From positions 1-53,620 of the IMG/VR virus record IMGVR_UViG_3300037851_000502: a DNA stretch of 53,620 bases. One strand, 5' to 3'. The position numbers were made by a program, and so were the translations under genes. Shown in pieces: positions 1-53,620 of this stretch (within the stretch, counting starts at the first letter, position 1; the number at the start of each line of letters is the position of its first letter). The notes below the pieces were generated by a model. That model searched no databases. It was given only the letters and a program-made list of their open reading frames with translations, and was not told the origin of the DNA. This stretch comes from a virus.

Positions 1-127
1 CATTGATTTTCCTCATCCCAGAACTGGCCAGCCTGATCTCGCGGAGAGCACGGATTATCTTTGCGCTCCACAAGTATCTCCTGATAGCACTCAGCCAGAC
101 TTCGGCCAGTTCCGCAAGAACGCGAAA
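1..127. repeat. Terminal direct repeat, left copy (identical to 53494-53620)
   Basis: Direct comparison: bases 1-127 (cattgattttcctcatccc...caagaacgcgaaa) are identical to the last 127 bases of the window. Confidence 0.97.
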
Positions 128-259
128 ACGCATCTCCCCAACATCTTTCACAACCTGCCATAATTTACCCTTTCTTGGCGGCGGAACTATAATAACGCTC
201 TCGCTGCCAATTGCAAACAACGTTCGCGGTACGGGTGCAGTACCGCCTATAAAACCCCT

Positions 260-994
260 TCAAAAATGGTTCAGTGGTATTGCATCCCTACCGCTGTTAG
301 GTGCTGTATGGCAAATTTCATTAGTGTTCTGCGCGGGGCGGTCTTGCGTGCAGGACGCACGCCGCATTTCATTCCAGATATGCAACCCTAAATCAGAATC
401 AACACAATTCCGCAAAACCTGCCTTTTATTACTTATGTTTGTACCAGATATATCTGTGTCGTAATCTGAAATTTTGTTTTTATCCCGAATATGCTTCGCC
501 CCGAAATCAGCTTGTGCTATATAGAAATTAGCCCAGAACAAATGCCGAGATAAAACCACAGAGGGAGCGACAAGAGGCTCGTAATAGGGCCTCGTGTTTT
601 CCACACAATATAGACCGCTAAAATAGTGCTTTAAAAATATGATTTCTTCATATAACTTCATGTCTGGAAATACAGCAGAGTAGCCCTTTGCACGAAAACC
701 CACATTATACCTATACTGCCCATGCGTAGGGCAAGGTGGACTCGACCAAATAAAATCAAATTCTGAATAATGCTCCTGCAAATAAGCATGAGCATCGCCA
801 ACAATTACAGTATCGGCAGGAAAAAACAATTGATATACCGAAGCTATTTTCGGGTCGAGTTCCACCGCCGTAACATCGCAATCCGACCACAATTTTCGGT
901 TTCCCCCGATACCTGCGTATAGATTCAGGGTTTTTATCTTCGGCGCAGGACGCGCCGTGTCTTGCCCCGCGCCTATAATTTCGGAATTTGCCAT
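260..994 (-). CDS. DNA (cytosine-5) methyltransferase
   Basis: Motif I LNLYAGIGGN, motif IV SSPPCPTH (PC), motif VI CVENT, motif VIII-like SRHLFWANF. The ATG at 994 is preceded by GGTG; the ORF track extends to 1033. Confidence 0.8.
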   Translation of the reverse strand: MANSEIIGAGQDTARPAPKIKTLNLYAGIGGNRKLWSDCDVTAVELDPKIASVYQLFFPADTVIVGDAHAYLQEHYSEFDFIWSSPPCPTHGQYRYNVGFRAKGYSAVFPDMKLYEEIIFLKHYFSGLYCVENTRPYYEPLVAPSVVLSRHLFWANFYIAQADFGAKHIRDKNKISDYDTDISGTNISNKRQVLRNCVDSDLGLHIWNEMRRASCTQDRPAQNTNEICHTAPNSGRDAIPLNHF

Positions 995-1069
995 ATTGCA
1001 CCTAACGTGTGCCCTATGGTGAAGTGTACTCATTTACGAAGTGAACACCATAGGGCTGTTGTGCGAAGT

Positions 1070-1309
1070 TTAACCGCGCCTCCGCTTATTAACTTTCGGC
1101 GCAGGAATAAAATGAATAGTGAGACTGACAAGCTGACCATCAGTCTGCCGCGTCCACGTAAGCGACTCAACGCTGCACAAATTAATTCCCATGTTGTTCG
1201 GAATCACCTCCAACGGAAGCGGAGACTTCTTCGACCTGATAAGCTCCTTGACAGATTTCGTTACCGTTTCCATAGCGTAATCCTTTCTGCGCCGAACTAT
1301 AATATTCAA
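1070..1309 (-). CDS. Hypothetical protein
   Basis: ORF only, with an internal Met (METVTK...) as alternative start. It overlaps other candidate ORFs in this poorly resolved 1034-1914 stretch. Confidence 0.3.
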   Translation of the reverse strand: MNIIVRRRKDYAMETVTKSVKELIRSKKSPLPLEVIPNNMGINLCSVESLTWTRQTDGQLVSLTIHFIPAPKVNKRRRG

Positions 1310-1353
1310 GCGCGGTTAAATTTTGTACAACGGCCCGGCGCACTCGCCAGAAG

Positions 1354-1656
1354 TTACGCCAGATCTTCAACGAAGTGACTATACTCCGTACATTTATTAC
1401 AAGTCTCGGAAGGAAACCAAAAGCACACACCACAATGTGGCGTAATTTTGGGCTGCGCCTGTTGGTGGATGTGCCGTTTGCTACCGCCAGTTTTGCGCGG
1501 CGCTTCCAGCACTCCGTCAACATCAGCATCAGCATGTTCTAAAAGATAGTCTGCCATTTCACCCATATTGCCTCCAGCCGCGCCTATAACATAAAGGCAA
1601 ACGGCATTTACACCAACGTCCCGCAAATTGGGTGCTGTTATGAAAAATGCACCCAA
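1354..1656 (-). CDS. Hypothetical protein with C-terminal CxxC...CxxC zinc-ribbon-like motif
   Basis: ORF ending ...HCGVCFWFPSETCNKCTEY...; start uncertain (MGEMADY... is possible). Confidence 0.3.
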   Translation of the reverse strand: MGAFFITAPNLRDVGVNAVCLYVIGAAGGNMGEMADYLLEHADADVDGVLEAPRKTGGSKRHIHQQAQPKITPHCGVCFWFPSETCNKCTEYSHFVEDLA

Positions 1657-1730
1657 TAAAAAAGCGTACCAAGTATTGCAGAAAGCAATATGACTATAAC
1701 AGTCAACGCATATTCAGAATCATTTTTCAT
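1638..1730 (-). CDS. Small single-pass membrane peptide (30 aa)
   Basis: MKNDSEYALTVIVILLSAILGTLFYWVHFS has a hydrophobic core. AAAGGGA lies 7 nt upstream of the ATG at 1730. Confidence 0.35.
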   Translation of the reverse strand: MKNDSEYALTVIVILLSAILGTLFYWVHFS

Positions 1731-1914
1731 AATGGCATCCCTTTGCGTGTTGGATGCAGTTAATGAACGCTTCCATAATGCAAAGGCGCGGCGTGTAGGG
1801 GTTGCACCTACGGCTATCCACGTTTCCGCTTGAAGCACTCATCCGCGCCGAATAGATTTATAAAAGCGTTCATTTATTGCACTCCAACTACTCTTTTGCG
1901 TATATCCTATACAC

Positions 1915-2754
1915 CTAATTCTCCATTGTAAGAATATTTCTCATATCTGAAATATCCGCACCAGCGACCTTTAGATACCGCTGTGTTGTCGTAATCGATG
2001 CATGCCCCATCGTCTCCTGCAGCACGCGCAGGTTCGCGCCACGCCTGAGCATGTGGCAGGCATAGGAATGCCGCAGCCGGTGAATATTGTGCCGCCCCTG
2101 GATTCCTGCCCGTGCGCAAGCGTTCTCAAAGATTTTCTGTATGGTCCGCTTCGGATACTGCTCCTGTCCGTATTGAGGCGTAAAAACGAAATCGGCTTGA
2201 CCCTTCCCGGCAATCGTGTCTCGCAATATCGGGTGAACACAATCCGGCAGCATGACCAGACGGTCCTTTTGCCCCTTACCGTCCCGGACGTGAATCACGC
2301 CGCGCTCGAAGCGTATGTCCTGTACCCGGAGCCATTGAATATCACCAAGCCGGAGCCCTCCGTAATAGGCAACCTGCAAAAGTGCCAGGTGCTTCCGGTT
2401 GTTCTCCATTGCAAATATCTTTTTCACTTCGTCAATAGTAAGCGGTTCTGGCAGCTCCTTTTTTTCTTTCATCCTCGGAACGATGTCCAGCGGTATCGGC
2501 TGCTGCAATATGAAATTGCAGTAATACCGGACGGCGTTCGTGTGGAGGTTGATGCTCGCCGGGGCCAGCTTATTCACCCATCGAAGCGCCAGAATCCAAC
2601 CCTGCACGTACTTCACCAGGGAATCGCGCTTGTTTTTCTCGCACCAGGATATAAACCGCTCAACCGATTCGGTATAATGGCGAACCGTAACCGAAGATTT
2701 ATTCTCCACGTTCAGCCGGTTGACCAGGGCGGTGATGGACTCTGATTTTTTCAT
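1915..2754 (-). CDS. int: Tyrosine recombinase / phage integrase family (XerC/D-like, 279 aa)
   Basis: GGLRLGD (Arg I), HRLRHSYACHML (H-x-x-R), GHASITTTQRYLKV (catalytic Tyr). Confidence 0.9.
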   Translation of the reverse strand: MKKSESITALVNRLNVENKSSVTVRHYTESVERFISWCEKNKRDSLVKYVQGWILALRWVNKLAPASINLHTNAVRYYCNFILQQPIPLDIVPRMKEKKELPEPLTIDEVKKIFAMENNRKHLALLQVAYYGGLRLGDIQWLRVQDIRFERGVIHVRDGKGQKDRLVMLPDCVHPILRDTIAGKGQADFVFTPQYGQEQYPKRTIQKIFENACARAGIQGRHNIHRLRHSYACHMLRRGANLRVLQETMGHASITTTQRYLKVAGADISDMRNILTMEN

Positions 2755-2801
2755 AGTATGCCTATAATATACTACGTTTATTTTAAAATGTACATATTAT
2801 T

Positions 2802-4250
2802 TTAAAAAAGTTCGCGCCAATTGCTGACTATCACAGAATCAGCCACGGACTTCTTTTCCTTCAAGGCCTTTAGTATCTTCTCATCGACTGTCCCCCGGGA
2901 GACAAGGTCAACATATGTCACCGATTTTGTCTGCCCTATCCGATGGCAGCGGTCTTCAGACTGGAGCCGTGTTTCAAGGTTATAGTCATTCGAAAAATAA
3001 ACCACCGTCGAAGCTGCCGTGAGCGTTATCCCATACCCCCCCGTCCTTGGATTCCCGACGAAGTAATCGGCACCTCCGTCCTGAAATTTCTTTATTGCCT
3101 CCGTCCGCTCGTCCCCCGTCGTATCCCCGAAATACATCACCACCTTTTCTTTCCCGTATTTTTCAGAAAGCAATTTCGTTATCTGCGCGATATTTTTTCT
3201 ATATGTCGCCCATATTATCACCTTCCCTGGGGCTTCCTCCAATACACTTTCAAGGGCCTCAATCCGAGAACAGGGTATATCCAACAACTCCCCGTCATCC
3301 CCGTCAAGGCACCCGCAGACAAGCTGGTGAAGCCTCAAAAGCCGGACAATAACAAGCGGGGCGGTCACCATCGGGACCCCCGCCAATTCGAGCATGGCTT
3401 CATCCTTGAGCTTCTTATACATCTCTTTCTGTTCCTTGGTCATCGGAACTTCGCATATCTCATAGACCTTCGGCGGTAAATCAAGGCACTCATCTTTCTT
3501 GATAATAAAGCTGAATTTTTTCAGGATATCCGTCAACTCATCAAGATTTTTATACCGCACTACTTTTTTAAAAGTATATGCCCGGTTACCCTGAGCCATC
3601 CGCATCTCCATAAGGTCTGCGAAATATGCCCTGAAAGTATAAAAGCTGCCAAACCCCAAAATATTGTGCCCGAGAAATTGGCATTGAGAATAGATATCTA
3701 ATGGGCTATTTGTTATCGGCGAACCAGTTAAAATACGCCGGTACTTTGCAAACTTGGCGACTTGTATTGCGGCCTTTGTTCGATGGGCTTTCGGATTTTT
3801 CACGTTCGAACTTTCATCGACTACCGCCAAGCACCTCCGGCTGATGATAAATCTCTCCGCAGCTTTCTTCCCGCTCTCGTATGCCAATGCCTCGATATTC
3901 ATCACGAAAAACGTGAGACCGAATTTGCCTTGTTCCGTCATCGCAATATTCTTTTCCGTCTGGCTCTTGCTCTCATCGCCCCAGGAAAACACAAACCGCT
4001 TTATATGGTCAGGCATGTGCGCCGGGATTTCCTTTGTCTCCCAGTTCATATATGAACCCTTATTTGCGAATATCATCACCGCGTCAATTTTCCCATTGTC
4101 ATACAACCATGCCGCGGTGTCGAGAATCACTTTCGTTTTCCCAGTCCCCATCTCCATGAATAAGGCATAGGCTTCCAAGTCTTTGCTGATATCCCATGCC
4201 TTGAATTGATGGTCATACGGTCTTGTCTTGAACGGGTAGGGGTATTTCAT
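2802..4250 (-). CDS. SNF2/Rad54-like helicase
   Basis: Motif I MEMGTGKTKV, motif II AVVDESSNVKN, motif VI DRCHRIGQTKSVTYVDL. Confidence 0.9.
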   Translation of the reverse strand: MKYPYPFKTRPYDHQFKAWDISKDLEAYALFMEMGTGKTKVILDTAAWLYDNGKIDAVMIFANKGSYMNWETKEIPAHMPDHIKRFVFSWGDESKSQTEKNIAMTEQGKFGLTFFVMNIEALAYESGKKAAERFIISRRCLAVVDESSNVKNPKAHRTKAAIQVAKFAKYRRILTGSPITNSPLDIYSQCQFLGHNILGFGSFYTFRAYFADLMEMRMAQGNRAYTFKKVVRYKNLDELTDILKKFSFIIKKDECLDLPPKVYEICEVPMTKEQKEMYKKLKDEAMLELAGVPMVTAPLVIVRLLRLHQLVCGCLDGDDGELLDIPCSRIEALESVLEEAPGKVIIWATYRKNIAQITKLLSEKYGKEKVVMYFGDTTGDERTEAIKKFQDGGADYFVGNPRTGGYGITLTAASTVVYFSNDYNLETRLQSEDRCHRIGQTKSVTYVDLVSRGTVDEKILKALKEKKSVADSVIVSNWRELF

Positions 4251-4438
4251 TCTAACTCTCCATAGAAACTTTTTTGAATTATCGTACCCAAAGTTGCTTT
4301 ATAGGCCCCATTTAAAATATCACACACATCTAATACGACATCTTGTATAATATTGTTTTTAACACGAGCATATTTTTCCTGTCGTATTAAATATGCTATA
4401 ATCATCTTTTTTGACTCATCGGAGATTGGATTATTCAT
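4247..4438 (-). CDS. Hypothetical protein (63 aa)
   Basis: ORF whose stop overlaps the downstream ATG (ATGA coupling with 2802-4250). Confidence 0.5.
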   Translation of the reverse strand: MNNPISDESKKMIIAYLIRQEKYARVKNNIIQDVVLDVCDILNGAYKATLGTIIQKSFYGELE

Positions 4439-4450
4439 TATAGAATCCTT

Positions 4451-4612
4451 TTAACATAGTGAAATTTTACTTGGATGAGGGCTGCCTCGTTCCTTTCTGA
4501 CATAGTAGTATCTCTCTCCAGATTTTAATATCTCATCCCCGCTCTTTGTTACTTTGTCCAAAAGATCTCCCAGTTTCTTTTCTTCTCCCTTAGTCAATGC
4601 AGTGGCTTTCAT
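4451..4612 (-). CDS. Small hypothetical protein (53 aa, below ORF-track cutoff)
   Basis: Manual translation: MKATALTKGEEKKLGDLLDKVTKSGDEILKSGERYYYVRKERGSPHPSKISLC. It fills the gap between neighbouring genes; the SD is weak. Confidence 0.3.
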   Translation of the reverse strand: MKATALTKGEEKKLGDLLDKVTKSGDEILKSGERYYYVRKERGSPHPSKISLC

Positions 4613-4645
4613 AATGTTACCCCGGTTACTTTCTTTTTCATTTTA

Positions 4646-4849
4646 TCAGCCATTCTTTAATTTATAGTGGACGCGACGGCCCTTGATAATTCTCGGTCTC
4701 TTTACAACGACTGTCTTACCAATAAATGACTTTTTGCTTTTCGCTAATTTTACAAGGTCCTCCGCATATTGCTCCGGAATAATATACCCGCCGGTATCCG
4801 GTCGTTTATTCTTTTCCTCCCACACGTGGAACTTCGCCCCCCGATGCAA
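4646..4849 (-). CDS. Hypothetical basic protein (67 aa)
   Basis: ORF only. Confidence 0.4.
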   Translation of the reverse strand: MHRGAKFHVWEEKNKRPDTGGYIIPEQYAEDLVKLAKSKKSFIGKTVVVKRPRIIKGRRVHYKLKNG

Positions 4850-4973
4850 TAAGCAAACGGATAATTTTATTCAGGCTATTCGAAGAATTTTCAAACCAGA
4901 CTTCAAGTCTTTTCATAGCCTGTCCCTCTCTACGAATCTTTTCAACTTTCCTCTTGATGAATGTTTTTATCAT
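4806..4973 (-). CDS. Small hypothetical protein (55 aa from internal ATG)
   Basis: The ATG at 4973 is preceded by GGTGAGGGG, directly after the helicase stop. It overlaps 4646-4849 by 44 nt, so one of the two may be wrong. Confidence 0.3.
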   Translation of the reverse strand: MIKTFIKRKVEKIRREGQAMKRLEVWFENSSNSLNKIIRLLIASGGEVPRVGGKE

Positions 4974-4980
4974 CGGCCCC

Positions 4981-6450
4981 TCACCACGAATAACTGTAAG
5001 CCGTTTCCGGTTGCACAAGGCACAAGTTCTCTTTTGCCCGGGTTACACCGACATAGAAAACCCTGTGCTCTGAATCCGGGTTAATTTCAAAATTCTGCCA
5101 CGTCCTGAAACTCATATCGGACAGGACAGCCACGTTCTGTCGCTCAGCGCCCTTGACCCCGTGGATTGTCGAAAGCTGTATCCTCGCCGGGCCAGTAAGT
5201 TTCTCCTTCCTCCTCAGCAGCGATATAATAACTTCTACCGTGTCAAGGTTCATCCTATCGAGTGACTCATGCCATAACCGATTGTCAGATAGTCCGACTT
5301 CCTCCATCGTAATCTTCTTACTCTGTTTCTCCACTTGCAACCGCTCGATAATACTTTCCGTATCCGCCCTGAATTTCAGCGTATCAATCACCGAACTCAC
5401 GGCACACGGTTCACCTTTTCGTAATGCCTCCCACGTAAACGCGGCTTTCGTTTCATCCATCTTTGCCGGGTCCTCGCCGTTCCACTCATACCGATACCCG
5501 TAATCCCGGCAAACCCCTGCAGCTTGCTTCAATAGATAATCATTCCTCGCCAGGATGTACCACTCCCCAGATTCAAGCGGAAGAGAATCCACTGTCTGAT
5601 AATTCTCGACCGAACCCTTATTCTTTGTCGCCAAAAAAGACTTCGATTTTCTAACTGATATTCTATTCGAAACTTCAACCGCGTAATCATGTACCGTCCC
5701 CGAGAGTCTCCGGCCCTCATGCAGTATCTCCACAGGCCCTGTATGCTGGACAAGCCTTTCCGGGCTTGCCCCCGCCCATTCGTATATCGCTTGGTCGTCA
5801 TCCCCAGCGGCAACCGTGGAAGCCGAGCACGCGACAAGCCGGTCTATTGCCCGCCATTGCAACGGGTTTATATCTTGGGCCTCGTCTATCAAAAGCAGGT
5901 CCAATTCTGGATAATTATCCAACATATTAAACTGCTCAATTAGGTCCGTAAAATCCCGGTATCCATTGGCCATTTTATACGCAGATATCGTTTCTGACAC
6001 AAGCTCCGTTTCCCACCAGCCCAAATCCCCGTTATACGCCTCCCACGACTCACGCAGAGGCCGTAGGACCGCGCGGGAACGCTCGATAAGAGATAACGCT
6101 TGGTCTCCTTTCGGCAGATCCTGGCACGCCCTGTCTGGCCGGCGGTCCCCGGTCAATTCAATCCCGAGCACACGGCCGATGTCCCGGTATTGCTCATAGC
6201 CCATCATGCCATCCCGCTTAGCCCCAAGGAGGCTGAAAGCCAACGAATGCAGCGTCCGGAAATAAGGCAGGGCCTCCGGAGGGAGATTAAACCGCTCAGC
6301 CGCCCGGCGCTTTGCCTCGTCAGCCGCTTTCCTCGTGAAAGTCAACAGACCGACCCGCTCCGGGGACCTTCCAGCTTTTAAATGCGCCTCCACCAGCCGC
6401 AAAAGCCGCTCTGTCTTTCCTGTTCCTGGAGGGCCGAAGATTAAAAGCAT
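4981..6450 (-). CDS. UvrD/Rep-like superfamily 1 helicase
   Basis: Walker A FGPPGTGKT, LLLIDEAQD, STIHGVKGAERQNV, FYVGVTRAKENL. Confidence 0.85.
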   Translation of the reverse strand: MLLIFGPPGTGKTERLLRLVEAHLKAGRSPERVGLLTFTRKAADEAKRRAAERFNLPPEALPYFRTLHSLAFSLLGAKRDGMMGYEQYRDIGRVLGIELTGDRRPDRACQDLPKGDQALSLIERSRAVLRPLRESWEAYNGDLGWWETELVSETISAYKMANGYRDFTDLIEQFNMLDNYPELDLLLIDEAQDINPLQWRAIDRLVACSASTVAAGDDDQAIYEWAGASPERLVQHTGPVEILHEGRRLSGTVHDYAVEVSNRISVRKSKSFLATKNKGSVENYQTVDSLPLESGEWYILARNDYLLKQAAGVCRDYGYRYEWNGEDPAKMDETKAAFTWEALRKGEPCAVSSVIDTLKFRADTESIIERLQVEKQSKKITMEEVGLSDNRLWHESLDRMNLDTVEVIISLLRRKEKLTGPARIQLSTIHGVKGAERQNVAVLSDMSFRTWQNFEINPDSEHRVFYVGVTRAKENLCLVQPETAYSYSW

Positions 6451-6451
6451 A

Positions 6452-6658
6452 TTAAAATTTCCCCAGGCCTTGCTCTAATTTTTCAATTCGTATCCTTAAA
6501 TCGGAGAGCCGCTCATCAATAGTCTTCGCATTCCAAGCTGCGGCCTTTTCACGGTAATCTCTGGCCCTACATTCGGAACATTGTAGATAGCTGTGGTGTG
6601 TCACCTTTTCACACTTGCTACAATATTCTTCTGTTATTAAAGCCATAATTAACAACAC
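6452..6658 (-). CDS. Small zinc-ribbon protein
   Basis: CSKCEKVTHHSYLQCSECRA (CxxC-x10-CxxC) followed by a coiled-coil tail. GTG start at 6658 or ATG at 6646. Confidence 0.6.
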   Translation of the reverse strand: MLLIMALITEEYCSKCEKVTHHSYLQCSECRARDYREKAAAWNAKTIDERLSDLRIRIEKLEQGLGKF

Positions 6659-6848
6659 ATCCTATACCTGTATTCCTGCTCCGCATATCTTTCAGTAAAT
6701 GCGTACAGGTTGTCAGACTCGCCTATCCTGTCCGCTTTCCCATTCGTGTCTCTCTTCGCCGTTCTTCTTTCTCTTTTCGGCAACGAACATAATATAAGTC
6801 TCCGTTTTGCCTTCTCCGCCTTTTTAATGCAACGTATTATCGCTCCGC

Positions 6849-8363
6849 TCAGAACGGGGATTTCTGCACCATGCTCGGAACAGCAAACCCTTCCGTCTGC
6901 TTCGGGAACTCCGGGACTGTCCATACGTTCAACCCCTTCCCTTTAATAGTTATGAATTTATGCTCCCCACCGATTTCTTTTAGTATCGAGGAAACCTGAT
7001 GTACTTTCAAATCCTTGAATTTACTTTTGTCAAGGTACGAAAGAAAATCGCTCATCTTGAACCAATGCCGTCCCTCGCTCGTCCACGGCTTCCCGATAAT
7101 CATCTCCTCCCTCGCCCGGGCCTGCGCCCGTGAAGTCAAGAATTTTTCCAACAATTCCAGCATCTGCCCGCGCGGGCTCGCATCAACCGGAGCCTCAATC
7201 ACCGTCACCTTATCGAGTAGTCCCTGGATTATTGTTTGCCATAAAACCCTGTCAACCATTGGAGGCATTTTATTCAGGGCCTCGATACATCGTCTTTGAA
7301 ATTTCAATTGGTCCTGAAGTTCATTTGTATTCAACTCCAACCGTCCGCCATTCTCAATATCAATAAACCATACCGGAGGACTCGCAGCGTATTTCGTAAG
7401 CCCGGCCAACTGTAATGAAAAAGCCCCCGCGCCTATACCGTGTACCCGGCTCCTGCACACATCAAGATTGCAATGCCCGCATATCGGGGGCTTTGAGCAC
7501 GCATAATTGTATGTCTTCCGTCGAAGGCTTTTCGCCACGGCTTTGACTTCAATATCAGAAAGTACGGGCTTCATGTACTTCTGATTACAGTTAACTAAAT
7601 CTATTTCCCATGTCTCCGGTCTTGCTTTTCTCAGGTACACCCCGAGATTGAACAACCCGTCATTCCGCGTCCCTGGGGAAAAGCCATGCGAGGCAAGAAA
7701 TTGCAGACACGGCGGGCCATCCGTAAAATCAACGGATAGCCCTATCGATGACGCCATCAACTCCGATGGCAGGACCCGGGAAGCCTCGGCATATTTTAAA
7801 AAATCTTCGGCAGAAAGTTTATTTCCAGATTTATCAAAACCATACCGCAATGTCTTTTCTACATCAAAATATGGCATGTTTATCCACGAACCGATATCCC
7901 CGCGCTCAGCAAGAATCTCACTTTGCTTCGGGAATATCTCCGCGGTCCCATACCCAATACCGGCCGAAAATTCTTTGAGCTTTGACCGCAGCTCCCCCGC
8001 GGGTATCGCTTCTTTCAGAAAACAAAATGCGTGAAGCCCTCCGCTCTTTGACCGGCAGCATACGAGCGGGAATTTCAATTCAGAAACTTTCTTCGCTATT
8101 GCCGGTAAATCTATATCATCATACACATCAACGTCTATCGCCCCGAACCAGCATTTTGAATCATCTTGTATCGGGACTATCCCGACACTGTTTTTTCCTT
8201 CGAGGTGGTCTTTCCACAAGGTATCAGTGACAGGGGCAATAAGCACCGTGGCTTTACCCACGAGCTTATTGCTCCCCTGTTCCTTACCTGATATGATATA
8301 CCGGCCATGGGCCCTTTCAAGCCCTAAGAATAGCCGATGGAAACGGACGGCAAGAGCTTCCAC
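6849..8363 (-). CDS. Primase-polymerase (archaeo-eukaryotic primase superfamily) with C-terminal extension
   Basis: GAIDVDVYDD (DxD), CCRSKSGGLHAFCF (sGGxH motif); GTG start; sits in the replication module. Confidence 0.8.
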   Translation of the reverse strand: MEALAVRFHRLFLGLERAHGRYIISGKEQGSNKLVGKATVLIAPVTDTLWKDHLEGKNSVGIVPIQDDSKCWFGAIDVDVYDDIDLPAIAKKVSELKFPLVCCRSKSGGLHAFCFLKEAIPAGELRSKLKEFSAGIGYGTAEIFPKQSEILAERGDIGSWINMPYFDVEKTLRYGFDKSGNKLSAEDFLKYAEASRVLPSELMASSIGLSVDFTDGPPCLQFLASHGFSPGTRNDGLFNLGVYLRKARPETWEIDLVNCNQKYMKPVLSDIEVKAVAKSLRRKTYNYACSKPPICGHCNLDVCRSRVHGIGAGAFSLQLAGLTKYAASPPVWFIDIENGGRLELNTNELQDQLKFQRRCIEALNKMPPMVDRVLWQTIIQGLLDKVTVIEAPVDASPRGQMLELLEKFLTSRAQARAREEMIIGKPWTSEGRHWFKMSDFLSYLDKSKFKDLKVHQVSSILKEIGGEHKFITIKGKGLNVWTVPEFPKQTEGFAVPSMVQKSPF

Positions 8364-8366
8364 GGT

Positions 8367-9161
8367 TTAGAAATGCTCTTCCGTCGCCGGGGCCTGCTTC
8401 TCGTCCGCCGGAGGAGCGGATACCTTGACCGCACCTTCTCGTACCTGCTGATAGAACTGCTTTGCAAATAGGTACAGATTCCCGTCTTCCAACATATTTG
8501 CCGGGCCGATTGCCCAGTTGTACCACTGGTTCTGGTCCTTGGTTTCCAGAATTGTCGAAAGGGTGTACGAATGGGAGAAACACGCCGGATTGACTTTCTT
8601 CCCGTCGATGTCAATCTGGAGGCTCATCATCTGCGAATTCCATCGCCGGGACTTCTTGAGCTGGGTCGATGCCATTGCCACGATTGCCCGCTCGTATTTG
8701 CCGTCATTCGAAATCACGACATAGTGATACGCCGTGGTCACTATCTGGTTTCCATTTTTGAGCATGTCCTGGTTTCGTTCGTTCTTGGTGCAATCCTTGA
8801 GAATGTTTTCGTCAAGGTGTTGCCGGACAAACCCCCCACCGGACTCCCGCGGGGTCCATTCGACATATGCCTTTTGGAATCCGCATGGCACGACAACGAC
8901 ACCGGTATTGGCTTTGAAAATCTGCTGGGAAACAGTCTGTATGATGTCCCCGGCTTCCGCCCCTTCGATACGGCCGGGGCCTTTACGGACAGCAGGAGAA
9001 AGGTCCTGAAGGATTACCAGGAACGGGATTGCCACATCCGCGGGCTTCACGCCCTCGAACCCTTTGCCCACGTCCTCGATAATGCTTGACCGGATATCTG
9101 CCAATGCCCCCGAGGCTTGCGCCTTTGCTGGGAGGTTCTTTTCTTCTGCTTTCTTCGCCAT
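8367..9161 (-). CDS. Hypothetical replication-module protein (possible ssDNA-binding/annealing role, unproven)
   Basis: Strong SD AAGGAAGAG. The position between primase and polymerase is the only functional hint. Confidence 0.55.
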   Translation of the reverse strand: MAKKAEEKNLPAKAQASGALADIRSSIIEDVGKGFEGVKPADVAIPFLVILQDLSPAVRKGPGRIEGAEAGDIIQTVSQQIFKANTGVVVVPCGFQKAYVEWTPRESGGGFVRQHLDENILKDCTKNERNQDMLKNGNQIVTTAYHYVVISNDGKYERAIVAMASTQLKKSRRWNSQMMSLQIDIDGKKVNPACFSHSYTLSTILETKDQNQWYNWAIGPANMLEDGNLYLFAKQFYQQVREGAVKVSAPPADEKQAPATEEHF

Positions 9162-9185
9162 AACTCTTCCTTTCTTCTTTCGGGG

Positions 9186-9734
9186 TTATTTGACCTTTGC
9201 CTTATTGATTATCGAAACTTGGAATAAATCGAGCGGGAAATCGGCCCCTCCTTCTACCTGTTCCCGGATAAATGCCTGTAATGTCTGCGGATGTACCTTG
9301 TCTGCATCTGAGTGGTCCACCGTATTCTCCTTTAAAAATCCGGATACAAGGTCATGGGTTTTATCCTCGCCCTTCCGGAACTTCACGACAATTTCATGAG
9401 ACACGAGGGCGGCATGACCATTCGACCGAAGCCAGGTGAAGCACGCTTCCTTGTTCTTTTCAGTAAGGTTTGAAGCGTAAATTTTTTTGACCTCGACTGT
9501 TTCCCCGGTTTCAAGGCGGATTGTAGATACCCCAGCCTCGGCCAATGCATCGGGAAGAAGTCGCAACTGCACTTCATCAAGCTGCTGTTTGAGCGAGGAC
9601 AAAACGTTCTCCGCCTTTTCGATTTTCTCTTCGATGTCAATCTGCCGCTGGGCCAGGGTACTGATTTTCTTTATGTCCTGCACCCGGACAACCTGCGCCG
9701 ATTTCTTCATGTCCTTTTTCATTTCTTCAAGCAC
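9186..9734 (-). CDS. Hypothetical coiled-coil protein
   Basis: GTG start with AAAGGAGA 6 nt upstream; N-terminal heptad-like segment. Confidence 0.6.
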   Translation of the reverse strand: MLEEMKKDMKKSAQVVRVQDIKKISTLAQRQIDIEEKIEKAENVLSSLKQQLDEVQLRLLPDALAEAGVSTIRLETGETVEVKKIYASNLTEKNKEACFTWLRSNGHAALVSHEIVVKFRKGEDKTHDLVSGFLKENTVDHSDADKVHPQTLQAFIREQVEGGADFPLDLFQVSIINKAKVK

Positions 9735-9749
9735 GGCGATTCTCCTTTC

Positions 9750-10061
9750 TTAAAAATGAAAAATATTCATCGTCAACGGGATGTAGTTCATCTCCTGTTT
9801 ATCCCATTTCAAAAGTTTCAATTCGCCATTGGTCTGTTTTGCCGCGATTGCACACGCAAGACCGATGGCTATCGGGTCCCCGATTAAAAGCAAATAATCA
9901 TCTTTCGTATATTTCGACAATTGCCGATTGAGTTCGAATGACGCGGGGCCGATGGAAAATGTAACTTGGCCCGGAGGAAGAAGCACATGGATTTCCCCGT
10001 ACTTCAATGCGGGGCTGATGTTCTTGTTCCCGACTTCCTGGGTGACATAAACTATAGGCAT
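9750..10061 (-). CDS. Hypothetical protein (103 aa)
   Basis: ORF, operon context. Confidence 0.55.
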   Translation of the reverse strand: MPIVYVTQEVGNKNISPALKYGEIHVLLPPGQVTFSIGPASFELNRQLSKYTKDDYLLLIGDPIAIGLACAIAAKQTNGELKLLKWDKQEMNYIPLTMNIFHF

Positions 10062-10429
10062 AGGGCCTCGATTACCTGGGTTAAATTGACCTTCATAGGG
10101 ATGTCGATAGACTGCATGTGAAAGTATATCTGCATTTTAGTGGCTATCCTCGGTTGCCAGATTTCAATCTTCTTTCTCGTCCTTATGAATATAAATAAAT
10201 TCCTCGCCCCATGCAGTAATCTTTTATAGAACCATACTTTTTGCGACGGCTCTAAAAGATTCTGAGGTAATTGCCGCCCTGGTAAATCGACCTTTAACTC
10301 TATCCAGATTTCAAACCCGGAGACACAGCCATTCACATCCGGCGTTCCGACGTCGACCAGATTTTCAATCCGCTGCCAATGCCCTTGGAGCTTTGGTCGA
10401 AGATAGTCCCAGAATAGTTTTTCAGTCAT
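10052..10429 (-). CDS. VRR-NUC / PD-(D/E)xK-fold nuclease
   Basis: VDVGTPDVNG ... FEIWIELK (PD...ExK arrangement). Confidence 0.7.
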   Translation of the reverse strand: MTEKLFWDYLRPKLQGHWQRIENLVDVGTPDVNGCVSGFEIWIELKVDLPGRQLPQNLLEPSQKVWFYKRLLHGARNLFIFIRTRKKIEIWQPRIATKMQIYFHMQSIDIPMKVNLTQVIEALCL

Positions 10430-10572
10430 AGTAAATAGTTACTCAGGGTATTAATTATCCGATACATATTTTCATTCACCCTTTGTTGATATCGCTCAAT
10501 ATTGCCTTGATGATTGACACTGAATTCTATTTTCGGGTTTATTGTTTCTTCTGTGATATTTTTAATAGCCAT
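10426..10572 (-). CDS. Small hypothetical protein (48 aa, below ORF-track cutoff)
   Basis: Manual translation: MAIKNITEETINPKIEFSVNHQGNIERYQQRVNENMYRIINTLSNYLL. It is coupled at both ends (TAATG with the polymerase stop, ATGA with the next start). Confidence 0.45.
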   Translation of the reverse strand: MAIKNITEETINPKIEFSVNHQGNIERYQQRVNENMYRIINTLSNYLL

Positions 10573-12410
10573 TATCTCTTCAATATTGACTTCTGCTCCC
10601 CCCACGATGGCCCGGTTGTCACATCGACTTTCATCGGCACCAATAATTTCATGCAGTCCCGCATTGCCTCATGCGCGATTTTCATTGTCCGCTCGTCCGC
10701 ATCCGCAAAATCGAGTTCGTCATGCACGGTGATATTCGGCACAAGCCCAGCGTCCCAGCACACAAGCATCGCCTTCTTCATCATATCGGCCGAGCTGCCT
10801 TGGTCAACGGAATTCCATGCTCGATATGTGAAATAACGAATTACATTAGGACCCCATTTTTTAATCGCATCCTCCTTTGATAAAGGCTGGATCCCTTTTC
10901 CACCTCTCGGAGGACCATATAGATTATATCTCCTTCTACGTCCGAGGATTGTCTTTACAAACCCCACTCGCTCAGCCTGTTTTGCAGCCCTATCTGTTAG
11001 CGGACGGATAAACGGCAGTCCTCGGTGATACTTTTCAATTATTTCTTTCGCGGTTGCCATATCCATACCGAGCTGCATTGCTAATTTGTCCTTACCCATT
11101 CCATAGGATAGGCCAAGATTAATAGACTTTGCAGGCCTCCTGCCTATGCCAGCCATATCTGCAACCATCTGATGAAAGTCCGTGTCCGGATTCTCATCAT
11201 AATTCCTTTTTGCTTCCTCGGCCCCGGGGAGACCCAATAATACGGCATAGTGGATAAGGACCCTGAACTCCTGCTGACTGTAATCGAGTTTGCACCATGT
11301 CTTCCCCGGTTCAGAAACAAAAAGAGACCGTATCTTTGGGCCAAGATTTTCCTCTCGTGATGGGACTTGTTGCAAGTTCGGATTCGCAGAGGAAAACCTG
11401 CCGCTTCGAGTGCCGTAATCATCCCTGCGAGTGGCGAAAAATTGAGGGTATACTCTTCCGTTTACTGCTGAATCTATGATTTTTGACTGTATGAACACAG
11501 ACCCGGCTCGGTCAAGCTGCCTGGCTTCGAGCACTTTCTTAAAAAAAGGATTGTCCTGGTCTTCAAGCCACTCATTACAAAAAGAGGGGTTATCTTTGTC
11601 CGTCATTAAAAAGTCTATACCAACGGAACGGCAGTAATCCCCGATTGAATTATTTGACCATATATCAATATCAGGCCTTGACAGCTTGCGTATTTCTGCT
11701 AATACAAGTTTATTCCTTGTATCAAGGTCTTTTCTCAATATGTCCGCTTTTTCAATGTCAACCGGAACCCCTTTGAACCGCATTGCCAGCATGAGGTCGA
11801 GTAGTTTTGTCTCTATCAAAAACAAATCCCACAACTCCTCATTGATGAGTTTTGCCCGCTGCTTCTCAAATATTCTCAAAGGCAGAACAGCATCTGTCTT
11901 TCCGTACTTTGATACTTCGAACCCCGGCAACATCCACAACTTATTTTTTATTTCTTCCGGACTTATACCATATTTTAGACCTGCACCAATCATCCCGCGC
12001 TCATCTTTACCCTCCCCGAGATATTCCTGTGCAAGCGCTTCGAGTTTATATGTCGACTTGTTTTCGTCCAATAGCGGTTCGGCAGTCTGCACATCATATT
12101 TCAACCCTCCGACTTCAACCCCGGATACCTTCAGCCATTCCAAATCGTATAGGATATTCGCACCCAGTTTCGGCTGGTTGCCTTTCAGCTCGTCCTTTGC
12201 CCATGCAATAACCTGCTCCGGGTTTTCCACGTTACCCGATTCATGCTTCAACGGGAAATATTCCGCGAATCCGTCCGGCGTCGCTACGGACAGCCCTATG
12301 AGATATCCCTCACCCCGTATGCCGCCGGGCCCGCGGTCGAGGAGACCCGGGTCATTCGTCTCCACGTCAATAGAAATTATCTGCGCGTCTTTGAGGGAGG
12401 GTAGATTCAC
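10572..12410 (-). CDS. Family A DNA polymerase with 3'-5' exonuclease domain
   Basis: Exo I ISIDVETND, Exo II ILYDLEWL, RSGRFSSANPNLQQVP, motif A DYSQQEFRVL, motif B RRPAKSINLGLSYGMG, motif C VHDELDF. GTG start overlaps the upstream stop (GTGA). Confidence 0.95.
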   Translation of the reverse strand: MNLPSLKDAQIISIDVETNDPGLLDRGPGGIRGEGYLIGLSVATPDGFAEYFPLKHESGNVENPEQVIAWAKDELKGNQPKLGANILYDLEWLKVSGVEVGGLKYDVQTAEPLLDENKSTYKLEALAQEYLGEGKDERGMIGAGLKYGISPEEIKNKLWMLPGFEVSKYGKTDAVLPLRIFEKQRAKLINEELWDLFLIETKLLDLMLAMRFKGVPVDIEKADILRKDLDTRNKLVLAEIRKLSRPDIDIWSNNSIGDYCRSVGIDFLMTDKDNPSFCNEWLEDQDNPFFKKVLEARQLDRAGSVFIQSKIIDSAVNGRVYPQFFATRRDDYGTRSGRFSSANPNLQQVPSREENLGPKIRSLFVSEPGKTWCKLDYSQQEFRVLIHYAVLLGLPGAEEAKRNYDENPDTDFHQMVADMAGIGRRPAKSINLGLSYGMGKDKLAMQLGMDMATAKEIIEKYHRGLPFIRPLTDRAAKQAERVGFVKTILGRRRRYNLYGPPRGGKGIQPLSKEDAIKKWGPNVIRYFTYRAWNSVDQGSSADMMKKAMLVCWDAGLVPNITVHDELDFADADERTMKIAHEAMRDCMKLLVPMKVDVTTGPSWGEQKSILKR

Positions 12411-12670
12411 CTATACCGCCTTTTCGTTTCTTCTTTCTCAATGTTCTCCAGTAATCTATATGCGGTAACCATTGTATGTAATGCCTCTTCGATTATCTCC
12501 TCACGATACCTGCCCTCATACACATATTGCACACATGCCCGGTTCAGCTCTCCGCACTCCTCCGACACTATGCCAGCAGCATGGATAATGTCATTCGGCC
12601 ATTGCGGGAACTTTATCTTTGCTTTTTGTAAAGCGACAGTAAACATTTCTTCAATGAGTTCTTTGGTCAT
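12407..12670 (-). CDS. MazG-like nucleotide pyrophosphohydrolase (small, single domain)
   Basis: AAGIVSEECGELNRA ... EEIIEEALH acidic helix pattern typical of MazG-like proteins. Confidence 0.55.
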   Translation of the reverse strand: MTKELIEEMFTVALQKAKIKFPQWPNDIIHAAGIVSEECGELNRACVQYVYEGRYREEIIEEALHTMVTAYRLLENIEKEETKRRYR

Positions 12671-13356
12671 GGTTTTAGCCTCGCCAGATTGTGTTTTTCT
12701 CGCAGCTCGATCCCGTAGGTTTTTAACTTGTTAACCAAAGCTATTATCTTTTCAACGGTTGGCTCTGGCAGGTGGTTGTTCTTGCTGTCAGCTCCAAGAT
12801 TAAGAAATTTAGGGTTTATCTTCGCAATCCATCCAGCGAGAATGTCAACGTCAAAATCCATGACAGGCTCAATCGTAACGAATTTGTCAAGGCGCTTTAT
12901 GTTTTTTTCACTCATTGCCAACATTCGTTCATGAGGCTGCGGAGCAACCGATATTGATTTCGGTATATCGCGGTTAGTTTCTATCGTTGTCCCAAATATC
13001 AGCTTTGAATCAGGGAAGTTGAAATACTGAAAGCGGCCCGGATTCTTTGACTGAAACACGTATGTATTATCTGGCCATTTCTGGCAGTGAACCAGAACCA
13101 TTTGAACCATTTCTGCCGGAACATTTGCTGCAAACAAATCATTCATGTGTTCCTTGAAAATCACGTTTCCAGATCCCAGCCGCGTTTTTGTTTCGGCCTC
13201 GATAAGCCTAACCTCTCCACAATACCGAGGAGCCCTGCCCCATCGCTTGTTATTGACATAACAATATGAGCACTTGTGCTCACATTCACCGCCAAGCTCT
13301 GCATGGGTATGAGTTACCCACGGATACATTTGACCTGTTGATTTATTTAATGGCAT
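12667..13356 (-). CDS. Radical-SAM-like / phage Gp37-Gp68-like protein
   Basis: CEHKCSYCY (Cx3Cx2C) near the N-terminus, then IFKEHMNDLFAANVP ... VFQSKNPGRF, resembling the Gp37/Gp68 family pattern. Confidence 0.55.
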   Translation of the reverse strand: MPLNKSTGQMYPWVTHTHAELGGECEHKCSYCYVNNKRWGRAPRYCGEVRLIEAETKTRLGSGNVIFKEHMNDLFAANVPAEMVQMVLVHCQKWPDNTYVFQSKNPGRFQYFNFPDSKLIFGTTIETNRDIPKSISVAPQPHERMLAMSEKNIKRLDKFVTIEPVMDFDVDILAGWIAKINPKFLNLGADSKNNHLPEPTVEKIIALVNKLKTYGIELREKHNLARLKP

Positions 13357-13525
13357 CTGTCCTCCCCTTGTTTACCCACCACCCCCGACGCCCCACGTTA
13401 GGCGCGTCCGCCCTCACCAGCGTACCACCGCACCCGCATGGAGCCGGAAAACTGTGCAGTTTGCGCGTAGTATGCCGGGCACACCTGTCACAACGGACTC
13501 CGGGGTAGATGGCGGATTTTGTCAT
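13343..13525 (-). CDS. Small Cys-rich (zinc-ribbon-like) protein
   Basis: CDRC ... CGCGG motifs; ORF only. Confidence 0.4.
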   Translation of the reverse strand: MTKSAIYPGVRCDRCARHTTRKLHSFPAPCGCGGTLVRADAPNVGRRGWWVNKGRTDAIK

Positions 13526-13896
13526 ACTATTTTTTGCTTTCTTGTAACGTAACAGTCTTCAACTGTTTCTCCGTAGTATAATCGCCTCTCTACATCTTTT
13601 TTTGCCATTTCTTCTGCCTCTCCTTGGCTTTTAGCTCGAACCATCACCGTCTTGATTATCGTAACATCAACATCATACTCGTAATCGGCTCCATCCGGGT
13701 CATCATTCTCGTAAATCGCAACTATTTCATTGGCCTTGGCCTCAAGTTCATGCAAAGCCTTGCACTGTTCGTCATCTCCAACGACCAGCGGTCTGGTTCT
13801 AAGCACTTCCGGAACTGGCAGGGCTGAAATCTTGGCCCTTGCCGTTGTATTTTCGACTCCAATAGGAACAAACATTCTCGACATTAAATTAGTCAT
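13522..13896 (-). CDS. Hypothetical acidic protein
   Basis: ORF. I prefer the ATG at 13896 because the track start at 13941 would overlap the small membrane ORF. Confidence 0.5.
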   Translation of the reverse strand: MTNLMSRMFVPIGVENTTARAKISALPVPEVLRTRPLVVGDDEQCKALHELEAKANEIVAIYENDDPDGADYEYDVDVTIIKTVMVRAKSQGEAEEMAKKDVERRLYYGETVEDCYVTRKQKIV

Positions 13897-13898
13897 TT

Positions 13899-14042
13899 TC
13901 ACCAAGTCACAGTATAGGTTAAAAGACCAGCCGCAAGCCAATACGCGATCCTTCTCCAGTCACCGGTCGGTATATACCCACAAGCGGCAAGAACGTCAAT
14001 AATAATCAACACGGTTGGCAATATCTTTTCTTTGGGAATCAC
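13899..14042 (-). CDS. Small membrane protein (47 aa, GTG start)
   Basis: Manual translation: (V)IPKEKILPTVLIIIDVLAACGYIPTGDWRRIAYWLAAGLLTYTVTW, with two hydrophobic segments. The GTG overlaps the upstream stop (GTGA). Confidence 0.35.
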   Translation of the reverse strand: MIPKEKILPTVLIIIDVLAACGYIPTGDWRRIAYWLAAGLLTYTVTW

Positions 14043-16327
14043 GCCGGCACCTCAGCAACGTCAAATAATGTCGGTTGATGTATCTCGTGTTCTGCGTATT
14101 GCAAGTTTTTTACTGCAATATTATAATACGATTCTTTCAGTTCAATCCCTATCGCTTTTCTGCCAAAATTTAAAGCCTGATAAGCCTCGCTTCCAATTCC
14201 GAGAAACGGGGTAAGAAGCAACTCACCCGGATTGCTGTACAGCTTTATACACCTCTCGATTGTTCCAAGCTGCAATGGACAAATGTGTTTTTCATCATTC
14301 ACATCCCGGCCCTCTGCATATCGAAGCGTATCGGATTCGTGTATCCCTGTCCAAATTCCACCAGCCCAATCAATCCATGTTTCATTATCCGCCTCTCCGT
14401 TTTCTACCGGACGAACAGGTACAGCACAATCGCCAGGCTTTTTGAAAAACAGCATCCTGTCAAGAATACACGGTCTTGATTGAGATGAATCTTTCCTGAA
14501 TTGTGTAAACAAAAGCCCTTTTGACTTTGTTCTGATTGCCTGCGATTGCGGGTTTTTACCAACCACAGCATAGCCGTGATAAATCCATCCAGCACTTATA
14601 TGCGCCTGAATAACTGCACCGGGAAAATCCTTCATTCCAATAAATCCATCCTTCATAGCCATAGCCGCAATATCAGACGTATGAACACACGATATGCGTC
14701 CAGCCTTTGTGACTCGCAACACTTCTCTAATAATAAAATTGTAATGCTTGAAAAACTCATCCCAATCTTTTGAATTACCCAAATCATAATCGCTTGCGGA
14801 ATATGTATATAAATCTGCAAAAGGTGGAGAATATACAGACACGTCAATTGATTCTGATTCTATTTTCGGTAATTGCTGGCACGAATCACCGAGTATTGCA
14901 GTCCAGTTTTTACCCTTATTCACAACGCCAATATCCTGCACGATTATTTTTTCTTCCATATTTTTTAACTCCATTTCTTCATAATTTTTAATATGCTTAA
15001 TCATCTCGGTTGACATTCTCATTGCCATTTCCTCTTTCCGCATTACGTTGTCATAGATTTCGCGCTCTGCAGTTGTAAGAATTATATGCACGTTCACCGG
15101 CTTCTTTTGGCCGTATCTCCATTCCCTGCGTATGCACTGGTAAAATGCCTCCCACGAATCGGATAACCCAAAAAACGCCATATTGTGAGCATTCTGAAAA
15201 TTAAGCCCAAATCCGGCGATCTTTGGCTTTGTGATAATTATACGTGCTTTTCCATCTTGGAAATCCTCTATCGCCTGAGCTTTTACCTCAGCATCATCAC
15301 TGCCGGATATTTCAACACAATCAGAAATTTCTTTTTTTAACAGGTCGGACTCTTGATTCAGCCCACACCATATAACCCACTGCTCACCGTTGTTCACAAG
15401 ATCCTTCAAACAAGATAGTTTTCTATCAACAGTGTTTTTCCTAATATTTAACCTATCTCCAAGCCCCTTTAGACCACTGAAAAACAACCCACCGTCCGGC
15501 ACAATATCAACACCAATCCAATGTGTTTCTTTTACCAGTTCTGGCAGCTTAAAATCATGGCTGTCATATCCAAGGTCTGATGGAGACTTAACAGCCATAG
15601 CCCATGAAGCAATCCACTTGTAAAAAGATTCTCGCGCATAATTTCTCAACCGCCACTCCTGCCCCTTGGTTGCGGATTCTTTTTGCTTTAAAACCGAATA
15701 CCCGCCAGACTCTTTTTCTACAATGGTTTCTATCTGTTTGTTTGCATGAATAAAAAACGTAGCAAGCATTTCGTTGTTTTTCATCACACCAAGGAACTCC
15801 GCATGATTTCCTATTTCGGCATCATCATTCGGTGCCGGTGTGGCTGTACAGCAAAGGCGGTACGGCGTTTCTGAGAACATTTGAGTTATCAACCGTCTTG
15901 TAGCACCGTCGATAGATTTCAGAATTGATGATTCATCAAGCACGACAGAATTAAACAGCTTCGGGTCAAACCGTTCTATTATTTCATAGTTTGTAATATT
16001 TATTCCGTCAATCAAATCACTATTCGACCGCGTGTAGTGTACATCTGTTCCGGTTATTTTTTTAGCCAATCTAACCGTCTGACGAGCAACTGAAAGCGGG
16101 GCAACAATCAAAGACCGTCCACCTATCAGCCGTGCCCATTCTGTTTGGCAATGGGTCTTTCCAAGTCCGGTATCAAGGAACAAAGCACACCGGCCCTTTT
16201 TAACAGCCCACTTGGTAATATCCCGCTGAAAGTCAAACAACTTATCCGATATCCCGACAGCGTCGAATCCATATGACTTGTTTCTAATACGCTTGGAAAA
16301 AACAAAGTTCTGATACTCGTCCATCAT
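14039..16327 (-). CDS. SNF2-like helicase fused to a beta-class amino (N6-A/N4-C) DNA methyltransferase
   Basis: Helicase motifs: FLDTGLGKTHCQ, VVLDESSILKS, REWRYGQKKPVNV. MTase motifs: motif IV VYSPPFADLY precedes motif I FLGIGSEAYQA. I prefer the ATG pair at 16327, preceded by AAAGGGAAT; the track extends to 16543. Confidence 0.85.
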   Translation of the reverse strand: MMDEYQNFVFSKRIRNKSYGFDAVGISDKLFDFQRDITKWAVKKGRCALFLDTGLGKTHCQTEWARLIGGRSLIVAPLSVARQTVRLAKKITGTDVHYTRSNSDLIDGINITNYEIIERFDPKLFNSVVLDESSILKSIDGATRRLITQMFSETPYRLCCTATPAPNDDAEIGNHAEFLGVMKNNEMLATFFIHANKQIETIVEKESGGYSVLKQKESATKGQEWRLRNYARESFYKWIASWAMAVKSPSDLGYDSHDFKLPELVKETHWIGVDIVPDGGLFFSGLKGLGDRLNIRKNTVDRKLSCLKDLVNNGEQWVIWCGLNQESDLLKKEISDCVEISGSDDAEVKAQAIEDFQDGKARIIITKPKIAGFGLNFQNAHNMAFFGLSDSWEAFYQCIRREWRYGQKKPVNVHIILTTAEREIYDNVMRKEEMAMRMSTEMIKHIKNYEEMELKNMEEKIIVQDIGVVNKGKNWTAILGDSCQQLPKIESESIDVSVYSPPFADLYTYSASDYDLGNSKDWDEFFKHYNFIIREVLRVTKAGRISCVHTSDIAAMAMKDGFIGMKDFPGAVIQAHISAGWIYHGYAVVGKNPQSQAIRTKSKGLLFTQFRKDSSQSRPCILDRMLFFKKPGDCAVPVRPVENGEADNETWIDWAGGIWTGIHESDTLRYAEGRDVNDEKHICPLQLGTIERCIKLYSNPGELLLTPFLGIGSEAYQALNFGRKAIGIELKESYYNIAVKNLQYAEHEIHQPTLFDVAEVPA

Positions 16328-16391
16328 ATTCCCTTTCTTTGCCCATGCAGCCGGGCGTAATGACAGGTGCGGGTGGTGCAGTGGTAGGAGT

Positions 16392-16685
16392 TCAATTATT
16401 CCGCAACCATCGTTCCCGGTATGCGCCGGTACTGTTTTTTTCATCGTTGAACCAGAACAACAGTTCATTCTCCAACCAGGTGAAACAATCCAAAAGCGTC
16501 GGCTTGCCGTCAAGCGGAAACACCGGGCTTTTACGGTTGTCAACCACCTCGGCTATCACCCGTATCTTCCTGTGCTCAACGGCTTTCACCTCGTTCAACC
16601 GCTGTCTCTCACCAATAATCGAACTCCGAAAAAGTATCCTGTCGTGCTCGGTCTCTTTTGTGTGGTCACGAATTTGAATAGGCAT
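16392..16685 (-). CDS. Hypothetical protein (97 aa)
   Basis: ORF, operon context. Confidence 0.5.
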   Translation of the reverse strand: MPIQIRDHTKETEHDRILFRSSIIGERQRLNEVKAVEHRKIRVIAEVVDNRKSPVFPLDGKPTLLDCFTWLENELLFWFNDEKNSTGAYRERWLRNN

Positions 16686-16697
16686 GGTATATGTCCT

Positions 16698-16886
16698 TTA
16701 GTTCAAGTTCCTTTTCCCTGGAATCATTTTCAAAGCTTTCCACATCAACCCCGTCGACTCCGCCCAGAACACTATCCTAAATCCACAAGACAGTGTCCCC
16801 CGGCCTTTGTCCTGTATCGGACAGTCCGGCCGGACCTTGCACTTCCGACACTCATCCGGGATTTTTATGTCGACGACTTTTTTCAT
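16698..16886 (-). CDS. Small Cys-rich protein
   Basis: CRKCKVRPDC...C pattern; ORF only. Confidence 0.4.
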   Translation of the reverse strand: MKKVVDIKIPDECRKCKVRPDCPIQDKGRGTLSCGFRIVFWAESTGLMWKALKMIPGKRNLN

Positions 16887-16985
16887 AGTTCATATACCTC
16901 GATACTTGATTCAAACGTGCAAACCATTATCCACCGGGAATTCACGAACAGGATTTCAAACCGCTGGAGGTTCGGCGACCACGGG

Positions 16986-17258
16986 TTAGACATTCTGATT
17001 CTCCTTGTTTTTCTGTTCTTCGTCGTAGGTCTTTCGCCATTCAGCGGCAGCGCGTTCTCCGATTTCTTCCTCCAGCTTCGTGGCATATTCGAATAAGCCA
17101 ATAGTATCGAGCTCGGAAAGCAGGACGTAATCCTTCAGGTCCCGAGCCCGCTCGGCAATCCTGGCAAGGCAATCATGCAGGATGATAAACTCACGGGACA
17201 TCTCGGTCTCATGTGCAGCTTTCAGAAGTACGGCCGGGGTGTTGATTTTTTGTTTCAT
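16986..17258 (-). CDS. Hypothetical protein (90 aa)
   Basis: ORF; first gene after the 17259-17477 structured spacer. Confidence 0.5.
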   Translation of the reverse strand: MKQKINTPAVLLKAAHETEMSREFIILHDCLARIAERARDLKDYVLLSELDTIGLFEYATKLEEEIGERAAAEWRKTYDEEQKNKENQNV

Positions 17259-17350
17259 GATGGTTTAGCTCCGATGGAATTAGCCGCCAATATGGTAACT
17301 ATTTTAGGAATACAGCCCTTTCGTATTTTGTCATAATTTCTTCTTTCTCT

Positions 17351-17374
17351 TAAAATAAACCCCGGGGGAGGGGT
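17351..17374 (-). terminator. Possible intrinsic terminator
   Basis: Minus-strand RNA ACCCC-UCCCCC-GGGGU followed by UUAUUUU. The stem is short, so this is weak. Confidence 0.3.
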
Positions 17375-17415
17375 CGGTTACGCTCTTATCTGGGCTGACC
17401 TCTATGGCCTACCAG

Positions 17416-17477
17416 CCTGCCCCGGGTCCCGCCGCGCCGGGGTTGCAGTCCCCCGTGAGCGGCAGCTACGCGGCAGG
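17416..17477 (-). other. GC-rich nested hairpin element immediately after a stop codon
   Basis: Minus-strand pairings: CCUGCC/GGCAGG, CUGCCGC/GCGGCGG (one G-U), GGGG/CCCC. It starts with the same TAACC(U)GCCGCGUAG string that precedes the hammerhead. Confidence 0.35.
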
Positions 17478-17849
17478 TTAGTCGTTTTCATCATCAAACG
17501 ATTCCCATTTCCCGAGGACAGCGATCAGTCCATCGGTAACAGTTGTTGGATCATCGCATTCGATGTATCTCAGATCTGTAGCCGGTTTCATTCTGCCGTA
17601 ACCTGAATTATAATGATATGGCTCCTGAACGGCATAAAATTTGCCGTTCAATTCATAAATCGAATGATCAATTTTTGTTTCAACCTCATCCAACTGCTCT
17701 TTATAGTCCTGAGAGGTTCCCTCGCCAAATGCGGAGACCATGGCCTCACAGGCAGCATTCTCGTCACTAATTATGTAGGTCTCCCCCCAGTTATACGGCG
17801 TAATCCTCAGACCCGTTGCGATTTCGTTTTTCAATTCTGAGCGTTTCAT
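17478..17849 (-). CDS. Hypothetical acidic protein (123 aa)
   Basis: ORF with a GGAGA SD inside a conserved leader. Confidence 0.6.
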   Translation of the reverse strand: MKRSELKNEIATGLRITPYNWGETYIISDENAACEAMVSAFGEGTSQDYKEQLDEVETKIDHSIYELNGKFYAVQEPYHYNSGYGRMKPATDLRYIECDDPTTVTDGLIAVLGKWESFDDEND

Positions 17850-17855
17850 TTTTCA

Positions 17856-17873
17856 TCTCCTCTGCCGAGGTTT
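17856..17873 (-). promoter_or_regulatory. Conserved 18-nt translation leader, copy 1 (AAACCUCGGCAGAGGAGA)
   Basis: Identical 18-mer at 18209-18226. CCUC-GGCA-GAGG can fold so that part of the SD is paired. Confidence 0.6.
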
Positions 17874-17878
17874 GGGGC

Positions 17879-17936
17879 ATCTGGCCTCATCAGTGCCGGA
17901 GATACCGGCAGACCGGGCAAGCGCCCGGTTTCGGCC
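17879..17936 (-). ncRNA. Hammerhead ribozyme, type II topology
   Basis: Minus-strand RNA: GGCC-GAAA-CCGGGC-GCUU-GCCCGG-UC/UGCCGG-UAUCU-CCGGCA-CUGAUGA-GGCC-AGAU. The full core is present (CUGAUGA, GAA, A15.1-U16.1, C17). Stem III is 7 bp, stem I is 6 bp, and stem II is open (GGCC/GGCC). Loop I AUCU is complementary to the AGAU 3' of stem II. Confidence 0.85.
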
Positions 17937-17946
17937 TACGCGGCGG

Positions 17947-18201
17947 TTAAAATCTCTCGATTACCTCATCTATTGTCCAGGGGTTGTTACCATCTGATAC
18001 CAGGTGGTCGGATGCCACCATCTCCCGGATTAACGCCATGCCCCTGGGGTTTGTAATTTTTGTCTTGCCAAAATCCAGCGTGCCGCTGTTACCCGTCCAG
18101 TGTACGTATGGGGCGGTAATGATAATTTTTGAGCCGTAATCACGGATGGTGTAATACGTGTCATAGATTCCGGTTGTGCAATTAATCGTTGTCGTTTTCA
18201 T
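17947..18201 (-). CDS. Hypothetical protein (84 aa)
   Basis: ORF with the conserved leader and a GGAGA SD. Confidence 0.6.
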   Translation of the reverse strand: MKTTTINCTTGIYDTYYTIRDYGSKIIITAPYVHWTGNSGTLDFGKTKITNPRGMALIREMVASDHLVSDGNNPWTIDEVIERF

Positions 18202-18208
18202 TTTTGTC

Positions 18209-18226
18209 TCTCCTCTGCCGAGGTTT
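18209..18226 (-). promoter_or_regulatory. Conserved 18-nt translation leader, copy 2
   Basis: Identical to 17856-17873; preceded on the RNA by the hairpin CCCGG-CGAA-CCGGG. Confidence 0.6.
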
Positions 18227-18370
18227 CCCGGTTCGCCGGGCCGTCCGAAAGATTCTTCTTTCTAACAATCAATATACCTCAAAACAGGCCAAATGAATCA
18301 ATTTATTATCAAAGATGTTCAATAAGTGTATTCTATCTGTGAATACAAAAGGTGTATATAAAACAATGAC

Positions 18371-18556
18371 TTATATGCTATTGATTTCTTGCTGTATCGC
18401 CACTTCGGCAGAACCAGCTTTTTTCCGTGTCCAAGTCCGCCGGCAATCCTGCCAGAAAAACCAATTAAACCGGACGAAAGGGGCATACCGCTCCTGCGTC
18501 TTTCCGCACAGAGCAACGATACAAACCCTCCGGGCAACCACACCGTATGATGACAC
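18371..18556 (-). CDS. Hypothetical Trp-rich protein (61 aa)
   Basis: The start abuts the upstream stop; several competing ORFs exist in this stretch. Confidence 0.3.
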   Translation of the reverse strand: MSSYGVVARRVCIVALCGKTQERYAPFVRFNWFFWQDCRRTWTRKKAGSAEVAIQQEINSI

Positions 18557-18557
18557 T

Positions 18558-18779
18558 TCATACCGCCACCGCCCGCTTCAACGCAAGGTCCGCGCAATCC
18601 AGGACCTTCTTCGTCGCCGGTTGCCCGCGTATCGCCGCGATAAACTGCTGATACGAACACCCGCTCCCAGCCAGGTAATACCGCCAGAACCCGGCGAGAT
18701 TATCACACGACAGCTTCTTTATCTGCTGCACTTTGTCAAGCGACAGCGTTCTTGTCTTTGTCACCGGCCGTCCGCTCAT
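18558..18779 (-). CDS. Hypothetical protein, possible small DNA-binding regulator
   Basis: Second gene of the leftward arm; helix-rich; no motif I can name with confidence. Confidence 0.4.
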   Translation of the reverse strand: MSGRPVTKTRTLSLDKVQQIKKLSCDNLAGFWRYYLAGSGCSYQQFIAAIRGQPATKKVLDCADLALKRAVAV

Positions 18780-18939
18780 CTCCGTCCTCCATTTCCTTTA
18801 TTATATCGAGAGCTTCATTCAAGCCATCCATACGCCCATGCAAGGAAGCAATGTCCATTGCAGTATGCTCAGGCTTATTCGTCTTTGTAAAGTAGTAAGC
18901 CGCCCGAGTACGAAGGTGCGTTTTTAAGACATCAAACAT
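18736..18939 (-). CDS. Hypothetical protein (67 aa), first gene of the leftward arm
   Basis: ORF abutting the control region. Confidence 0.4.
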   Translation of the reverse strand: MFDVLKTHLRTRAAYYFTKTNKPEHTAMDIASLHGRMDGLNEALDIIKEMEDGDERTAGDKDKNAVA

Positions 18940-19162
18940 AGTTTAATTCTATCTTTCTTATTTGTCAATATGGATTAAATTCACCCCGTCAAAAGGCGGT
19001 AATGATAATATACACTAAAAATATTATAAAATGCAATTAATTTTTATTGCAGAAATCCTGGAGTACCTACGTGAACTATTGAAGGTTTTACTTTAAGATA
19101 GGCAAAAAATTCCCTATTTTAGATCATTCGGTAATTTTTACCGATTTCGGTAAGAATCGGAG

Positions 19163-19474
19163 TATTGGCATTTTTCGTTAAGTAAGGATTGAGCACCATA
19201 CAAGACTACTAAAATCAGTGGTTTATTGGCAATTGATTAAATCAATATAGGAACCAATTGTATTTAATCAATTGATTTTTCGTCTATATAAGAGCTCCCA
19301 AATTGAATATTGGTATCAAAAAATATTTTAAATGCAGTGTATATATGATTTTCCGCATATAAATTTTTTTTTAAATTCCTATAGGCAATGTTGAAATAGG
19401 TTGTCCAATAAGCCTATGATTTTAATAGACTTATCCTATATTGGCAAGGTAATACGTTGCCAATAGTGCCAATA
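19163..19474. repeat. Dispersed 8-mer sites TATTGGCA / TGCCAATA (candidate operator or iteron set)
   Basis: Perfect copies at 19163, 19224 and 19439 (TATTGGCA) and at 19458 and 19467 (TGCCAATA). 19441-19463 forms TTGGCAA-N9-TTGCCAA. Imperfect copies lie near 19404, 19515 and 19588. Confidence 0.6.
19230..19274. repeat. 13-bp perfect inverted repeat (CAATTGATTAAAT ... ATTTAATCAATTG), 19-bp spacer
   Basis: Arms at 19230-19242 and 19262-19274, read directly. Confidence 0.8.
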
Positions 19475-19685
19475 GCCTCCAACGGTTGTCTATATATATC
19501 AATGGTTTATCTTATATTGGACTTGACAAATAATAAAATATCTTTTTTGTTAAAAAAATACTTAAGTCATTGATAGTTGTTTCAAGATATTGGGCCATTC
19601 GTAAGAAATTTATTTTAAAAAAAGATTTACAACAGGGTGTATATCATTATATTATTAAATTAAGCGAACACTTTCAAAATCAATT

Positions 19686-20108
19686 ATGGCTTTATCCCCA
19701 GAAAGAGCACGAAAAATACTTACTCCATGGAAGCCGGGGCAGAGTGGAAATTTAAAAGGTCGCGGGCATGTAAAAAGTTTTAAAACATTAATCACCCCGT
19801 ACTTAAATTCACCCGCACCAGAAGCCCTCCGGAAAAAGGTAGAGAAACTTTTAGGGATTACACTTCCAGAAACTGTCACGGGACTGGAATTAATGGGCCT
19901 CCGAAATCTTTCTGATTCTATCGACTCTGGAAGAACCGATTCACAGAATATTCTTCTTGAGCGCACCGAAGGAAAAGTCACGAACCCAGTAGCATTCACC
20001 GGTACACCTCCTCCGGTGTTTAATCTTTCCGGGGACACTGCAAAAGAGGTTGTAGAAAAACTGTCCGGGTATTCAAAGACGAATGAAAACAACTCGGATA
20101 TTCAATGA
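19686..20108 (+). CDS. terS: Putative terminase small subunit
   Basis: Lies immediately upstream of and overlapping terL. The N-terminal WKPGQSGNLKGRG resembles the PGQSGNPxGRP motif of small-terminase-like phage proteins. Confidence 0.5.
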   Translation: MALSPERARKILTPWKPGQSGNLKGRGHVKSFKTLITPYLNSPAPEALRKKVEKLLGITLPETVTGLELMGLRNLSDSIDSGRTDSQNILLERTEGKVTNPVAFTGTPPPVFNLSGDTAKEVVEKLSGYSKTNENNSDIQ

Positions 20109-21249
20109 GAACACCCTCGCATTTTTTGACAAAACAAAAAGGCGGGCGCTCAACGAGGGCGGGACATCCTCTACAAAAACTTTTTCTATTCTCCAGCTTC
20201 TTGTCTTCCTCGCCGAATACGCAAAAGAACAAACGCTCATCTCCGTTGTTTCTGAATCCATGCCGCATCTCAAACGCGGTTGCATCCGTGATTTCCTGGT
20301 TATTCTCGGGGACCGGTATCAGGACGAGCTTTGGAATAAATCCGAGGCCCTGTATGAATTCCCAAATAACCTGGGGAAGATTGAATTTTTCTCAGCGGAC
20401 CAGGCGAGTAAGTTGCGCGGCGGTCGTCGGGACATTCTTTTTATCAATGAGTGCAATAATATTCCGTATGAAGCATACATGGAACTGGATATCCGAACAC
20501 GTCTTTTCACGTTTCTTGATTGGAACCCTGTCGGGGAATTTTGGGCGCATGATAAAAATCTTATCCATGATGCGGGGACTCAGTATATCCATAGCACATA
20601 TCTTGACGGAGTGGATGTTCTTCCGGCATCTGTCGTGGCGAATATCGAAGCTCAAAAAGATAAGGACCCGAATTGGTGGAATGTTTACGGTCTCGGCAAG
20701 CTGGGGAACGTCACGGGTATTGTCCATCCTTTTTTCATTCAGGAAGATGCTCTACCAGAGCATGAGCAGCAGAAAGAATTTTATGGCCTTGATTTCGGGT
20801 TTACGAATGATCCGACGTCGCTTATCCGGAACATTATCACCGGTGGGGATGAGCTTCATTCCGAGCAGCTCATATATGAGACAGGCCTTGACAATAACCA
20901 AATTGCAAAACGGATGGAGCAACTCGGGGTGGATAAATCGGCAGTTGTCTGGGGTGATTCGGCAGAACCTAAAAGTATTTCTGAAATCAGTAAGTACGGG
21001 TTTAATATCAACCCTGCCCCCAAGGGTAAAGACTCCATTACAAACGGCATACAGCTCGTGAACCAGCATCGGCAGTTCTGGACGAAGAACTCTGTTGATT
21101 GCATCAAGGAGCAGCGGAATTATCGGTATGAGGTCACGAAGGATGGAAAGTTGACCAACATACCAAGGGACCTCTTCAATCATTCGATGGATGCCCGGCG
21201 GTATGCAGTGATGGGGGAGAAACTTAAAGCAGGGATTCAAGTCTTTTAA
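20083..21249 (+). CDS. terL: Terminase large subunit (PBSX/Terminase_3-like)
   Basis: Walker A-like NEGGTSSTKT, Walker B DILFINECNN, nuclease region VVWGDSAEPKSISEISKYGF. Confidence 0.85.
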   Translation: MKTTRIFNENTLAFFDKTKRRALNEGGTSSTKTFSILQLLVFLAEYAKEQTLISVVSESMPHLKRGCIRDFLVILGDRYQDELWNKSEALYEFPNNLGKIEFFSADQASKLRGGRRDILFINECNNIPYEAYMELDIRTRLFTFLDWNPVGEFWAHDKNLIHDAGTQYIHSTYLDGVDVLPASVVANIEAQKDKDPNWWNVYGLGKLGNVTGIVHPFFIQEDALPEHEQQKEFYGLDFGFTNDPTSLIRNIITGGDELHSEQLIYETGLDNNQIAKRMEQLGVDKSAVVWGDSAEPKSISEISKYGFNINPAPKGKDSITNGIQLVNQHRQFWTKNSVDCIKEQRNYRYEVTKDGKLTNIPRDLFNHSMDARRYAVMGEKLKAGIQVF

Positions 21250-21269
21250 GGGCCGAAGGGATTTTGATA

Positions 21270-24233
21270 ATGCTTGTTGACCGTCATGGAAAAGATATCG
21301 TCGTAGAGAAAGCGGCTGTGATGCAGAACGCGGACCCGGCGCTATGGTTTTCCAGCGACTCAGGGGCGTCGGTCGCCATTGCGGATGTCGAGAAGCAACC
21401 GTATAAATTTTACTGGACGATTTACGCCTGTGCCCGCGTGATAGTTAAAAACATTTCCAGGCTTCCTCGATACCTTACCACTCTCCGCGGTGAATCTAAA
21501 AAGATTACTGAGCATGAAGTCCTGAAACTTTTGGCCAAACCGAACCCGGCGCTTACTCGTACATCTTTTTATGAGCAGATAGGGCTGAGCCTGTTGCTCC
21601 CCGCAGCGCAGTCCTATGGCAAGAACATGAAGGGCGGAGAGTGCTTTATCGTTGGTGAAATGGCTAACGGTAACAAAGCGGATTTCGCTCGGGGCGATAT
21701 CCCGCTCATGCTTTTCTGTTTCAACTCGTCCATGATGTCCCCCGCGTTTTCAGAACAGAAGAAGTGGATAGGGTGGAATTATTCTGTACCGAATACATCC
21801 TCGAAAGCAGAGTTTTACCGGACGACGGAAGTCATTCGGGTTTTCAATCTCAATCCCTATAATATTCTCGAAGGTCTGTCCCCGATTTCATCTGTGCAGT
21901 TGTCCATGGTCCGTGATATCAAGGCGGATTTATGGAATAGCAGGATGTATGACAACGATGCGATTCCCCAGGGTGTTTTGAAATCAGACCAGCAACTTAA
22001 TGAGACAGACGCGCGGGAGATTTCAACACGGTGGTATGAGAGGTATGGTGGGCCCGGGAATACTCGCCGTGTTGCCGTGCTTGGCAAGGGTGTGGAGTTT
22101 CAGAATATCTCTGTCGCGGCGAAGGACATGGAATTCTCGGAGCAAAAAGATAAAGCCATGCGCGAAATCATCAGCGTCATGGGCTTGAATAAAATTGCTC
22201 TCGGGGACTATGAACAGATAAACCGGGCGACGATTGAAATTGGTCGGTTGATGCTTTGGGAAGATACATACCTCCCGATTGACGAACAGATAATGGAGGC
22301 TTTTAATTCCCAGTGGATAAACAATATCGACCCGCGGCAGGTACTCGAACTCAAAGCCGATACTTCAGGGATATCCATCCTAAAAAAGCAGTATGATAAA
22401 CAGGTTGCAGCATCGAAGACCATGTATGATATGGGTGTTCCCGCGGCGACGGCGTTCCGGGTGAATGAGGTACCGATAACTGAGGAAGATATCGCGAATG
22501 CTCCTTGGTTACTCGAAAAGCCTGTCCAATCTTTCGCCCCTGTCCTCCCCCCGGAAGAAGAAAAACCGGAGCCGGAAAAAGCAGTGAAGTCTGGATTCGT
22601 TTATCGGTTGGACAAGGATGAGCGGGACAAGTTTTCGATGTCATATATCGAAAAGGTTCTTGACCCGGGTGAAAAGACCATGGTGTCCCGGCTCATCAAG
22701 TTCTTTATCCGTGAACGGAATGAGATGCAGGACAATGTCGACGAGTGGTTGAAGCGGAACGCCAAATCATTGACGAAGGCCCTGGTGAACCCGGCCGTAT
22801 TTCTTCTTGACATAAGCGAAGAGGCTGAGGACATGATAAAAACGGTGTATCGCCCGCAGGTTATTGAGCAGCTCAAGCGGGAAAAGGTGGAGTTAATCGA
22901 GGAACTGGGGGACGTGGTTGAATGGAATGTCACGGACCCGCTCATCAATTCGTATGTGAATGCCCGCCGGGCGGGGATGAAACGGGTAATCATGAATGAG
23001 ATGAAGACCGTTTCAGACCAGATAAGTGATGCCGTTGAAGCTGGAACTGCGAATAATGCTACGATTGCAGAGATGGCTTCGAGCATAAAGCAGGCAATCG
23101 CGGACGTCGGGGAACAATATAAGAATCAGAGTGTCACAATTGCCCGGACAGAGACAGGAATCATTTCATCGAAGCAGCGATTTGAGACATTCAAGGAAAT
23201 CGGGGCGGAGTATAAGCAGTGGATAAATGCCCATGATGAAAAGGTTCGGGATTCACATCGTGACGGGACCGGGGACGGGGGAAAGATTCTCGGGATAAAT
23301 GATATCTTCCCGAATACCGGATTGATGTACCCGCTCGAAGCAGGCGGGGCAGCGGGAGAGGTGATTAATTGTGTTCTTCCGGGGACAATAGTTTCAGGTT
23401 CATTTGTGGCCGCTCTAAAATCCTTTTATTCTGGTAAGGCCATCGAATTGACCACGAGGAACGGTAACCGGGTTTGCGTGACGGTCAATCACCCCATAAC
23501 CACAAGCAGAGGGTTTATTCCTGCTTACAGCATCAAGAAAGGCGATGACATTGTTTGCCATCGCGGAGATGTTGGCACCTTCTCTTCGAGTTGGTACGCT
23601 GATAAACAGAACGGAGAATCCCGCGTTGAGGATGTCTTCAACACGATTTCGGCGAATGGAACCTCGTGGATTAAAACACCATCCCGCTTCGACTTCGATG
23701 GCGATGGAGAATTTCTGCGACAGCAAATCGATCTTGTGGTAGGGCTTCGTTCCTTGGGAGGCAGGGGTGCTACTCTTGATTCTTCCTTGATGGGTGAAAT
23801 AGAAGCCCCGTTTGTTGAGTTCGGAAATAAGTTCAAGTTCATATCTCCCGATAGGTCCAGTATCATGGGTGCCTTGAGGCCCGGTTTCTTTGGACCCTCT
23901 TCGAGCGGACCAAGCCGCAGAGAGTTTTCTGATAATGGCATCGGGGTCCTTTCTGATGTTCTGCCATTTAAGGAATTCCGCTTCGGAGCTGCCGCGGATA
24001 TGAATATTTCTCGTTATAAGTATTCGACGGATGACGCTTCGGCTTACGAGTCTTTTCTTAGCGACCTGATTTTCACTCATCCCGGAGAGGTATTCATTGA
24101 TGACGTTATCGATGTCAGGACCTTTGATTATTCTGGACATGTTTACGACCTCCAATCGAAAGTAGGATATTTCAACAGCAATAATATACTTTCTCGCAAT
24201 TGTCGATGCACTCTTATTCTCGTATCAAAGTAA
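21270..24233 (+). CDS. Portal protein (HK97-type) fused to MuF/SPP1-gp7-like head morphogenesis domain, interrupted by an intein
   Basis: Portal-like N-terminal ~430 aa (LLAKPNPALTRTSFYEQ..., RWYERYGGPGNTRRVAVLG, MEFSEQKDKAMREIISVMGL). MuF region ARTETGIISS...WINAHDEKVRDSHRDGTG. The C-terminus ...GEVIN/CRCTL completes the NCRC motif only after intein removal. The first ATG is 21270 (track TTG at 21264). Confidence 0.85.
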   Translation: MLVDRHGKDIVVEKAAVMQNADPALWFSSDSGASVAIADVEKQPYKFYWTIYACARVIVKNISRLPRYLTTLRGESKKITEHEVLKLLAKPNPALTRTSFYEQIGLSLLLPAAQSYGKNMKGGECFIVGEMANGNKADFARGDIPLMLFCFNSSMMSPAFSEQKKWIGWNYSVPNTSSKAEFYRTTEVIRVFNLNPYNILEGLSPISSVQLSMVRDIKADLWNSRMYDNDAIPQGVLKSDQQLNETDAREISTRWYERYGGPGNTRRVAVLGKGVEFQNISVAAKDMEFSEQKDKAMREIISVMGLNKIALGDYEQINRATIEIGRLMLWEDTYLPIDEQIMEAFNSQWINNIDPRQVLELKADTSGISILKKQYDKQVAASKTMYDMGVPAATAFRVNEVPITEEDIANAPWLLEKPVQSFAPVLPPEEEKPEPEKAVKSGFVYRLDKDERDKFSMSYIEKVLDPGEKTMVSRLIKFFIRERNEMQDNVDEWLKRNAKSLTKALVNPAVFLLDISEEAEDMIKTVYRPQVIEQLKREKVELIEELGDVVEWNVTDPLINSYVNARRAGMKRVIMNEMKTVSDQISDAVEAGTANNATIAEMASSIKQAIADVGEQYKNQSVTIARTETGIISSKQRFETFKEIGAEYKQWINAHDEKVRDSHRDGTGDGGKILGINDIFPNTGLMYPLEAGGAAGEVINCVLPGTIVSGSFVAALKSFYSGKAIELTTRNGNRVCVTVNHPITTSRGFIPAYSIKKGDDIVCHRGDVGTFSSSWYADKQNGESRVEDVFNTISANGTSWIKTPSRFDFDGDGEFLRQQIDLVVGLRSLGGRGATLDSSLMGEIEAPFVEFGNKFKFISPDRSSIMGALRPGFFGPSSSGPSRREFSDNGIGVLSDVLPFKEFRFGAAADMNISRYKYSTDDASAYESFLSDLIFTHPGEVFIDDVIDVRTFDYSGHVYDLQSKVGYFNSNNILSRNCRCTLILVSK
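23370..24200 (+). mobile_element. Intein (277 aa, Hint fold) inserted in the MuF NCRC motif
   Basis: Block A CVLPGTIV (Cys1), block B VTVNHPIT (TxxH), block F FDYSGHVYDLQS, block G NNILSRN followed by +1 Cys (CRC). The flanking extein residues join to give GEVIN-CRCT. Confidence 0.8.
23415..24140 (-). CDS. Antisense ORF inside the intein: HTH plus PD-(D/E)xK (DUF559/Vsr-like) putative homing endonuclease
   Basis: 241 codons from the ATG at 24140 (246 from the TTG at 24155), with GGAGG 8 nt upstream. HTH-like segment GMSENQVAKKRLVSRSVIRRIL. Nuclease-like segments YELELISELNKRGFYFTHQ, YHKIDLLSQKFSIAIEVEAG and NRVEDILNAGFSVLFIS. It lies wholly within the intein boundaries. Confidence 0.55.
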   Translation of the reverse strand: MSRIIKGPDIDNVINEYLSGMSENQVAKKRLVSRSVIRRILITRNIHIRGSSEAEFLKWQNIRKDPDAIIRKLSAAWSARRGSKETGPQGTHDTGPIGRYELELISELNKRGFYFTHQGRIKSSTPASQGTKPYHKIDLLSQKFSIAIEVEAGWCFNPRGSIRRNRVEDILNAGFSVLFISVPTRREGANISAMANNVIAFLDAVSRNKPSACGYGVIDRHANPVTVPRGQFDGLTRIKGF

Positions 24234-24251
24234 GTTTACAAAGGAGAACCG

Positions 24252-24389
24252 ATGCAGAATAAAAAAGAAGAGCCCGTAAAGAAACAGGATGTGCGTAAAC
24301 CGGAGCCCGAGGTAAAGAACCGGGCAATCCTTCCGAAGAAAAATAAACGGCCGATTTGCATATACATAGAGCTTGGGGACTTTGAATAA
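24252..24389 (+). CDS. Small basic protein (45 aa, below ORF-track cutoff)
   Basis: Manual translation: MQNKKEEPVKKQDVRKPEPEVKNRAILPKKNKRPICIYIELGDFE. SD AAGGAGAACC; stop overlaps the next ATG (TAATG). Confidence 0.4.
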   Translation: MQNKKEEPVKKQDVRKPEPEVKNRAILPKKNKRPICIYIELGDFE

Positions 24390-25009
24390 TGGACCTTGCA
24401 TTCAATGACAATATCGGAGCGACAGGAATCACTGATGGTGTTCAGTATGCTCGATTGGATATGATTTCCGGGTCTCTTGAAGTAATCGACTATGAGCATC
24501 ATGAGATTCACGGGGGGTCTTCATTTTCTGTATCACACTACGGCACAAGCAAGGGGGACGGGGATACGATAAACATTTATTTAAAGACCCCCAATACCAC
24601 GAAACTTTGCCACGTTCTTTTTAGTTGGTCGTCGAGTGGTGCGGCATTTGGCAGGATATATGAAGCCCCGGTGATAACTGCGAACACAGGAACAAACGGG
24701 GTAGCGATATTTAACAGGTATCGTGATTCTGCGAATGCTTCCGTTGTTGTAGATAACGCGACTTCTCCCGCTGCAAACAAGGTAGGTATAGATGTTACGA
24801 AGACCGGGGACGGTACGATTCTTTTAGTAGAGTATGCCGGAGTGGCAAAATCGCAGGGGGCTTCACATAGGGGGGATTCGGAATTTATCCTAAAAGCAAA
24901 TACAGCATATTTGTTTGAAGTTGAAAGTGATGCTGCGGGATTGACACTGAATTCGACGATAGCCTGGTATGAGCATACGAACAAGGAACAGATTTCTTTC
25001 ATCCAATAG
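24389..25009 (+). CDS. Hypothetical protein in head module (206 aa)
   Basis: ORF in the late operon; beta-rich composition; no motif I can name. Confidence 0.6.
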   Translation: MDLAFNDNIGATGITDGVQYARLDMISGSLEVIDYEHHEIHGGSSFSVSHYGTSKGDGDTINIYLKTPNTTKLCHVLFSWSSSGAAFGRIYEAPVITANTGTNGVAIFNRYRDSANASVVVDNATSPAANKVGIDVTKTGDGTILLVEYAGVAKSQGASHRGDSEFILKANTAYLFEVESDAAGLTLNSTIAWYEHTNKEQISFIQ

Positions 25010-25018
25010 GAGAGCCGT

Positions 25019-25381
25019 ATGGGATTCAGCAGAATTAATTTCAAGGAGCTCTGTGCCCTTTTGTCAATTGCTGCGGCATTACTTACCGCAGCATATTTCC
25101 TCCACGGGTGCGCAAAAGAGACGACAATCATCCAGCAGTATCAACCGTCCGGGTACACGGTATCCATTTCCTGTGCCGGAGATTGGTCCGGGACTGTGAA
25201 TGATTCCACATACTTCATCTATGGGAACAAGGAAATTAGTGTCACCGGGAATTACGTCCTTGCGAGAATATCCCGGGACGGCGGCGGGTTTATCTATGTC
25301 GCCTTATTCAAAGGCTGGGAGATGATTGCCGATGAGTCACGGCAGTCCGGCACGATTGTCATCGGGGATTCTTTGAAGTGA
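25019..25381 (+). CDS. Putative lipoprotein
   Basis: Signal peptide and lipobox: ...LLSIAAALLTAAYFLHG-C; SD AGGAGAGCC. Confidence 0.6.
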   Translation: MGFSRINFKELCALLSIAAALLTAAYFLHGCAKETTIIQQYQPSGYTVSISCAGDWSGTVNDSTYFIYGNKEISVTGNYVLARISRDGGGFIYVALFKGWEMIADESRQSGTIVIGDSLK

Positions 25382-25384
25382 CTT

Positions 25385-25540
25385 ATGCCTGTAATCTGCT
25401 TAAATTGTTTTGCAGAGCGGGATGAATCGGAATTAAATCGACTGGGGATATGTGTCTATTGTCTTGAAGAAAAAGAAGAGCCGGAAAAAGAAGGGCTCGA
25501 CCTCGGATATAAAACGGATGACGATTTCAAGGAGATTTAA
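25385..25540 (+). CDS. Small zinc-ribbon protein (51 aa, below ORF-track cutoff)
   Basis: Manual translation: MPVICLNCFAERDESELNRLGICVYCLEEKEEPEKEGLDLGYKTDDDFKEI (CxxC-x16-CxxC). Confidence 0.4.
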   Translation: MPVICLNCFAERDESELNRLGICVYCLEEKEEPEKEGLDLGYKTDDDFKEI

Positions 25541-25541
25541 G

Positions 25542-26498
25542 ATGAATGAAAAAGACCGGTCAAAAGGAAAACAGGTAGGTCGTGTATTCTCCGGGTTCGC
25601 GCCATCGTCATTGGAGATGAAGCCCGACGAGTGCAAGAAACTCTGTGAAAAGCTGGGCAAAGAATATCTTCCGGGATATGAGGACCGGGTTCTTTCGTAC
25701 ATCACGACAACGGAAACCCCGGACCGGGCGGGGGACATTGTGCGGGCGGCAGGGGCGAATCTCGAAGCATACATGAAAAATCCTCAGGTGATGTATGCCC
25801 ATCAGCATGACCAGTATCCTGTCGGATGTGCATTGAAAATATGGATTGACAAAGCACAAAAGAATATCCCCGCATGGGCGATGTTCCTTGACAATCGGGT
25901 CGATTCCAGCGGGCGGTCGGACCTGGTTTACAAGTTCGCAAAATCCCGGATGATGCCATGTTGCTCAATCGGATTTATGCCTACGAAAACGAATCGGCCA
26001 TCCAGTGCGGAAGAGCGGACCAAACTCGGACTTGGTGACTGGGGCATGGAATATCTTGAATGGGACTACCTTGAATTTTCCCCGTGTTCAATACCGATGA
26101 ATCCCGATGCGATGCAGAACGCTTTGAAGTCCGCGAATTTCAAAGCTGTGTCTTTTGCTCAGGAAGATTTCGACCTCATGGTGAAGATTGCTTTCATGGA
26201 CCAGAATCTCGTGGACATTCTGGCCAACAGCTTAAAGCCTTTGAAGACGGTAAGCATACCAAATACCCAGGAAGAGGTACCTGTTGCAACCACCGAAGTG
26301 GAGGACACTGAAATGAAACAGCTTAACGAAACCATGCTCGAACTCGTGAAGACAATCAATGACCTCGTAACGGCGACGAATGCCATGTCCAAGCGTGTGG
26401 ACGATACTCTTGCGTCACTGAAATCCTCCCCCGGCACCCCCGGCGGCGCGGATGAAGGAAAAGCGCTGGAGGATATGTACTTCCGTATTGGACTGTGA
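25542..26498 (+). CDS. Prohead protease (HK97 S78-like) with C-terminal scaffold-like tail
   Basis: ITTTETPDRAGDIVRAAGANLEAYMKNPQVMYAHQ. The ATG at 25542 is preceded by AAGGAGA (track start 25452). The C-terminus is helical and acidic. Confidence 0.8.
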   Translation: MNEKDRSKGKQVGRVFSGFAPSSLEMKPDECKKLCEKLGKEYLPGYEDRVLSYITTTETPDRAGDIVRAAGANLEAYMKNPQVMYAHQHDQYPVGCALKIWIDKAQKNIPAWAMFLDNRVDSSGRSDLVYKFAKSRMMPCCSIGFMPTKTNRPSSAEERTKLGLGDWGMEYLEWDYLEFSPCSIPMNPDAMQNALKSANFKAVSFAQEDFDLMVKIAFMDQNLVDILANSLKPLKTVSIPNTQEEVPVATTEVEDTEMKQLNETMLELVKTINDLVTATNAMSKRVDDTLASLKSSPGTPGGADEGKALEDMYFRIGL

Positions 26499-26542
26499 CA
26501 GATAAATAAGAAGAGCCCAACGAAATCTGAAAGGATTTTAAA

Positions 26543-27850
26543 ATGGAACTGAATCTCGAACAACTGGAAGGCAAGCTCAAGGAATACAAGGGCTCCATCC
26601 AGACGGAAATTGACAATGTGAAGAAATCTGTGGACGGATTCGACGGCAAGGCAAAAGCCGCAGTCGAACCGCTCCAGAAAGACCTGTCGGACGTCCAGAA
26701 AACGCTGAACTCCATCCAGGAGCAGCTCAAAGTCGTGCAGGCCCAGCACGTCCCCGGCCTCAAGGACGAAGCAGCGAAAAAAGGTTTTGACCTCGGCGCT
26801 TTCGTTGGCGGAATCATGCGGGCCCGGCTCGGAATTTCCGACCCGTGGAAGTTCGCTGGACATGAAAAAGAGATGTGCGAACAGTCCATGAAGGTCCGTG
26901 ACGCCAGCAACTACGCCAGCGATGGAACTGCCGGCGGATACTTGGTCCCCGATGAGGCCCTTGCCCCCGTCGTGGACACCACCCTTGCCGAAATGCCCAT
27001 CATGGGTCTTGGCCCGACAGTCATTCGCGGTCTGGTCGGCCCCCTGCCGATTCCGCGGAAGACCGCCCGTTCGACCGGGTACATGGTCGGAGAGAATACC
27101 GCTCCCGCCCGCTCTGGTGCGACGTATGGGCTCACCACCCTTTCCCCGCACAAAATCGGAGCACAGACCGTGCAGAGCAATCGCCTGGCTTACCAGAGCC
27201 GCGGCGTGAGCGACCAGATAATCCGTCAGGATATCACGGATGCAATCGCCCTTAAGCTGGAATCCCAGCTTATCGACGGCGATGGCACCGGGTACAATCT
27301 GAAGGGTCTCGTGGCCCATACCGGTTTCACGTCAAGCGGCGTGACGGTTTCCGGGGCACGTTTCCGCGTGAAGGATGCAAGCTCGATGATTGCCGCAATC
27401 GAAGCGGCGGACGAGCTTCGCGCCGGCGGGCGGTACGGTTTCCTCATGCGCCCGCGCGTGAAGTGGGGCCTGAAGAAAGAGCGTGCGGAAATGTATTCCG
27501 GCCAGTCCGCAGACAACGGCGTTCCGATTATCGTCAATGCGCCCATCATGACTGATGACCAGCTTGCGGCCGCTCTCGGGTACAAGGTCGCGTCGACCTC
27601 TCTCATCGATTTCACATCGGCGACGCTGTCTCCGGTGTACTTCGGCAACTGGGCACAGCTCTACGTCGGTATCTGGAGGGACTTCTGGATAAAGGCGTCG
27701 GATGTGGCAGTGGACTCAAGCGGAAACAGCATGATGACCCAGGACAGCACGCTCATCGTCGCTTTCCAAGAAGTCGATTGCGCGGTTATCCGTGAAACGG
27801 CGTTCACCAAGGTCACCGGCGCGGACAGCACGGAAGCCAACTGGTCGTAA
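26543..27850 (+). CDS. Major capsid protein (HK97 fold)
   Basis: Follows the protease; N-terminal coiled-coil delta-like region; GGYLVPDE motif; 435 aa. Confidence 0.85.
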   Translation: MELNLEQLEGKLKEYKGSIQTEIDNVKKSVDGFDGKAKAAVEPLQKDLSDVQKTLNSIQEQLKVVQAQHVPGLKDEAAKKGFDLGAFVGGIMRARLGISDPWKFAGHEKEMCEQSMKVRDASNYASDGTAGGYLVPDEALAPVVDTTLAEMPIMGLGPTVIRGLVGPLPIPRKTARSTGYMVGENTAPARSGATYGLTTLSPHKIGAQTVQSNRLAYQSRGVSDQIIRQDITDAIALKLESQLIDGDGTGYNLKGLVAHTGFTSSGVTVSGARFRVKDASSMIAAIEAADELRAGGRYGFLMRPRVKWGLKKERAEMYSGQSADNGVPIIVNAPIMTDDQLAAALGYKVASTSLIDFTSATLSPVYFGNWAQLYVGIWRDFWIKASDVAVDSSGNSMMTQDSTLIVAFQEVDCAVIRETAFTKVTGADSTEANWS

Positions 27851-27893
27851 ACTGAATTGAAACCAAAACGAGAGCCCTGAAAGGTCCGATTAT

Positions 27894-28334
27894 ATGAGAT
27901 ACGGTAAACTTGTTGAAGACGTCAAAACCGTCGTCATGCACCCGGGAATCGGGCAGGTGACAGCGGCTACCGCCACGTATGGCGGCGCGGGCGTCGATAC
28001 CCAGGGATTCAGGGACGCCAAAATCGTGCTTAATGTTGGTACGTGCTTGGGCCCGACGACTCTCGGGGTCGAAATCTGCGAGAACAGTGCGAACTCTCCG
28101 GTCGGGTCCATCCCGATTACCGGCGCGGCGTTTCTGGTATCGGCAACGAATGACCAGAATGTCCTCGTCGGGAATGTCCAGGGTACGAAGCGGTACCTGT
28201 TTGCCAGAGCGGTAGCGAGTGCCCCGGGTTCACCGACCATCACCGGTCTGGGAATCACGGCGGAACTCGGCGACGCGGTCTCGGCTCCTGTGAGCCAGTC
28301 GCAGACTGTCGCATTCGACGTCGGGGTTCAGTGA
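27894..28334 (+). CDS. Hypothetical head protein (possible decoration/cement)
   Basis: Position directly after the capsid gene; small Gly/Ala/Thr-rich protein. Confidence 0.5.
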   Translation: MRYGKLVEDVKTVVMHPGIGQVTAATATYGGAGVDTQGFRDAKIVLNVGTCLGPTTLGVEICENSANSPVGSIPITGAAFLVSATNDQNVLVGNVQGTKRYLFARAVASAPGSPTITGLGITAELGDAVSAPVSQSQTVAFDVGVQ

Positions 28335-28393
28335 TTTTGTTTCTGGGGGAGGGGCCTTCGGGCTCTTCCCCTATGTAAAGAGGAAAAGTAACC

Positions 28394-29236
28394 ATGTTTC
28401 TATCAAGCTATAATCGTTTAATCAGGTATCTGTCTCGCGGGGACAATGCGATGACGGACAATGAAAAGAATCGTCGGGATATCCTGGTGTGGTTGCCCGC
28501 GGTCTCAGCACAGATTGAGCGGTATCTCAATCGTTCCCTGACAATCGAAAGCAGGACGGAATATTTCGATGTGAACTTCAATACGAAAGAATTTTTCCCT
28601 GCGGCCATACCCATTATATCCGTGACAAGTCTGTACATGGATTCATCGGGTAAGTTCGACGGGAGTTCTGAGTCTGAAATCGAGTCGGATGACTATGTGA
28701 TAGGGGTTGAAGACAGGTCAATAATTTATCCCTTTGGTTTTGGATGGACGGCACGAAGGTCTGTCCGTTTGATATACACCGCGGGGCTTGCATACGACGG
28801 GGTAAAGAGCACGTATGCGATAACCATTTCCTCTGGTTCGTTTGCAACCGGGACCTATTGCATAGGTGAATCAAGCGGGGCGGTCGGCCTGATAACCACT
28901 GGTGGAGCAACTTCGATAATCGTCGAAGTGCTCTATGGAAAGTTTTTAGCGGGGGAAACGCTTCACTCGCATACGACGGAAGCCGCGACAGAATCGGAAT
29001 CAGGTGTCGCGGTACTGGATACAAAAACGAGGGAAGCCCTTTGTGAATCCTACCCGGAAATCACTACTGCCTGTGAAATACAGACCCGGTATATGTGGCA
29101 TAATAAAATGGGCTTCGAGAACATCGGCACACAGCAGAACGGCGAAAGCACCCGCCGCGGGGTGTCCTCTGATTTTGAGTTCCTGCAGCCGGAAGCCATT
29201 GCCATGCTTCAGATGCTCAGTCGAAAAGTCGTATGA
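28394..29236 (+). CDS. Head-tail connector (gp6-like N-terminal domain) protein
   Basis: ILVWLPAVSAQIERYLNRSL...EYF resembles the gp6-like adaptor pattern; SD AAGAGGAAAAG. Confidence 0.5.
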   Translation: MFLSSYNRLIRYLSRGDNAMTDNEKNRRDILVWLPAVSAQIERYLNRSLTIESRTEYFDVNFNTKEFFPAAIPIISVTSLYMDSSGKFDGSSESEIESDDYVIGVEDRSIIYPFGFGWTARRSVRLIYTAGLAYDGVKSTYAITISSGSFATGTYCIGESSGAVGLITTGGATSIIVEVLYGKFLAGETLHSHTTEAATESESGVAVLDTKTREALCESYPEITTACEIQTRYMWHNKMGFENIGTQQNGESTRRGVSSDFEFLQPEAIAMLQMLSRKVV

Positions 29237-29823
29237 TAACCTTCACAGTAAAGACAGATTTCTTGAAAAAGGCATTGGAGACAAAGGGCCTCCATATCCT
29301 GAAGGCTATGAAGCGCGGGATGCAACTCGGGATGTATAAATTTGAGGCCGAGATTGAACGGACGCAGCTTGTTGGACGGCCTGGTTTAAAACGAGGTTCT
29401 GGCAACCTTGCAAAAAGTTTCATAGTAGAAACACAAGAATATGGGAAATTTGATTTTTTGGTTAGGCTTGCATCGAGATCAAAGTATGCTGCAATACATC
29501 AATTTGGAGGGCGGATAGTTCCTCGAAATGCACGGGCGTTGACAATTCCTGTACACCATGATGCGAAGAACCATTTCGCTCGGGACTTCGGGGACAACCT
29601 AATCTTTCTTCCACCGAGAAACGGGAAGCCTCCAATGCTTGCCCGTCATAAGTTCGGCGGGGGTAAAAAATTACGCTCTGTTGGTCTGGAAATAATGTAT
29701 GTACTTTTGAAATCTGTATATATCCCGAAGCGATTACGAATACTCGAAGCGTATAAACGAGTTGGGCCAGCGATGATAGGAGACGAGATATTTAAACAAA
29801 TGCGAATAGCTTTACAAAAATAA
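29233..29823 (+). CDS. Virion morphogenesis / head-tail joining protein
   Basis: GRPGLKRGSGNLAKSF ... KYAAIHQFGGRIVPRNARALTIP resembles the Mu gpG / tail-completion family pattern. Confidence 0.55.
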   Translation: MITFTVKTDFLKKALETKGLHILKAMKRGMQLGMYKFEAEIERTQLVGRPGLKRGSGNLAKSFIVETQEYGKFDFLVRLASRSKYAAIHQFGGRIVPRNARALTIPVHHDAKNHFARDFGDNLIFLPPRNGKPPMLARHKFGGGKKLRSVGLEIMYVLLKSVYIPKRLRILEAYKRVGPAMIGDEIFKQMRIALQK

Positions 29824-29834
29824 AAGGAGAGCCG

Positions 29835-30515
29835 ATGAAGAGAGTCATTTCTTTTTCCCTCTGGGGTGATAATCCCGGATACTGCATTGGCGCGGTGGAA
29901 AACGCCAAGCGGGCCCCGAATTTTTATCCGGGATGGGTCTGCCGGTTTTACTGTGATACGAAAGTCCCTGAAGAATATGTCAAACAGCTTCTTGATTTGG
30001 GGTGCGAGGTCTATAAACGGCCGGAATCAATCGACAATCTCGGGTTGTATTGGAGATTCGAGCCGATGTTTGATGACCCTGATATCGAGCGGTTTATCGT
30101 CCGGGACACTGATTCACGGTTGAACGGCCGTGAGTCCGAGGCCGTGTATGAGTGGATTGAAAGCGATTTACCGTTTCACCTCATCCGGGATAATCCTGGG
30201 CATAATATTGAGATTTGCGGCGGGCTTTGGGGGAGCAAGGCGCGGGTCATTCCAGAATTTCCTATTCTGATGAAGGCTTGGCTTGAGACACTTGTCCCGG
30301 ACCAGAAGAACCCGCGCGGAATTTACCACGGCACGGACCAGCTTTTCCTTTGCAAATATATATGGCCGTTTATAAAGAACTGCCACATGGCCCATGACGA
30401 ATATTTTCAGTATACCGGGAGAGAGCGACCGTTCAAAACGAAACTCCGGAGAGATGGTTATGTCGGTATGGTTTACACGACGATGGATGCCGACCGGGTG
30501 GAGGTGGTACAATGA
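29835..30515 (+). CDS. Putative glycosyltransferase (DXD-type)
   Basis: FSLWGDNPGY, YPGWVCRFYCD, acidic RDTDSR, GGLWGSK. SD AAGGAGAGCC. Confidence 0.5.
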   Translation: MKRVISFSLWGDNPGYCIGAVENAKRAPNFYPGWVCRFYCDTKVPEEYVKQLLDLGCEVYKRPESIDNLGLYWRFEPMFDDPDIERFIVRDTDSRLNGRESEAVYEWIESDLPFHLIRDNPGHNIEICGGLWGSKARVIPEFPILMKAWLETLVPDQKNPRGIYHGTDQLFLCKYIWPFIKNCHMAHDEYFQYTGRERPFKTKLRRDGYVGMVYTTMDADRVEVVQ

Positions 30516-31243
30516 ACATCATTCTCATGGCCCCGACATATAAACGCTGGAAGACTTCTCTTCCCGTTTTTATTACCTCAGCTTTACAAACAGCGAAAGA
30601 CCCTGATTCGATAAAGTTCTGTTTCTGTGTCAATGCGAAAGACCAAGGCACGCAGCAATTTCTTTTGAGTTATCAATGGCCTGCGAATGTAGAGCATGAA
30701 ACGCTTATCGAAAACCTCGTTCAACCGAATTTGTCAATGTATTTCAACATGATGGCAGAGCGTTCCCGGTTTGTCGATGAGGGTTGTATATTGACCATGC
30801 TCGGGGACGATATGGAATTTGTCACCCCAGGATGGGATATTGCAATCAAAAGAGAAATCGAAACGCATAAGGGTATCGGGGTTTTCTGGTGCGATGATGA
30901 TTACATCGCGCACGAGCAACTCCCAGTGAATCTTTTCGTCACATGGAAATTCTGGAAGGCAACGAGGAAGCCGTTCATGTGTCCATTGTTCGCTGCGGAT
31001 ATGATAGATGTCGTGTGGTATCTCGTGGGCAAGCTCACGCATACGCTTCACTATCTTGAAGACACGGTTATCAGACACAATCACAGCACCCGTGTTCCTG
31101 CGGCGATGTATGATGAGACCTTTCAGAGACTTCGGCCGCTCCAGCGTTCGGCAAGCAATAAGCAGAACGGTAAAATCGCTTCGATATATGCTTCGATAGT
31201 TGCTGGAAATCTTATCGAAGAGGGTATGGGTTCATGGACATAA
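30512..31243 (+). CDS. Putative GT-A fold glycosyltransferase
   Basis: N-terminal IILMAPTYKR strand, LGDDMEF acidic motif. Confidence 0.45.
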   Translation: MNIILMAPTYKRWKTSLPVFITSALQTAKDPDSIKFCFCVNAKDQGTQQFLLSYQWPANVEHETLIENLVQPNLSMYFNMMAERSRFVDEGCILTMLGDDMEFVTPGWDIAIKREIETHKGIGVFWCDDDYIAHEQLPVNLFVTWKFWKATRKPFMCPLFAADMIDVVWYLVGKLTHTLHYLEDTVIRHNHSTRVPAAMYDETFQRLRPLQRSASNKQNGKIASIYASIVAGNLIEEGMGSWT

Positions 31244-31812
31244 AATTATCCATACTTATTTGCACATTGCCGACAGTGTATCGGATGAATTGCCTCCAGT
31301 CATTGCGGGATTATCTCCAATCCCAGGCAATTCAGGAAGGGTCGGTTGAAGTATTGACGGATGATACTCCGGGGATTCCTATCGGCAAGAAAAGAAATGA
31401 CCTTGTTCATGCTGCAACCGGGGAGTATGTCTGCTTCGTCGATGATGACGACCGGGTATCGAAGAACTATATCCGGAATATTCTTTCAGCGGTTAAAAGT
31501 TCCCCGGATGTAGTCGGGTTGAACGGGGTGATATTTTTCAGCAGCAATTATCCGAGGAAATTCATCCATTCGATACAGTGCAGCGGATGGGTTGACGCTC
31601 CCCCGGTATACTATCGGACGCCGAATCATTTGAACCCTATCCGTCGGGAATTGGTCCTTGATTGCCCGTTCAATTCGCTTTCAAGTCATGGCGAAGACAG
31701 GGAATTCTCAGATGATATTCGTTCGCTCTTGAAAAAAGAGGTGTATGTCGATTCGCCGCTGTATTATTACATGAGTTCATTGGCCCTATGCGTAAATCGA
31801 TACTTGAAATAA
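31234..31812 (+). CDS. Family 2 glycosyltransferase
   Basis: LSILICT..., GKKRNDLVHAATGEYVCFVDDDD. Confidence 0.75.
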   Translation: MDIKLSILICTLPTVYRMNCLQSLRDYLQSQAIQEGSVEVLTDDTPGIPIGKKRNDLVHAATGEYVCFVDDDDRVSKNYIRNILSAVKSSPDVVGLNGVIFFSSNYPRKFIHSIQCSGWVDAPPVYYRTPNHLNPIRRELVLDCPFNSLSSHGEDREFSDDIRSLLKKEVYVDSPLYYYMSSLALCVNRYLK

Positions 31813-31895
31813 TTGCCATTATCGCTGCGTTCGTGGTAGCTGCGGTAATTGGTTTGTATTTTGCAACCCTTTACGTCAAATGAAGGAGAGCCGAG

Positions 31896-32984
31896 ATGAA
31901 ATTCTTTAATATCGACCAGCATATCAGCGTGATTGCTGATATGAAAGGTATCTTCGAGAAGCTGGGCCATTCTATTCACGATATCTGTCTGTCAGGCCAT
32001 GCGCCCATTATGGGAAGAAAAAGGGATTCTATTCCTATGCTTGACGGAGACAAATGGTGTGGCATGGTCCAGAGAAAAATATGGGATGAGTTTTATGATA
32101 CATACGCGGCGGAGTTAGAGCAATTCGATGGATTTATTACCTGTTACCCCCCGCTTTTTGCGTATCTGTATAAACGGTTCAAGAAACCAATCATCATAAA
32201 TATTCCTATCCGGTATGAGTATCCGTGTCAATCTTCTGCGGATGACTGGAATGCTTTTAATGACTTTCTAATCGAGGGTATTGACGAGGGTAGATATTAT
32301 CTCGTGGCGAACAATGTCTATGACCAGAAATATACAGAGCTTTTCCTCAATCGAAAAGTCGAGTATATCCCATCCCTCTGCGAGTACACAAAGGCCATCT
32401 ATAAACCGACACGCGATGAAGTTCTGTATTACTTTCCGTGCTCGATTGATGAACTCGACCCGGTGTTATTCCGGCGCAAGCACGAGTCGCTTCCTTTCGG
32501 GCATACCTGGCAGGACGTGGCGAATTTCAAGGCCGTTGTCCATTTTCCCTATAACGTGTCAACGATGTCCACGTTCGAGCACTACATGGCGGGCATTCCG
32601 ATACTCTGCCCTCATCGGGAATTTGCCCTCGAATTATATCGGAAAAAGTATCGGATAATGGAACAGAATTCATGGGTATCGACTTTCGGCCGACCGGCGG
32701 GATCCGTGATTAAACGGGATTGGCCGCTTGGATTTGACCCGAATGACTATACGAATGAGCAGTCCATGAATTACTGGATGCATTACGCCGATTATTGGAA
32801 CAATGACGCCATGCCGGATATCATTCATTTTGATTCCTTTCAACGTCTGCACCAGCTCGCCCGTTCACTTCAGTGGAATGTCATCCACAACATGATGATG
32901 AAGACGAATGAGAAGCGGAAGACCGTCGTATATACGCGATGGGGTGTGCTTTTGGAAAGGATTAAAAATGACCATCACCTGTGA
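31896..32984 (+). CDS. Hypothetical protein, possibly a GT-B-like glycosyltransferase
   Basis: Robust ORF with SD GAAGGAGAGCC. The C-terminal VVHFPYNVSTMSTFEHYMAGIPILCP resembles the GT-B E..G.P motif; the function call is weak. Confidence 0.4.
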   Translation: MKFFNIDQHISVIADMKGIFEKLGHSIHDICLSGHAPIMGRKRDSIPMLDGDKWCGMVQRKIWDEFYDTYAAELEQFDGFITCYPPLFAYLYKRFKKPIIINIPIRYEYPCQSSADDWNAFNDFLIEGIDEGRYYLVANNVYDQKYTELFLNRKVEYIPSLCEYTKAIYKPTRDEVLYYFPCSIDELDPVLFRRKHESLPFGHTWQDVANFKAVVHFPYNVSTMSTFEHYMAGIPILCPHREFALELYRKKYRIMEQNSWVSTFGRPAGSVIKRDWPLGFDPNDYTNEQSMNYWMHYADYWNNDAMPDIIHFDSFQRLHQLARSLQWNVIHNMMMKTNEKRKTVVYTRWGVLLERIKNDHHL

Positions 32985-34398
32985 TTTTGAATCCGGGAGT
33001 GAAATATACCGGGACGGATGGAAGGCCATCGAATTCGCAAAGTCAATTCCTGAAACGGTGCACCCTGAAAAAACGGATATCCATTTTTATTGGCGGGAGC
33101 CGCTTCCTTTCGGCAGGAAACAAGCGGCGTGCATAAAGTCGGCAATTGTTTCTCAAAATCTTGACAATGTTCGTATTCACTTGTGGTCAAACTCAGACCT
33201 TTCAAGGAATGAATGGGTACAGCCGATTGAGCGACATATTTATTTGCACCACTATGATGCAAAGGTAGAGGCCCGGGGGACGCCGCTTGAAGGATGGGCG
33301 GGGCTTGATAAAGATGATGAGTTATGCTGGCTTGGCGGGGACCTATTCAGGCTTCTTATCCTTTACAGATACGGTGGGGTTTATGTTGATTGTGATGTCC
33401 TTCTTCTCCGGGACCTTGCGCCGTTACTCGGACAGGAATTCCTGTATCAATGGGGTACGGAACTCGATAAGATGAACGGCGCGGTCATGAGACTTTTCGC
33501 AAAGTCGAAGACTGCCGAGAATCTTTTGACTATGATTCCGCGTATGCCCGCGGGCGTGAAGAGCACTGACTGGGGTTCGACGTTATACGGAGAAGTCAGA
33601 AAGTTCGACAAATCTTTCACAGTGTTTCCTTGTGCTTTCTTCAATACCGAATGGCAGCTATACATCAACATGGGCGAATCTGCACATCCTTTTAAAAAAG
33701 GAAATGACTCGCACTGGGATTTCGAAGGTGTATTTGCATGGCACTGGCATAATAAATGGGATGTACCGATTGAAGAGGGGTCGAAGTTCCACCGTCTTGA
33801 AGCAAGGATAAATGAGAAATATGCCCATGGTTTTGATGTTATGGTCGACAAAGAGCATCGGCACCTCGGCGGGAACTATGGCGGCGGGGACCCGGGGACA
33901 TTTTATCCAGAGTTATGGCGTCATATCATTGATACATACTCGATAAAGAGTGTTCTTGATGTCGGGTGCGGGGAAGGTCGTGCGGTGGCTTTTTTCCTCT
34001 GTCTTGGTATTCCTGCCGTGGGGATAGACGGAATGCAGGGGAATATCGATAAGTGCCCGAATACCTGCCGGAAACACGATATCACGACAGGGTCTTACCG
34101 GGATATCGGGGATTATGACCTGGTTTGGTGTTGTGAAGTCGTGGAACATATCGAAGAAAGGTTCGTCGATAACTTGATAAAGAGCCTTTCGAACGGGCGG
34201 TATGTGTGTATGACCTTCGCTCCCCCTGGTATGCGCGGGTATCACCATGTGAATTGTCAACCGGCAGAGTATTGGATTTCAAAGATGGACGCTGCCGGAT
34301 ATCAATACCTTGACCGTGAAACAAAGACCATGGCTGAATTCGGGAATGCCCGGTTTAAAGAGAATGGTCTGTTTTTTGTGCGGAGGGAAAATGTATAA
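32968..34398 (+). CDS. Bifunctional GT32-like glycosyltransferase / class I SAM-dependent methyltransferase
   Basis: GDLFRLLILYRYGGVYVDCDVLLL (GT32 DXD region). C-terminal VLDVGCGEGRAV (motif I) and DLVWCCEVVEHI. I prefer the ATG at 32968. Confidence 0.7.
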   Translation: MTITCDFESGSEIYRDGWKAIEFAKSIPETVHPEKTDIHFYWREPLPFGRKQAACIKSAIVSQNLDNVRIHLWSNSDLSRNEWVQPIERHIYLHHYDAKVEARGTPLEGWAGLDKDDELCWLGGDLFRLLILYRYGGVYVDCDVLLLRDLAPLLGQEFLYQWGTELDKMNGAVMRLFAKSKTAENLLTMIPRMPAGVKSTDWGSTLYGEVRKFDKSFTVFPCAFFNTEWQLYINMGESAHPFKKGNDSHWDFEGVFAWHWHNKWDVPIEEGSKFHRLEARINEKYAHGFDVMVDKEHRHLGGNYGGGDPGTFYPELWRHIIDTYSIKSVLDVGCGEGRAVAFFLCLGIPAVGIDGMQGNIDKCPNTCRKHDITTGSYRDIGDYDLVWCCEVVEHIEERFVDNLIKSLSNGRYVCMTFAPPGMRGYHHVNCQPAEYWISKMDAAGYQYLDRETKTMAEFGNARFKENGLFFVRRENV

Positions 34399-35224
34399 CT
34401 TTGATTTTTCCTCTGAAGTTTTTCATGGAGATATGTTCGGGGACATCGCTGATGTGGCGATACGGGCAGAGCCGACAATGGACCAGGCGCAGAAGATACT
34501 TTCCGGCCCGGGGGTGATTTTCTGTAAAACGGATTACCTTGATTATCTTTGGAATATCCTTGAGCAACAGAATGAAAATCAGTATGTGCTTATTACCCAC
34601 AACTCTGATTTTCATATCGACGCTGAAAGATATTCTCGTCGTATTCATATCAAAAAATGGTTTGCTTTGAACGTGGACCACATCGATGAGGACCTTATCC
34701 CTATCCCCAGTGGCATGGAGAGACCCCTTGGCGGGGGTTACTCCAGTGATAAAACGGTTCTTGCGAAACGATTGCAGGAACCCAGAGTGCGGCAGAACCT
34801 CGCATACATGAATCACAATGCGAACAATAATCACGGGGCCCGGGATTTTATCACGGAAAACCTTAAAAATCAGCACTGGGTAACGTGGCGGCCGCACGGG
34901 CAATCTTTTTATGACTTCATCAAGAATTGTTATGAGCATGATTTTGTAATCTCCCCCGAGGGAAACGGAATTGATTGTCATCGGACGTGGGAAGCCCTTT
35001 GGATGGGCGCGATTCCGGTAGTCAAAGAAAGCTATTTGACAAGCTCCTTCAGCTCTTTGCCGATGCTCATTGTCGAAGACTGGTCGATAGTTACCGAAGA
35101 ACTTTTGACTATCGTAAAAGAAGATTATGACAAAAAAGAATTTAACTATGAGAAATTGACCTTTTCATACTGGAAAAACCGTATACTATCTGAGAAGGAA
35201 CATCTGTGTATAAAGAGCGAATAG
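34391..35224 (+). CDS. Exostosin (GT47)-like glycosyltransferase
   Basis: ISPEGNGIDCHRTWEALWMGAIPVV resembles the exostosin C-terminal motif. ATG at 34391 with a GGAGGGA SD. Confidence 0.5.
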   Translation: MYNFDFSSEVFHGDMFGDIADVAIRAEPTMDQAQKILSGPGVIFCKTDYLDYLWNILEQQNENQYVLITHNSDFHIDAERYSRRIHIKKWFALNVDHIDEDLIPIPSGMERPLGGGYSSDKTVLAKRLQEPRVRQNLAYMNHNANNNHGARDFITENLKNQHWVTWRPHGQSFYDFIKNCYEHDFVISPEGNGIDCHRTWEALWMGAIPVVKESYLTSSFSSLPMLIVEDWSIVTEELLTIVKEDYDKKEFNYEKLTFSYWKNRILSEKEHLCIKSE

Positions 35225-35790
35225 ATTTTGAGTTCGTAAAGCAGCTTTACTCTGTCGGGGAGAGCGGGGAAGGTTCGCTTTTTCTTAATGCTGCGGAGCC
35301 AATGAACCTCCAGCTCGATTTCATGGAGTCCGTCCTTCTCGAATATAAGCCGAAAACTATCCTTGAAATCGGTACGCATAAGGCTGGATTCGATTATTTC
35401 TGCTGCCTCTGTCTCCCGGAAGTAAAAATCACGACGATTGATATCGCTTCATGGAGCAAAGACGCGGTGAAAATGGTCAATGATAGATTCGAGGATAGGG
35501 TAGAGCATATCTGCGGTGGGTCCCATGAGACGATGGAAGCCGAAGCGTTCAAAAATCGTCGGTATGAAATGGCATATGTTGACGGATATCATGAATACAG
35601 CCACTCACTCCGGGATATTATGAACTGTATTAATATCACTAAGGTCCCCTTATTGCTGATAGATGACGCAGGAAGCTATGTCATGGACAGGGTATTTGCT
35701 TTATTAAAGACGACAAATCCAGAATATACGTTTATAAAACGCACCCCGGATGGCGATGAGAGAAAATTGACGCTGATTGGAAAGCTATGA
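35206..35790 (+). CDS. Class I SAM-dependent methyltransferase
   Basis: ILEIGTHKAGFDYF (motif I), AYVDGYHEYS; GTG start with GAAGGAA. Confidence 0.6.
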   Translation: MYKERIDFEFVKQLYSVGESGEGSLFLNAAEPMNLQLDFMESVLLEYKPKTILEIGTHKAGFDYFCCLCLPEVKITTIDIASWSKDAVKMVNDRFEDRVEHICGGSHETMEAEAFKNRRYEMAYVDGYHEYSHSLRDIMNCINITKVPLLLIDDAGSYVMDRVFALLKTTNPEYTFIKRTPDGDERKLTLIGKL

Positions 35791-36416
35791 GACAAGTACC
35801 AAATAGCGAAAAATTCAGTGACGGCGGGCGCGGTATTGAGGTACCTATTCTTCAGGAATTTCTAAAAGAGGTTTCAGGAAAGCGGATAGCTGACTTTGGG
35901 TGCGGGGGGAAGGGTGAAGGTAAGCCGAAAACATTTGCCCAGTATCCGGTGGACGTTCTGAAAAACAATGAAATCCATGTGTATGATTGCCAGGACATTG
36001 AGGGTGTTCCGGGGTTCTTTTGCCATAAGCACGATTTGACTGATGCGATCGACCTCCCCGATTACTTTGATATGGCAACTTGCATTTCAGTCATCGAGCA
36101 TACTCATCATGACGTATACCGGAATAAAGTCGTGACGAATGCGGATGCGCTTTGCATAAATACAATGCTTTCCTCTTTGGTAACCGGCGGGGAATTGCTT
36201 GTCACCGTGCCTTCGAGCAGTTATTCATACAACCCGGCAGAATGGATACACAGCTATTCGCAGCCGGAACTTTATGCATTCAAGCCGGATAAAATTCGCT
36301 GGTTCATGTTCCATAAAATATGGTTTGAGCTTGAACCCGGGGACAGTCTTATCGATAAGCATGTCGGTGATATTATACAGGTGGCAGCACTATACTTTAA
36401 AAGGAGAGCCGTATGA
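35787..36416 (+). CDS. Class I SAM-dependent methyltransferase
   Basis: IADFGCGGKG (motif I), CISVIEHT; ATGA coupling at both ends. Confidence 0.6.
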   Translation: MRQVPNSEKFSDGGRGIEVPILQEFLKEVSGKRIADFGCGGKGEGKPKTFAQYPVDVLKNNEIHVYDCQDIEGVPGFFCHKHDLTDAIDLPDYFDMATCISVIEHTHHDVYRNKVVTNADALCINTMLSSLVTGGELLVTVPSSSYSYNPAEWIHSYSQPELYAFKPDKIRWFMFHKIWFELEPGDSLIDKHVGDIIQVAALYFKRRAV

Positions 36417-36982
36417 GTTTTATGCAACCGGATTTCGAGAGAGACAGATATGAGGGGCAGATGAACCCGGAGGAGAGGCGTCTTTTATATGAGACCGTTA
36501 TCGCTCAAAAGCCGGAAGTCGTGATGGAGGTCGGGACATGCCGGGGCGGAGGTACGACGTATTTTATTTCCTGCGCCTTGAACAATCTCGGGCAGGGCGT
36601 TCTCTACACGGTTGAAAATAACCCCGATTTTTTCAACTGGGCGCTTTCTCTGTATTCGAAAGAGGGTCCTTTGCATGACCTTGGCCCGTATGTGAAATTC
36701 AACTTCGGGAACAGTCTCGAAGTATATCCGCCGATTATTCACGAACTCGGCAAGGTAGATATCGCGATGCTTGACAGCGGGGAGGATTCAATGCAGACGC
36801 TATGGGACTTTGCGCTCATGCGGCCGTTTATTCCTGTCGGCGGGTGCCTGATTCTCCATGACTGGGACAACGGGAAGACGGATTACATTCGGCCTATCGT
36901 GAACAATGATGCGGACTGGCTTGTTGAAAAAGTAGTTCTCGGGCTTGCCGTCGTGAGGAGGGTCAATGATATCCACAAGTAA
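36413..36982 (+). CDS. Class I SAM-dependent methyltransferase (O-methyltransferase-like)
   Basis: VMEVGTCRGGGTTYF (motif I), AMLDSGED. Confidence 0.55.
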   Translation: MSFMQPDFERDRYEGQMNPEERRLLYETVIAQKPEVVMEVGTCRGGGTTYFISCALNNLGQGVLYTVENNPDFFNWALSLYSKEGPLHDLGPYVKFNFGNSLEVYPPIIHELGKVDIAMLDSGEDSMQTLWDFALMRPFIPVGGCLILHDWDNGKTDYIRPIVNNDADWLVEKVVLGLAVVRRVNDIHK

Positions 36983-38120
36983 AAAGACCTTTGGTCTTAC
37001 GATGATTGTCGGGCCGAATGACGCCGACGATTTACGGCGATGTCTTTCCAGCTTTCCCGCGCGGGAAATCTTTAACCAGATATGCCTTGTCTATACTACC
37101 AGTGACGAGGCCGTGGTAAAGGCGTGCAAAGAACTCGGGGACGTTACGGCATATTTTCCGTGGACGAGTGAACGATACCCTCACGGAAATTTCGGCGGGG
37201 CAAGGAATGCCGCAGTGGAGCTTTGCACGACGGACTATTGGATGTGGCTCGATTGTGATGATATCTTTTATCCGGATTCTGTAAAGGCCTTTGAGGATAC
37301 CCTGCGGATAATCAACCGATATGATTTTGATATTCTCGTAAATCGGTATGTACTTTCCGAGGTAGACGGAAAACCGAGGCACACGCTTTCCCGGGAGCGG
37401 ATAGTCAAACGGTCTTCTGGTATTTGCTGGAAGTTCCCGGTGCATGAGCAATTGACATGTACCGCGGAGAGCCGGGTAAATGCAGACCTTCGTGGTTTGG
37501 ATGTTATACACAGGCCGACAAAACCGTATGCGGTATCCTCTGCGAGAAACTTGCAGATACTTGAGCATGAGTTTTTCCGGAGAAATTGCCCGAAGCATTT
37601 TAAATATTACTATGCACGGGACCTGATATCGGCAGGGCTTCGGCTTGCGGCAATTCCGATATTGGTCGGGTATATTGACTCCTCCCTCGGGGACGATATC
37701 AACCTGTATGAATCTGCTTGTGAATTGGTGAATCACTATCTTTACGACGGGGATTCAATACGAAATGAAACCGTCCCACTTGCTGAAAAGTATGTCCGCA
37801 TTGCTTTACAGTGTCATCCTGAAATGGCGGAGCCGTATGTATATCTCGGGGATATTTTTCTTTCAAGAGGGGAATTAAGATTAGCGGAGCACCAATACAA
37901 GGCAGCGATGCAAAAAACATTCGGTTCAGGCCGGATGCAAGACGTGAGATACTACGAGGAAATCCCGGCCGTTCGGCTTACCGAATTGAACAGTCAACTT
38001 GGACGGAACGAAGAAGTCTTATGGTATTCGAAAATCGCAATGGAACACGGACAACGGGCCGAGTCCGTATTGTCCGCCCGTAAAAAAGCAATTGAAGAGC
38101 TGGTGAAGGAACTTGTATGA
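36966..38120 (+). CDS. Family 2 glycosyltransferase with C-terminal TPR-like repeats
   Basis: LTMIVGPNDAD..., WMWLDCDD (DXD), C-terminal EPYVYLGDIFLSRGELRLAEHQYKAAMQ. Confidence 0.65.
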   Translation: MISTSKKTFGLTMIVGPNDADDLRRCLSSFPAREIFNQICLVYTTSDEAVVKACKELGDVTAYFPWTSERYPHGNFGGARNAAVELCTTDYWMWLDCDDIFYPDSVKAFEDTLRIINRYDFDILVNRYVLSEVDGKPRHTLSRERIVKRSSGICWKFPVHEQLTCTAESRVNADLRGLDVIHRPTKPYAVSSARNLQILEHEFFRRNCPKHFKYYYARDLISAGLRLAAIPILVGYIDSSLGDDINLYESACELVNHYLYDGDSIRNETVPLAEKYVRIALQCHPEMAEPYVYLGDIFLSRGELRLAEHQYKAAMQKTFGSGRMQDVRYYEEIPAVRLTELNSQLGRNEEVLWYSKIAMEHGQRAESVLSARKKAIEELVKELV

Positions 38121-38617
38121 GTGGCATTTCAGCCTATGATGATATTATTGAGGCCGTGTTATGGGGGCTGGTCCAGATAAAGACTTCCTCCGGATACAAC
38201 ACGACTATCAAACATGCGTATGACCCCGAAGTCAGCATCGATGAGGTCCTGGAGTATCCGTCAGTGCTATTAGATGAGGGTAGTGAGGATTGTGCGAACT
38301 CGAATATCGGGAGTCATTTGCAGACAGGGGGGAACGAAGCCGGGTTACATAATTCCTTTGACCTATCGCTGCATTGCTGTCTGAATGAAGTCAATAATGC
38401 AAGGGAAGCCCGAAATAAAATCAAGGCGGATATTCAAAAGTATTTCGGTTTACATCCGAGGATACCTAATTCATTTGGCGTTGACACGGCATTCAATTGC
38501 TTTTACCGCGGGGCGACTCCGTGGGGGGTGGATAAGCAAAAACCTTTGACCGGGATTACTGTGGATATCCGCGTATGGTATCGGCAGAAACTAACGGACC
38601 CGACAACAACCATTTAA
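38117..38617 (+). CDS. Putative tail completion / tail terminator protein
   Basis: Position immediately upstream of the tube gene; size. Confidence 0.45.
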   Translation: MSGISAYDDIIEAVLWGLVQIKTSSGYNTTIKHAYDPEVSIDEVLEYPSVLLDEGSEDCANSNIGSHLQTGGNEAGLHNSFDLSLHCCLNEVNNAREARNKIKADIQKYFGLHPRIPNSFGVDTAFNCFYRGATPWGVDKQKPLTGITVDIRVWYRQKLTDPTTTI

Positions 38618-38632
38618 CAGGAGGAATCTGAT

Positions 38633-39580
38633 ATGTCTTTCATCACTGTGAAAAGGACCCTTGGCTTTAAGCTGGAGGGGACCCCGTATACGGCTGAAAC
38701 TTTGGTCGTGACTGATTACAATGTTCCGGCGTTCAACATTTCGTATGACCCTGATATCCAGACGTACGCTCGCCGGATAGCGCGCGGTGACTACACGAAG
38801 GACCCGTCAATCGCCGGAAAACGGTCAATCACTATCACGTTTTCCCACGATGTAACATGGTCCGGGGCTGCCGGGACCGCCCCTTCGTGGTTCAAGTGCC
38901 TCCAGGCCTGTGGAGGAAAAGAGCAGTCCTTCGGCACCTTCAGGACGGTCATGCCTCACGCGGACTATTCCAACGTCCCCGCAACCATCGAAGTTGTGGA
39001 AAAGGACGATACGGGTGCCCAGCTCGTCATAAAGGGCCACGGATGCATGGGGAACCCGAAAATGGTTGTTGATTCGGTAGGGCAGCCTATGCGGATTGAC
39101 TACGAGTTCAAGGGCGTGTTTAACGGCGTCGTGGATCGCGCTGCTGCCTCCATCCTGGTTCCGACAGGGTTCGATACCCCATTGCCGGAGGGCGTGCTTA
39201 CAGCCACGATGACGGCCTTTGCGGACAACCTGACCTTCGATAAGGTTACAATCGACTGGGGCAACCAAATCGAGCTTTATACGGACCCCAGCAAGGGCCA
39301 GGGACTCTCCGGTGCCCGCGTGGTTGACCGCAACCCAAGCGTTGAAATCGACCCGGATATGGTTCTTCTTGCCACGAGCAACCACTACCAGCGTCAGATA
39401 TCCAATACCACGGGGGCCGTGGCGTTCAATGTAGGGAACCATTTCCTCATTTCCGCTCCCGCCGGCCAGCTTATCCAGGGCATGAAACCCGGGGACCGGG
39501 AAGGGCATGTGACGAATACCCTGAAGTTTGAGCTGAAACGGTCTGTCGGCAACGATTCGATAACCATCAAACATTGGTAA
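38633..39580 (+). CDS. Major tail (tube) protein
   Basis: Gene order (before the chaperone and tape measure), SD AGGAGGAA, and a hairpin follows it. Confidence 0.6.
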   Translation: MSFITVKRTLGFKLEGTPYTAETLVVTDYNVPAFNISYDPDIQTYARRIARGDYTKDPSIAGKRSITITFSHDVTWSGAAGTAPSWFKCLQACGGKEQSFGTFRTVMPHADYSNVPATIEVVEKDDTGAQLVIKGHGCMGNPKMVVDSVGQPMRIDYEFKGVFNGVVDRAAASILVPTGFDTPLPEGVLTATMTAFADNLTFDKVTIDWGNQIELYTDPSKGQGLSGARVVDRNPSVEIDPDMVLLATSNHYQRQISNTTGAVAFNVGNHFLISAPAGQLIQGMKPGDREGHVTNTLKFELKRSVGNDSITIKHW

Positions 39581-39616
39581 AAGGACCTTATGGCGGGATA
39601 AAACGGAACCACCCCG

Positions 39617-39641
39617 GGAAGGATAACGGCTCTCTCCTTCC
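39617..39641 (+). terminator. Possible attenuator/terminator hairpin after the tube gene
   Basis: GGAAGGA-N11-TCCTTCC followed by the T-rich CCGCCTTTCTTT. Confidence 0.3.
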
Positions 39642-39687
39642 TCCCGCCTTTCTTTAAACGCCGAGAGCCGAAGCAAGGAGAGCCTGT

Positions 39688-40176
39688 ATGAGTGAAATGA
39701 AGGATATTGGATTCGATGAGGAGATGAAAAAGAAGCTCGATTCTTTTTCAGCAATCCAAGTCGATGCGGAATTTCGGTACATTCCGAAGGTGTACCGGGA
39801 AAAGGACGCTTCGGGGAATTACAAAGTACCAAAGGACCTTTGGCCTGTTTTCCGTCTTCGGGGAATCACCGGGGCTGATTTGATGATGATAGGGGATGAA
39901 TTGAAATACACCATCGACACGGACGGCAAGGTTGCTATTCCTAACCAGACCGGGCGAATGGCTGCGTTGACGTGCAAATACTGTATCCTTGGGTGGAGCA
40001 ATTTTCGAACGAGTGACGGTAAGGAAATCGGGCAGCCGCGGAAGGACCCGACGCTCGGGTGTCTTGTCAGTGAATCCCTCGGGGTTATTTCCGCCCCGCT
40101 CATGTTCGAATTATCGAATGTGATTGTCGGCGAAGGTCGGATGACCGAGGAAGAGTTGTTGGGTTTAGGATATTAG
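39688..40176 (+). CDS. Tail assembly chaperone (short, G-like form)
   Basis: Position between the tube and tape measure genes; slippery site near its end. Confidence 0.7.
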   Translation: MSEMKDIGFDEEMKKKLDSFSAIQVDAEFRYIPKVYREKDASGNYKVPKDLWPVFRLRGITGADLMMIGDELKYTIDTDGKVAIPNQTGRMAALTCKYCILGWSNFRTSDGKEIGQPRKDPTLGCLVSESLGVISAPLMFELSNVIVGEGRMTEEELLGLGY

Positions 40177-40514
40177 CCGGGTTACATGCGGGAGTATGGA
40201 AGGAAAAATTCAGATGCTCCTCATGCGCGGAAAACAAGACACTGAAAAAGTCGTGGGGCTGTGACAATGGGACGAGTGGCGAACCCGCATTCGTTGAAGA
40301 CCATGAGGGAATACGATACCGGTATTGGAGATGTCCGATTAAATACATTCCGATGTCGGTATTACATTTTTTCTCTGAGTATTCTTATTACAAGAATTTT
40401 CCGAGTGCGCCGATGCCGAGGAAGCAGGATATGTCCGTGAGGTTTTATTTGTCAATGCAGTATTACGAAACAAAACTGGTAGAGAACATGCGGCAACTAA
40501 AGGACCGGAGATAA
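39688..40514 (+). CDS. Tail assembly chaperone long form (G-T-like) via -1 frameshift at 40161-40167
   Basis: Manual translation of the -1 frame from 40167 gives 115 codons with no stop (RILAGLHAGVWKEKFRCSSCAENKTLKKSWGCDNG...YWRCPIKY...MRQLKDRR). It ends 4 nt before the tape measure ATG. Confidence 0.6.
40161..40167 (+). promoter_or_regulatory. -1 programmed frameshift slippery heptamer G_GGU_UUA
   Basis: X_XXY_YYZ in the zero frame, 7 nt before the G-like stop. The -1 frame stays open to 40514. Confidence 0.65.
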
Positions 40515-40517
40515 ACC

Positions 40518-42266
40518 ATGGCCGATGAAGTATTGGCAGTTGAAGCCCGGTTGAAGGATTATATATCCGGGAGCCTTCAAACCCTTGAAGCTAATATCGG
40601 GAAGTTTTCCAGGACGACGGAACAGGCTTCTGGGAAGACCGGGGATTTTGACAGGGTTTTCGCCCAGCTCGCCCGGCGTCTTGCTCCTGCTGCGATTGCC
40701 GCGACAGGGTTTGCAGTAGCGATGAACACCGTCCGGCAATCGATTGATTTTGCTTCACGTCTTTCTAATTTTTCTGCGAAGACCGGGCTTTCAACGGATT
40801 CAATTCAGCGGCTTGGATATGTCTCGAAACTTGTCGGGGTTGATATTACCAGCATGGGGATGGGATTCAAGCAATTCCAGATTCGTGTATACGAGGCTCA
40901 GCAAGGAAATGACAAAGCCTCGCAGTCTTTTAAGCGGCTCGGGCTTGATGTAAAGAACGGGAAGACCTCGGTTGAGGATGCTATTCTCGCTCTTTCAGAT
41001 ATCAAAGATGCAAATGAGCGCGCGGCGCTTGCAACAGATATTTTCGGCCGGGCGAGTATTGACCTTTTGCCTATTCTTTCGCAGGGGCGGGAACAGCTTC
41101 AAAAGAACTTGCAGGATACTGAAAAATTCGGGCAGGTCATTGATGCAGAAACAGTGAAGAAACTTGATGACCTTGGGAATGCTTTTGGCCGGCTGAAGGG
41201 GGCAATGGGCGGGGCAGGCGCGGAGATGACGGCGACCATGGAGCCCGCATTAAGTAGAATCGTCTCCCTTGCCACGGAAGGGGCTGTCGCCCTTAAAAAC
41301 TTTTTCAAAGAAACAAAGAACATTCCGACAGAGACACGAGCCCCTTCTGCAACAAGCATGGGGCTTCTTTCACAGACTCTTTCAGTGCAAGGCGACGTAT
41401 TGACCCCGGAAGCAAAGGCCGCGATGGAGGAGTCAAAAAAAGCGGCTCTTGCAGAAGCGGCAAACCAGAAAAAGAAATTGACGGAAGAGGAGCAGCAAGC
41501 CCTTGAAAAGCAGCATTGGGAAGCATATAAAATAATGCTCCAGGAAAATGCCGAGTGGGAGCAGTCCGTAAAGGACGAACTCGCCCGGCAGGACATAGAG
41601 CGGGAAAAGAATATCACGGAACAGATGCGAGTTGAAAAAGAAAATCAATTTGCTGATGCAAGAGCAACAGTGGAAAAGCGGATAAAGTTAGAGCAGGATG
41701 CGGCTAAAATTGAACAGGCAAAATTCGATTTCAAGAAAGACCTTACGCTTTCTTTCATAACAATCTCCGGGCAAGCCACACAGAATATGGCGGAGAACGC
41801 GAGGGCGAGAAAACGCTGGGCCTTGGTTGAGACTGTGGCATACGGGGGTGCTTCTTCCGCTATTGCATGGAAAGAAGCATTCATGGCGAAGGACACTGGG
41901 GGTTTCTATGGAAAGCTCGCAGCGGCTATTATCGGCACGGTTGCCGCAGTTGCGAATACGGCAGTTGCAATTTCAACAATAAATAAATATGCGGTTGGTA
42001 CTCGTAACGCTCCCGGAGGTCCTGCGCTCGTGGGTGAAGCCGGGGCGGAACTTGTCCTTGGCCCGTCATTCGGCAATCTCCCGCGCGGGTCCACGGTGTT
42101 CAATAACTCAGAGACGAATTCGATATTGAACTCCGGGAATAAAACCGAGGTCTATAATTTCTACGACCAGAGCGGAAACCTTATTGACTCTATACGCAGG
42201 GAAATCCGTTCCGGCCGTGGTCAGGATTTGGTTTCCGATTTACAAACACGATTTAAGAAGGGTTGA
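40518..42266 (+). CDS. Tape measure protein
   Basis: Position after the G/GT chaperone; long alpha-helical Ala/Glu/Lys-rich protein (582 aa). Confidence 0.8.
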   Translation: MADEVLAVEARLKDYISGSLQTLEANIGKFSRTTEQASGKTGDFDRVFAQLARRLAPAAIAATGFAVAMNTVRQSIDFASRLSNFSAKTGLSTDSIQRLGYVSKLVGVDITSMGMGFKQFQIRVYEAQQGNDKASQSFKRLGLDVKNGKTSVEDAILALSDIKDANERAALATDIFGRASIDLLPILSQGREQLQKNLQDTEKFGQVIDAETVKKLDDLGNAFGRLKGAMGGAGAEMTATMEPALSRIVSLATEGAVALKNFFKETKNIPTETRAPSATSMGLLSQTLSVQGDVLTPEAKAAMEESKKAALAEAANQKKKLTEEEQQALEKQHWEAYKIMLQENAEWEQSVKDELARQDIEREKNITEQMRVEKENQFADARATVEKRIKLEQDAAKIEQAKFDFKKDLTLSFITISGQATQNMAENARARKRWALVETVAYGGASSAIAWKEAFMAKDTGGFYGKLAAAIIGTVAAVANTAVAISTINKYAVGTRNAPGGPALVGEAGAELVLGPSFGNLPRGSTVFNNSETNSILNSGNKTEVYNFYDQSGNLIDSIRREIRSGRGQDLVSDLQTRFKKG

Positions 42267-42269
42267 AAA

Positions 42270-42509
42270 ATGGGCCAGTCTTTATTTTCATGCGGTGACA
42301 CCGGATGCCCTGTTGTTCAGGAAAACGTGAAGGAGGTCTACTTGATAAAGGCAGAGATTGCAGACCTGAAGGAGTGCAAGGTTGATTTATACAAGACGGT
42401 CAACGGAGTAAAATCAACGGTTGACAGACTCGTCGGCCAAATATCCATCGCAGTTGCGGCAATAACAGTGATTGTCCAGCTTGTATTTATGTTTCTTGAA
42501 AAGAAATAA
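42270..42509 (+). CDS. Small protein with C-terminal transmembrane helix
   Basis: ISIAVAAITVIVQLVFMFL hydrophobic segment. Confidence 0.5.
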   Translation: MGQSLFSCGDTGCPVVQENVKEVYLIKAEIADLKECKVDLYKTVNGVKSTVDRLVGQISIAVAAITVIVQLVFMFLEKK

Positions 42510-42511
42510 AT

Positions 42512-42934
42512 ATGCCACAAATTCTAATTGCACATCCAGCGGCTTCCCCGCGTTGGAAAACGGATACCATAGTTGATGTGTACCCGGACACGGATGATAT
42601 GCACTCATTTCCCGAACCACTGTATACTGTTATTAAGGCGAAGGGGGCTATTGAAGAGATACGGGCAAAGTTCCAAGCGCAAGCGGGAAAAGTGTTTGAC
42701 ATTTCCAGCGGGAAAAGCTGTGATAATATGTATGTTAAAAATCTTTCAGCTTCTGCCTTGACTGCCGCGGATAAAACTACACTTGAAAATACCAAGTCAA
42801 CTACGATACAGAAAGATGCAGTATTCACGAAGCTGGTGAAAATAGATTCCATTCCTGTTGAAGATATCAAAGCCGAGGAAGCCCCGAAAGAGGTCGACCC
42901 CATCGTAAATGAAATTCTCGGCGGGGGTAAATAA
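42512..42934 (+). CDS. Hypothetical tail-module protein
   Basis: ORF; TAATG coupling to the next gene. Confidence 0.55.
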   Translation: MPQILIAHPAASPRWKTDTIVDVYPDTDDMHSFPEPLYTVIKAKGAIEEIRAKFQAQAGKVFDISSGKSCDNMYVKNLSASALTAADKTTLENTKSTTIQKDAVFTKLVKIDSIPVEDIKAEEAPKEVDPIVNEILGGGK

Positions 42935-45273
42935 TGGCGAGTGTTGCATACGCGGTCTGTCCATCCTGTCCCGCCAATATCATTACTGGCTCGGGTACTT
43001 TATCTATTGTAAACGCGACCGGCCTTGCTACTTTTACTGTTGCTCAGACAAATGTTCTGTTTGGCGTTGGAATGGAAATTTCTTACAATGATGGCACAGC
43101 GCGAAAAGCCTATATCGCAAGTAAGGTATCAACTACACAGTGGTATGTTACAACCGCTCTCGGGGCCAATCCACCTGATTGTTCAGGCGCTACGATAACG
43201 GCTGTGACCGCCCCTTATGCTTCCATGTCAGCCGCCGAAGCTGGGTGCAATGACGCAAACCACACGAACAATACGGACATAACCGCAACGGGGGCGAACC
43301 TAACGGCGCTGAATATTTCTTGTTACTGCGAACAGAGTGGATACACGGCAGACACGACAACGGTGACGTGGAATGCCATGACTGGGGATGCAACCCATCG
43401 GCCGTATATTTATTCTCCAACGAATACTACTACGGAATGCAATCTGGCGATGTTTCCGACAAGCCCGAAGTATAGTGTGCAGAAGTATAGGCTGATTGCA
43501 AATTCTACTATCGTAAAAAGTACCACCGCTAATTGGTTGCATTTAAATCATTTGCAATTATATAGTCAATATCTTGCTACGAGCGCCATTAATAACATCG
43601 GTACAACACTAATTGCTGGAGAAACAAATGATATTTTAAATTGCATTATAGTCACGTCAGAAGCAACAGCCGCTGGTTCAAGAATAGGGATACGACAATT
43701 AGGGAATGTTGCTGGTGCTACACTAAATATCGTTAATAATACAATTGTATTAGTTCCATCGGGTAGATCAACTGCGTCTTATGGTGTTTATTGCTCAACA
43801 GGAACATCAACCATAAATGCTTATTCGAATACAATCTATGGATGGCTTACTGCCCCACTTAATAGAGTTACTTCTGCCAATGTAATTAATAGTCTAAATA
43901 ATACTTTTATCGGAAATGGGACAACAACCGCTGGCTGCGTTAAAAACTACGATGTTTACGACATAAACGAAAGCGAAGCCAACGGCTTTCTTACCACTCA
44001 GACAGACGCGCAACTATTCGCGGATGTATCGGATGCTTCCCCGCTCAATTGGGACTGGACACCGAAGGCAGGCAGCGACCTGATTGACAAAGGCAGTACT
44101 CTCGGTGCACCGTATAATGTGGATATATTAGGGACGAGTAGACCTCAGAGAAGTGTCTACTGTTGCGGAGCCGTTGAGTATATAACCCCGGGGACAATAT
44201 CCCTCTCCGGATGCACTCCGGCAACAGGATACGAAACTGGGAACACAGTAATATCTATCTCCGGTTTGAATCTCACTACTCCAACGGGTGTTACCATAAA
44301 TGCGGTCGCCTGTACGAGCGTAGTCCTCGTAAGCTCTACCCTGATAACGTGTATCACTCCTGCCAATCCCGTAGGGACTTATGATATAGTGGTTACGATT
44401 GGTGGTACAGACTACATCCTTGAAGATGCTTTCACCTATACCCTCGTAAAATCCCTGACCTTGACATACGGCGCGACTTCCGTATCCTTTACTCCCCCGC
44501 TTTTCGGATATAAAACCATTATCGATATGCCGTTTGATTTCAGTGAACAGGATGACGGCACGATTGATTCATTCGATAACGGCACGGCATACGATAAACG
44601 GGTTTGCCGATTCACGCTCGAACTTAACGCAGCGGATGCAGAAATACTCCGTGAATTTCTTTATGAGACTTCGCGCGGGCATGATATCACCATGACTCTC
44701 TCCAGCGGCTCGGGGTTTCACCCCTTCGGTCCGGACAAAGGTGACGCTGGAAGTTTTACTGTATCGTTTTCAATCCTTGACCATCGCGGCGTAGGGGAAA
44801 GCCCATACCTGTATTTCCACATGGACTGTGAAATAGTGAACGTCGGGTCATATCCATCATACACTCCCCCGGATGAAGTTGACGAGGGGGTCATGCAGAT
44901 AGGCTCTATAACCGGGCTCAGGTTTCCTCCGTCGTGGTTCAAGCCGAAACAGGAATATGCTTTAAACGTCCAGCATACGGAGTCTAATGCTTCTCACTGG
45001 GTAGACCGTGGTCTTTACGGTGACTCGTATAAAAATCAATTTACTTTGCAGATAAATGAATCAAAACTTGCGGCACTTCTTACATATATTATAGGGACAG
45101 CCCGGAATGGGAATCTCGGTCTGACCGCCCCGGAAAATGCATATCCTTTTGGTATCGATAACGGCGGGGACGGTTCGGCTATGACGACCAAGTTGACCAG
45201 CGGAACATTTGAGATTACCCATAACCGATATAATGATTTCACCATGAATATGGAATTGGCACTTGTCCTATGA
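42934..45273 (+). CDS. Tail protein with beta-helix-like repeats, an IPT/TIG-like domain and a distal-tail-like C-terminus
   Basis: Asn/Thr-rich repeats (INNIGT, NIVNNTIV, NAYSNTIYG). ISLSGCTPATGYETGNTVISISGLNL...TCITPANPVGTYDIVVTIGG is IPT-like. Confidence 0.65.
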   Translation: MASVAYAVCPSCPANIITGSGTLSIVNATGLATFTVAQTNVLFGVGMEISYNDGTARKAYIASKVSTTQWYVTTALGANPPDCSGATITAVTAPYASMSAAEAGCNDANHTNNTDITATGANLTALNISCYCEQSGYTADTTTVTWNAMTGDATHRPYIYSPTNTTTECNLAMFPTSPKYSVQKYRLIANSTIVKSTTANWLHLNHLQLYSQYLATSAINNIGTTLIAGETNDILNCIIVTSEATAAGSRIGIRQLGNVAGATLNIVNNTIVLVPSGRSTASYGVYCSTGTSTINAYSNTIYGWLTAPLNRVTSANVINSLNNTFIGNGTTTAGCVKNYDVYDINESEANGFLTTQTDAQLFADVSDASPLNWDWTPKAGSDLIDKGSTLGAPYNVDILGTSRPQRSVYCCGAVEYITPGTISLSGCTPATGYETGNTVISISGLNLTTPTGVTINAVACTSVVLVSSTLITCITPANPVGTYDIVVTIGGTDYILEDAFTYTLVKSLTLTYGATSVSFTPPLFGYKTIIDMPFDFSEQDDGTIDSFDNGTAYDKRVCRFTLELNAADAEILREFLYETSRGHDITMTLSSGSGFHPFGPDKGDAGSFTVSFSILDHRGVGESPYLYFHMDCEIVNVGSYPSYTPPDEVDEGVMQIGSITGLRFPPSWFKPKQEYALNVQHTESNASHWVDRGLYGDSYKNQFTLQINESKLAALLTYIIGTARNGNLGLTAPENAYPFGIDNGGDGSAMTTKLTSGTFEITHNRYNDFTMNMELALVL

Positions 45274-48200
45274 GTGAAAAAATTTGGGGTATAGAAATAG
45301 TCCTCGACGATTGCATGAATGCCAACACTACGGATACCGATGTCGGTCTGTATCAAATAACCACTACGACAGACACATCCACCACCGGGCAAAAGATTTT
45401 AACCGTGGCCGATACCGCCGAATTCAGAAAATACGACAAGGTATTTATTTCCGAGGACCCTGTAAGTGAAATAAATTATATCGCTTCGGTAGATAGCTCG
45501 ACCCAGTTGACAATGGTTAAGCCGCTTCAAAATTCCTATACCGGCGCGGGAGCTATTTATGCTAATTCGTGCTTCCGTTGGCTCCAGAATAATTCTGATA
45601 ATATTACGACACCCCGTTACACGGCGAGTATGATTGTCGTTAAAGGACTTCAGCCGTTTTCCCGCGAAATAAACCTTAAGCGCGGGGGGAATATTGCGGA
45701 CAACGGCGGCGGGTCTGTCACCGTGAAAAATACGAGTCAATTTTTCAACTTCCTCAAAACAGCTTCGATTTATTTCAACGGCCTCACTGTCCGGATATAC
45801 CTGTATACGGACGGCGTGGAGCGGCTGTATTGGACTGGCGTTTGTGAGCAACCGTCATGGAACACGGCGACATATACGATACCTTTAACCGGGATGCTCA
45901 ATCGTAGACGTTCTAATATTTCAACAGAAATCACGACACGGAATTTCCCCCAGGCTACAGAAACAGGAAAAATAGTTCCGATAACTTTCGGGAGGCACGA
46001 TAAGGCAAAGTTCATTAGAACAGCGGCGAAAGAATCCCTGATAGATAATACCCGGCTCTATGAAGAAACTGTTCCGGCGGGTGTGGTTGGCTTTCCTGTT
46101 GTAGTTGCGCCTTCCGGGGCGACATTGTCATACGAGATAGCTGTCGGTAACTGTGCTACTCCGAAGGACCCCAATTTTTTAATCGGAATGTACGTGAGGG
46201 TTATTGATGGTAGTTATTCAAACGGTGAGATACGAAAAATAACAGGGGTTACAACGGGGGGATTTGTCGGCGGTTACGCGACCATAACAATTACGATAGC
46301 CGAATACTTTACCGAAACACTTACGGGGAATAGCACTGCGACAGCATCAGGAAATTCATGGGTTGAAATCGTAGAAATATTCCGGGAATACGCGGGGGAT
46401 ACCTGGCCATGTAAAGATTTTTTAGATACAGATGGCTCGGTAGTATCTCAGGGTGCGGCGCTTTTCAGCTATGACTCGAAGAAACAAGTGGATGTCTCTG
46501 GTGATGAAGAAACAGCCCCCGTGCGGGAACAGTCCCCGCAATTCGCTCGGTTGCCGCAGTATGGGTATAAAGCCTCAAGCACGGGCTCTAAAAACCGTTT
46601 GACAATAGATACTAAGCAGTTTGATAGCGACCCAGATGAATTGAGGAGTTTTCTGGTTCTTCCCGTTACAGACGTTAAATTAATAACGGATGCGAACTTG
46701 ACGGCATGGGAAGAAGGTGGATTCACAAAGGATACCGATGGACTGTATTATTTAAGCGCCCATCCCGCGTATACTCTCACCCCTACGGGGAGTGCGGCAT
46801 TAGTCACTGATAAGGATAAAACTTCCTCATGGGAATTTGACCTTGCTCAAGGTTCTACAGGGGTTTCAACCACGGGTGAATTTATAATAGCCGTTCAGTT
46901 CAAACCACCGGTACTCCCTGATGATTTTGAATTCGATGCAGTTTATCTCGGTATAAAAGCCGATTGGGTTTTATACCATGGCCAATTGAATTATACGGGG
47001 CATAAAGTATATCCGCTCTGGAAAAGATTTATGGGAGCCCGTTCTGAGATATGTACTGACGCTCAGTCGTTTAGTGTAGACAATTTGGACTCATATGATA
47101 CACTGAATGATATTCCGGATATCTATTGCGGCAATATCACCGATGAAGAAAAATTTTATGTCACATACGCCGGGCCTGCGGGTCAAATAACGGATATAAG
47201 CGGGTATAAAAAATTTGAAATGACTGGTGTAAACAGCATAGCTAAGTATAGGTCGATTACGGATATGGCACTTCTTTCTAAGGGTCAGTACAATAATCTA
47301 ATACTCCCGGGGACATGCTATGAATTTAACCTCAGTGAATTGTGCCTGATATTTGAGAAAAAAATATCTGTTAAGGACCAAGTGTATACCCCCTTCAAAG
47401 GCCGGGTATACGGCGCGACATGGGGCGGGCGCGTAACTGCAACCGACCTCGTAGAAAATCCACGGCACCTGCTTGAAAAGATTGTCCGGCTCCAGAATTG
47501 GAGTGAAACGAGCCTTGCACCAACTGGCGGAAACGGCTGGGGTTGGACGTACTCGGACAACCCGCTTATTCGTACTGGATATACAGACAACTCTTTCGAC
47601 GGACTCAATGCCGGGGACAATATAAACGATGTAAATTCGCTTTACGCAGCTCAACAGATTTCCGATTTCGATGCGGCGAATACCGATGACATAAAGCGAA
47701 CACTCTGCCGTAATTTCTCCCTTGCCAATTGGGTATCCCATGATGGCGCGGAACAGGTGATTCGATTGAAGAAGTCGAATGTCACTCCAACCGATACCAT
47801 CACGCTTGCTGATATCATTGATAGAAAAAGCGTGGTTGTCACCGAACCGGCCCCCTCGGATATCTTCTGTAATCCATATGTTCGATACATGAAAAACCCG
47901 GCGACGGGGGAATACGACAGTGTTATCCGGTTCACCAATGCCGACGCACTTGCATACGAATCGAGTTTCCTCGAAGCTCCTGATGGCGTCTTTTCTTCCA
48001 GCGAAGCCGAAGAATACTGGACCCGGTGTCATGCGCTGTATCTCCGCTGCCGAAGCAATGAAAACCCGCCCTCGGACCTCACCGATTTACGCTGGGCAAA
48101 CGGGGTACAGGATAATGCGAATGCAATCGCAAAACAGGCCATCACATCTTGGATTGACTGGATGTTTAACCCGGTTATCCGATTCAAGGTCCACTTCGAC

Positions 48201-48467
48201 AAGGCCGGGCAATGGGAAGAATGTCATCGGTTTATTTTACAGCTACCGCACCAGACCGATGATGCTCAAATTGAATGCATCACTCAGAAAATTACCATCA
48301 ACCCGAACTCCCCGTATGACGTCACTGTCGAAGCGATAATGTTCTCGGACACAATTCCAAGTGACTTCTATTATCAGGACGTGTTTCAGACACTCACCAG
48401 CGATAAAAACTGGCAGGACAATTTCATTATTTACGGGGACACTCGGGACAAACAGGATACAATCTAA
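45270..48467 (+). CDS. Large tail / baseplate-hub (host-specificity-like) protein, 1065 aa
   Basis: Size and position after the distal tail protein; ATGA coupling. Confidence 0.6.
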   Translation: MSEKIWGIEIVLDDCMNANTTDTDVGLYQITTTTDTSTTGQKILTVADTAEFRKYDKVFISEDPVSEINYIASVDSSTQLTMVKPLQNSYTGAGAIYANSCFRWLQNNSDNITTPRYTASMIVVKGLQPFSREINLKRGGNIADNGGGSVTVKNTSQFFNFLKTASIYFNGLTVRIYLYTDGVERLYWTGVCEQPSWNTATYTIPLTGMLNRRRSNISTEITTRNFPQATETGKIVPITFGRHDKAKFIRTAAKESLIDNTRLYEETVPAGVVGFPVVVAPSGATLSYEIAVGNCATPKDPNFLIGMYVRVIDGSYSNGEIRKITGVTTGGFVGGYATITITIAEYFTETLTGNSTATASGNSWVEIVEIFREYAGDTWPCKDFLDTDGSVVSQGAALFSYDSKKQVDVSGDEETAPVREQSPQFARLPQYGYKASSTGSKNRLTIDTKQFDSDPDELRSFLVLPVTDVKLITDANLTAWEEGGFTKDTDGLYYLSAHPAYTLTPTGSAALVTDKDKTSSWEFDLAQGSTGVSTTGEFIIAVQFKPPVLPDDFEFDAVYLGIKADWVLYHGQLNYTGHKVYPLWKRFMGARSEICTDAQSFSVDNLDSYDTLNDIPDIYCGNITDEEKFYVTYAGPAGQITDISGYKKFEMTGVNSIAKYRSITDMALLSKGQYNNLILPGTCYEFNLSELCLIFEKKISVKDQVYTPFKGRVYGATWGGRVTATDLVENPRHLLEKIVRLQNWSETSLAPTGGNGWGWTYSDNPLIRTGYTDNSFDGLNAGDNINDVNSLYAAQQISDFDAANTDDIKRTLCRNFSLANWVSHDGAEQVIRLKKSNVTPTDTITLADIIDRKSVVVTEPAPSDIFCNPYVRYMKNPATGEYDSVIRFTNADALAYESSFLEAPDGVFSSSEAEEYWTRCHALYLRCRSNENPPSDLTDLRWANGVQDNANAIAKQAITSWIDWMFNPVIRFKVHFDKAGQWEECHRFILQLPHQTDDAQIECITQKITINPNSPYDVTVEAIMFSDTIPSDFYYQDVFQTLTSDKNWQDNFIIYGDTRDKQDTI

Positions 48468-48476
48468 GGAGAACCT

Positions 48477-50255
48477 ATGGCGACAGCTATCCATCTTCAA
48501 CGGGTAAAAGACACACTGGCAAATGGTATATCGAGCCTTGATGACAGTCAGCTTATGATGCTCAGCGATACGAACAATGAGCTGATGTACCGGGAGACTT
48601 CGGCCTTTTACCTTTGCAGACCACATGCATATACCACGGACGGAGTGAATTTCACCTATGTTGACCAGGACTTTAAATCTGTCAACGTCCGCGGGGACAC
48701 CCTTGCCGTCGCGCAGGATATTCAGCACTACGGGGACACGGATACCTATCTGCGTTTTGAGACGGATAAATTGACGATGGTTATCGGGGGAGTAACCTTT
48801 GCCACGTTGACGGAAGATACGGCCGATACGCTTTCATTCTTTGCTGGAATAGCAGGGACGGTTGGTATCGGAATAGCGACAGGGCTTGCCCGTTGTCATA
48901 TTGATTCCGACACTGCCTTTGACACGGCGAGCACAGAGGCCGACCAGGATACGCTATTCCTGACGAATAATAAATCGGGGGCTGGACAATGGAATGTCGG
49001 GCCATCAATCGGGTTTGGTGCCCCCGGAGATGATTACAGGAAAGCTGCTATTGCGGCTATTCAAACCGGAGCCGATGCAGACCACTTGGGTCTGGGATTT
49101 TATACGCATTCCTCTGGTACTACAGCAACGGCAATAGAATTATCTATGTATCTTTCGCATGACGGAACTCTTGCTCAACAAGCGTCAGGTTCGGCGATTC
49201 ATAAGATAATTACCCACTCAATGACTGATTCGACAAGGAGCTTTGTCGCCCTGTTTAAATCAGCCTTAAATACTATTGGAGCTTTTGCCGCGACTGCTGA
49301 AAACGAGTATCTCGGGAGTATCTCCGCAAGCGGGGTGAAGTCTGATAACTCAGGTTTTTCTGATGAATCTGTCGAAATAAGATTCAGCCAAGACGCCGCA
49401 GCCGGGGCGACGTATAATGCAGGACGAATAGAGTTTCATCTATCAACTAATGCGGCACCCAGAACAGAGAAAATGCGCCTGACCTCTGCGGGATACCTCG
49501 GTATAGGCACGACCGCTCCAGCTTCTATTACAGAAATACAGGACGGATTGACCACCGTCGGTGCGGTACTGACCCTCAGTTCAAAAGAAACATCCACCGT
49601 CGCAAATGATATTCTTGGAAGAATTAATTTTCGCGCCGCGCTCGATGGTGCCGGTGGTGACGCAATTCTCACGGGGGCATCTATCGCGGCTATCGCAGAA
49701 GATACCTTTTCTGCTTCTGTCAATAAAACGAGCATACAGTTTTCTACCGGAGCCTCCGAAGCAGCGACGGAAAAGATGCGGCTTACTTCCTCTGGCCGTA
49801 TTGGAATAGGTACAACTGCCCCGGTATCCGTTATCGATGCAGTGAGCGCAAATACTCCATGGGTGATTGTCGCTGCAAATAAAACAGACAATTCCGCAAA
49901 AGATGGAGCGCACGCCGGGATTTCTTATGATGTCGATGAAGAACCGTATGCAATGATATATGGAATATGCGGGGCAACTACCAACGCAGTAATCATTGGA
50001 GGAGGGACAAGCAATCTAAATGCAGCGACTTCTGTCGCAATACGAACCGCTGCTATAAATACTGTCGCAGGGACGGAACGATTTCTGGTTGATTCGGTCG
50101 GGAATGTCTATATCCAGACACTCGACCTCGCTATTATGACTGCGGGAAAAGGTATCGTCGTAAAGGACGGTAGCGGTCACTATTGGAGGTGGACTCCGGA
50201 TTCTGACGGCACCGTATTAGCCGCTGACTTGGGTACAACATTCCCAGTGCCGTAG
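48477..50255 (+). CDS. Tail fibre protein with internal ~101-aa repeats
   Basis: TEKMRLTSAGYLGIGTTAP (49464-49520) and TEKMRLTSSGRIGIGTTAP (49767-49823), a motif common in phage fibres. Confidence 0.75.
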   Translation: MATAIHLQRVKDTLANGISSLDDSQLMMLSDTNNELMYRETSAFYLCRPHAYTTDGVNFTYVDQDFKSVNVRGDTLAVAQDIQHYGDTDTYLRFETDKLTMVIGGVTFATLTEDTADTLSFFAGIAGTVGIGIATGLARCHIDSDTAFDTASTEADQDTLFLTNNKSGAGQWNVGPSIGFGAPGDDYRKAAIAAIQTGADADHLGLGFYTHSSGTTATAIELSMYLSHDGTLAQQASGSAIHKIITHSMTDSTRSFVALFKSALNTIGAFAATAENEYLGSISASGVKSDNSGFSDESVEIRFSQDAAAGATYNAGRIEFHLSTNAAPRTEKMRLTSAGYLGIGTTAPASITEIQDGLTTVGAVLTLSSKETSTVANDILGRINFRAALDGAGGDAILTGASIAAIAEDTFSASVNKTSIQFSTGASEAATEKMRLTSSGRIGIGTTAPVSVIDAVSANTPWVIVAANKTDNSAKDGAHAGISYDVDEEPYAMIYGICGATTNAVIIGGGTSNLNAATSVAIRTAAINTVAGTERFLVDSVGNVYIQTLDLAIMTAGKGIVVKDGSGHYWRWTPDSDGTVLAADLGTTFPVP

Positions 50256-50259
50256 AAAT

Positions 50260-50739
50260 ATGATAGATTTTGTTTTTACAATCTGGCTTTCTGGTGTAAT
50301 ACCGGCTAACTATCAGCGGTGTATTGATAGCCTATTCTCTATTTATTCGCATGCTGTTATTGTCCGAGAGTGGGGAGATTGTCCATATCCGAGAACTGGA
50401 GATGACAGGAGAGATAGTGAAAAGTTACGGAGATGGGTTCTTTCCAAACGAAAAGAAGCGCTTTATTCCGACGCAGATGTATTTCATGAAAAAGAACTAT
50501 CATTTGATAGAGCAGACAAGCCTTGGTTTGGGGAAGACGCCAAAGGTGTTTCGCAATGGCTTTGCTACCACAAGGGATGCGGGGAATTTTTTGTCAGAAA
50601 AAATTATTGCATATCAACCGGGAACAGTTACCGGATAAAGGATGGTTTTATCCATCACGGATTCACGATGAATTCAACTTCAATAAAGGAGAGGGCCAAT
50701 GAAACTCACAGTAACGACTCAGATTCTGAAGGGCAATGA
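50260..50739 (+). CDS. Hypothetical protein with weak GT32-like DXD region
   Basis: DSEKLRRWVLSKRKEALYSDADVF. It overlaps the strongly SD-preceded next gene by 41 nt. Confidence 0.3.
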   Translation: MIDFVFTIWLSGVIPANYQRCIDSLFSIYSHAVIVREWGDCPYPRTGDDRRDSEKLRRWVLSKRKEALYSDADVFHEKELSFDRADKPWFGEDAKGVSQWLCYHKGCGEFFVRKNYCISTGNSYRIKDGFIHHGFTMNSTSIKERANETHSNDSDSEGQ

Positions 50740-51130
50740 CTTTCTACCCGCGCTCAAGGCGCTCATGCAGGACGCTGGGCTGACCGCTGACAACCGCTGG
50801 GAACTGGCAGACCTACGGAAGTCTGTCAACGATACGATAAAGAAAGCCGTGGACATTGAAACAACTCTGGCGGAGAAATACACGGAACTCGTCAAGCCGG
50901 AGTTCAAGGCTGGATTGAAAGAGACCGGGATATCTTCAGATATGATTATTGGGGACACCGACCGGGCAACATTTATCAAGGAGTTCGGTGAACTCAATTC
51001 AACGGAACATACTTTCGAAGATGTAAAGTCCCCTATCGTAATCAATAACCGAACGAAACTCACAGCACATCAGATTTATACGCTTCGAGAACTCGGACTG
51101 ATAACGCGGGAGAAAAAGAATGACGCGTGA
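50699..51130 (+). CDS. Hypothetical protein (143 aa)
   Basis: Strong SD AAAGGAGAGGG. Confidence 0.55.
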   Translation: MKLTVTTQILKGNDFLPALKALMQDAGLTADNRWELADLRKSVNDTIKKAVDIETTLAEKYTELVKPEFKAGLKETGISSDMIIGDTDRATFIKEFGELNSTEHTFEDVKSPIVINNRTKLTAHQIYTLRELGLITREKKNDA

Positions 51131-51551
51131 GCAATTCAATCTGATTCATCATTTCACTGCCGGGGAAGTCGAAGCGACTGGCGCTCGAATATCAGATGTA
51201 AACTTTCGACTTCTTCTGGCTTATGATACTTATCGAGGTATCCTGGGAGTACCTGTCCAATTCGTCAAGGATGGGATTATTACTGGGGAACATGCAAAGA
51301 ACCCCGGGCCTCACAAAGACGGTATCGCTGGAGATAGTTGTTTCCTGAAATCCACTCCAGCGATTGAAACTATTTTTCGGGCTGGATTGCAATCTGGATT
51401 CAGAGGGATAGGGATATATTGGAACGGGAAAGCCTATTCCGTCCATCTTGATTTACGGGAGCAATTCGCTTTCTGGAGCGCAACAAAAAAGAAAGATGGT
51501 TCATGGAACTATGGAAAGTTACTAAACCTCATCGACCCGAGGAAACTATGA
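51120..51551 (+). CDS. Peptidase M15-like endolysin (zinc D-Ala-D-Ala carboxypeptidase fold)
   Basis: PHKDGIAGD (H-x3-G-x-A-x-D-like) and SVHLD motifs. Confidence 0.65.
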   Translation: MTREQFNLIHHFTAGEVEATGARISDVNFRLLLAYDTYRGILGVPVQFVKDGIITGEHAKNPGPHKDGIAGDSCFLKSTPAIETIFRAGLQSGFRGIGIYWNGKAYSVHLDLREQFAFWSATKKKDGSWNYGKLLNLIDPRKL

Positions 51552-52075
51552 AAATCAATTATCCTGAATTACCAGTCCTCGCCGTTGCTTTTACTCATGG
51601 ACTCGGCCCGGTCGGCCTGGCAATCAGTGCCGTGACTAAAAGCCCCTATCGCCATTCTTTACTCATAACGAACAACTGGGGCCAAAAGTTCGGGACTGAA
51701 GAAACCTTCCACGGACTTCAAGAAAATTCACTGGAAAAATATACAAAACAAAGTAATAGGATTATAGACATGTGGTACTGGAGGGGGTGGGACGACAAGG
51801 TTCGGGCGGAAGAAGCTCTTTGTTTTCTTGCAGAAATCCGTAGGAAAGCAGGAGAGCAGAGTAAATATGATTTTAAGGGATTGTTATCTTTCGTGTTTCC
51901 GAAGCTATTTAAACCGGACCCGAAAAGGCAGTGGTGCTCAGAAAACTGTCTTTCAACACATGTTCGATTCGGCTTTAAAACAGATTATAAACCCGATAGA
52001 GCTTCGCCGGGGATACTCCGGGGTATAATGTCGACGAGTGCAGAGTGCCTGCATTTTACGAGGTATTATTGTTAA
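51548..52075 (+). CDS. Putative cysteine peptidase / amidase (permuted NlpC-P60-like), second lysin candidate
   Basis: FTHGLG ... QWCSENC, with His before Cys; ATGA coupling to the M15 gene. The assignment is weak. Confidence 0.4.
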   Translation: MKINYPELPVLAVAFTHGLGPVGLAISAVTKSPYRHSLLITNNWGQKFGTEETFHGLQENSLEKYTKQSNRIIDMWYWRGWDDKVRAEEALCFLAEIRRKAGEQSKYDFKGLLSFVFPKLFKPDPKRQWCSENCLSTHVRFGFKTDYKPDRASPGILRGIMSTSAECLHFTRYYC

Positions 52076-52090
52076 TAGTACGGAAAACAT

Positions 52091-52116
52091 CTGATGTTGA
52101 ACAGTACCCACATCAG
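52091..52116. terminator. Hairpin between convergent genes
   Basis: CTGATGT-N12-ACATCAG; only a weak T-run follows. Confidence 0.25.
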
Positions 52117-52166
52117 CCAGATCCATTTTGTGACGAGCCATGACATATGGTGCATCAACGTTTGCG

Positions 52167-52979
52167 CTATGCTGACGTGCCGGTATTTCTGGCATGTGGC
52201 TTTAGCCCTTGCAGTATAGCGTTGTTGTGTGATGTTTTGCAAACTACCATATTATTCTTTTTTCGGCCCATTTTCTTGGCACAGGACGTGCCATGCCTCT
52301 CGTACCACTCCTGGGCATTGACCGTTTCCAACCCTTGCAATTCTGTCCATCCAATCGGCCACCCTTGCATCGCTTCGTAAACTTGGGGTGTCGGTTGCAA
52401 ATTGTGTGTGTTCCACAAAATCCACCCGATTCCGTGGTAGTGATCGCCAGGGCTTTTGCTCCACACATATTTTTCTTCCCATTTCGTTGGTGTAGGCCAC
52501 GATCCACAAGCGTTCTCTGAGGTGTCGTGCTCCAACATCGGCAGCGCTGAAAACGCCCCATTTTGCATTATACCCCATCTCGGCCAAGTCTCCGAGAACT
52601 CTTCCAAGCCCCCGAAAAGTGAGTGCTGGTGAGTTCTCCACAAGTGCAAATCCGGGTCGTATGTCCCCAATAATTCGCCGCATTTCGGCCCACAATCCGC
52701 TTCTTTCTCCGTCAAGTCCTGTTGCATTGTCGTTTGCAACGCTGATATCTTGGCACGGAAACCCACCAGAAACCACGTCAACAATTCCGCGCCAAGGCTT
52801 TCCGTCAAAAGTTCGCACGTCATCCCAAATCGGGAAAGGTTCGAGACTTCCGTCGTTTTGCCTTGCGACAAGAACATTGCGGGCGTGTTCGTCGTATTCG
52901 ACGGCGCAAACTGTTCGCCATCCGAGGAGCAACCCTCCGAGTATTCCGCCACCAGCGCCTGCGAAAAGAGCCAGCTCAT
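52167..52979 (-). CDS. 270-codon ORF in the +1 frame of the C5-methyltransferase gene (candidate overprinted gene)
   Basis: Its ATG lies 4 nt downstream of the MTase ATG (ATGAATG), behind the same SD. The product contains SRFGMTCELLTE, GFRAKISALQ, LWRTHQHSLFGG, SETWPRWGIMQNG, SWPTPT and EAMQGWPIGWTE, strings I recognise from a separate recurring protein family. Confidence 0.5.
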   Translation of the reverse strand: MSWLFSQALVAEYSEGCSSDGEQFAPSNTTNTPAMFLSQGKTTEVSNLSRFGMTCELLTESLGAELLTWFLVGFRAKISALQTTMQQDLTEKEADCGPKCGELLGTYDPDLHLWRTHQHSLFGGLEEFSETWPRWGIMQNGAFSALPMLEHDTSENACGSWPTPTKWEEKYVWSKSPGDHYHGIGWILWNTHNLQPTPQVYEAMQGWPIGWTELQGLETVNAQEWYERHGTSCAKKMGRKKNNMVVCKTSHNNAILQGLKPHARNTGTSA

Positions 52980-52983
52980 TCAT
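52252..52983 (-). CDS. DNA (cytosine-5) methyltransferase, compact (243 aa)
   Basis: Motif I LFAGAGGG, motif IV GGFPCQDIS, motif VI LVENSP, motif VIII RERLWIVA, motif X RVGNGQCPGV. SD AAGAGGAAGAA. Confidence 0.85.
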   Translation of the reverse strand: MNELALFAGAGGGILGGLLLGWRTVCAVEYDEHARNVLVARQNDGSLEPFPIWDDVRTFDGKPWRGIVDVVSGGFPCQDISVANDNATGLDGERSGLWAEMRRIIGDIRPGFALVENSPALTFRGLGRVLGDLAEMGYNAKWGVFSAADVGARHLRERLWIVAYTNEMGRKICVEQKPWRSLPRNRVDFVEHTQFATDTPSLRSDARVADWMDRIARVGNGQCPGVVREAWHVLCQENGPKKE

Positions 52984-53095
52984 TTCTTCCTCTTGTTTTT
53001 GTTGCCCAGGACGGGCAATTGTTTTTATGGGCCGAAAAACTATAATTCAAAAGTTTGCAAAATTTCATACAACGTCTGCCGCATTCGCTCGAAGT

Positions 53096-53566
53096 TTAGC
53101 GGCCACACTTAGTACAGCTTTGTCCAATTGGTACACCATGAGAACACTGGCCGCTAAATTTTGTGCTGCGGGTGTTGTGCAAAAGTTTTAACGCCTCCGC
53201 ACGTTTGAGCGCAATTATCCTGTTATCAATTAACACCTTCGCGTGACTTGCATATATAGCAGGAGAAAGATTATAGCACAAATCAAGATGGTGTTTCACT
53301 TCCTCCAGAAAATCTATTTCATCTGACGCGCTCATATAATTCTCCAGCGTTAAAACTTTTGCACAACGGCCCGGCAAACGCACGAAGCGCGGCCAGACTA
53401 CATTATTGCTTACCAGCGTTTTGTGCTTGGCCTGTTGTTTGACTGTTGGCAGCGACTCTACCGTTTTCTTTCCGCCGCCCATCACGAATGTCACATTGAT
53501 TTTCCTCATCCCAGAACTGGCCAGCCTGATCTCGCGGAGAGCACGGATTATCTTTGCGCTCCACAA
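53096..53566 (-). CDS. Hypothetical protein with C-terminal Cys cluster
   Basis: ORF whose 5' end lies in the terminal overlap. Ends ...CSHGVPIGQSCTKCGR. Alternative start MRKINV at 53509. Confidence 0.5.
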   Translation of the reverse strand: MWSAKIIRALREIRLASSGMRKINVTFVMGGGKKTVESLPTVKQQAKHKTLVSNNVVWPRFVRLPGRCAKVLTLENYMSASDEIDFLEEVKHHLDLCYNLSPAIYASHAKVLIDNRIIALKRAEALKLLHNTRSTKFSGQCSHGVPIGQSCTKCGR

Positions 53567-53620
53567 GTATCTCCTGATAGCACTCAGCCAGACTTCGGCC
53601 AGTTCCGCAAGAACGCGAAA
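53494..53620. repeat. Terminal direct repeat, right copy (identical to 1-127)
   Basis: Same comparison. The 127-nt length equals a common maximal assembler k-mer, so this is probably a circular-closure overlap. Confidence 0.97.

Follow-up and report, generated by a model that had tools for sequence, protein, structure and literature searches.

A C5-methyltransferase gene on the minus strand of the window (the whole 53,620-nt stretch of viral DNA that was analysed) contains two superimposed open reading frames (ORFs), frames A and B, and both are maintained, each under purifying selection in complementary regions of the gene. Our preferred reading, to which we assign a probability of roughly 70%, is that the two frames specify the alpha and beta chains of a heterodimeric methyltransferase produced by dual initiation, the first of three options listed in an earlier note on this DNA and the one favoured by the evidence. 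We infer that both chains are translated, that they associate and that they are jointly required for activity. The coordinates and sequence of the two frames, their overlap of 728 nt and the continuation of B for 85 nt beyond the A stop are all as claimed in that note:

52984..52994, minus strand: shared Shine-Dalgarno (SD) region AAGAGGAAGAA, read directly 5′ of the A start and serving both ATGs
52252..52983, minus strand: frame A ORF (alpha), 243 aa, with motifs I-VIII, a disordered spacer and motif X (Pfam and PHROG matches, AF2, Foldseek)
52167..52979, minus strand: frame B ORF (beta), with 270 aa and shifted by +1 relative to A, its first codons at ATGAATGAGC (homologues, stop depletion)
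52167..52289, minus strand: C-terminal extension of B, non-conserved and present only in this window; elsewhere B ends no more than about 20 nt from the A stop

The B ATG lies 4 nt downstream of the A ATG, and a single SD stands upstream of both. An SD-like GGAG, GAGG or AGGA is located 7-11 nt 5′ of the A start in most homologues, and the B ATG is found at +4, inside NTGAATGAG behind the SD, in 66 of 77 distinct start contexts. The +1-frame placement of B is conserved in 163 of 165 loci sampled by A, a few indel variants aside, and the two ORFs co-terminate, the end of B falling within a few tens of nt of the A stop in nearly all loci. At the locus of the window five of the six frames hold an ORF of more than 100 codons, as the earlier note had cautioned.

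The maintenance of frame B was assessed in the 165 loci (89 viral and 76 genomic), which were picked by frame A similarity and form two independent samples with a GC content of 0.46-0.65, against a null of synonymous-codon permutation that keeps the A protein and its codon usage. Frame B is open far beyond chance, with 24 interior stops against about 744 expected. The viral set had 22 against 449, and the genomic set, which covers many phyla, 2 against 295. The +2 frame of the viral set showed no depletion (1414 stops against 1173 expected). Between A codon 2 and motif VIII there are 3 stops in frame B where 210 are expected; in the variable region, the A frame has 0 stops against 185 expected under B-synonymous shuffles, in a sample preselected to have the A frame intact. 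About 95% of homologues keep B open, and the interruption by stops in close homologues that was earlier named as a possible refutation is not what we find.

The dominant frame under selection switches along the gene. Over motifs I-VIII the differences at A codon positions 1, 2 and 3 amount to 0.107, 0.059 and 0.240, an A-coding pattern seen in 12 of 12 pairs, whereas beyond motif VIII, in the variable region, they amount to 0.389, 0.165 and 0.121, a B-coding pattern seen in 13 of 13 independent pairs, with substitutions peaking at A codon position 1, which is the wobble position of B. The unusual constraint at synonymous sites of A for which the earlier note proposed a test is also present: in conserved A columns the synonymous codons are identical at a level of 0.526, compared with 0.344 (sd 0.003) under the null, and this excess is site-specific, coinciding with conserved B residues, while adjacent control columns are unconstrained. 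A codons 2-15 are constrained so as to keep the B sequence MSWLFSQALV (N2 is AAT in 33/34 and E3 is GAG in 33/36), several A codons are forced by the B core (V115 GTG in 31/31, N117 AAC in 38/38, A134 GCC in 29/29 and G137 GGG in 38/38), and codons 207-230, beneath the B tail, are under synonymous constraint as well. Stop depletion, synonymous-site constraint and frame-specific substitutions are all observed here, as in a same-strand overlapping gene under dual purifying selection. Among the B codons of the window, said earlier to end mostly in G, this ending is indeed the plurality (109/270, 40%) but not the majority.

Frame A encodes the catalytic core of a C5 methyltransferase, without motif IX or a folded target-recognition region:

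52945..52965, minus strand: A motif I, FAGAGGG, AdoMet binding (columns invariant in alignments A1 and A3)
52750..52764, minus strand: A motif IV, GFPCQ, with catalytic Cys77 (invariant in A1 and A3)
52627..52638, minus strand: A motif VI, ENSP (E116 and N117 invariant in A1 and A3)
52495..52518, minus strand: A motif VIII, RERLWIVA (R156 and R158 invariant in A1 and A3)
52327..52482, minus strand: A spacer, residues 168-219, stop-free but otherwise unconstrained in frame A (AF2 pLDDT <50)
52312..52332, minus strand: A motif X, VGNGQCP, and after it the C-terminal helix (alignments A1 and A3; AF2 helix 224-236)

Separate protein searches, a check suggested in the earlier note, were positive for A, which matched Pfam PF00145 (E 1.1e-27, A residues 4-178, profile positions 4-169 of 324) and phrog_363 (E 1e-53, residues 1-230). 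Its TIGR00675 score of 74.5 bits lies below the cut-off of 100.65, and A is without the full set of ten motifs and the target-recognition domain expected of a canonical monomeric C5 methyltransferase (PF00145/TIGR00675). The AF2 model of A (pTM 0.70) is folded at residues 1-167 and 224-236, with pLDDT below 50 at 168-219, and Foldseek matched it to M.HhaI and M.HaeIII (E about 5e-12) in alignments of no more than about 178 columns, covering only the large domain of M.HhaI. Frame A had been described as a complete methyltransferase, which it is not, because motif IX and a folded target-recognition region are missing.

The conserved segments of frame B are as follows:

52935..52979, minus strand: B N-terminal conserved segment MSWLFSQALVAEYSE (M1, S2, W3, S6, L9 and V10 near-invariant in alignment A2)
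52557..52658, minus strand: B conserved core DPD..W.T.Q.SL..FSETWPRWG.M.NG, overlying A motifs VI-VIII
52485..52499, minus strand: first of the PTP modules of B, WPTPT, interpreted as a target-recognition element (P[TS]P frame counts; AF2 of B)
52386..52397, minus strand: B second PTP module, QPTP (sequence; P[TS]P counts)
52344..52379, minus strand: B motif IX-like segment YEAMQGWPIGWT (hhalign to Moonbeam gp69; PF00145 match of gp88; MGWPxxW counts)
52290..52343, minus strand: conserved tail of B, ELQGLETVNAQEWYERHG, which lies over A motif X (consensus L.PLE.DKF..W...HG)

For B the protein searches were divided, with 3891 homologues but no family in Pfam or NCBIfam and no match of the B profile among PDB sequences. 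When this profile was compared with E. coli Dcm by hhalign, and the B model with the PDB by Foldseek, neither gave a match; Foldseek matches of the model in BFVD, some of them named methylase, had low TM and were unusable. The AF2 model of B is poor overall (pLDDT 60.6, pTM 0.33) but confident at residues 161-220 (pLDDT 83-89), and confidence is complementary between the chains, A being disordered where B is modelled confidently. Residues 1-100 of B have mostly low pLDDT and are without homologues outside the overlap, and over the first ~160 residues no methyltransferase relation was detectable; the C-terminal third, on the other hand, is methyltransferase sequence that elsewhere is found in the main frame. 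Motif X of A and GWPIGWT of B, earlier placed on nearly the same nucleotides, are in fact adjacent and 11 nt apart (52312-52332 and 52344-52379). It is the B tail (ELQGLE...HG), not GWPIGWT, that overlies A motif X. N220 of A is kept, and the overlapping B residue alternates between T and M.

Motifs were counted by frame in 161 genes. On the 3′ side of motif VIII, P[TS]P motifs, of which 0-4 were counted, occur 214 times in frame B, 5 times in frame A and 2 times in the +2 frame, and a MGWPxxW-type motif is found in frame B of 123 of the 161 genes and in frame A of 1. We read the PTP modules as target-recognition elements and, from what is known of M.HhaI, take them to correspond to what is called the TL motif in target-recognition domains. 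It was correctly pointed out earlier that WPTP and MGWPIGWT resemble motifs of methyltransferases: in hhalign, the B profile aligned with main-frame residues 311-330 of gp69 from Mycobacterium phage Moonbeam (probability 94.5%, E 7.8e-8); the alignment with CheeseTouch gp88 is weak (E 0.0015). The PF00145 match of CheeseTouch gp88 passes through the motif IX-equivalent position to motif X (profile position 316/324), and phmmer of the same protein against the PDB aligned over motifs I-VIII only. Through these actinophage methyltransferases, the B sequence EWLMGWPxGWT would carry motif IX, a link that is indirect because the direct searches with B (Pfam, NCBIfam, PDB, Dcm) were empty.

The actinophage genes, namely Moonbeam gp69 and Maddy2 of Mycobacterium phages and CheeseTouch gp88 of a Gordonia phage, share with the gene of the window a homologous catalytic core, the same LPTP..D..G modules, and an EWMMGWPxGWVT motif followed by IGNGV, and they too carry the beta core YDPDT.SW...SETWP..G...LPTP in the +1 frame. 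They differ in that the motif IX-like segment, here in frame B, is in their main frame and that their +1 ORF is shorter than B, with an internal Met start; most PTP modules lie in the main frame in Moonbeam and Maddy2, whereas those of CheeseTouch lie in the +1 frame. That B was simply overprinted on an ancestral A, as had been supposed, does not agree with this comparison, in which the C-terminal PTP modules and the putative motif IX of B are main-frame methyltransferase sequence in single-chain relatives. Nor do the strings recognised in B come from a separate family, since every placeable B-like sequence is found at +1 within a methyltransferase gene of the A type, including 75 of 75 B-sampled complete loci and likewise all phage records checked; a search for stand-alone B genes by B-profile sampling found none. 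The family invoked in the earlier note is this same overlapping ORF as called by gene finders.

If the heterodimer reading is correct, one mRNA with one ribosome-binding site would be translated by ribosomes beginning either at the A ATG or at the B ATG 4 nt further on. Alpha would represent the large catalytic domain of a C5 DNA methyltransferase, in which motifs I-VIII are followed by an unstructured spacer and then by the helix of motif X. Beta would have its N-terminal part superimposed on the alpha catalytic motifs, its PTP modules in the variable region, at the position where a single-chain enzyme has its target-recognition domain, and a motif IX-like segment at its end. Together the two chains would form one active enzyme in which the small DNA-recognition domain missing from alpha comes from beta, as in M.EcoHK31I.

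M.EcoHK31I (YGGCCR) is a heterodimeric C5 methyltransferase (Lee, Kam & Shaw 1995, cited in PMC2836561, PMC3404938). As summarised in the citing papers, its beta chain is encoded wholly in another frame within the alpha gene, alpha contains motifs I-VIII as well as X, beta has motif IX, activity needs both, and association takes place via the beta N-terminus (PMC2836561, PMC3404938). The gene of the window resembles it in an alpha with motifs I-VIII and X but without motif IX, in a beta ORF that occupies another frame inside the gene for alpha, and in a beta with a candidate motif IX-like segment, placed indirectly. It differs from what these summaries give for M.EcoHK31I in three respects: beta, there 176 aa nested in an alpha of 309 aa, here spans the whole alpha gene from a start at +4 nt; the target-recognition domain, there reported in alpha, is here replaced in alpha by a disordered spacer, the PTP modules being in beta; and M.EcoHK31I belongs to a restriction-modification system, while the present gene, likened to it by layout and motifs, is an orphan gene in a temperate phage. 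With no endonuclease adjacent, this temperate-phage gene is probably an orphan protective or regulatory methylase.

M.AquI alpha/beta (CYCGRG) is a natural two-polypeptide C5 methyltransferase that is split in the variable region, as is proposed here, with motifs I-VIII in the larger subunit and IX-X in the smaller, whereas here motif X remains in alpha. The M.AquI genes follow one another and overlap by a short stretch instead of being superimposed. Multispecific C5 methyltransferases of Bacillus phages (SPR, phi3T type) carry tandem recognition modules between motifs VIII and IX, but are single chains rather than two ORFs. The tandem-module principle of multispecific methyltransferases is mentioned in the EcoSal review. 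At E. coli dcm-vsr a second gene likewise starts in another frame at a C5 methyltransferase gene, but the overlap is ~20 nt at the 3′ end only, and Vsr is a repair endonuclease and no subunit.

Beta could also be translated but, instead of being an enzyme subunit, act on its own, perhaps in anti-defence or regulation, as a protein overprinted on the gene of the methyltransferase. According to reviews, viral proteins that arose by overprinting are often unrelated in function, and such a protein would account for the first ~160 residues of B having no detectable relation to methyltransferases and for the B profile being empty in Pfam, NCBIfam and the PDB. We consider it unlikely, however, since B holds PTP modules and a motif that single-chain relatives have in their main frame, alpha is without exactly those parts that are present in beta, B is never seen without A, and the precedent M.EcoHK31I is, as summarised in the papers above, a true heterodimer.

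Less likely again is a single chain made by programmed frameshifting, which would be read in A to motif VIII, then +1 into B for the recognition modules and motif IX, and possibly -1 back to A for motif X, the full ORFs being incidental. The canonical motif order along the DNA (I-VIII, PTP, IX, X), the order of selection (A, B, then both) and the complementary AF2 confidence fit such a mosaic. It would nevertheless leave the first 160 codons of B and the A spacer needlessly open, although both are as depleted of stops as described above (3 against 210 and 0 against 185), and B owns a conserved ATG behind the SD, with the A codons above it constrained for the B N-terminus. The B core, conserved best of all, precedes every site at which a shift could occur; RERLWIVA of A and WPTP of B share bases and therefore cannot both be in one chain. 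Both frames are open end to end, with neither the lack of an own start nor the early zero-frame end that characterise this class, and neither a slippery site nor an in-frame stop was noticed at the junctions on a non-systematic inspection. Hand-built A-B-A mosaics gave no gain against PF00145 and scored lower than A alone, and therefore lend no support to a hidden canonical single chain.

That frame B is an untranslated by-product of methyltransferase conservation, a gene only to automatic predictors, is very improbable: strong conservation of A does impose some +1-frame similarity, other frames at the locus are long too and gene finders choose A or B inconsistently, but the stop depletion persists against A-preserving shuffles in both samples across their GC range, the wobble pattern of the variable region is that of B and not of A, and the synonymous constraint is site-specific beside unconstrained control columns.

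The heterodimer reading would extend to a large family. An arrangement known before from one enzyme, M.EcoHK31I, is here conserved over gene clusters of phages and prophages that number in the tens of thousands, the B profile matching 31,423 cluster representatives (50% identity clusters) at E<=1e-3; E. coli genomes have only 4 prophage copies, with 1 PGAP-annotated pseudogene. Literature searches found the M.EcoHK31I and M.AquI precedents, the first of which had escaped the earlier note, and no earlier description of this phage methyltransferase family. New with respect to M.EcoHK31I are the complete overlap and a huge family without a Pfam or NCBIfam model and, probably, the presence of recognition modules in beta as well. 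We would give even odds to the broader proposal that this very large family of phage and prophage C5 methyltransferases consists of obligate alpha/beta heterodimers from superimposed ORFs, in which frameshifting indels shuttle modules and motif IX between the chains and the tandem PTP modules of beta set, perhaps multiply, the specificity. The recognition modules and motif IX would then be placed according to lineage: here they belong to beta, while CheeseTouch has a part of them, and Moonbeam most of them, in alpha.

If true, few conserved dual-coding genes on the same strand in prokaryotic viruses would be as long or as widespread as these, and half of each enzyme would be stored in databases as ‘hypothetical protein’. 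Gene calls select one ORF (frame A in L001, L002, L004 and L005, frame B in L003, L006 and this contig) and beta has no Pfam or NCBIfam model, therefore tens of thousands of entries would be half-annotated, and recoding of an annotated methyltransferase ORF for cloning could silently destroy beta. For evolutionary studies, the gene would offer an unusually clean and data-rich case of full-length dual coding with a dominant frame that switches along its length, useful for testing methods of overlapping-gene detection and for asking how such genes arise. For enzymology, the interest would be in a methyltransferase that is naturally split and compact, one chain serving recognition and the other catalysis, of relevance to the evasion of restriction by phages and to engineered split methyltransferases, for which M.EcoHK31I is already in use.

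Two open reading frames share one gene near an end of the window, which is a temperate phage or prophage contig carrying integrase, terminase, portal and endolysin genes.

52983..52252, minus strand: frame A ORF (alpha), a C5-methyltransferase of 243 aa with motifs I (FAGAGGG), IV (GFPCQ), VI (ENSP), VIII (RERLWIVA) and X (VGNGQCP)
52979..52167, minus strand: frame B ORF (beta), 270 aa, in the +1 frame of A and starting 4 nt after it (ATGAATGAGC)

Immediately upstream of both starts the window sequence has AAGAGGAAGAA. Frame A matches Pfam PF00145 (E 1.1e-27) through residues 4-178 only, corresponding to profile positions 4-169 of 324, and matches phrog_363 along its full length. Frame B has no family in Pfam or NCBIfam, matches phrog_1008, named 'DNA methyltransferase', at E 1.4e-15, and is the gene called on the window's own contig, as a 'hypothetical protein'. 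No restriction gene adjoins the dual-coded gene in the window; the ORF directly upstream (53096-53566, minus strand, 156 aa) matches nothing in Pfam or PHROG, and its C-terminal end is a Cys-rich CSHGVPIGQSCTKCGR segment that may be a zinc ribbon. At the other contig end lies a second, different small C5-methyltransferase-like ORF (260-1033, minus strand, 257 aa) with LYAGIGGN and SSPPCP motifs, which matches PF00145 (E 3e-7) across residues 34-115 only and phrog_363 in part, and which is overlapped by no same-strand ORF of at least 100 aa. Another long overlapping ORF, of 318 codons (20105-21061, plus strand), which lies in +1 relative to the gene for the terminase large subunit (20083-21249), is probably due to chance; an open run of that length occurs in 1% of synonymous shuffles, tblastn gave no phage match, and the ORF translates into an S/R/L/F-rich sequence unlike a protein.

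Frame B was matched by tblastn in 44 phage records, and in all six inspected first (phages of Salmonella, Pseudomonas, Microcystis, Acinetobacter and Vibrio, and an uncultured Caudoviricetes sp. phage) both frames are open throughout and B begins with MSW at +4, the annotated ORF being A in four and B in two. Eighty viral loci were then picked by frame A alone, so that the sampling was unbiased regarding B, and expected stop counts were obtained by permuting synonymous codons within each gene. Stops in frame B of homologues, which the earlier note had named as one sign against it, proved scarce: across 89 viral loci the +1 frame holds 22 interior stops vs 449 expected, the +2 frame holding 1414 vs 1173, and a second, independent set of 76 loci drawn from bacterial genomes and MAGs (including Acinetobacter, Pseudomonas, Pantoea, Vibrio, Nitrosomonas, Verrucomicrobiota, Planctomycetota, Synechococcus, Treponema and Patescibacteria, among others) holds 2 vs 295. 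Most of the 89 viral loci start B with ATG at +4, nearly all end it no more than a few tens of nucleotides from A's stop, and the two ORFs end together in all but a few. When loci were sampled by the B profile instead, an equal-length A ORF with methyltransferase motifs was present in the -1 frame of B in 75 of 75 complete loci, and therefore B never occurs alone. Across A's catalytic region frame B has 3 stops vs 210 expected, and across the variable region (32-195 codons) frame A has none vs 185, a figure that in part reflects the choice of loci, since each one tested had motif X in its A ORF. Both frames remain open even where the other frame dominates.

Synonymous codon usage in A was compared in 38 sequences whose A proteins are less than 70% identical, and at conserved A residues mean pairwise codon identity was 0.526 vs a null of 0.344 (sd 0.003). 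Invariant codons include V115 GTG (31/31), N117 AAC (38/38), A134 GCC (29/29), G137 GGG (38/38), G207 GGG (32/32), A209 GCC (34/34), D213 GAC (32/32) and V226 GTG (27/27), while such nearby columns as G74, P76, R156 and R158 are at the null. The excess is site-specific, the columns at the null serving as internal controls for shared ancestry, and the constrained codons spell conserved B residues, namely MSW, W.T.Q, TWP.WG and MGWP.GWT. Substitutions between 13 independent pairs of moderately related genes show which frame governs each region.

Differences per A codon position in 13 gene pairs; A codon position 1 is the wobble position of B
Region; positions 1/2/3; reading; pairs
Motifs I-VIII; 0.107/0.059/0.240; frame A coding; 12 of 12
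Variable region after motif VIII; 0.389/0.165/0.121; frame B coding; 13 of 13
Last ~30 codons; 0.137/0.094/0.183; both constrained; n = 13

Motif X of A is under selection in its own right, because N220 is retained although the overlapping B residue alternates between T and M.

In 161 distinct genes, 214 P[TS]P motifs after motif VIII fall in frame B, 5 in A and 2 in +2, their number per gene (0-4) being higher where the variable region is longer (r = 0.64), and a MGWPxxW motif lies in frame B in 123 genes and in frame A in one. The hydrophobic-PTP-x-A-x-D-..-G-G modules of B we take to be variant forms of the TL motif found in target-recognition domains (cf. ITLSAYGGG in M.HhaI). Two single-chain actinophage C5 methyltransferases, Moonbeam gp69 and that of Maddy2, have LLPTP modules followed by EWMMGWPAGWVT and IGNGVVP, and all of these share a frame with motifs I-VIII. 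By hhalign, B profile positions 195-214 align with gp69 residues 311-330 (94.5% probability, E 7.8e-8) and the profile matches Maddy2 at 84% probability; in a third such enzyme, CheeseTouch gp88, a single PF00145 match runs through a MGWPxGW-type motif to motif X, reaching profile position 316 of 324. From these alignments and this span, the B motif corresponds to motif IX. CheeseTouch has its PTP modules in the +1 frame and motifs IX and X in the main frame; it also carries in +1 some clearly homologous segments (NQSPSPGAAVRPSLD; GGHL.RSG.R.HELLLPGVA) that are main-frame in Maddy2 or Moonbeam. The B core (YDPDT.SW...SETWP..G...LPTP) occupies the +1 frame over motifs VI-VIII in Moonbeam, Maddy2, CheeseTouch and Mycobacterium phage Spikelee, and is also seen in +1 in genes of Bacteroides, Sulfitobacter and Synechococcus phages. 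Since the placement of elements varies among relatives, the second-frame piece differs between lineages.

AlphaFold2 models from deep alignments gave for frame A (pTM 0.70) a folded Rossmann core at residues 1-167 and a motif X helix at 224-236, with pLDDT below 50 at 168-219; Foldseek matches this model to M.HhaI and M.HaeIII (E about 5e-12) over just ~178 columns, which correspond to the large domain. The frame B model is poor overall (pLDDT 60.6, pTM 0.33), is confident at residues 161-220 (pLDDT 83-89), where A is disordered, and has moderately confident hairpins at 101-120.

For the results as a whole, the simplest account would be two full-length polypeptides that share an SD and begin at separate start codons 4 nt from each other. 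Alpha would provide the catalytic large domain and the motif X helix, linked by a spacer needing only to stay open, and beta would supply the small domain, comprising PTP modules and motif IX. In the sampled loci A starts with ATG (36), GTG (21) or TTG (8) and B with ATG in 66 of 77, so the strength of the start codons may set the alpha:beta ratio. M.EcoHK31I is a natural heterodimer in which alpha contains motifs I-VIII, motif X and the target-recognition domain, and beta, encoded in another frame within the alpha gene, contains motif IX (PMC2836561, PMC3404938); silent removal of the beta start codons abolishes activity, which beta in trans restores, and progressive N-terminal deletion of beta weakens its association with alpha more and more (PMC2836561, PMC3404938). 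By analogy, the N-terminal part of the phage beta, which overlies alpha's motifs, plausibly serves to keep the two chains joined. The other C5 enzyme with two chains is M.AquI, and when M.SssI and M.HhaI are split in the variable region, the engineered fragments complement each other (PMC3404938).

A single chain produced as a frameshift mosaic is compatible with the regional selection pattern, but it leaves unexplained the whole-length openness of both ORFs, the conservation of B's own ATG and N-terminus, and the presence of the B core upstream of any possible shift site. A beta whose function is unrelated to the methyltransferase is a less likely reading, one that agrees poorly with B's motif content. 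That frame B is a by-product of methyltransferase conservation is excluded, being contradicted by the stop depletion in both the viral and the genomic loci, by the site-specific synonymous constraint and by the B-type wobble pattern in the variable region.

Variant loci, ~5% of the total, seem to be pseudogenes or natural re-partitions, or else to reflect sequencing errors. In one (L060:1501-2790) an insertion with an HNH-like ORF alters the frame relations: A stops at codon 202, a +2 stretch bears an HNH-like motif (ILCRTCHKNEH), and thereafter motif X lies in the former frame B and the B tail in +2, which suggests insertion of a mobile HNH element. Indels in the 3' part of the gene in L019 and L088 join the N-terminal part of A to the motif IX segment and the B tail in one frame, with motif X left in +2; these may be pseudogenes, assembly errors or alternative enzyme partitions. 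L087 has a single stop within the B core. In L056, B is split at codon 88 by TGA directly followed by ATG (ESEPA*MANDQECG), where the segment is free of constraint and its model is disordered; the split lies close to the first Met of actinophage beta ORFs (MNATSGP), and this position suggests that a shorter beta can be enough.

Public gene calls abound in B-type ORFs, with 3891 matches in a 90%-identity collection, the best 120 of which include none with a Pfam domain, and with 31,423 representatives of 50%-identity clusters matching the B profile at E<=1e-3 (6138 at E<=1e-30); a frame A search gave at least 8000 matches, all at E<=0.001. A detectable copy of the dual-coded gene exists in only 4 of 5426 complete E. 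coli genomes, and the homologue in the E. coli PCP07014 prophage (L096, 1200-1961) is labelled by PGAP as a pseudogene with an internal stop. Methylase clusters are carried by Salmonella phage S9-5 (L002:907-1500), where an adenine methylase gene directly adjoins the dual-coded gene and overlaps it by 4 nt, and by Sulfitobacter phage phiGT1 (L009:2014-2742), where an N6/N4 methylase lies two genes downstream.

M.EcoHK31I, described in 1995, is the one enzyme from which this kind of system is known, and a search reaching neither REBASE nor most subscription literature found no paper describing this fully overlapping phage family. Compared with M.EcoHK31I, the complete overlap with tandem starts in the window gene appears new, as does the placing of both its recognition-type modules and motif IX in beta, with none in alpha, whereas alpha of M.EcoHK31I has the target-recognition domain. 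The conservation of this arrangement in a very large phage and prophage family that spans phyla and is unmodelled by Pfam and NCBIfam appears to be new, and so does the shifting of the partition between the two chains among lineages.
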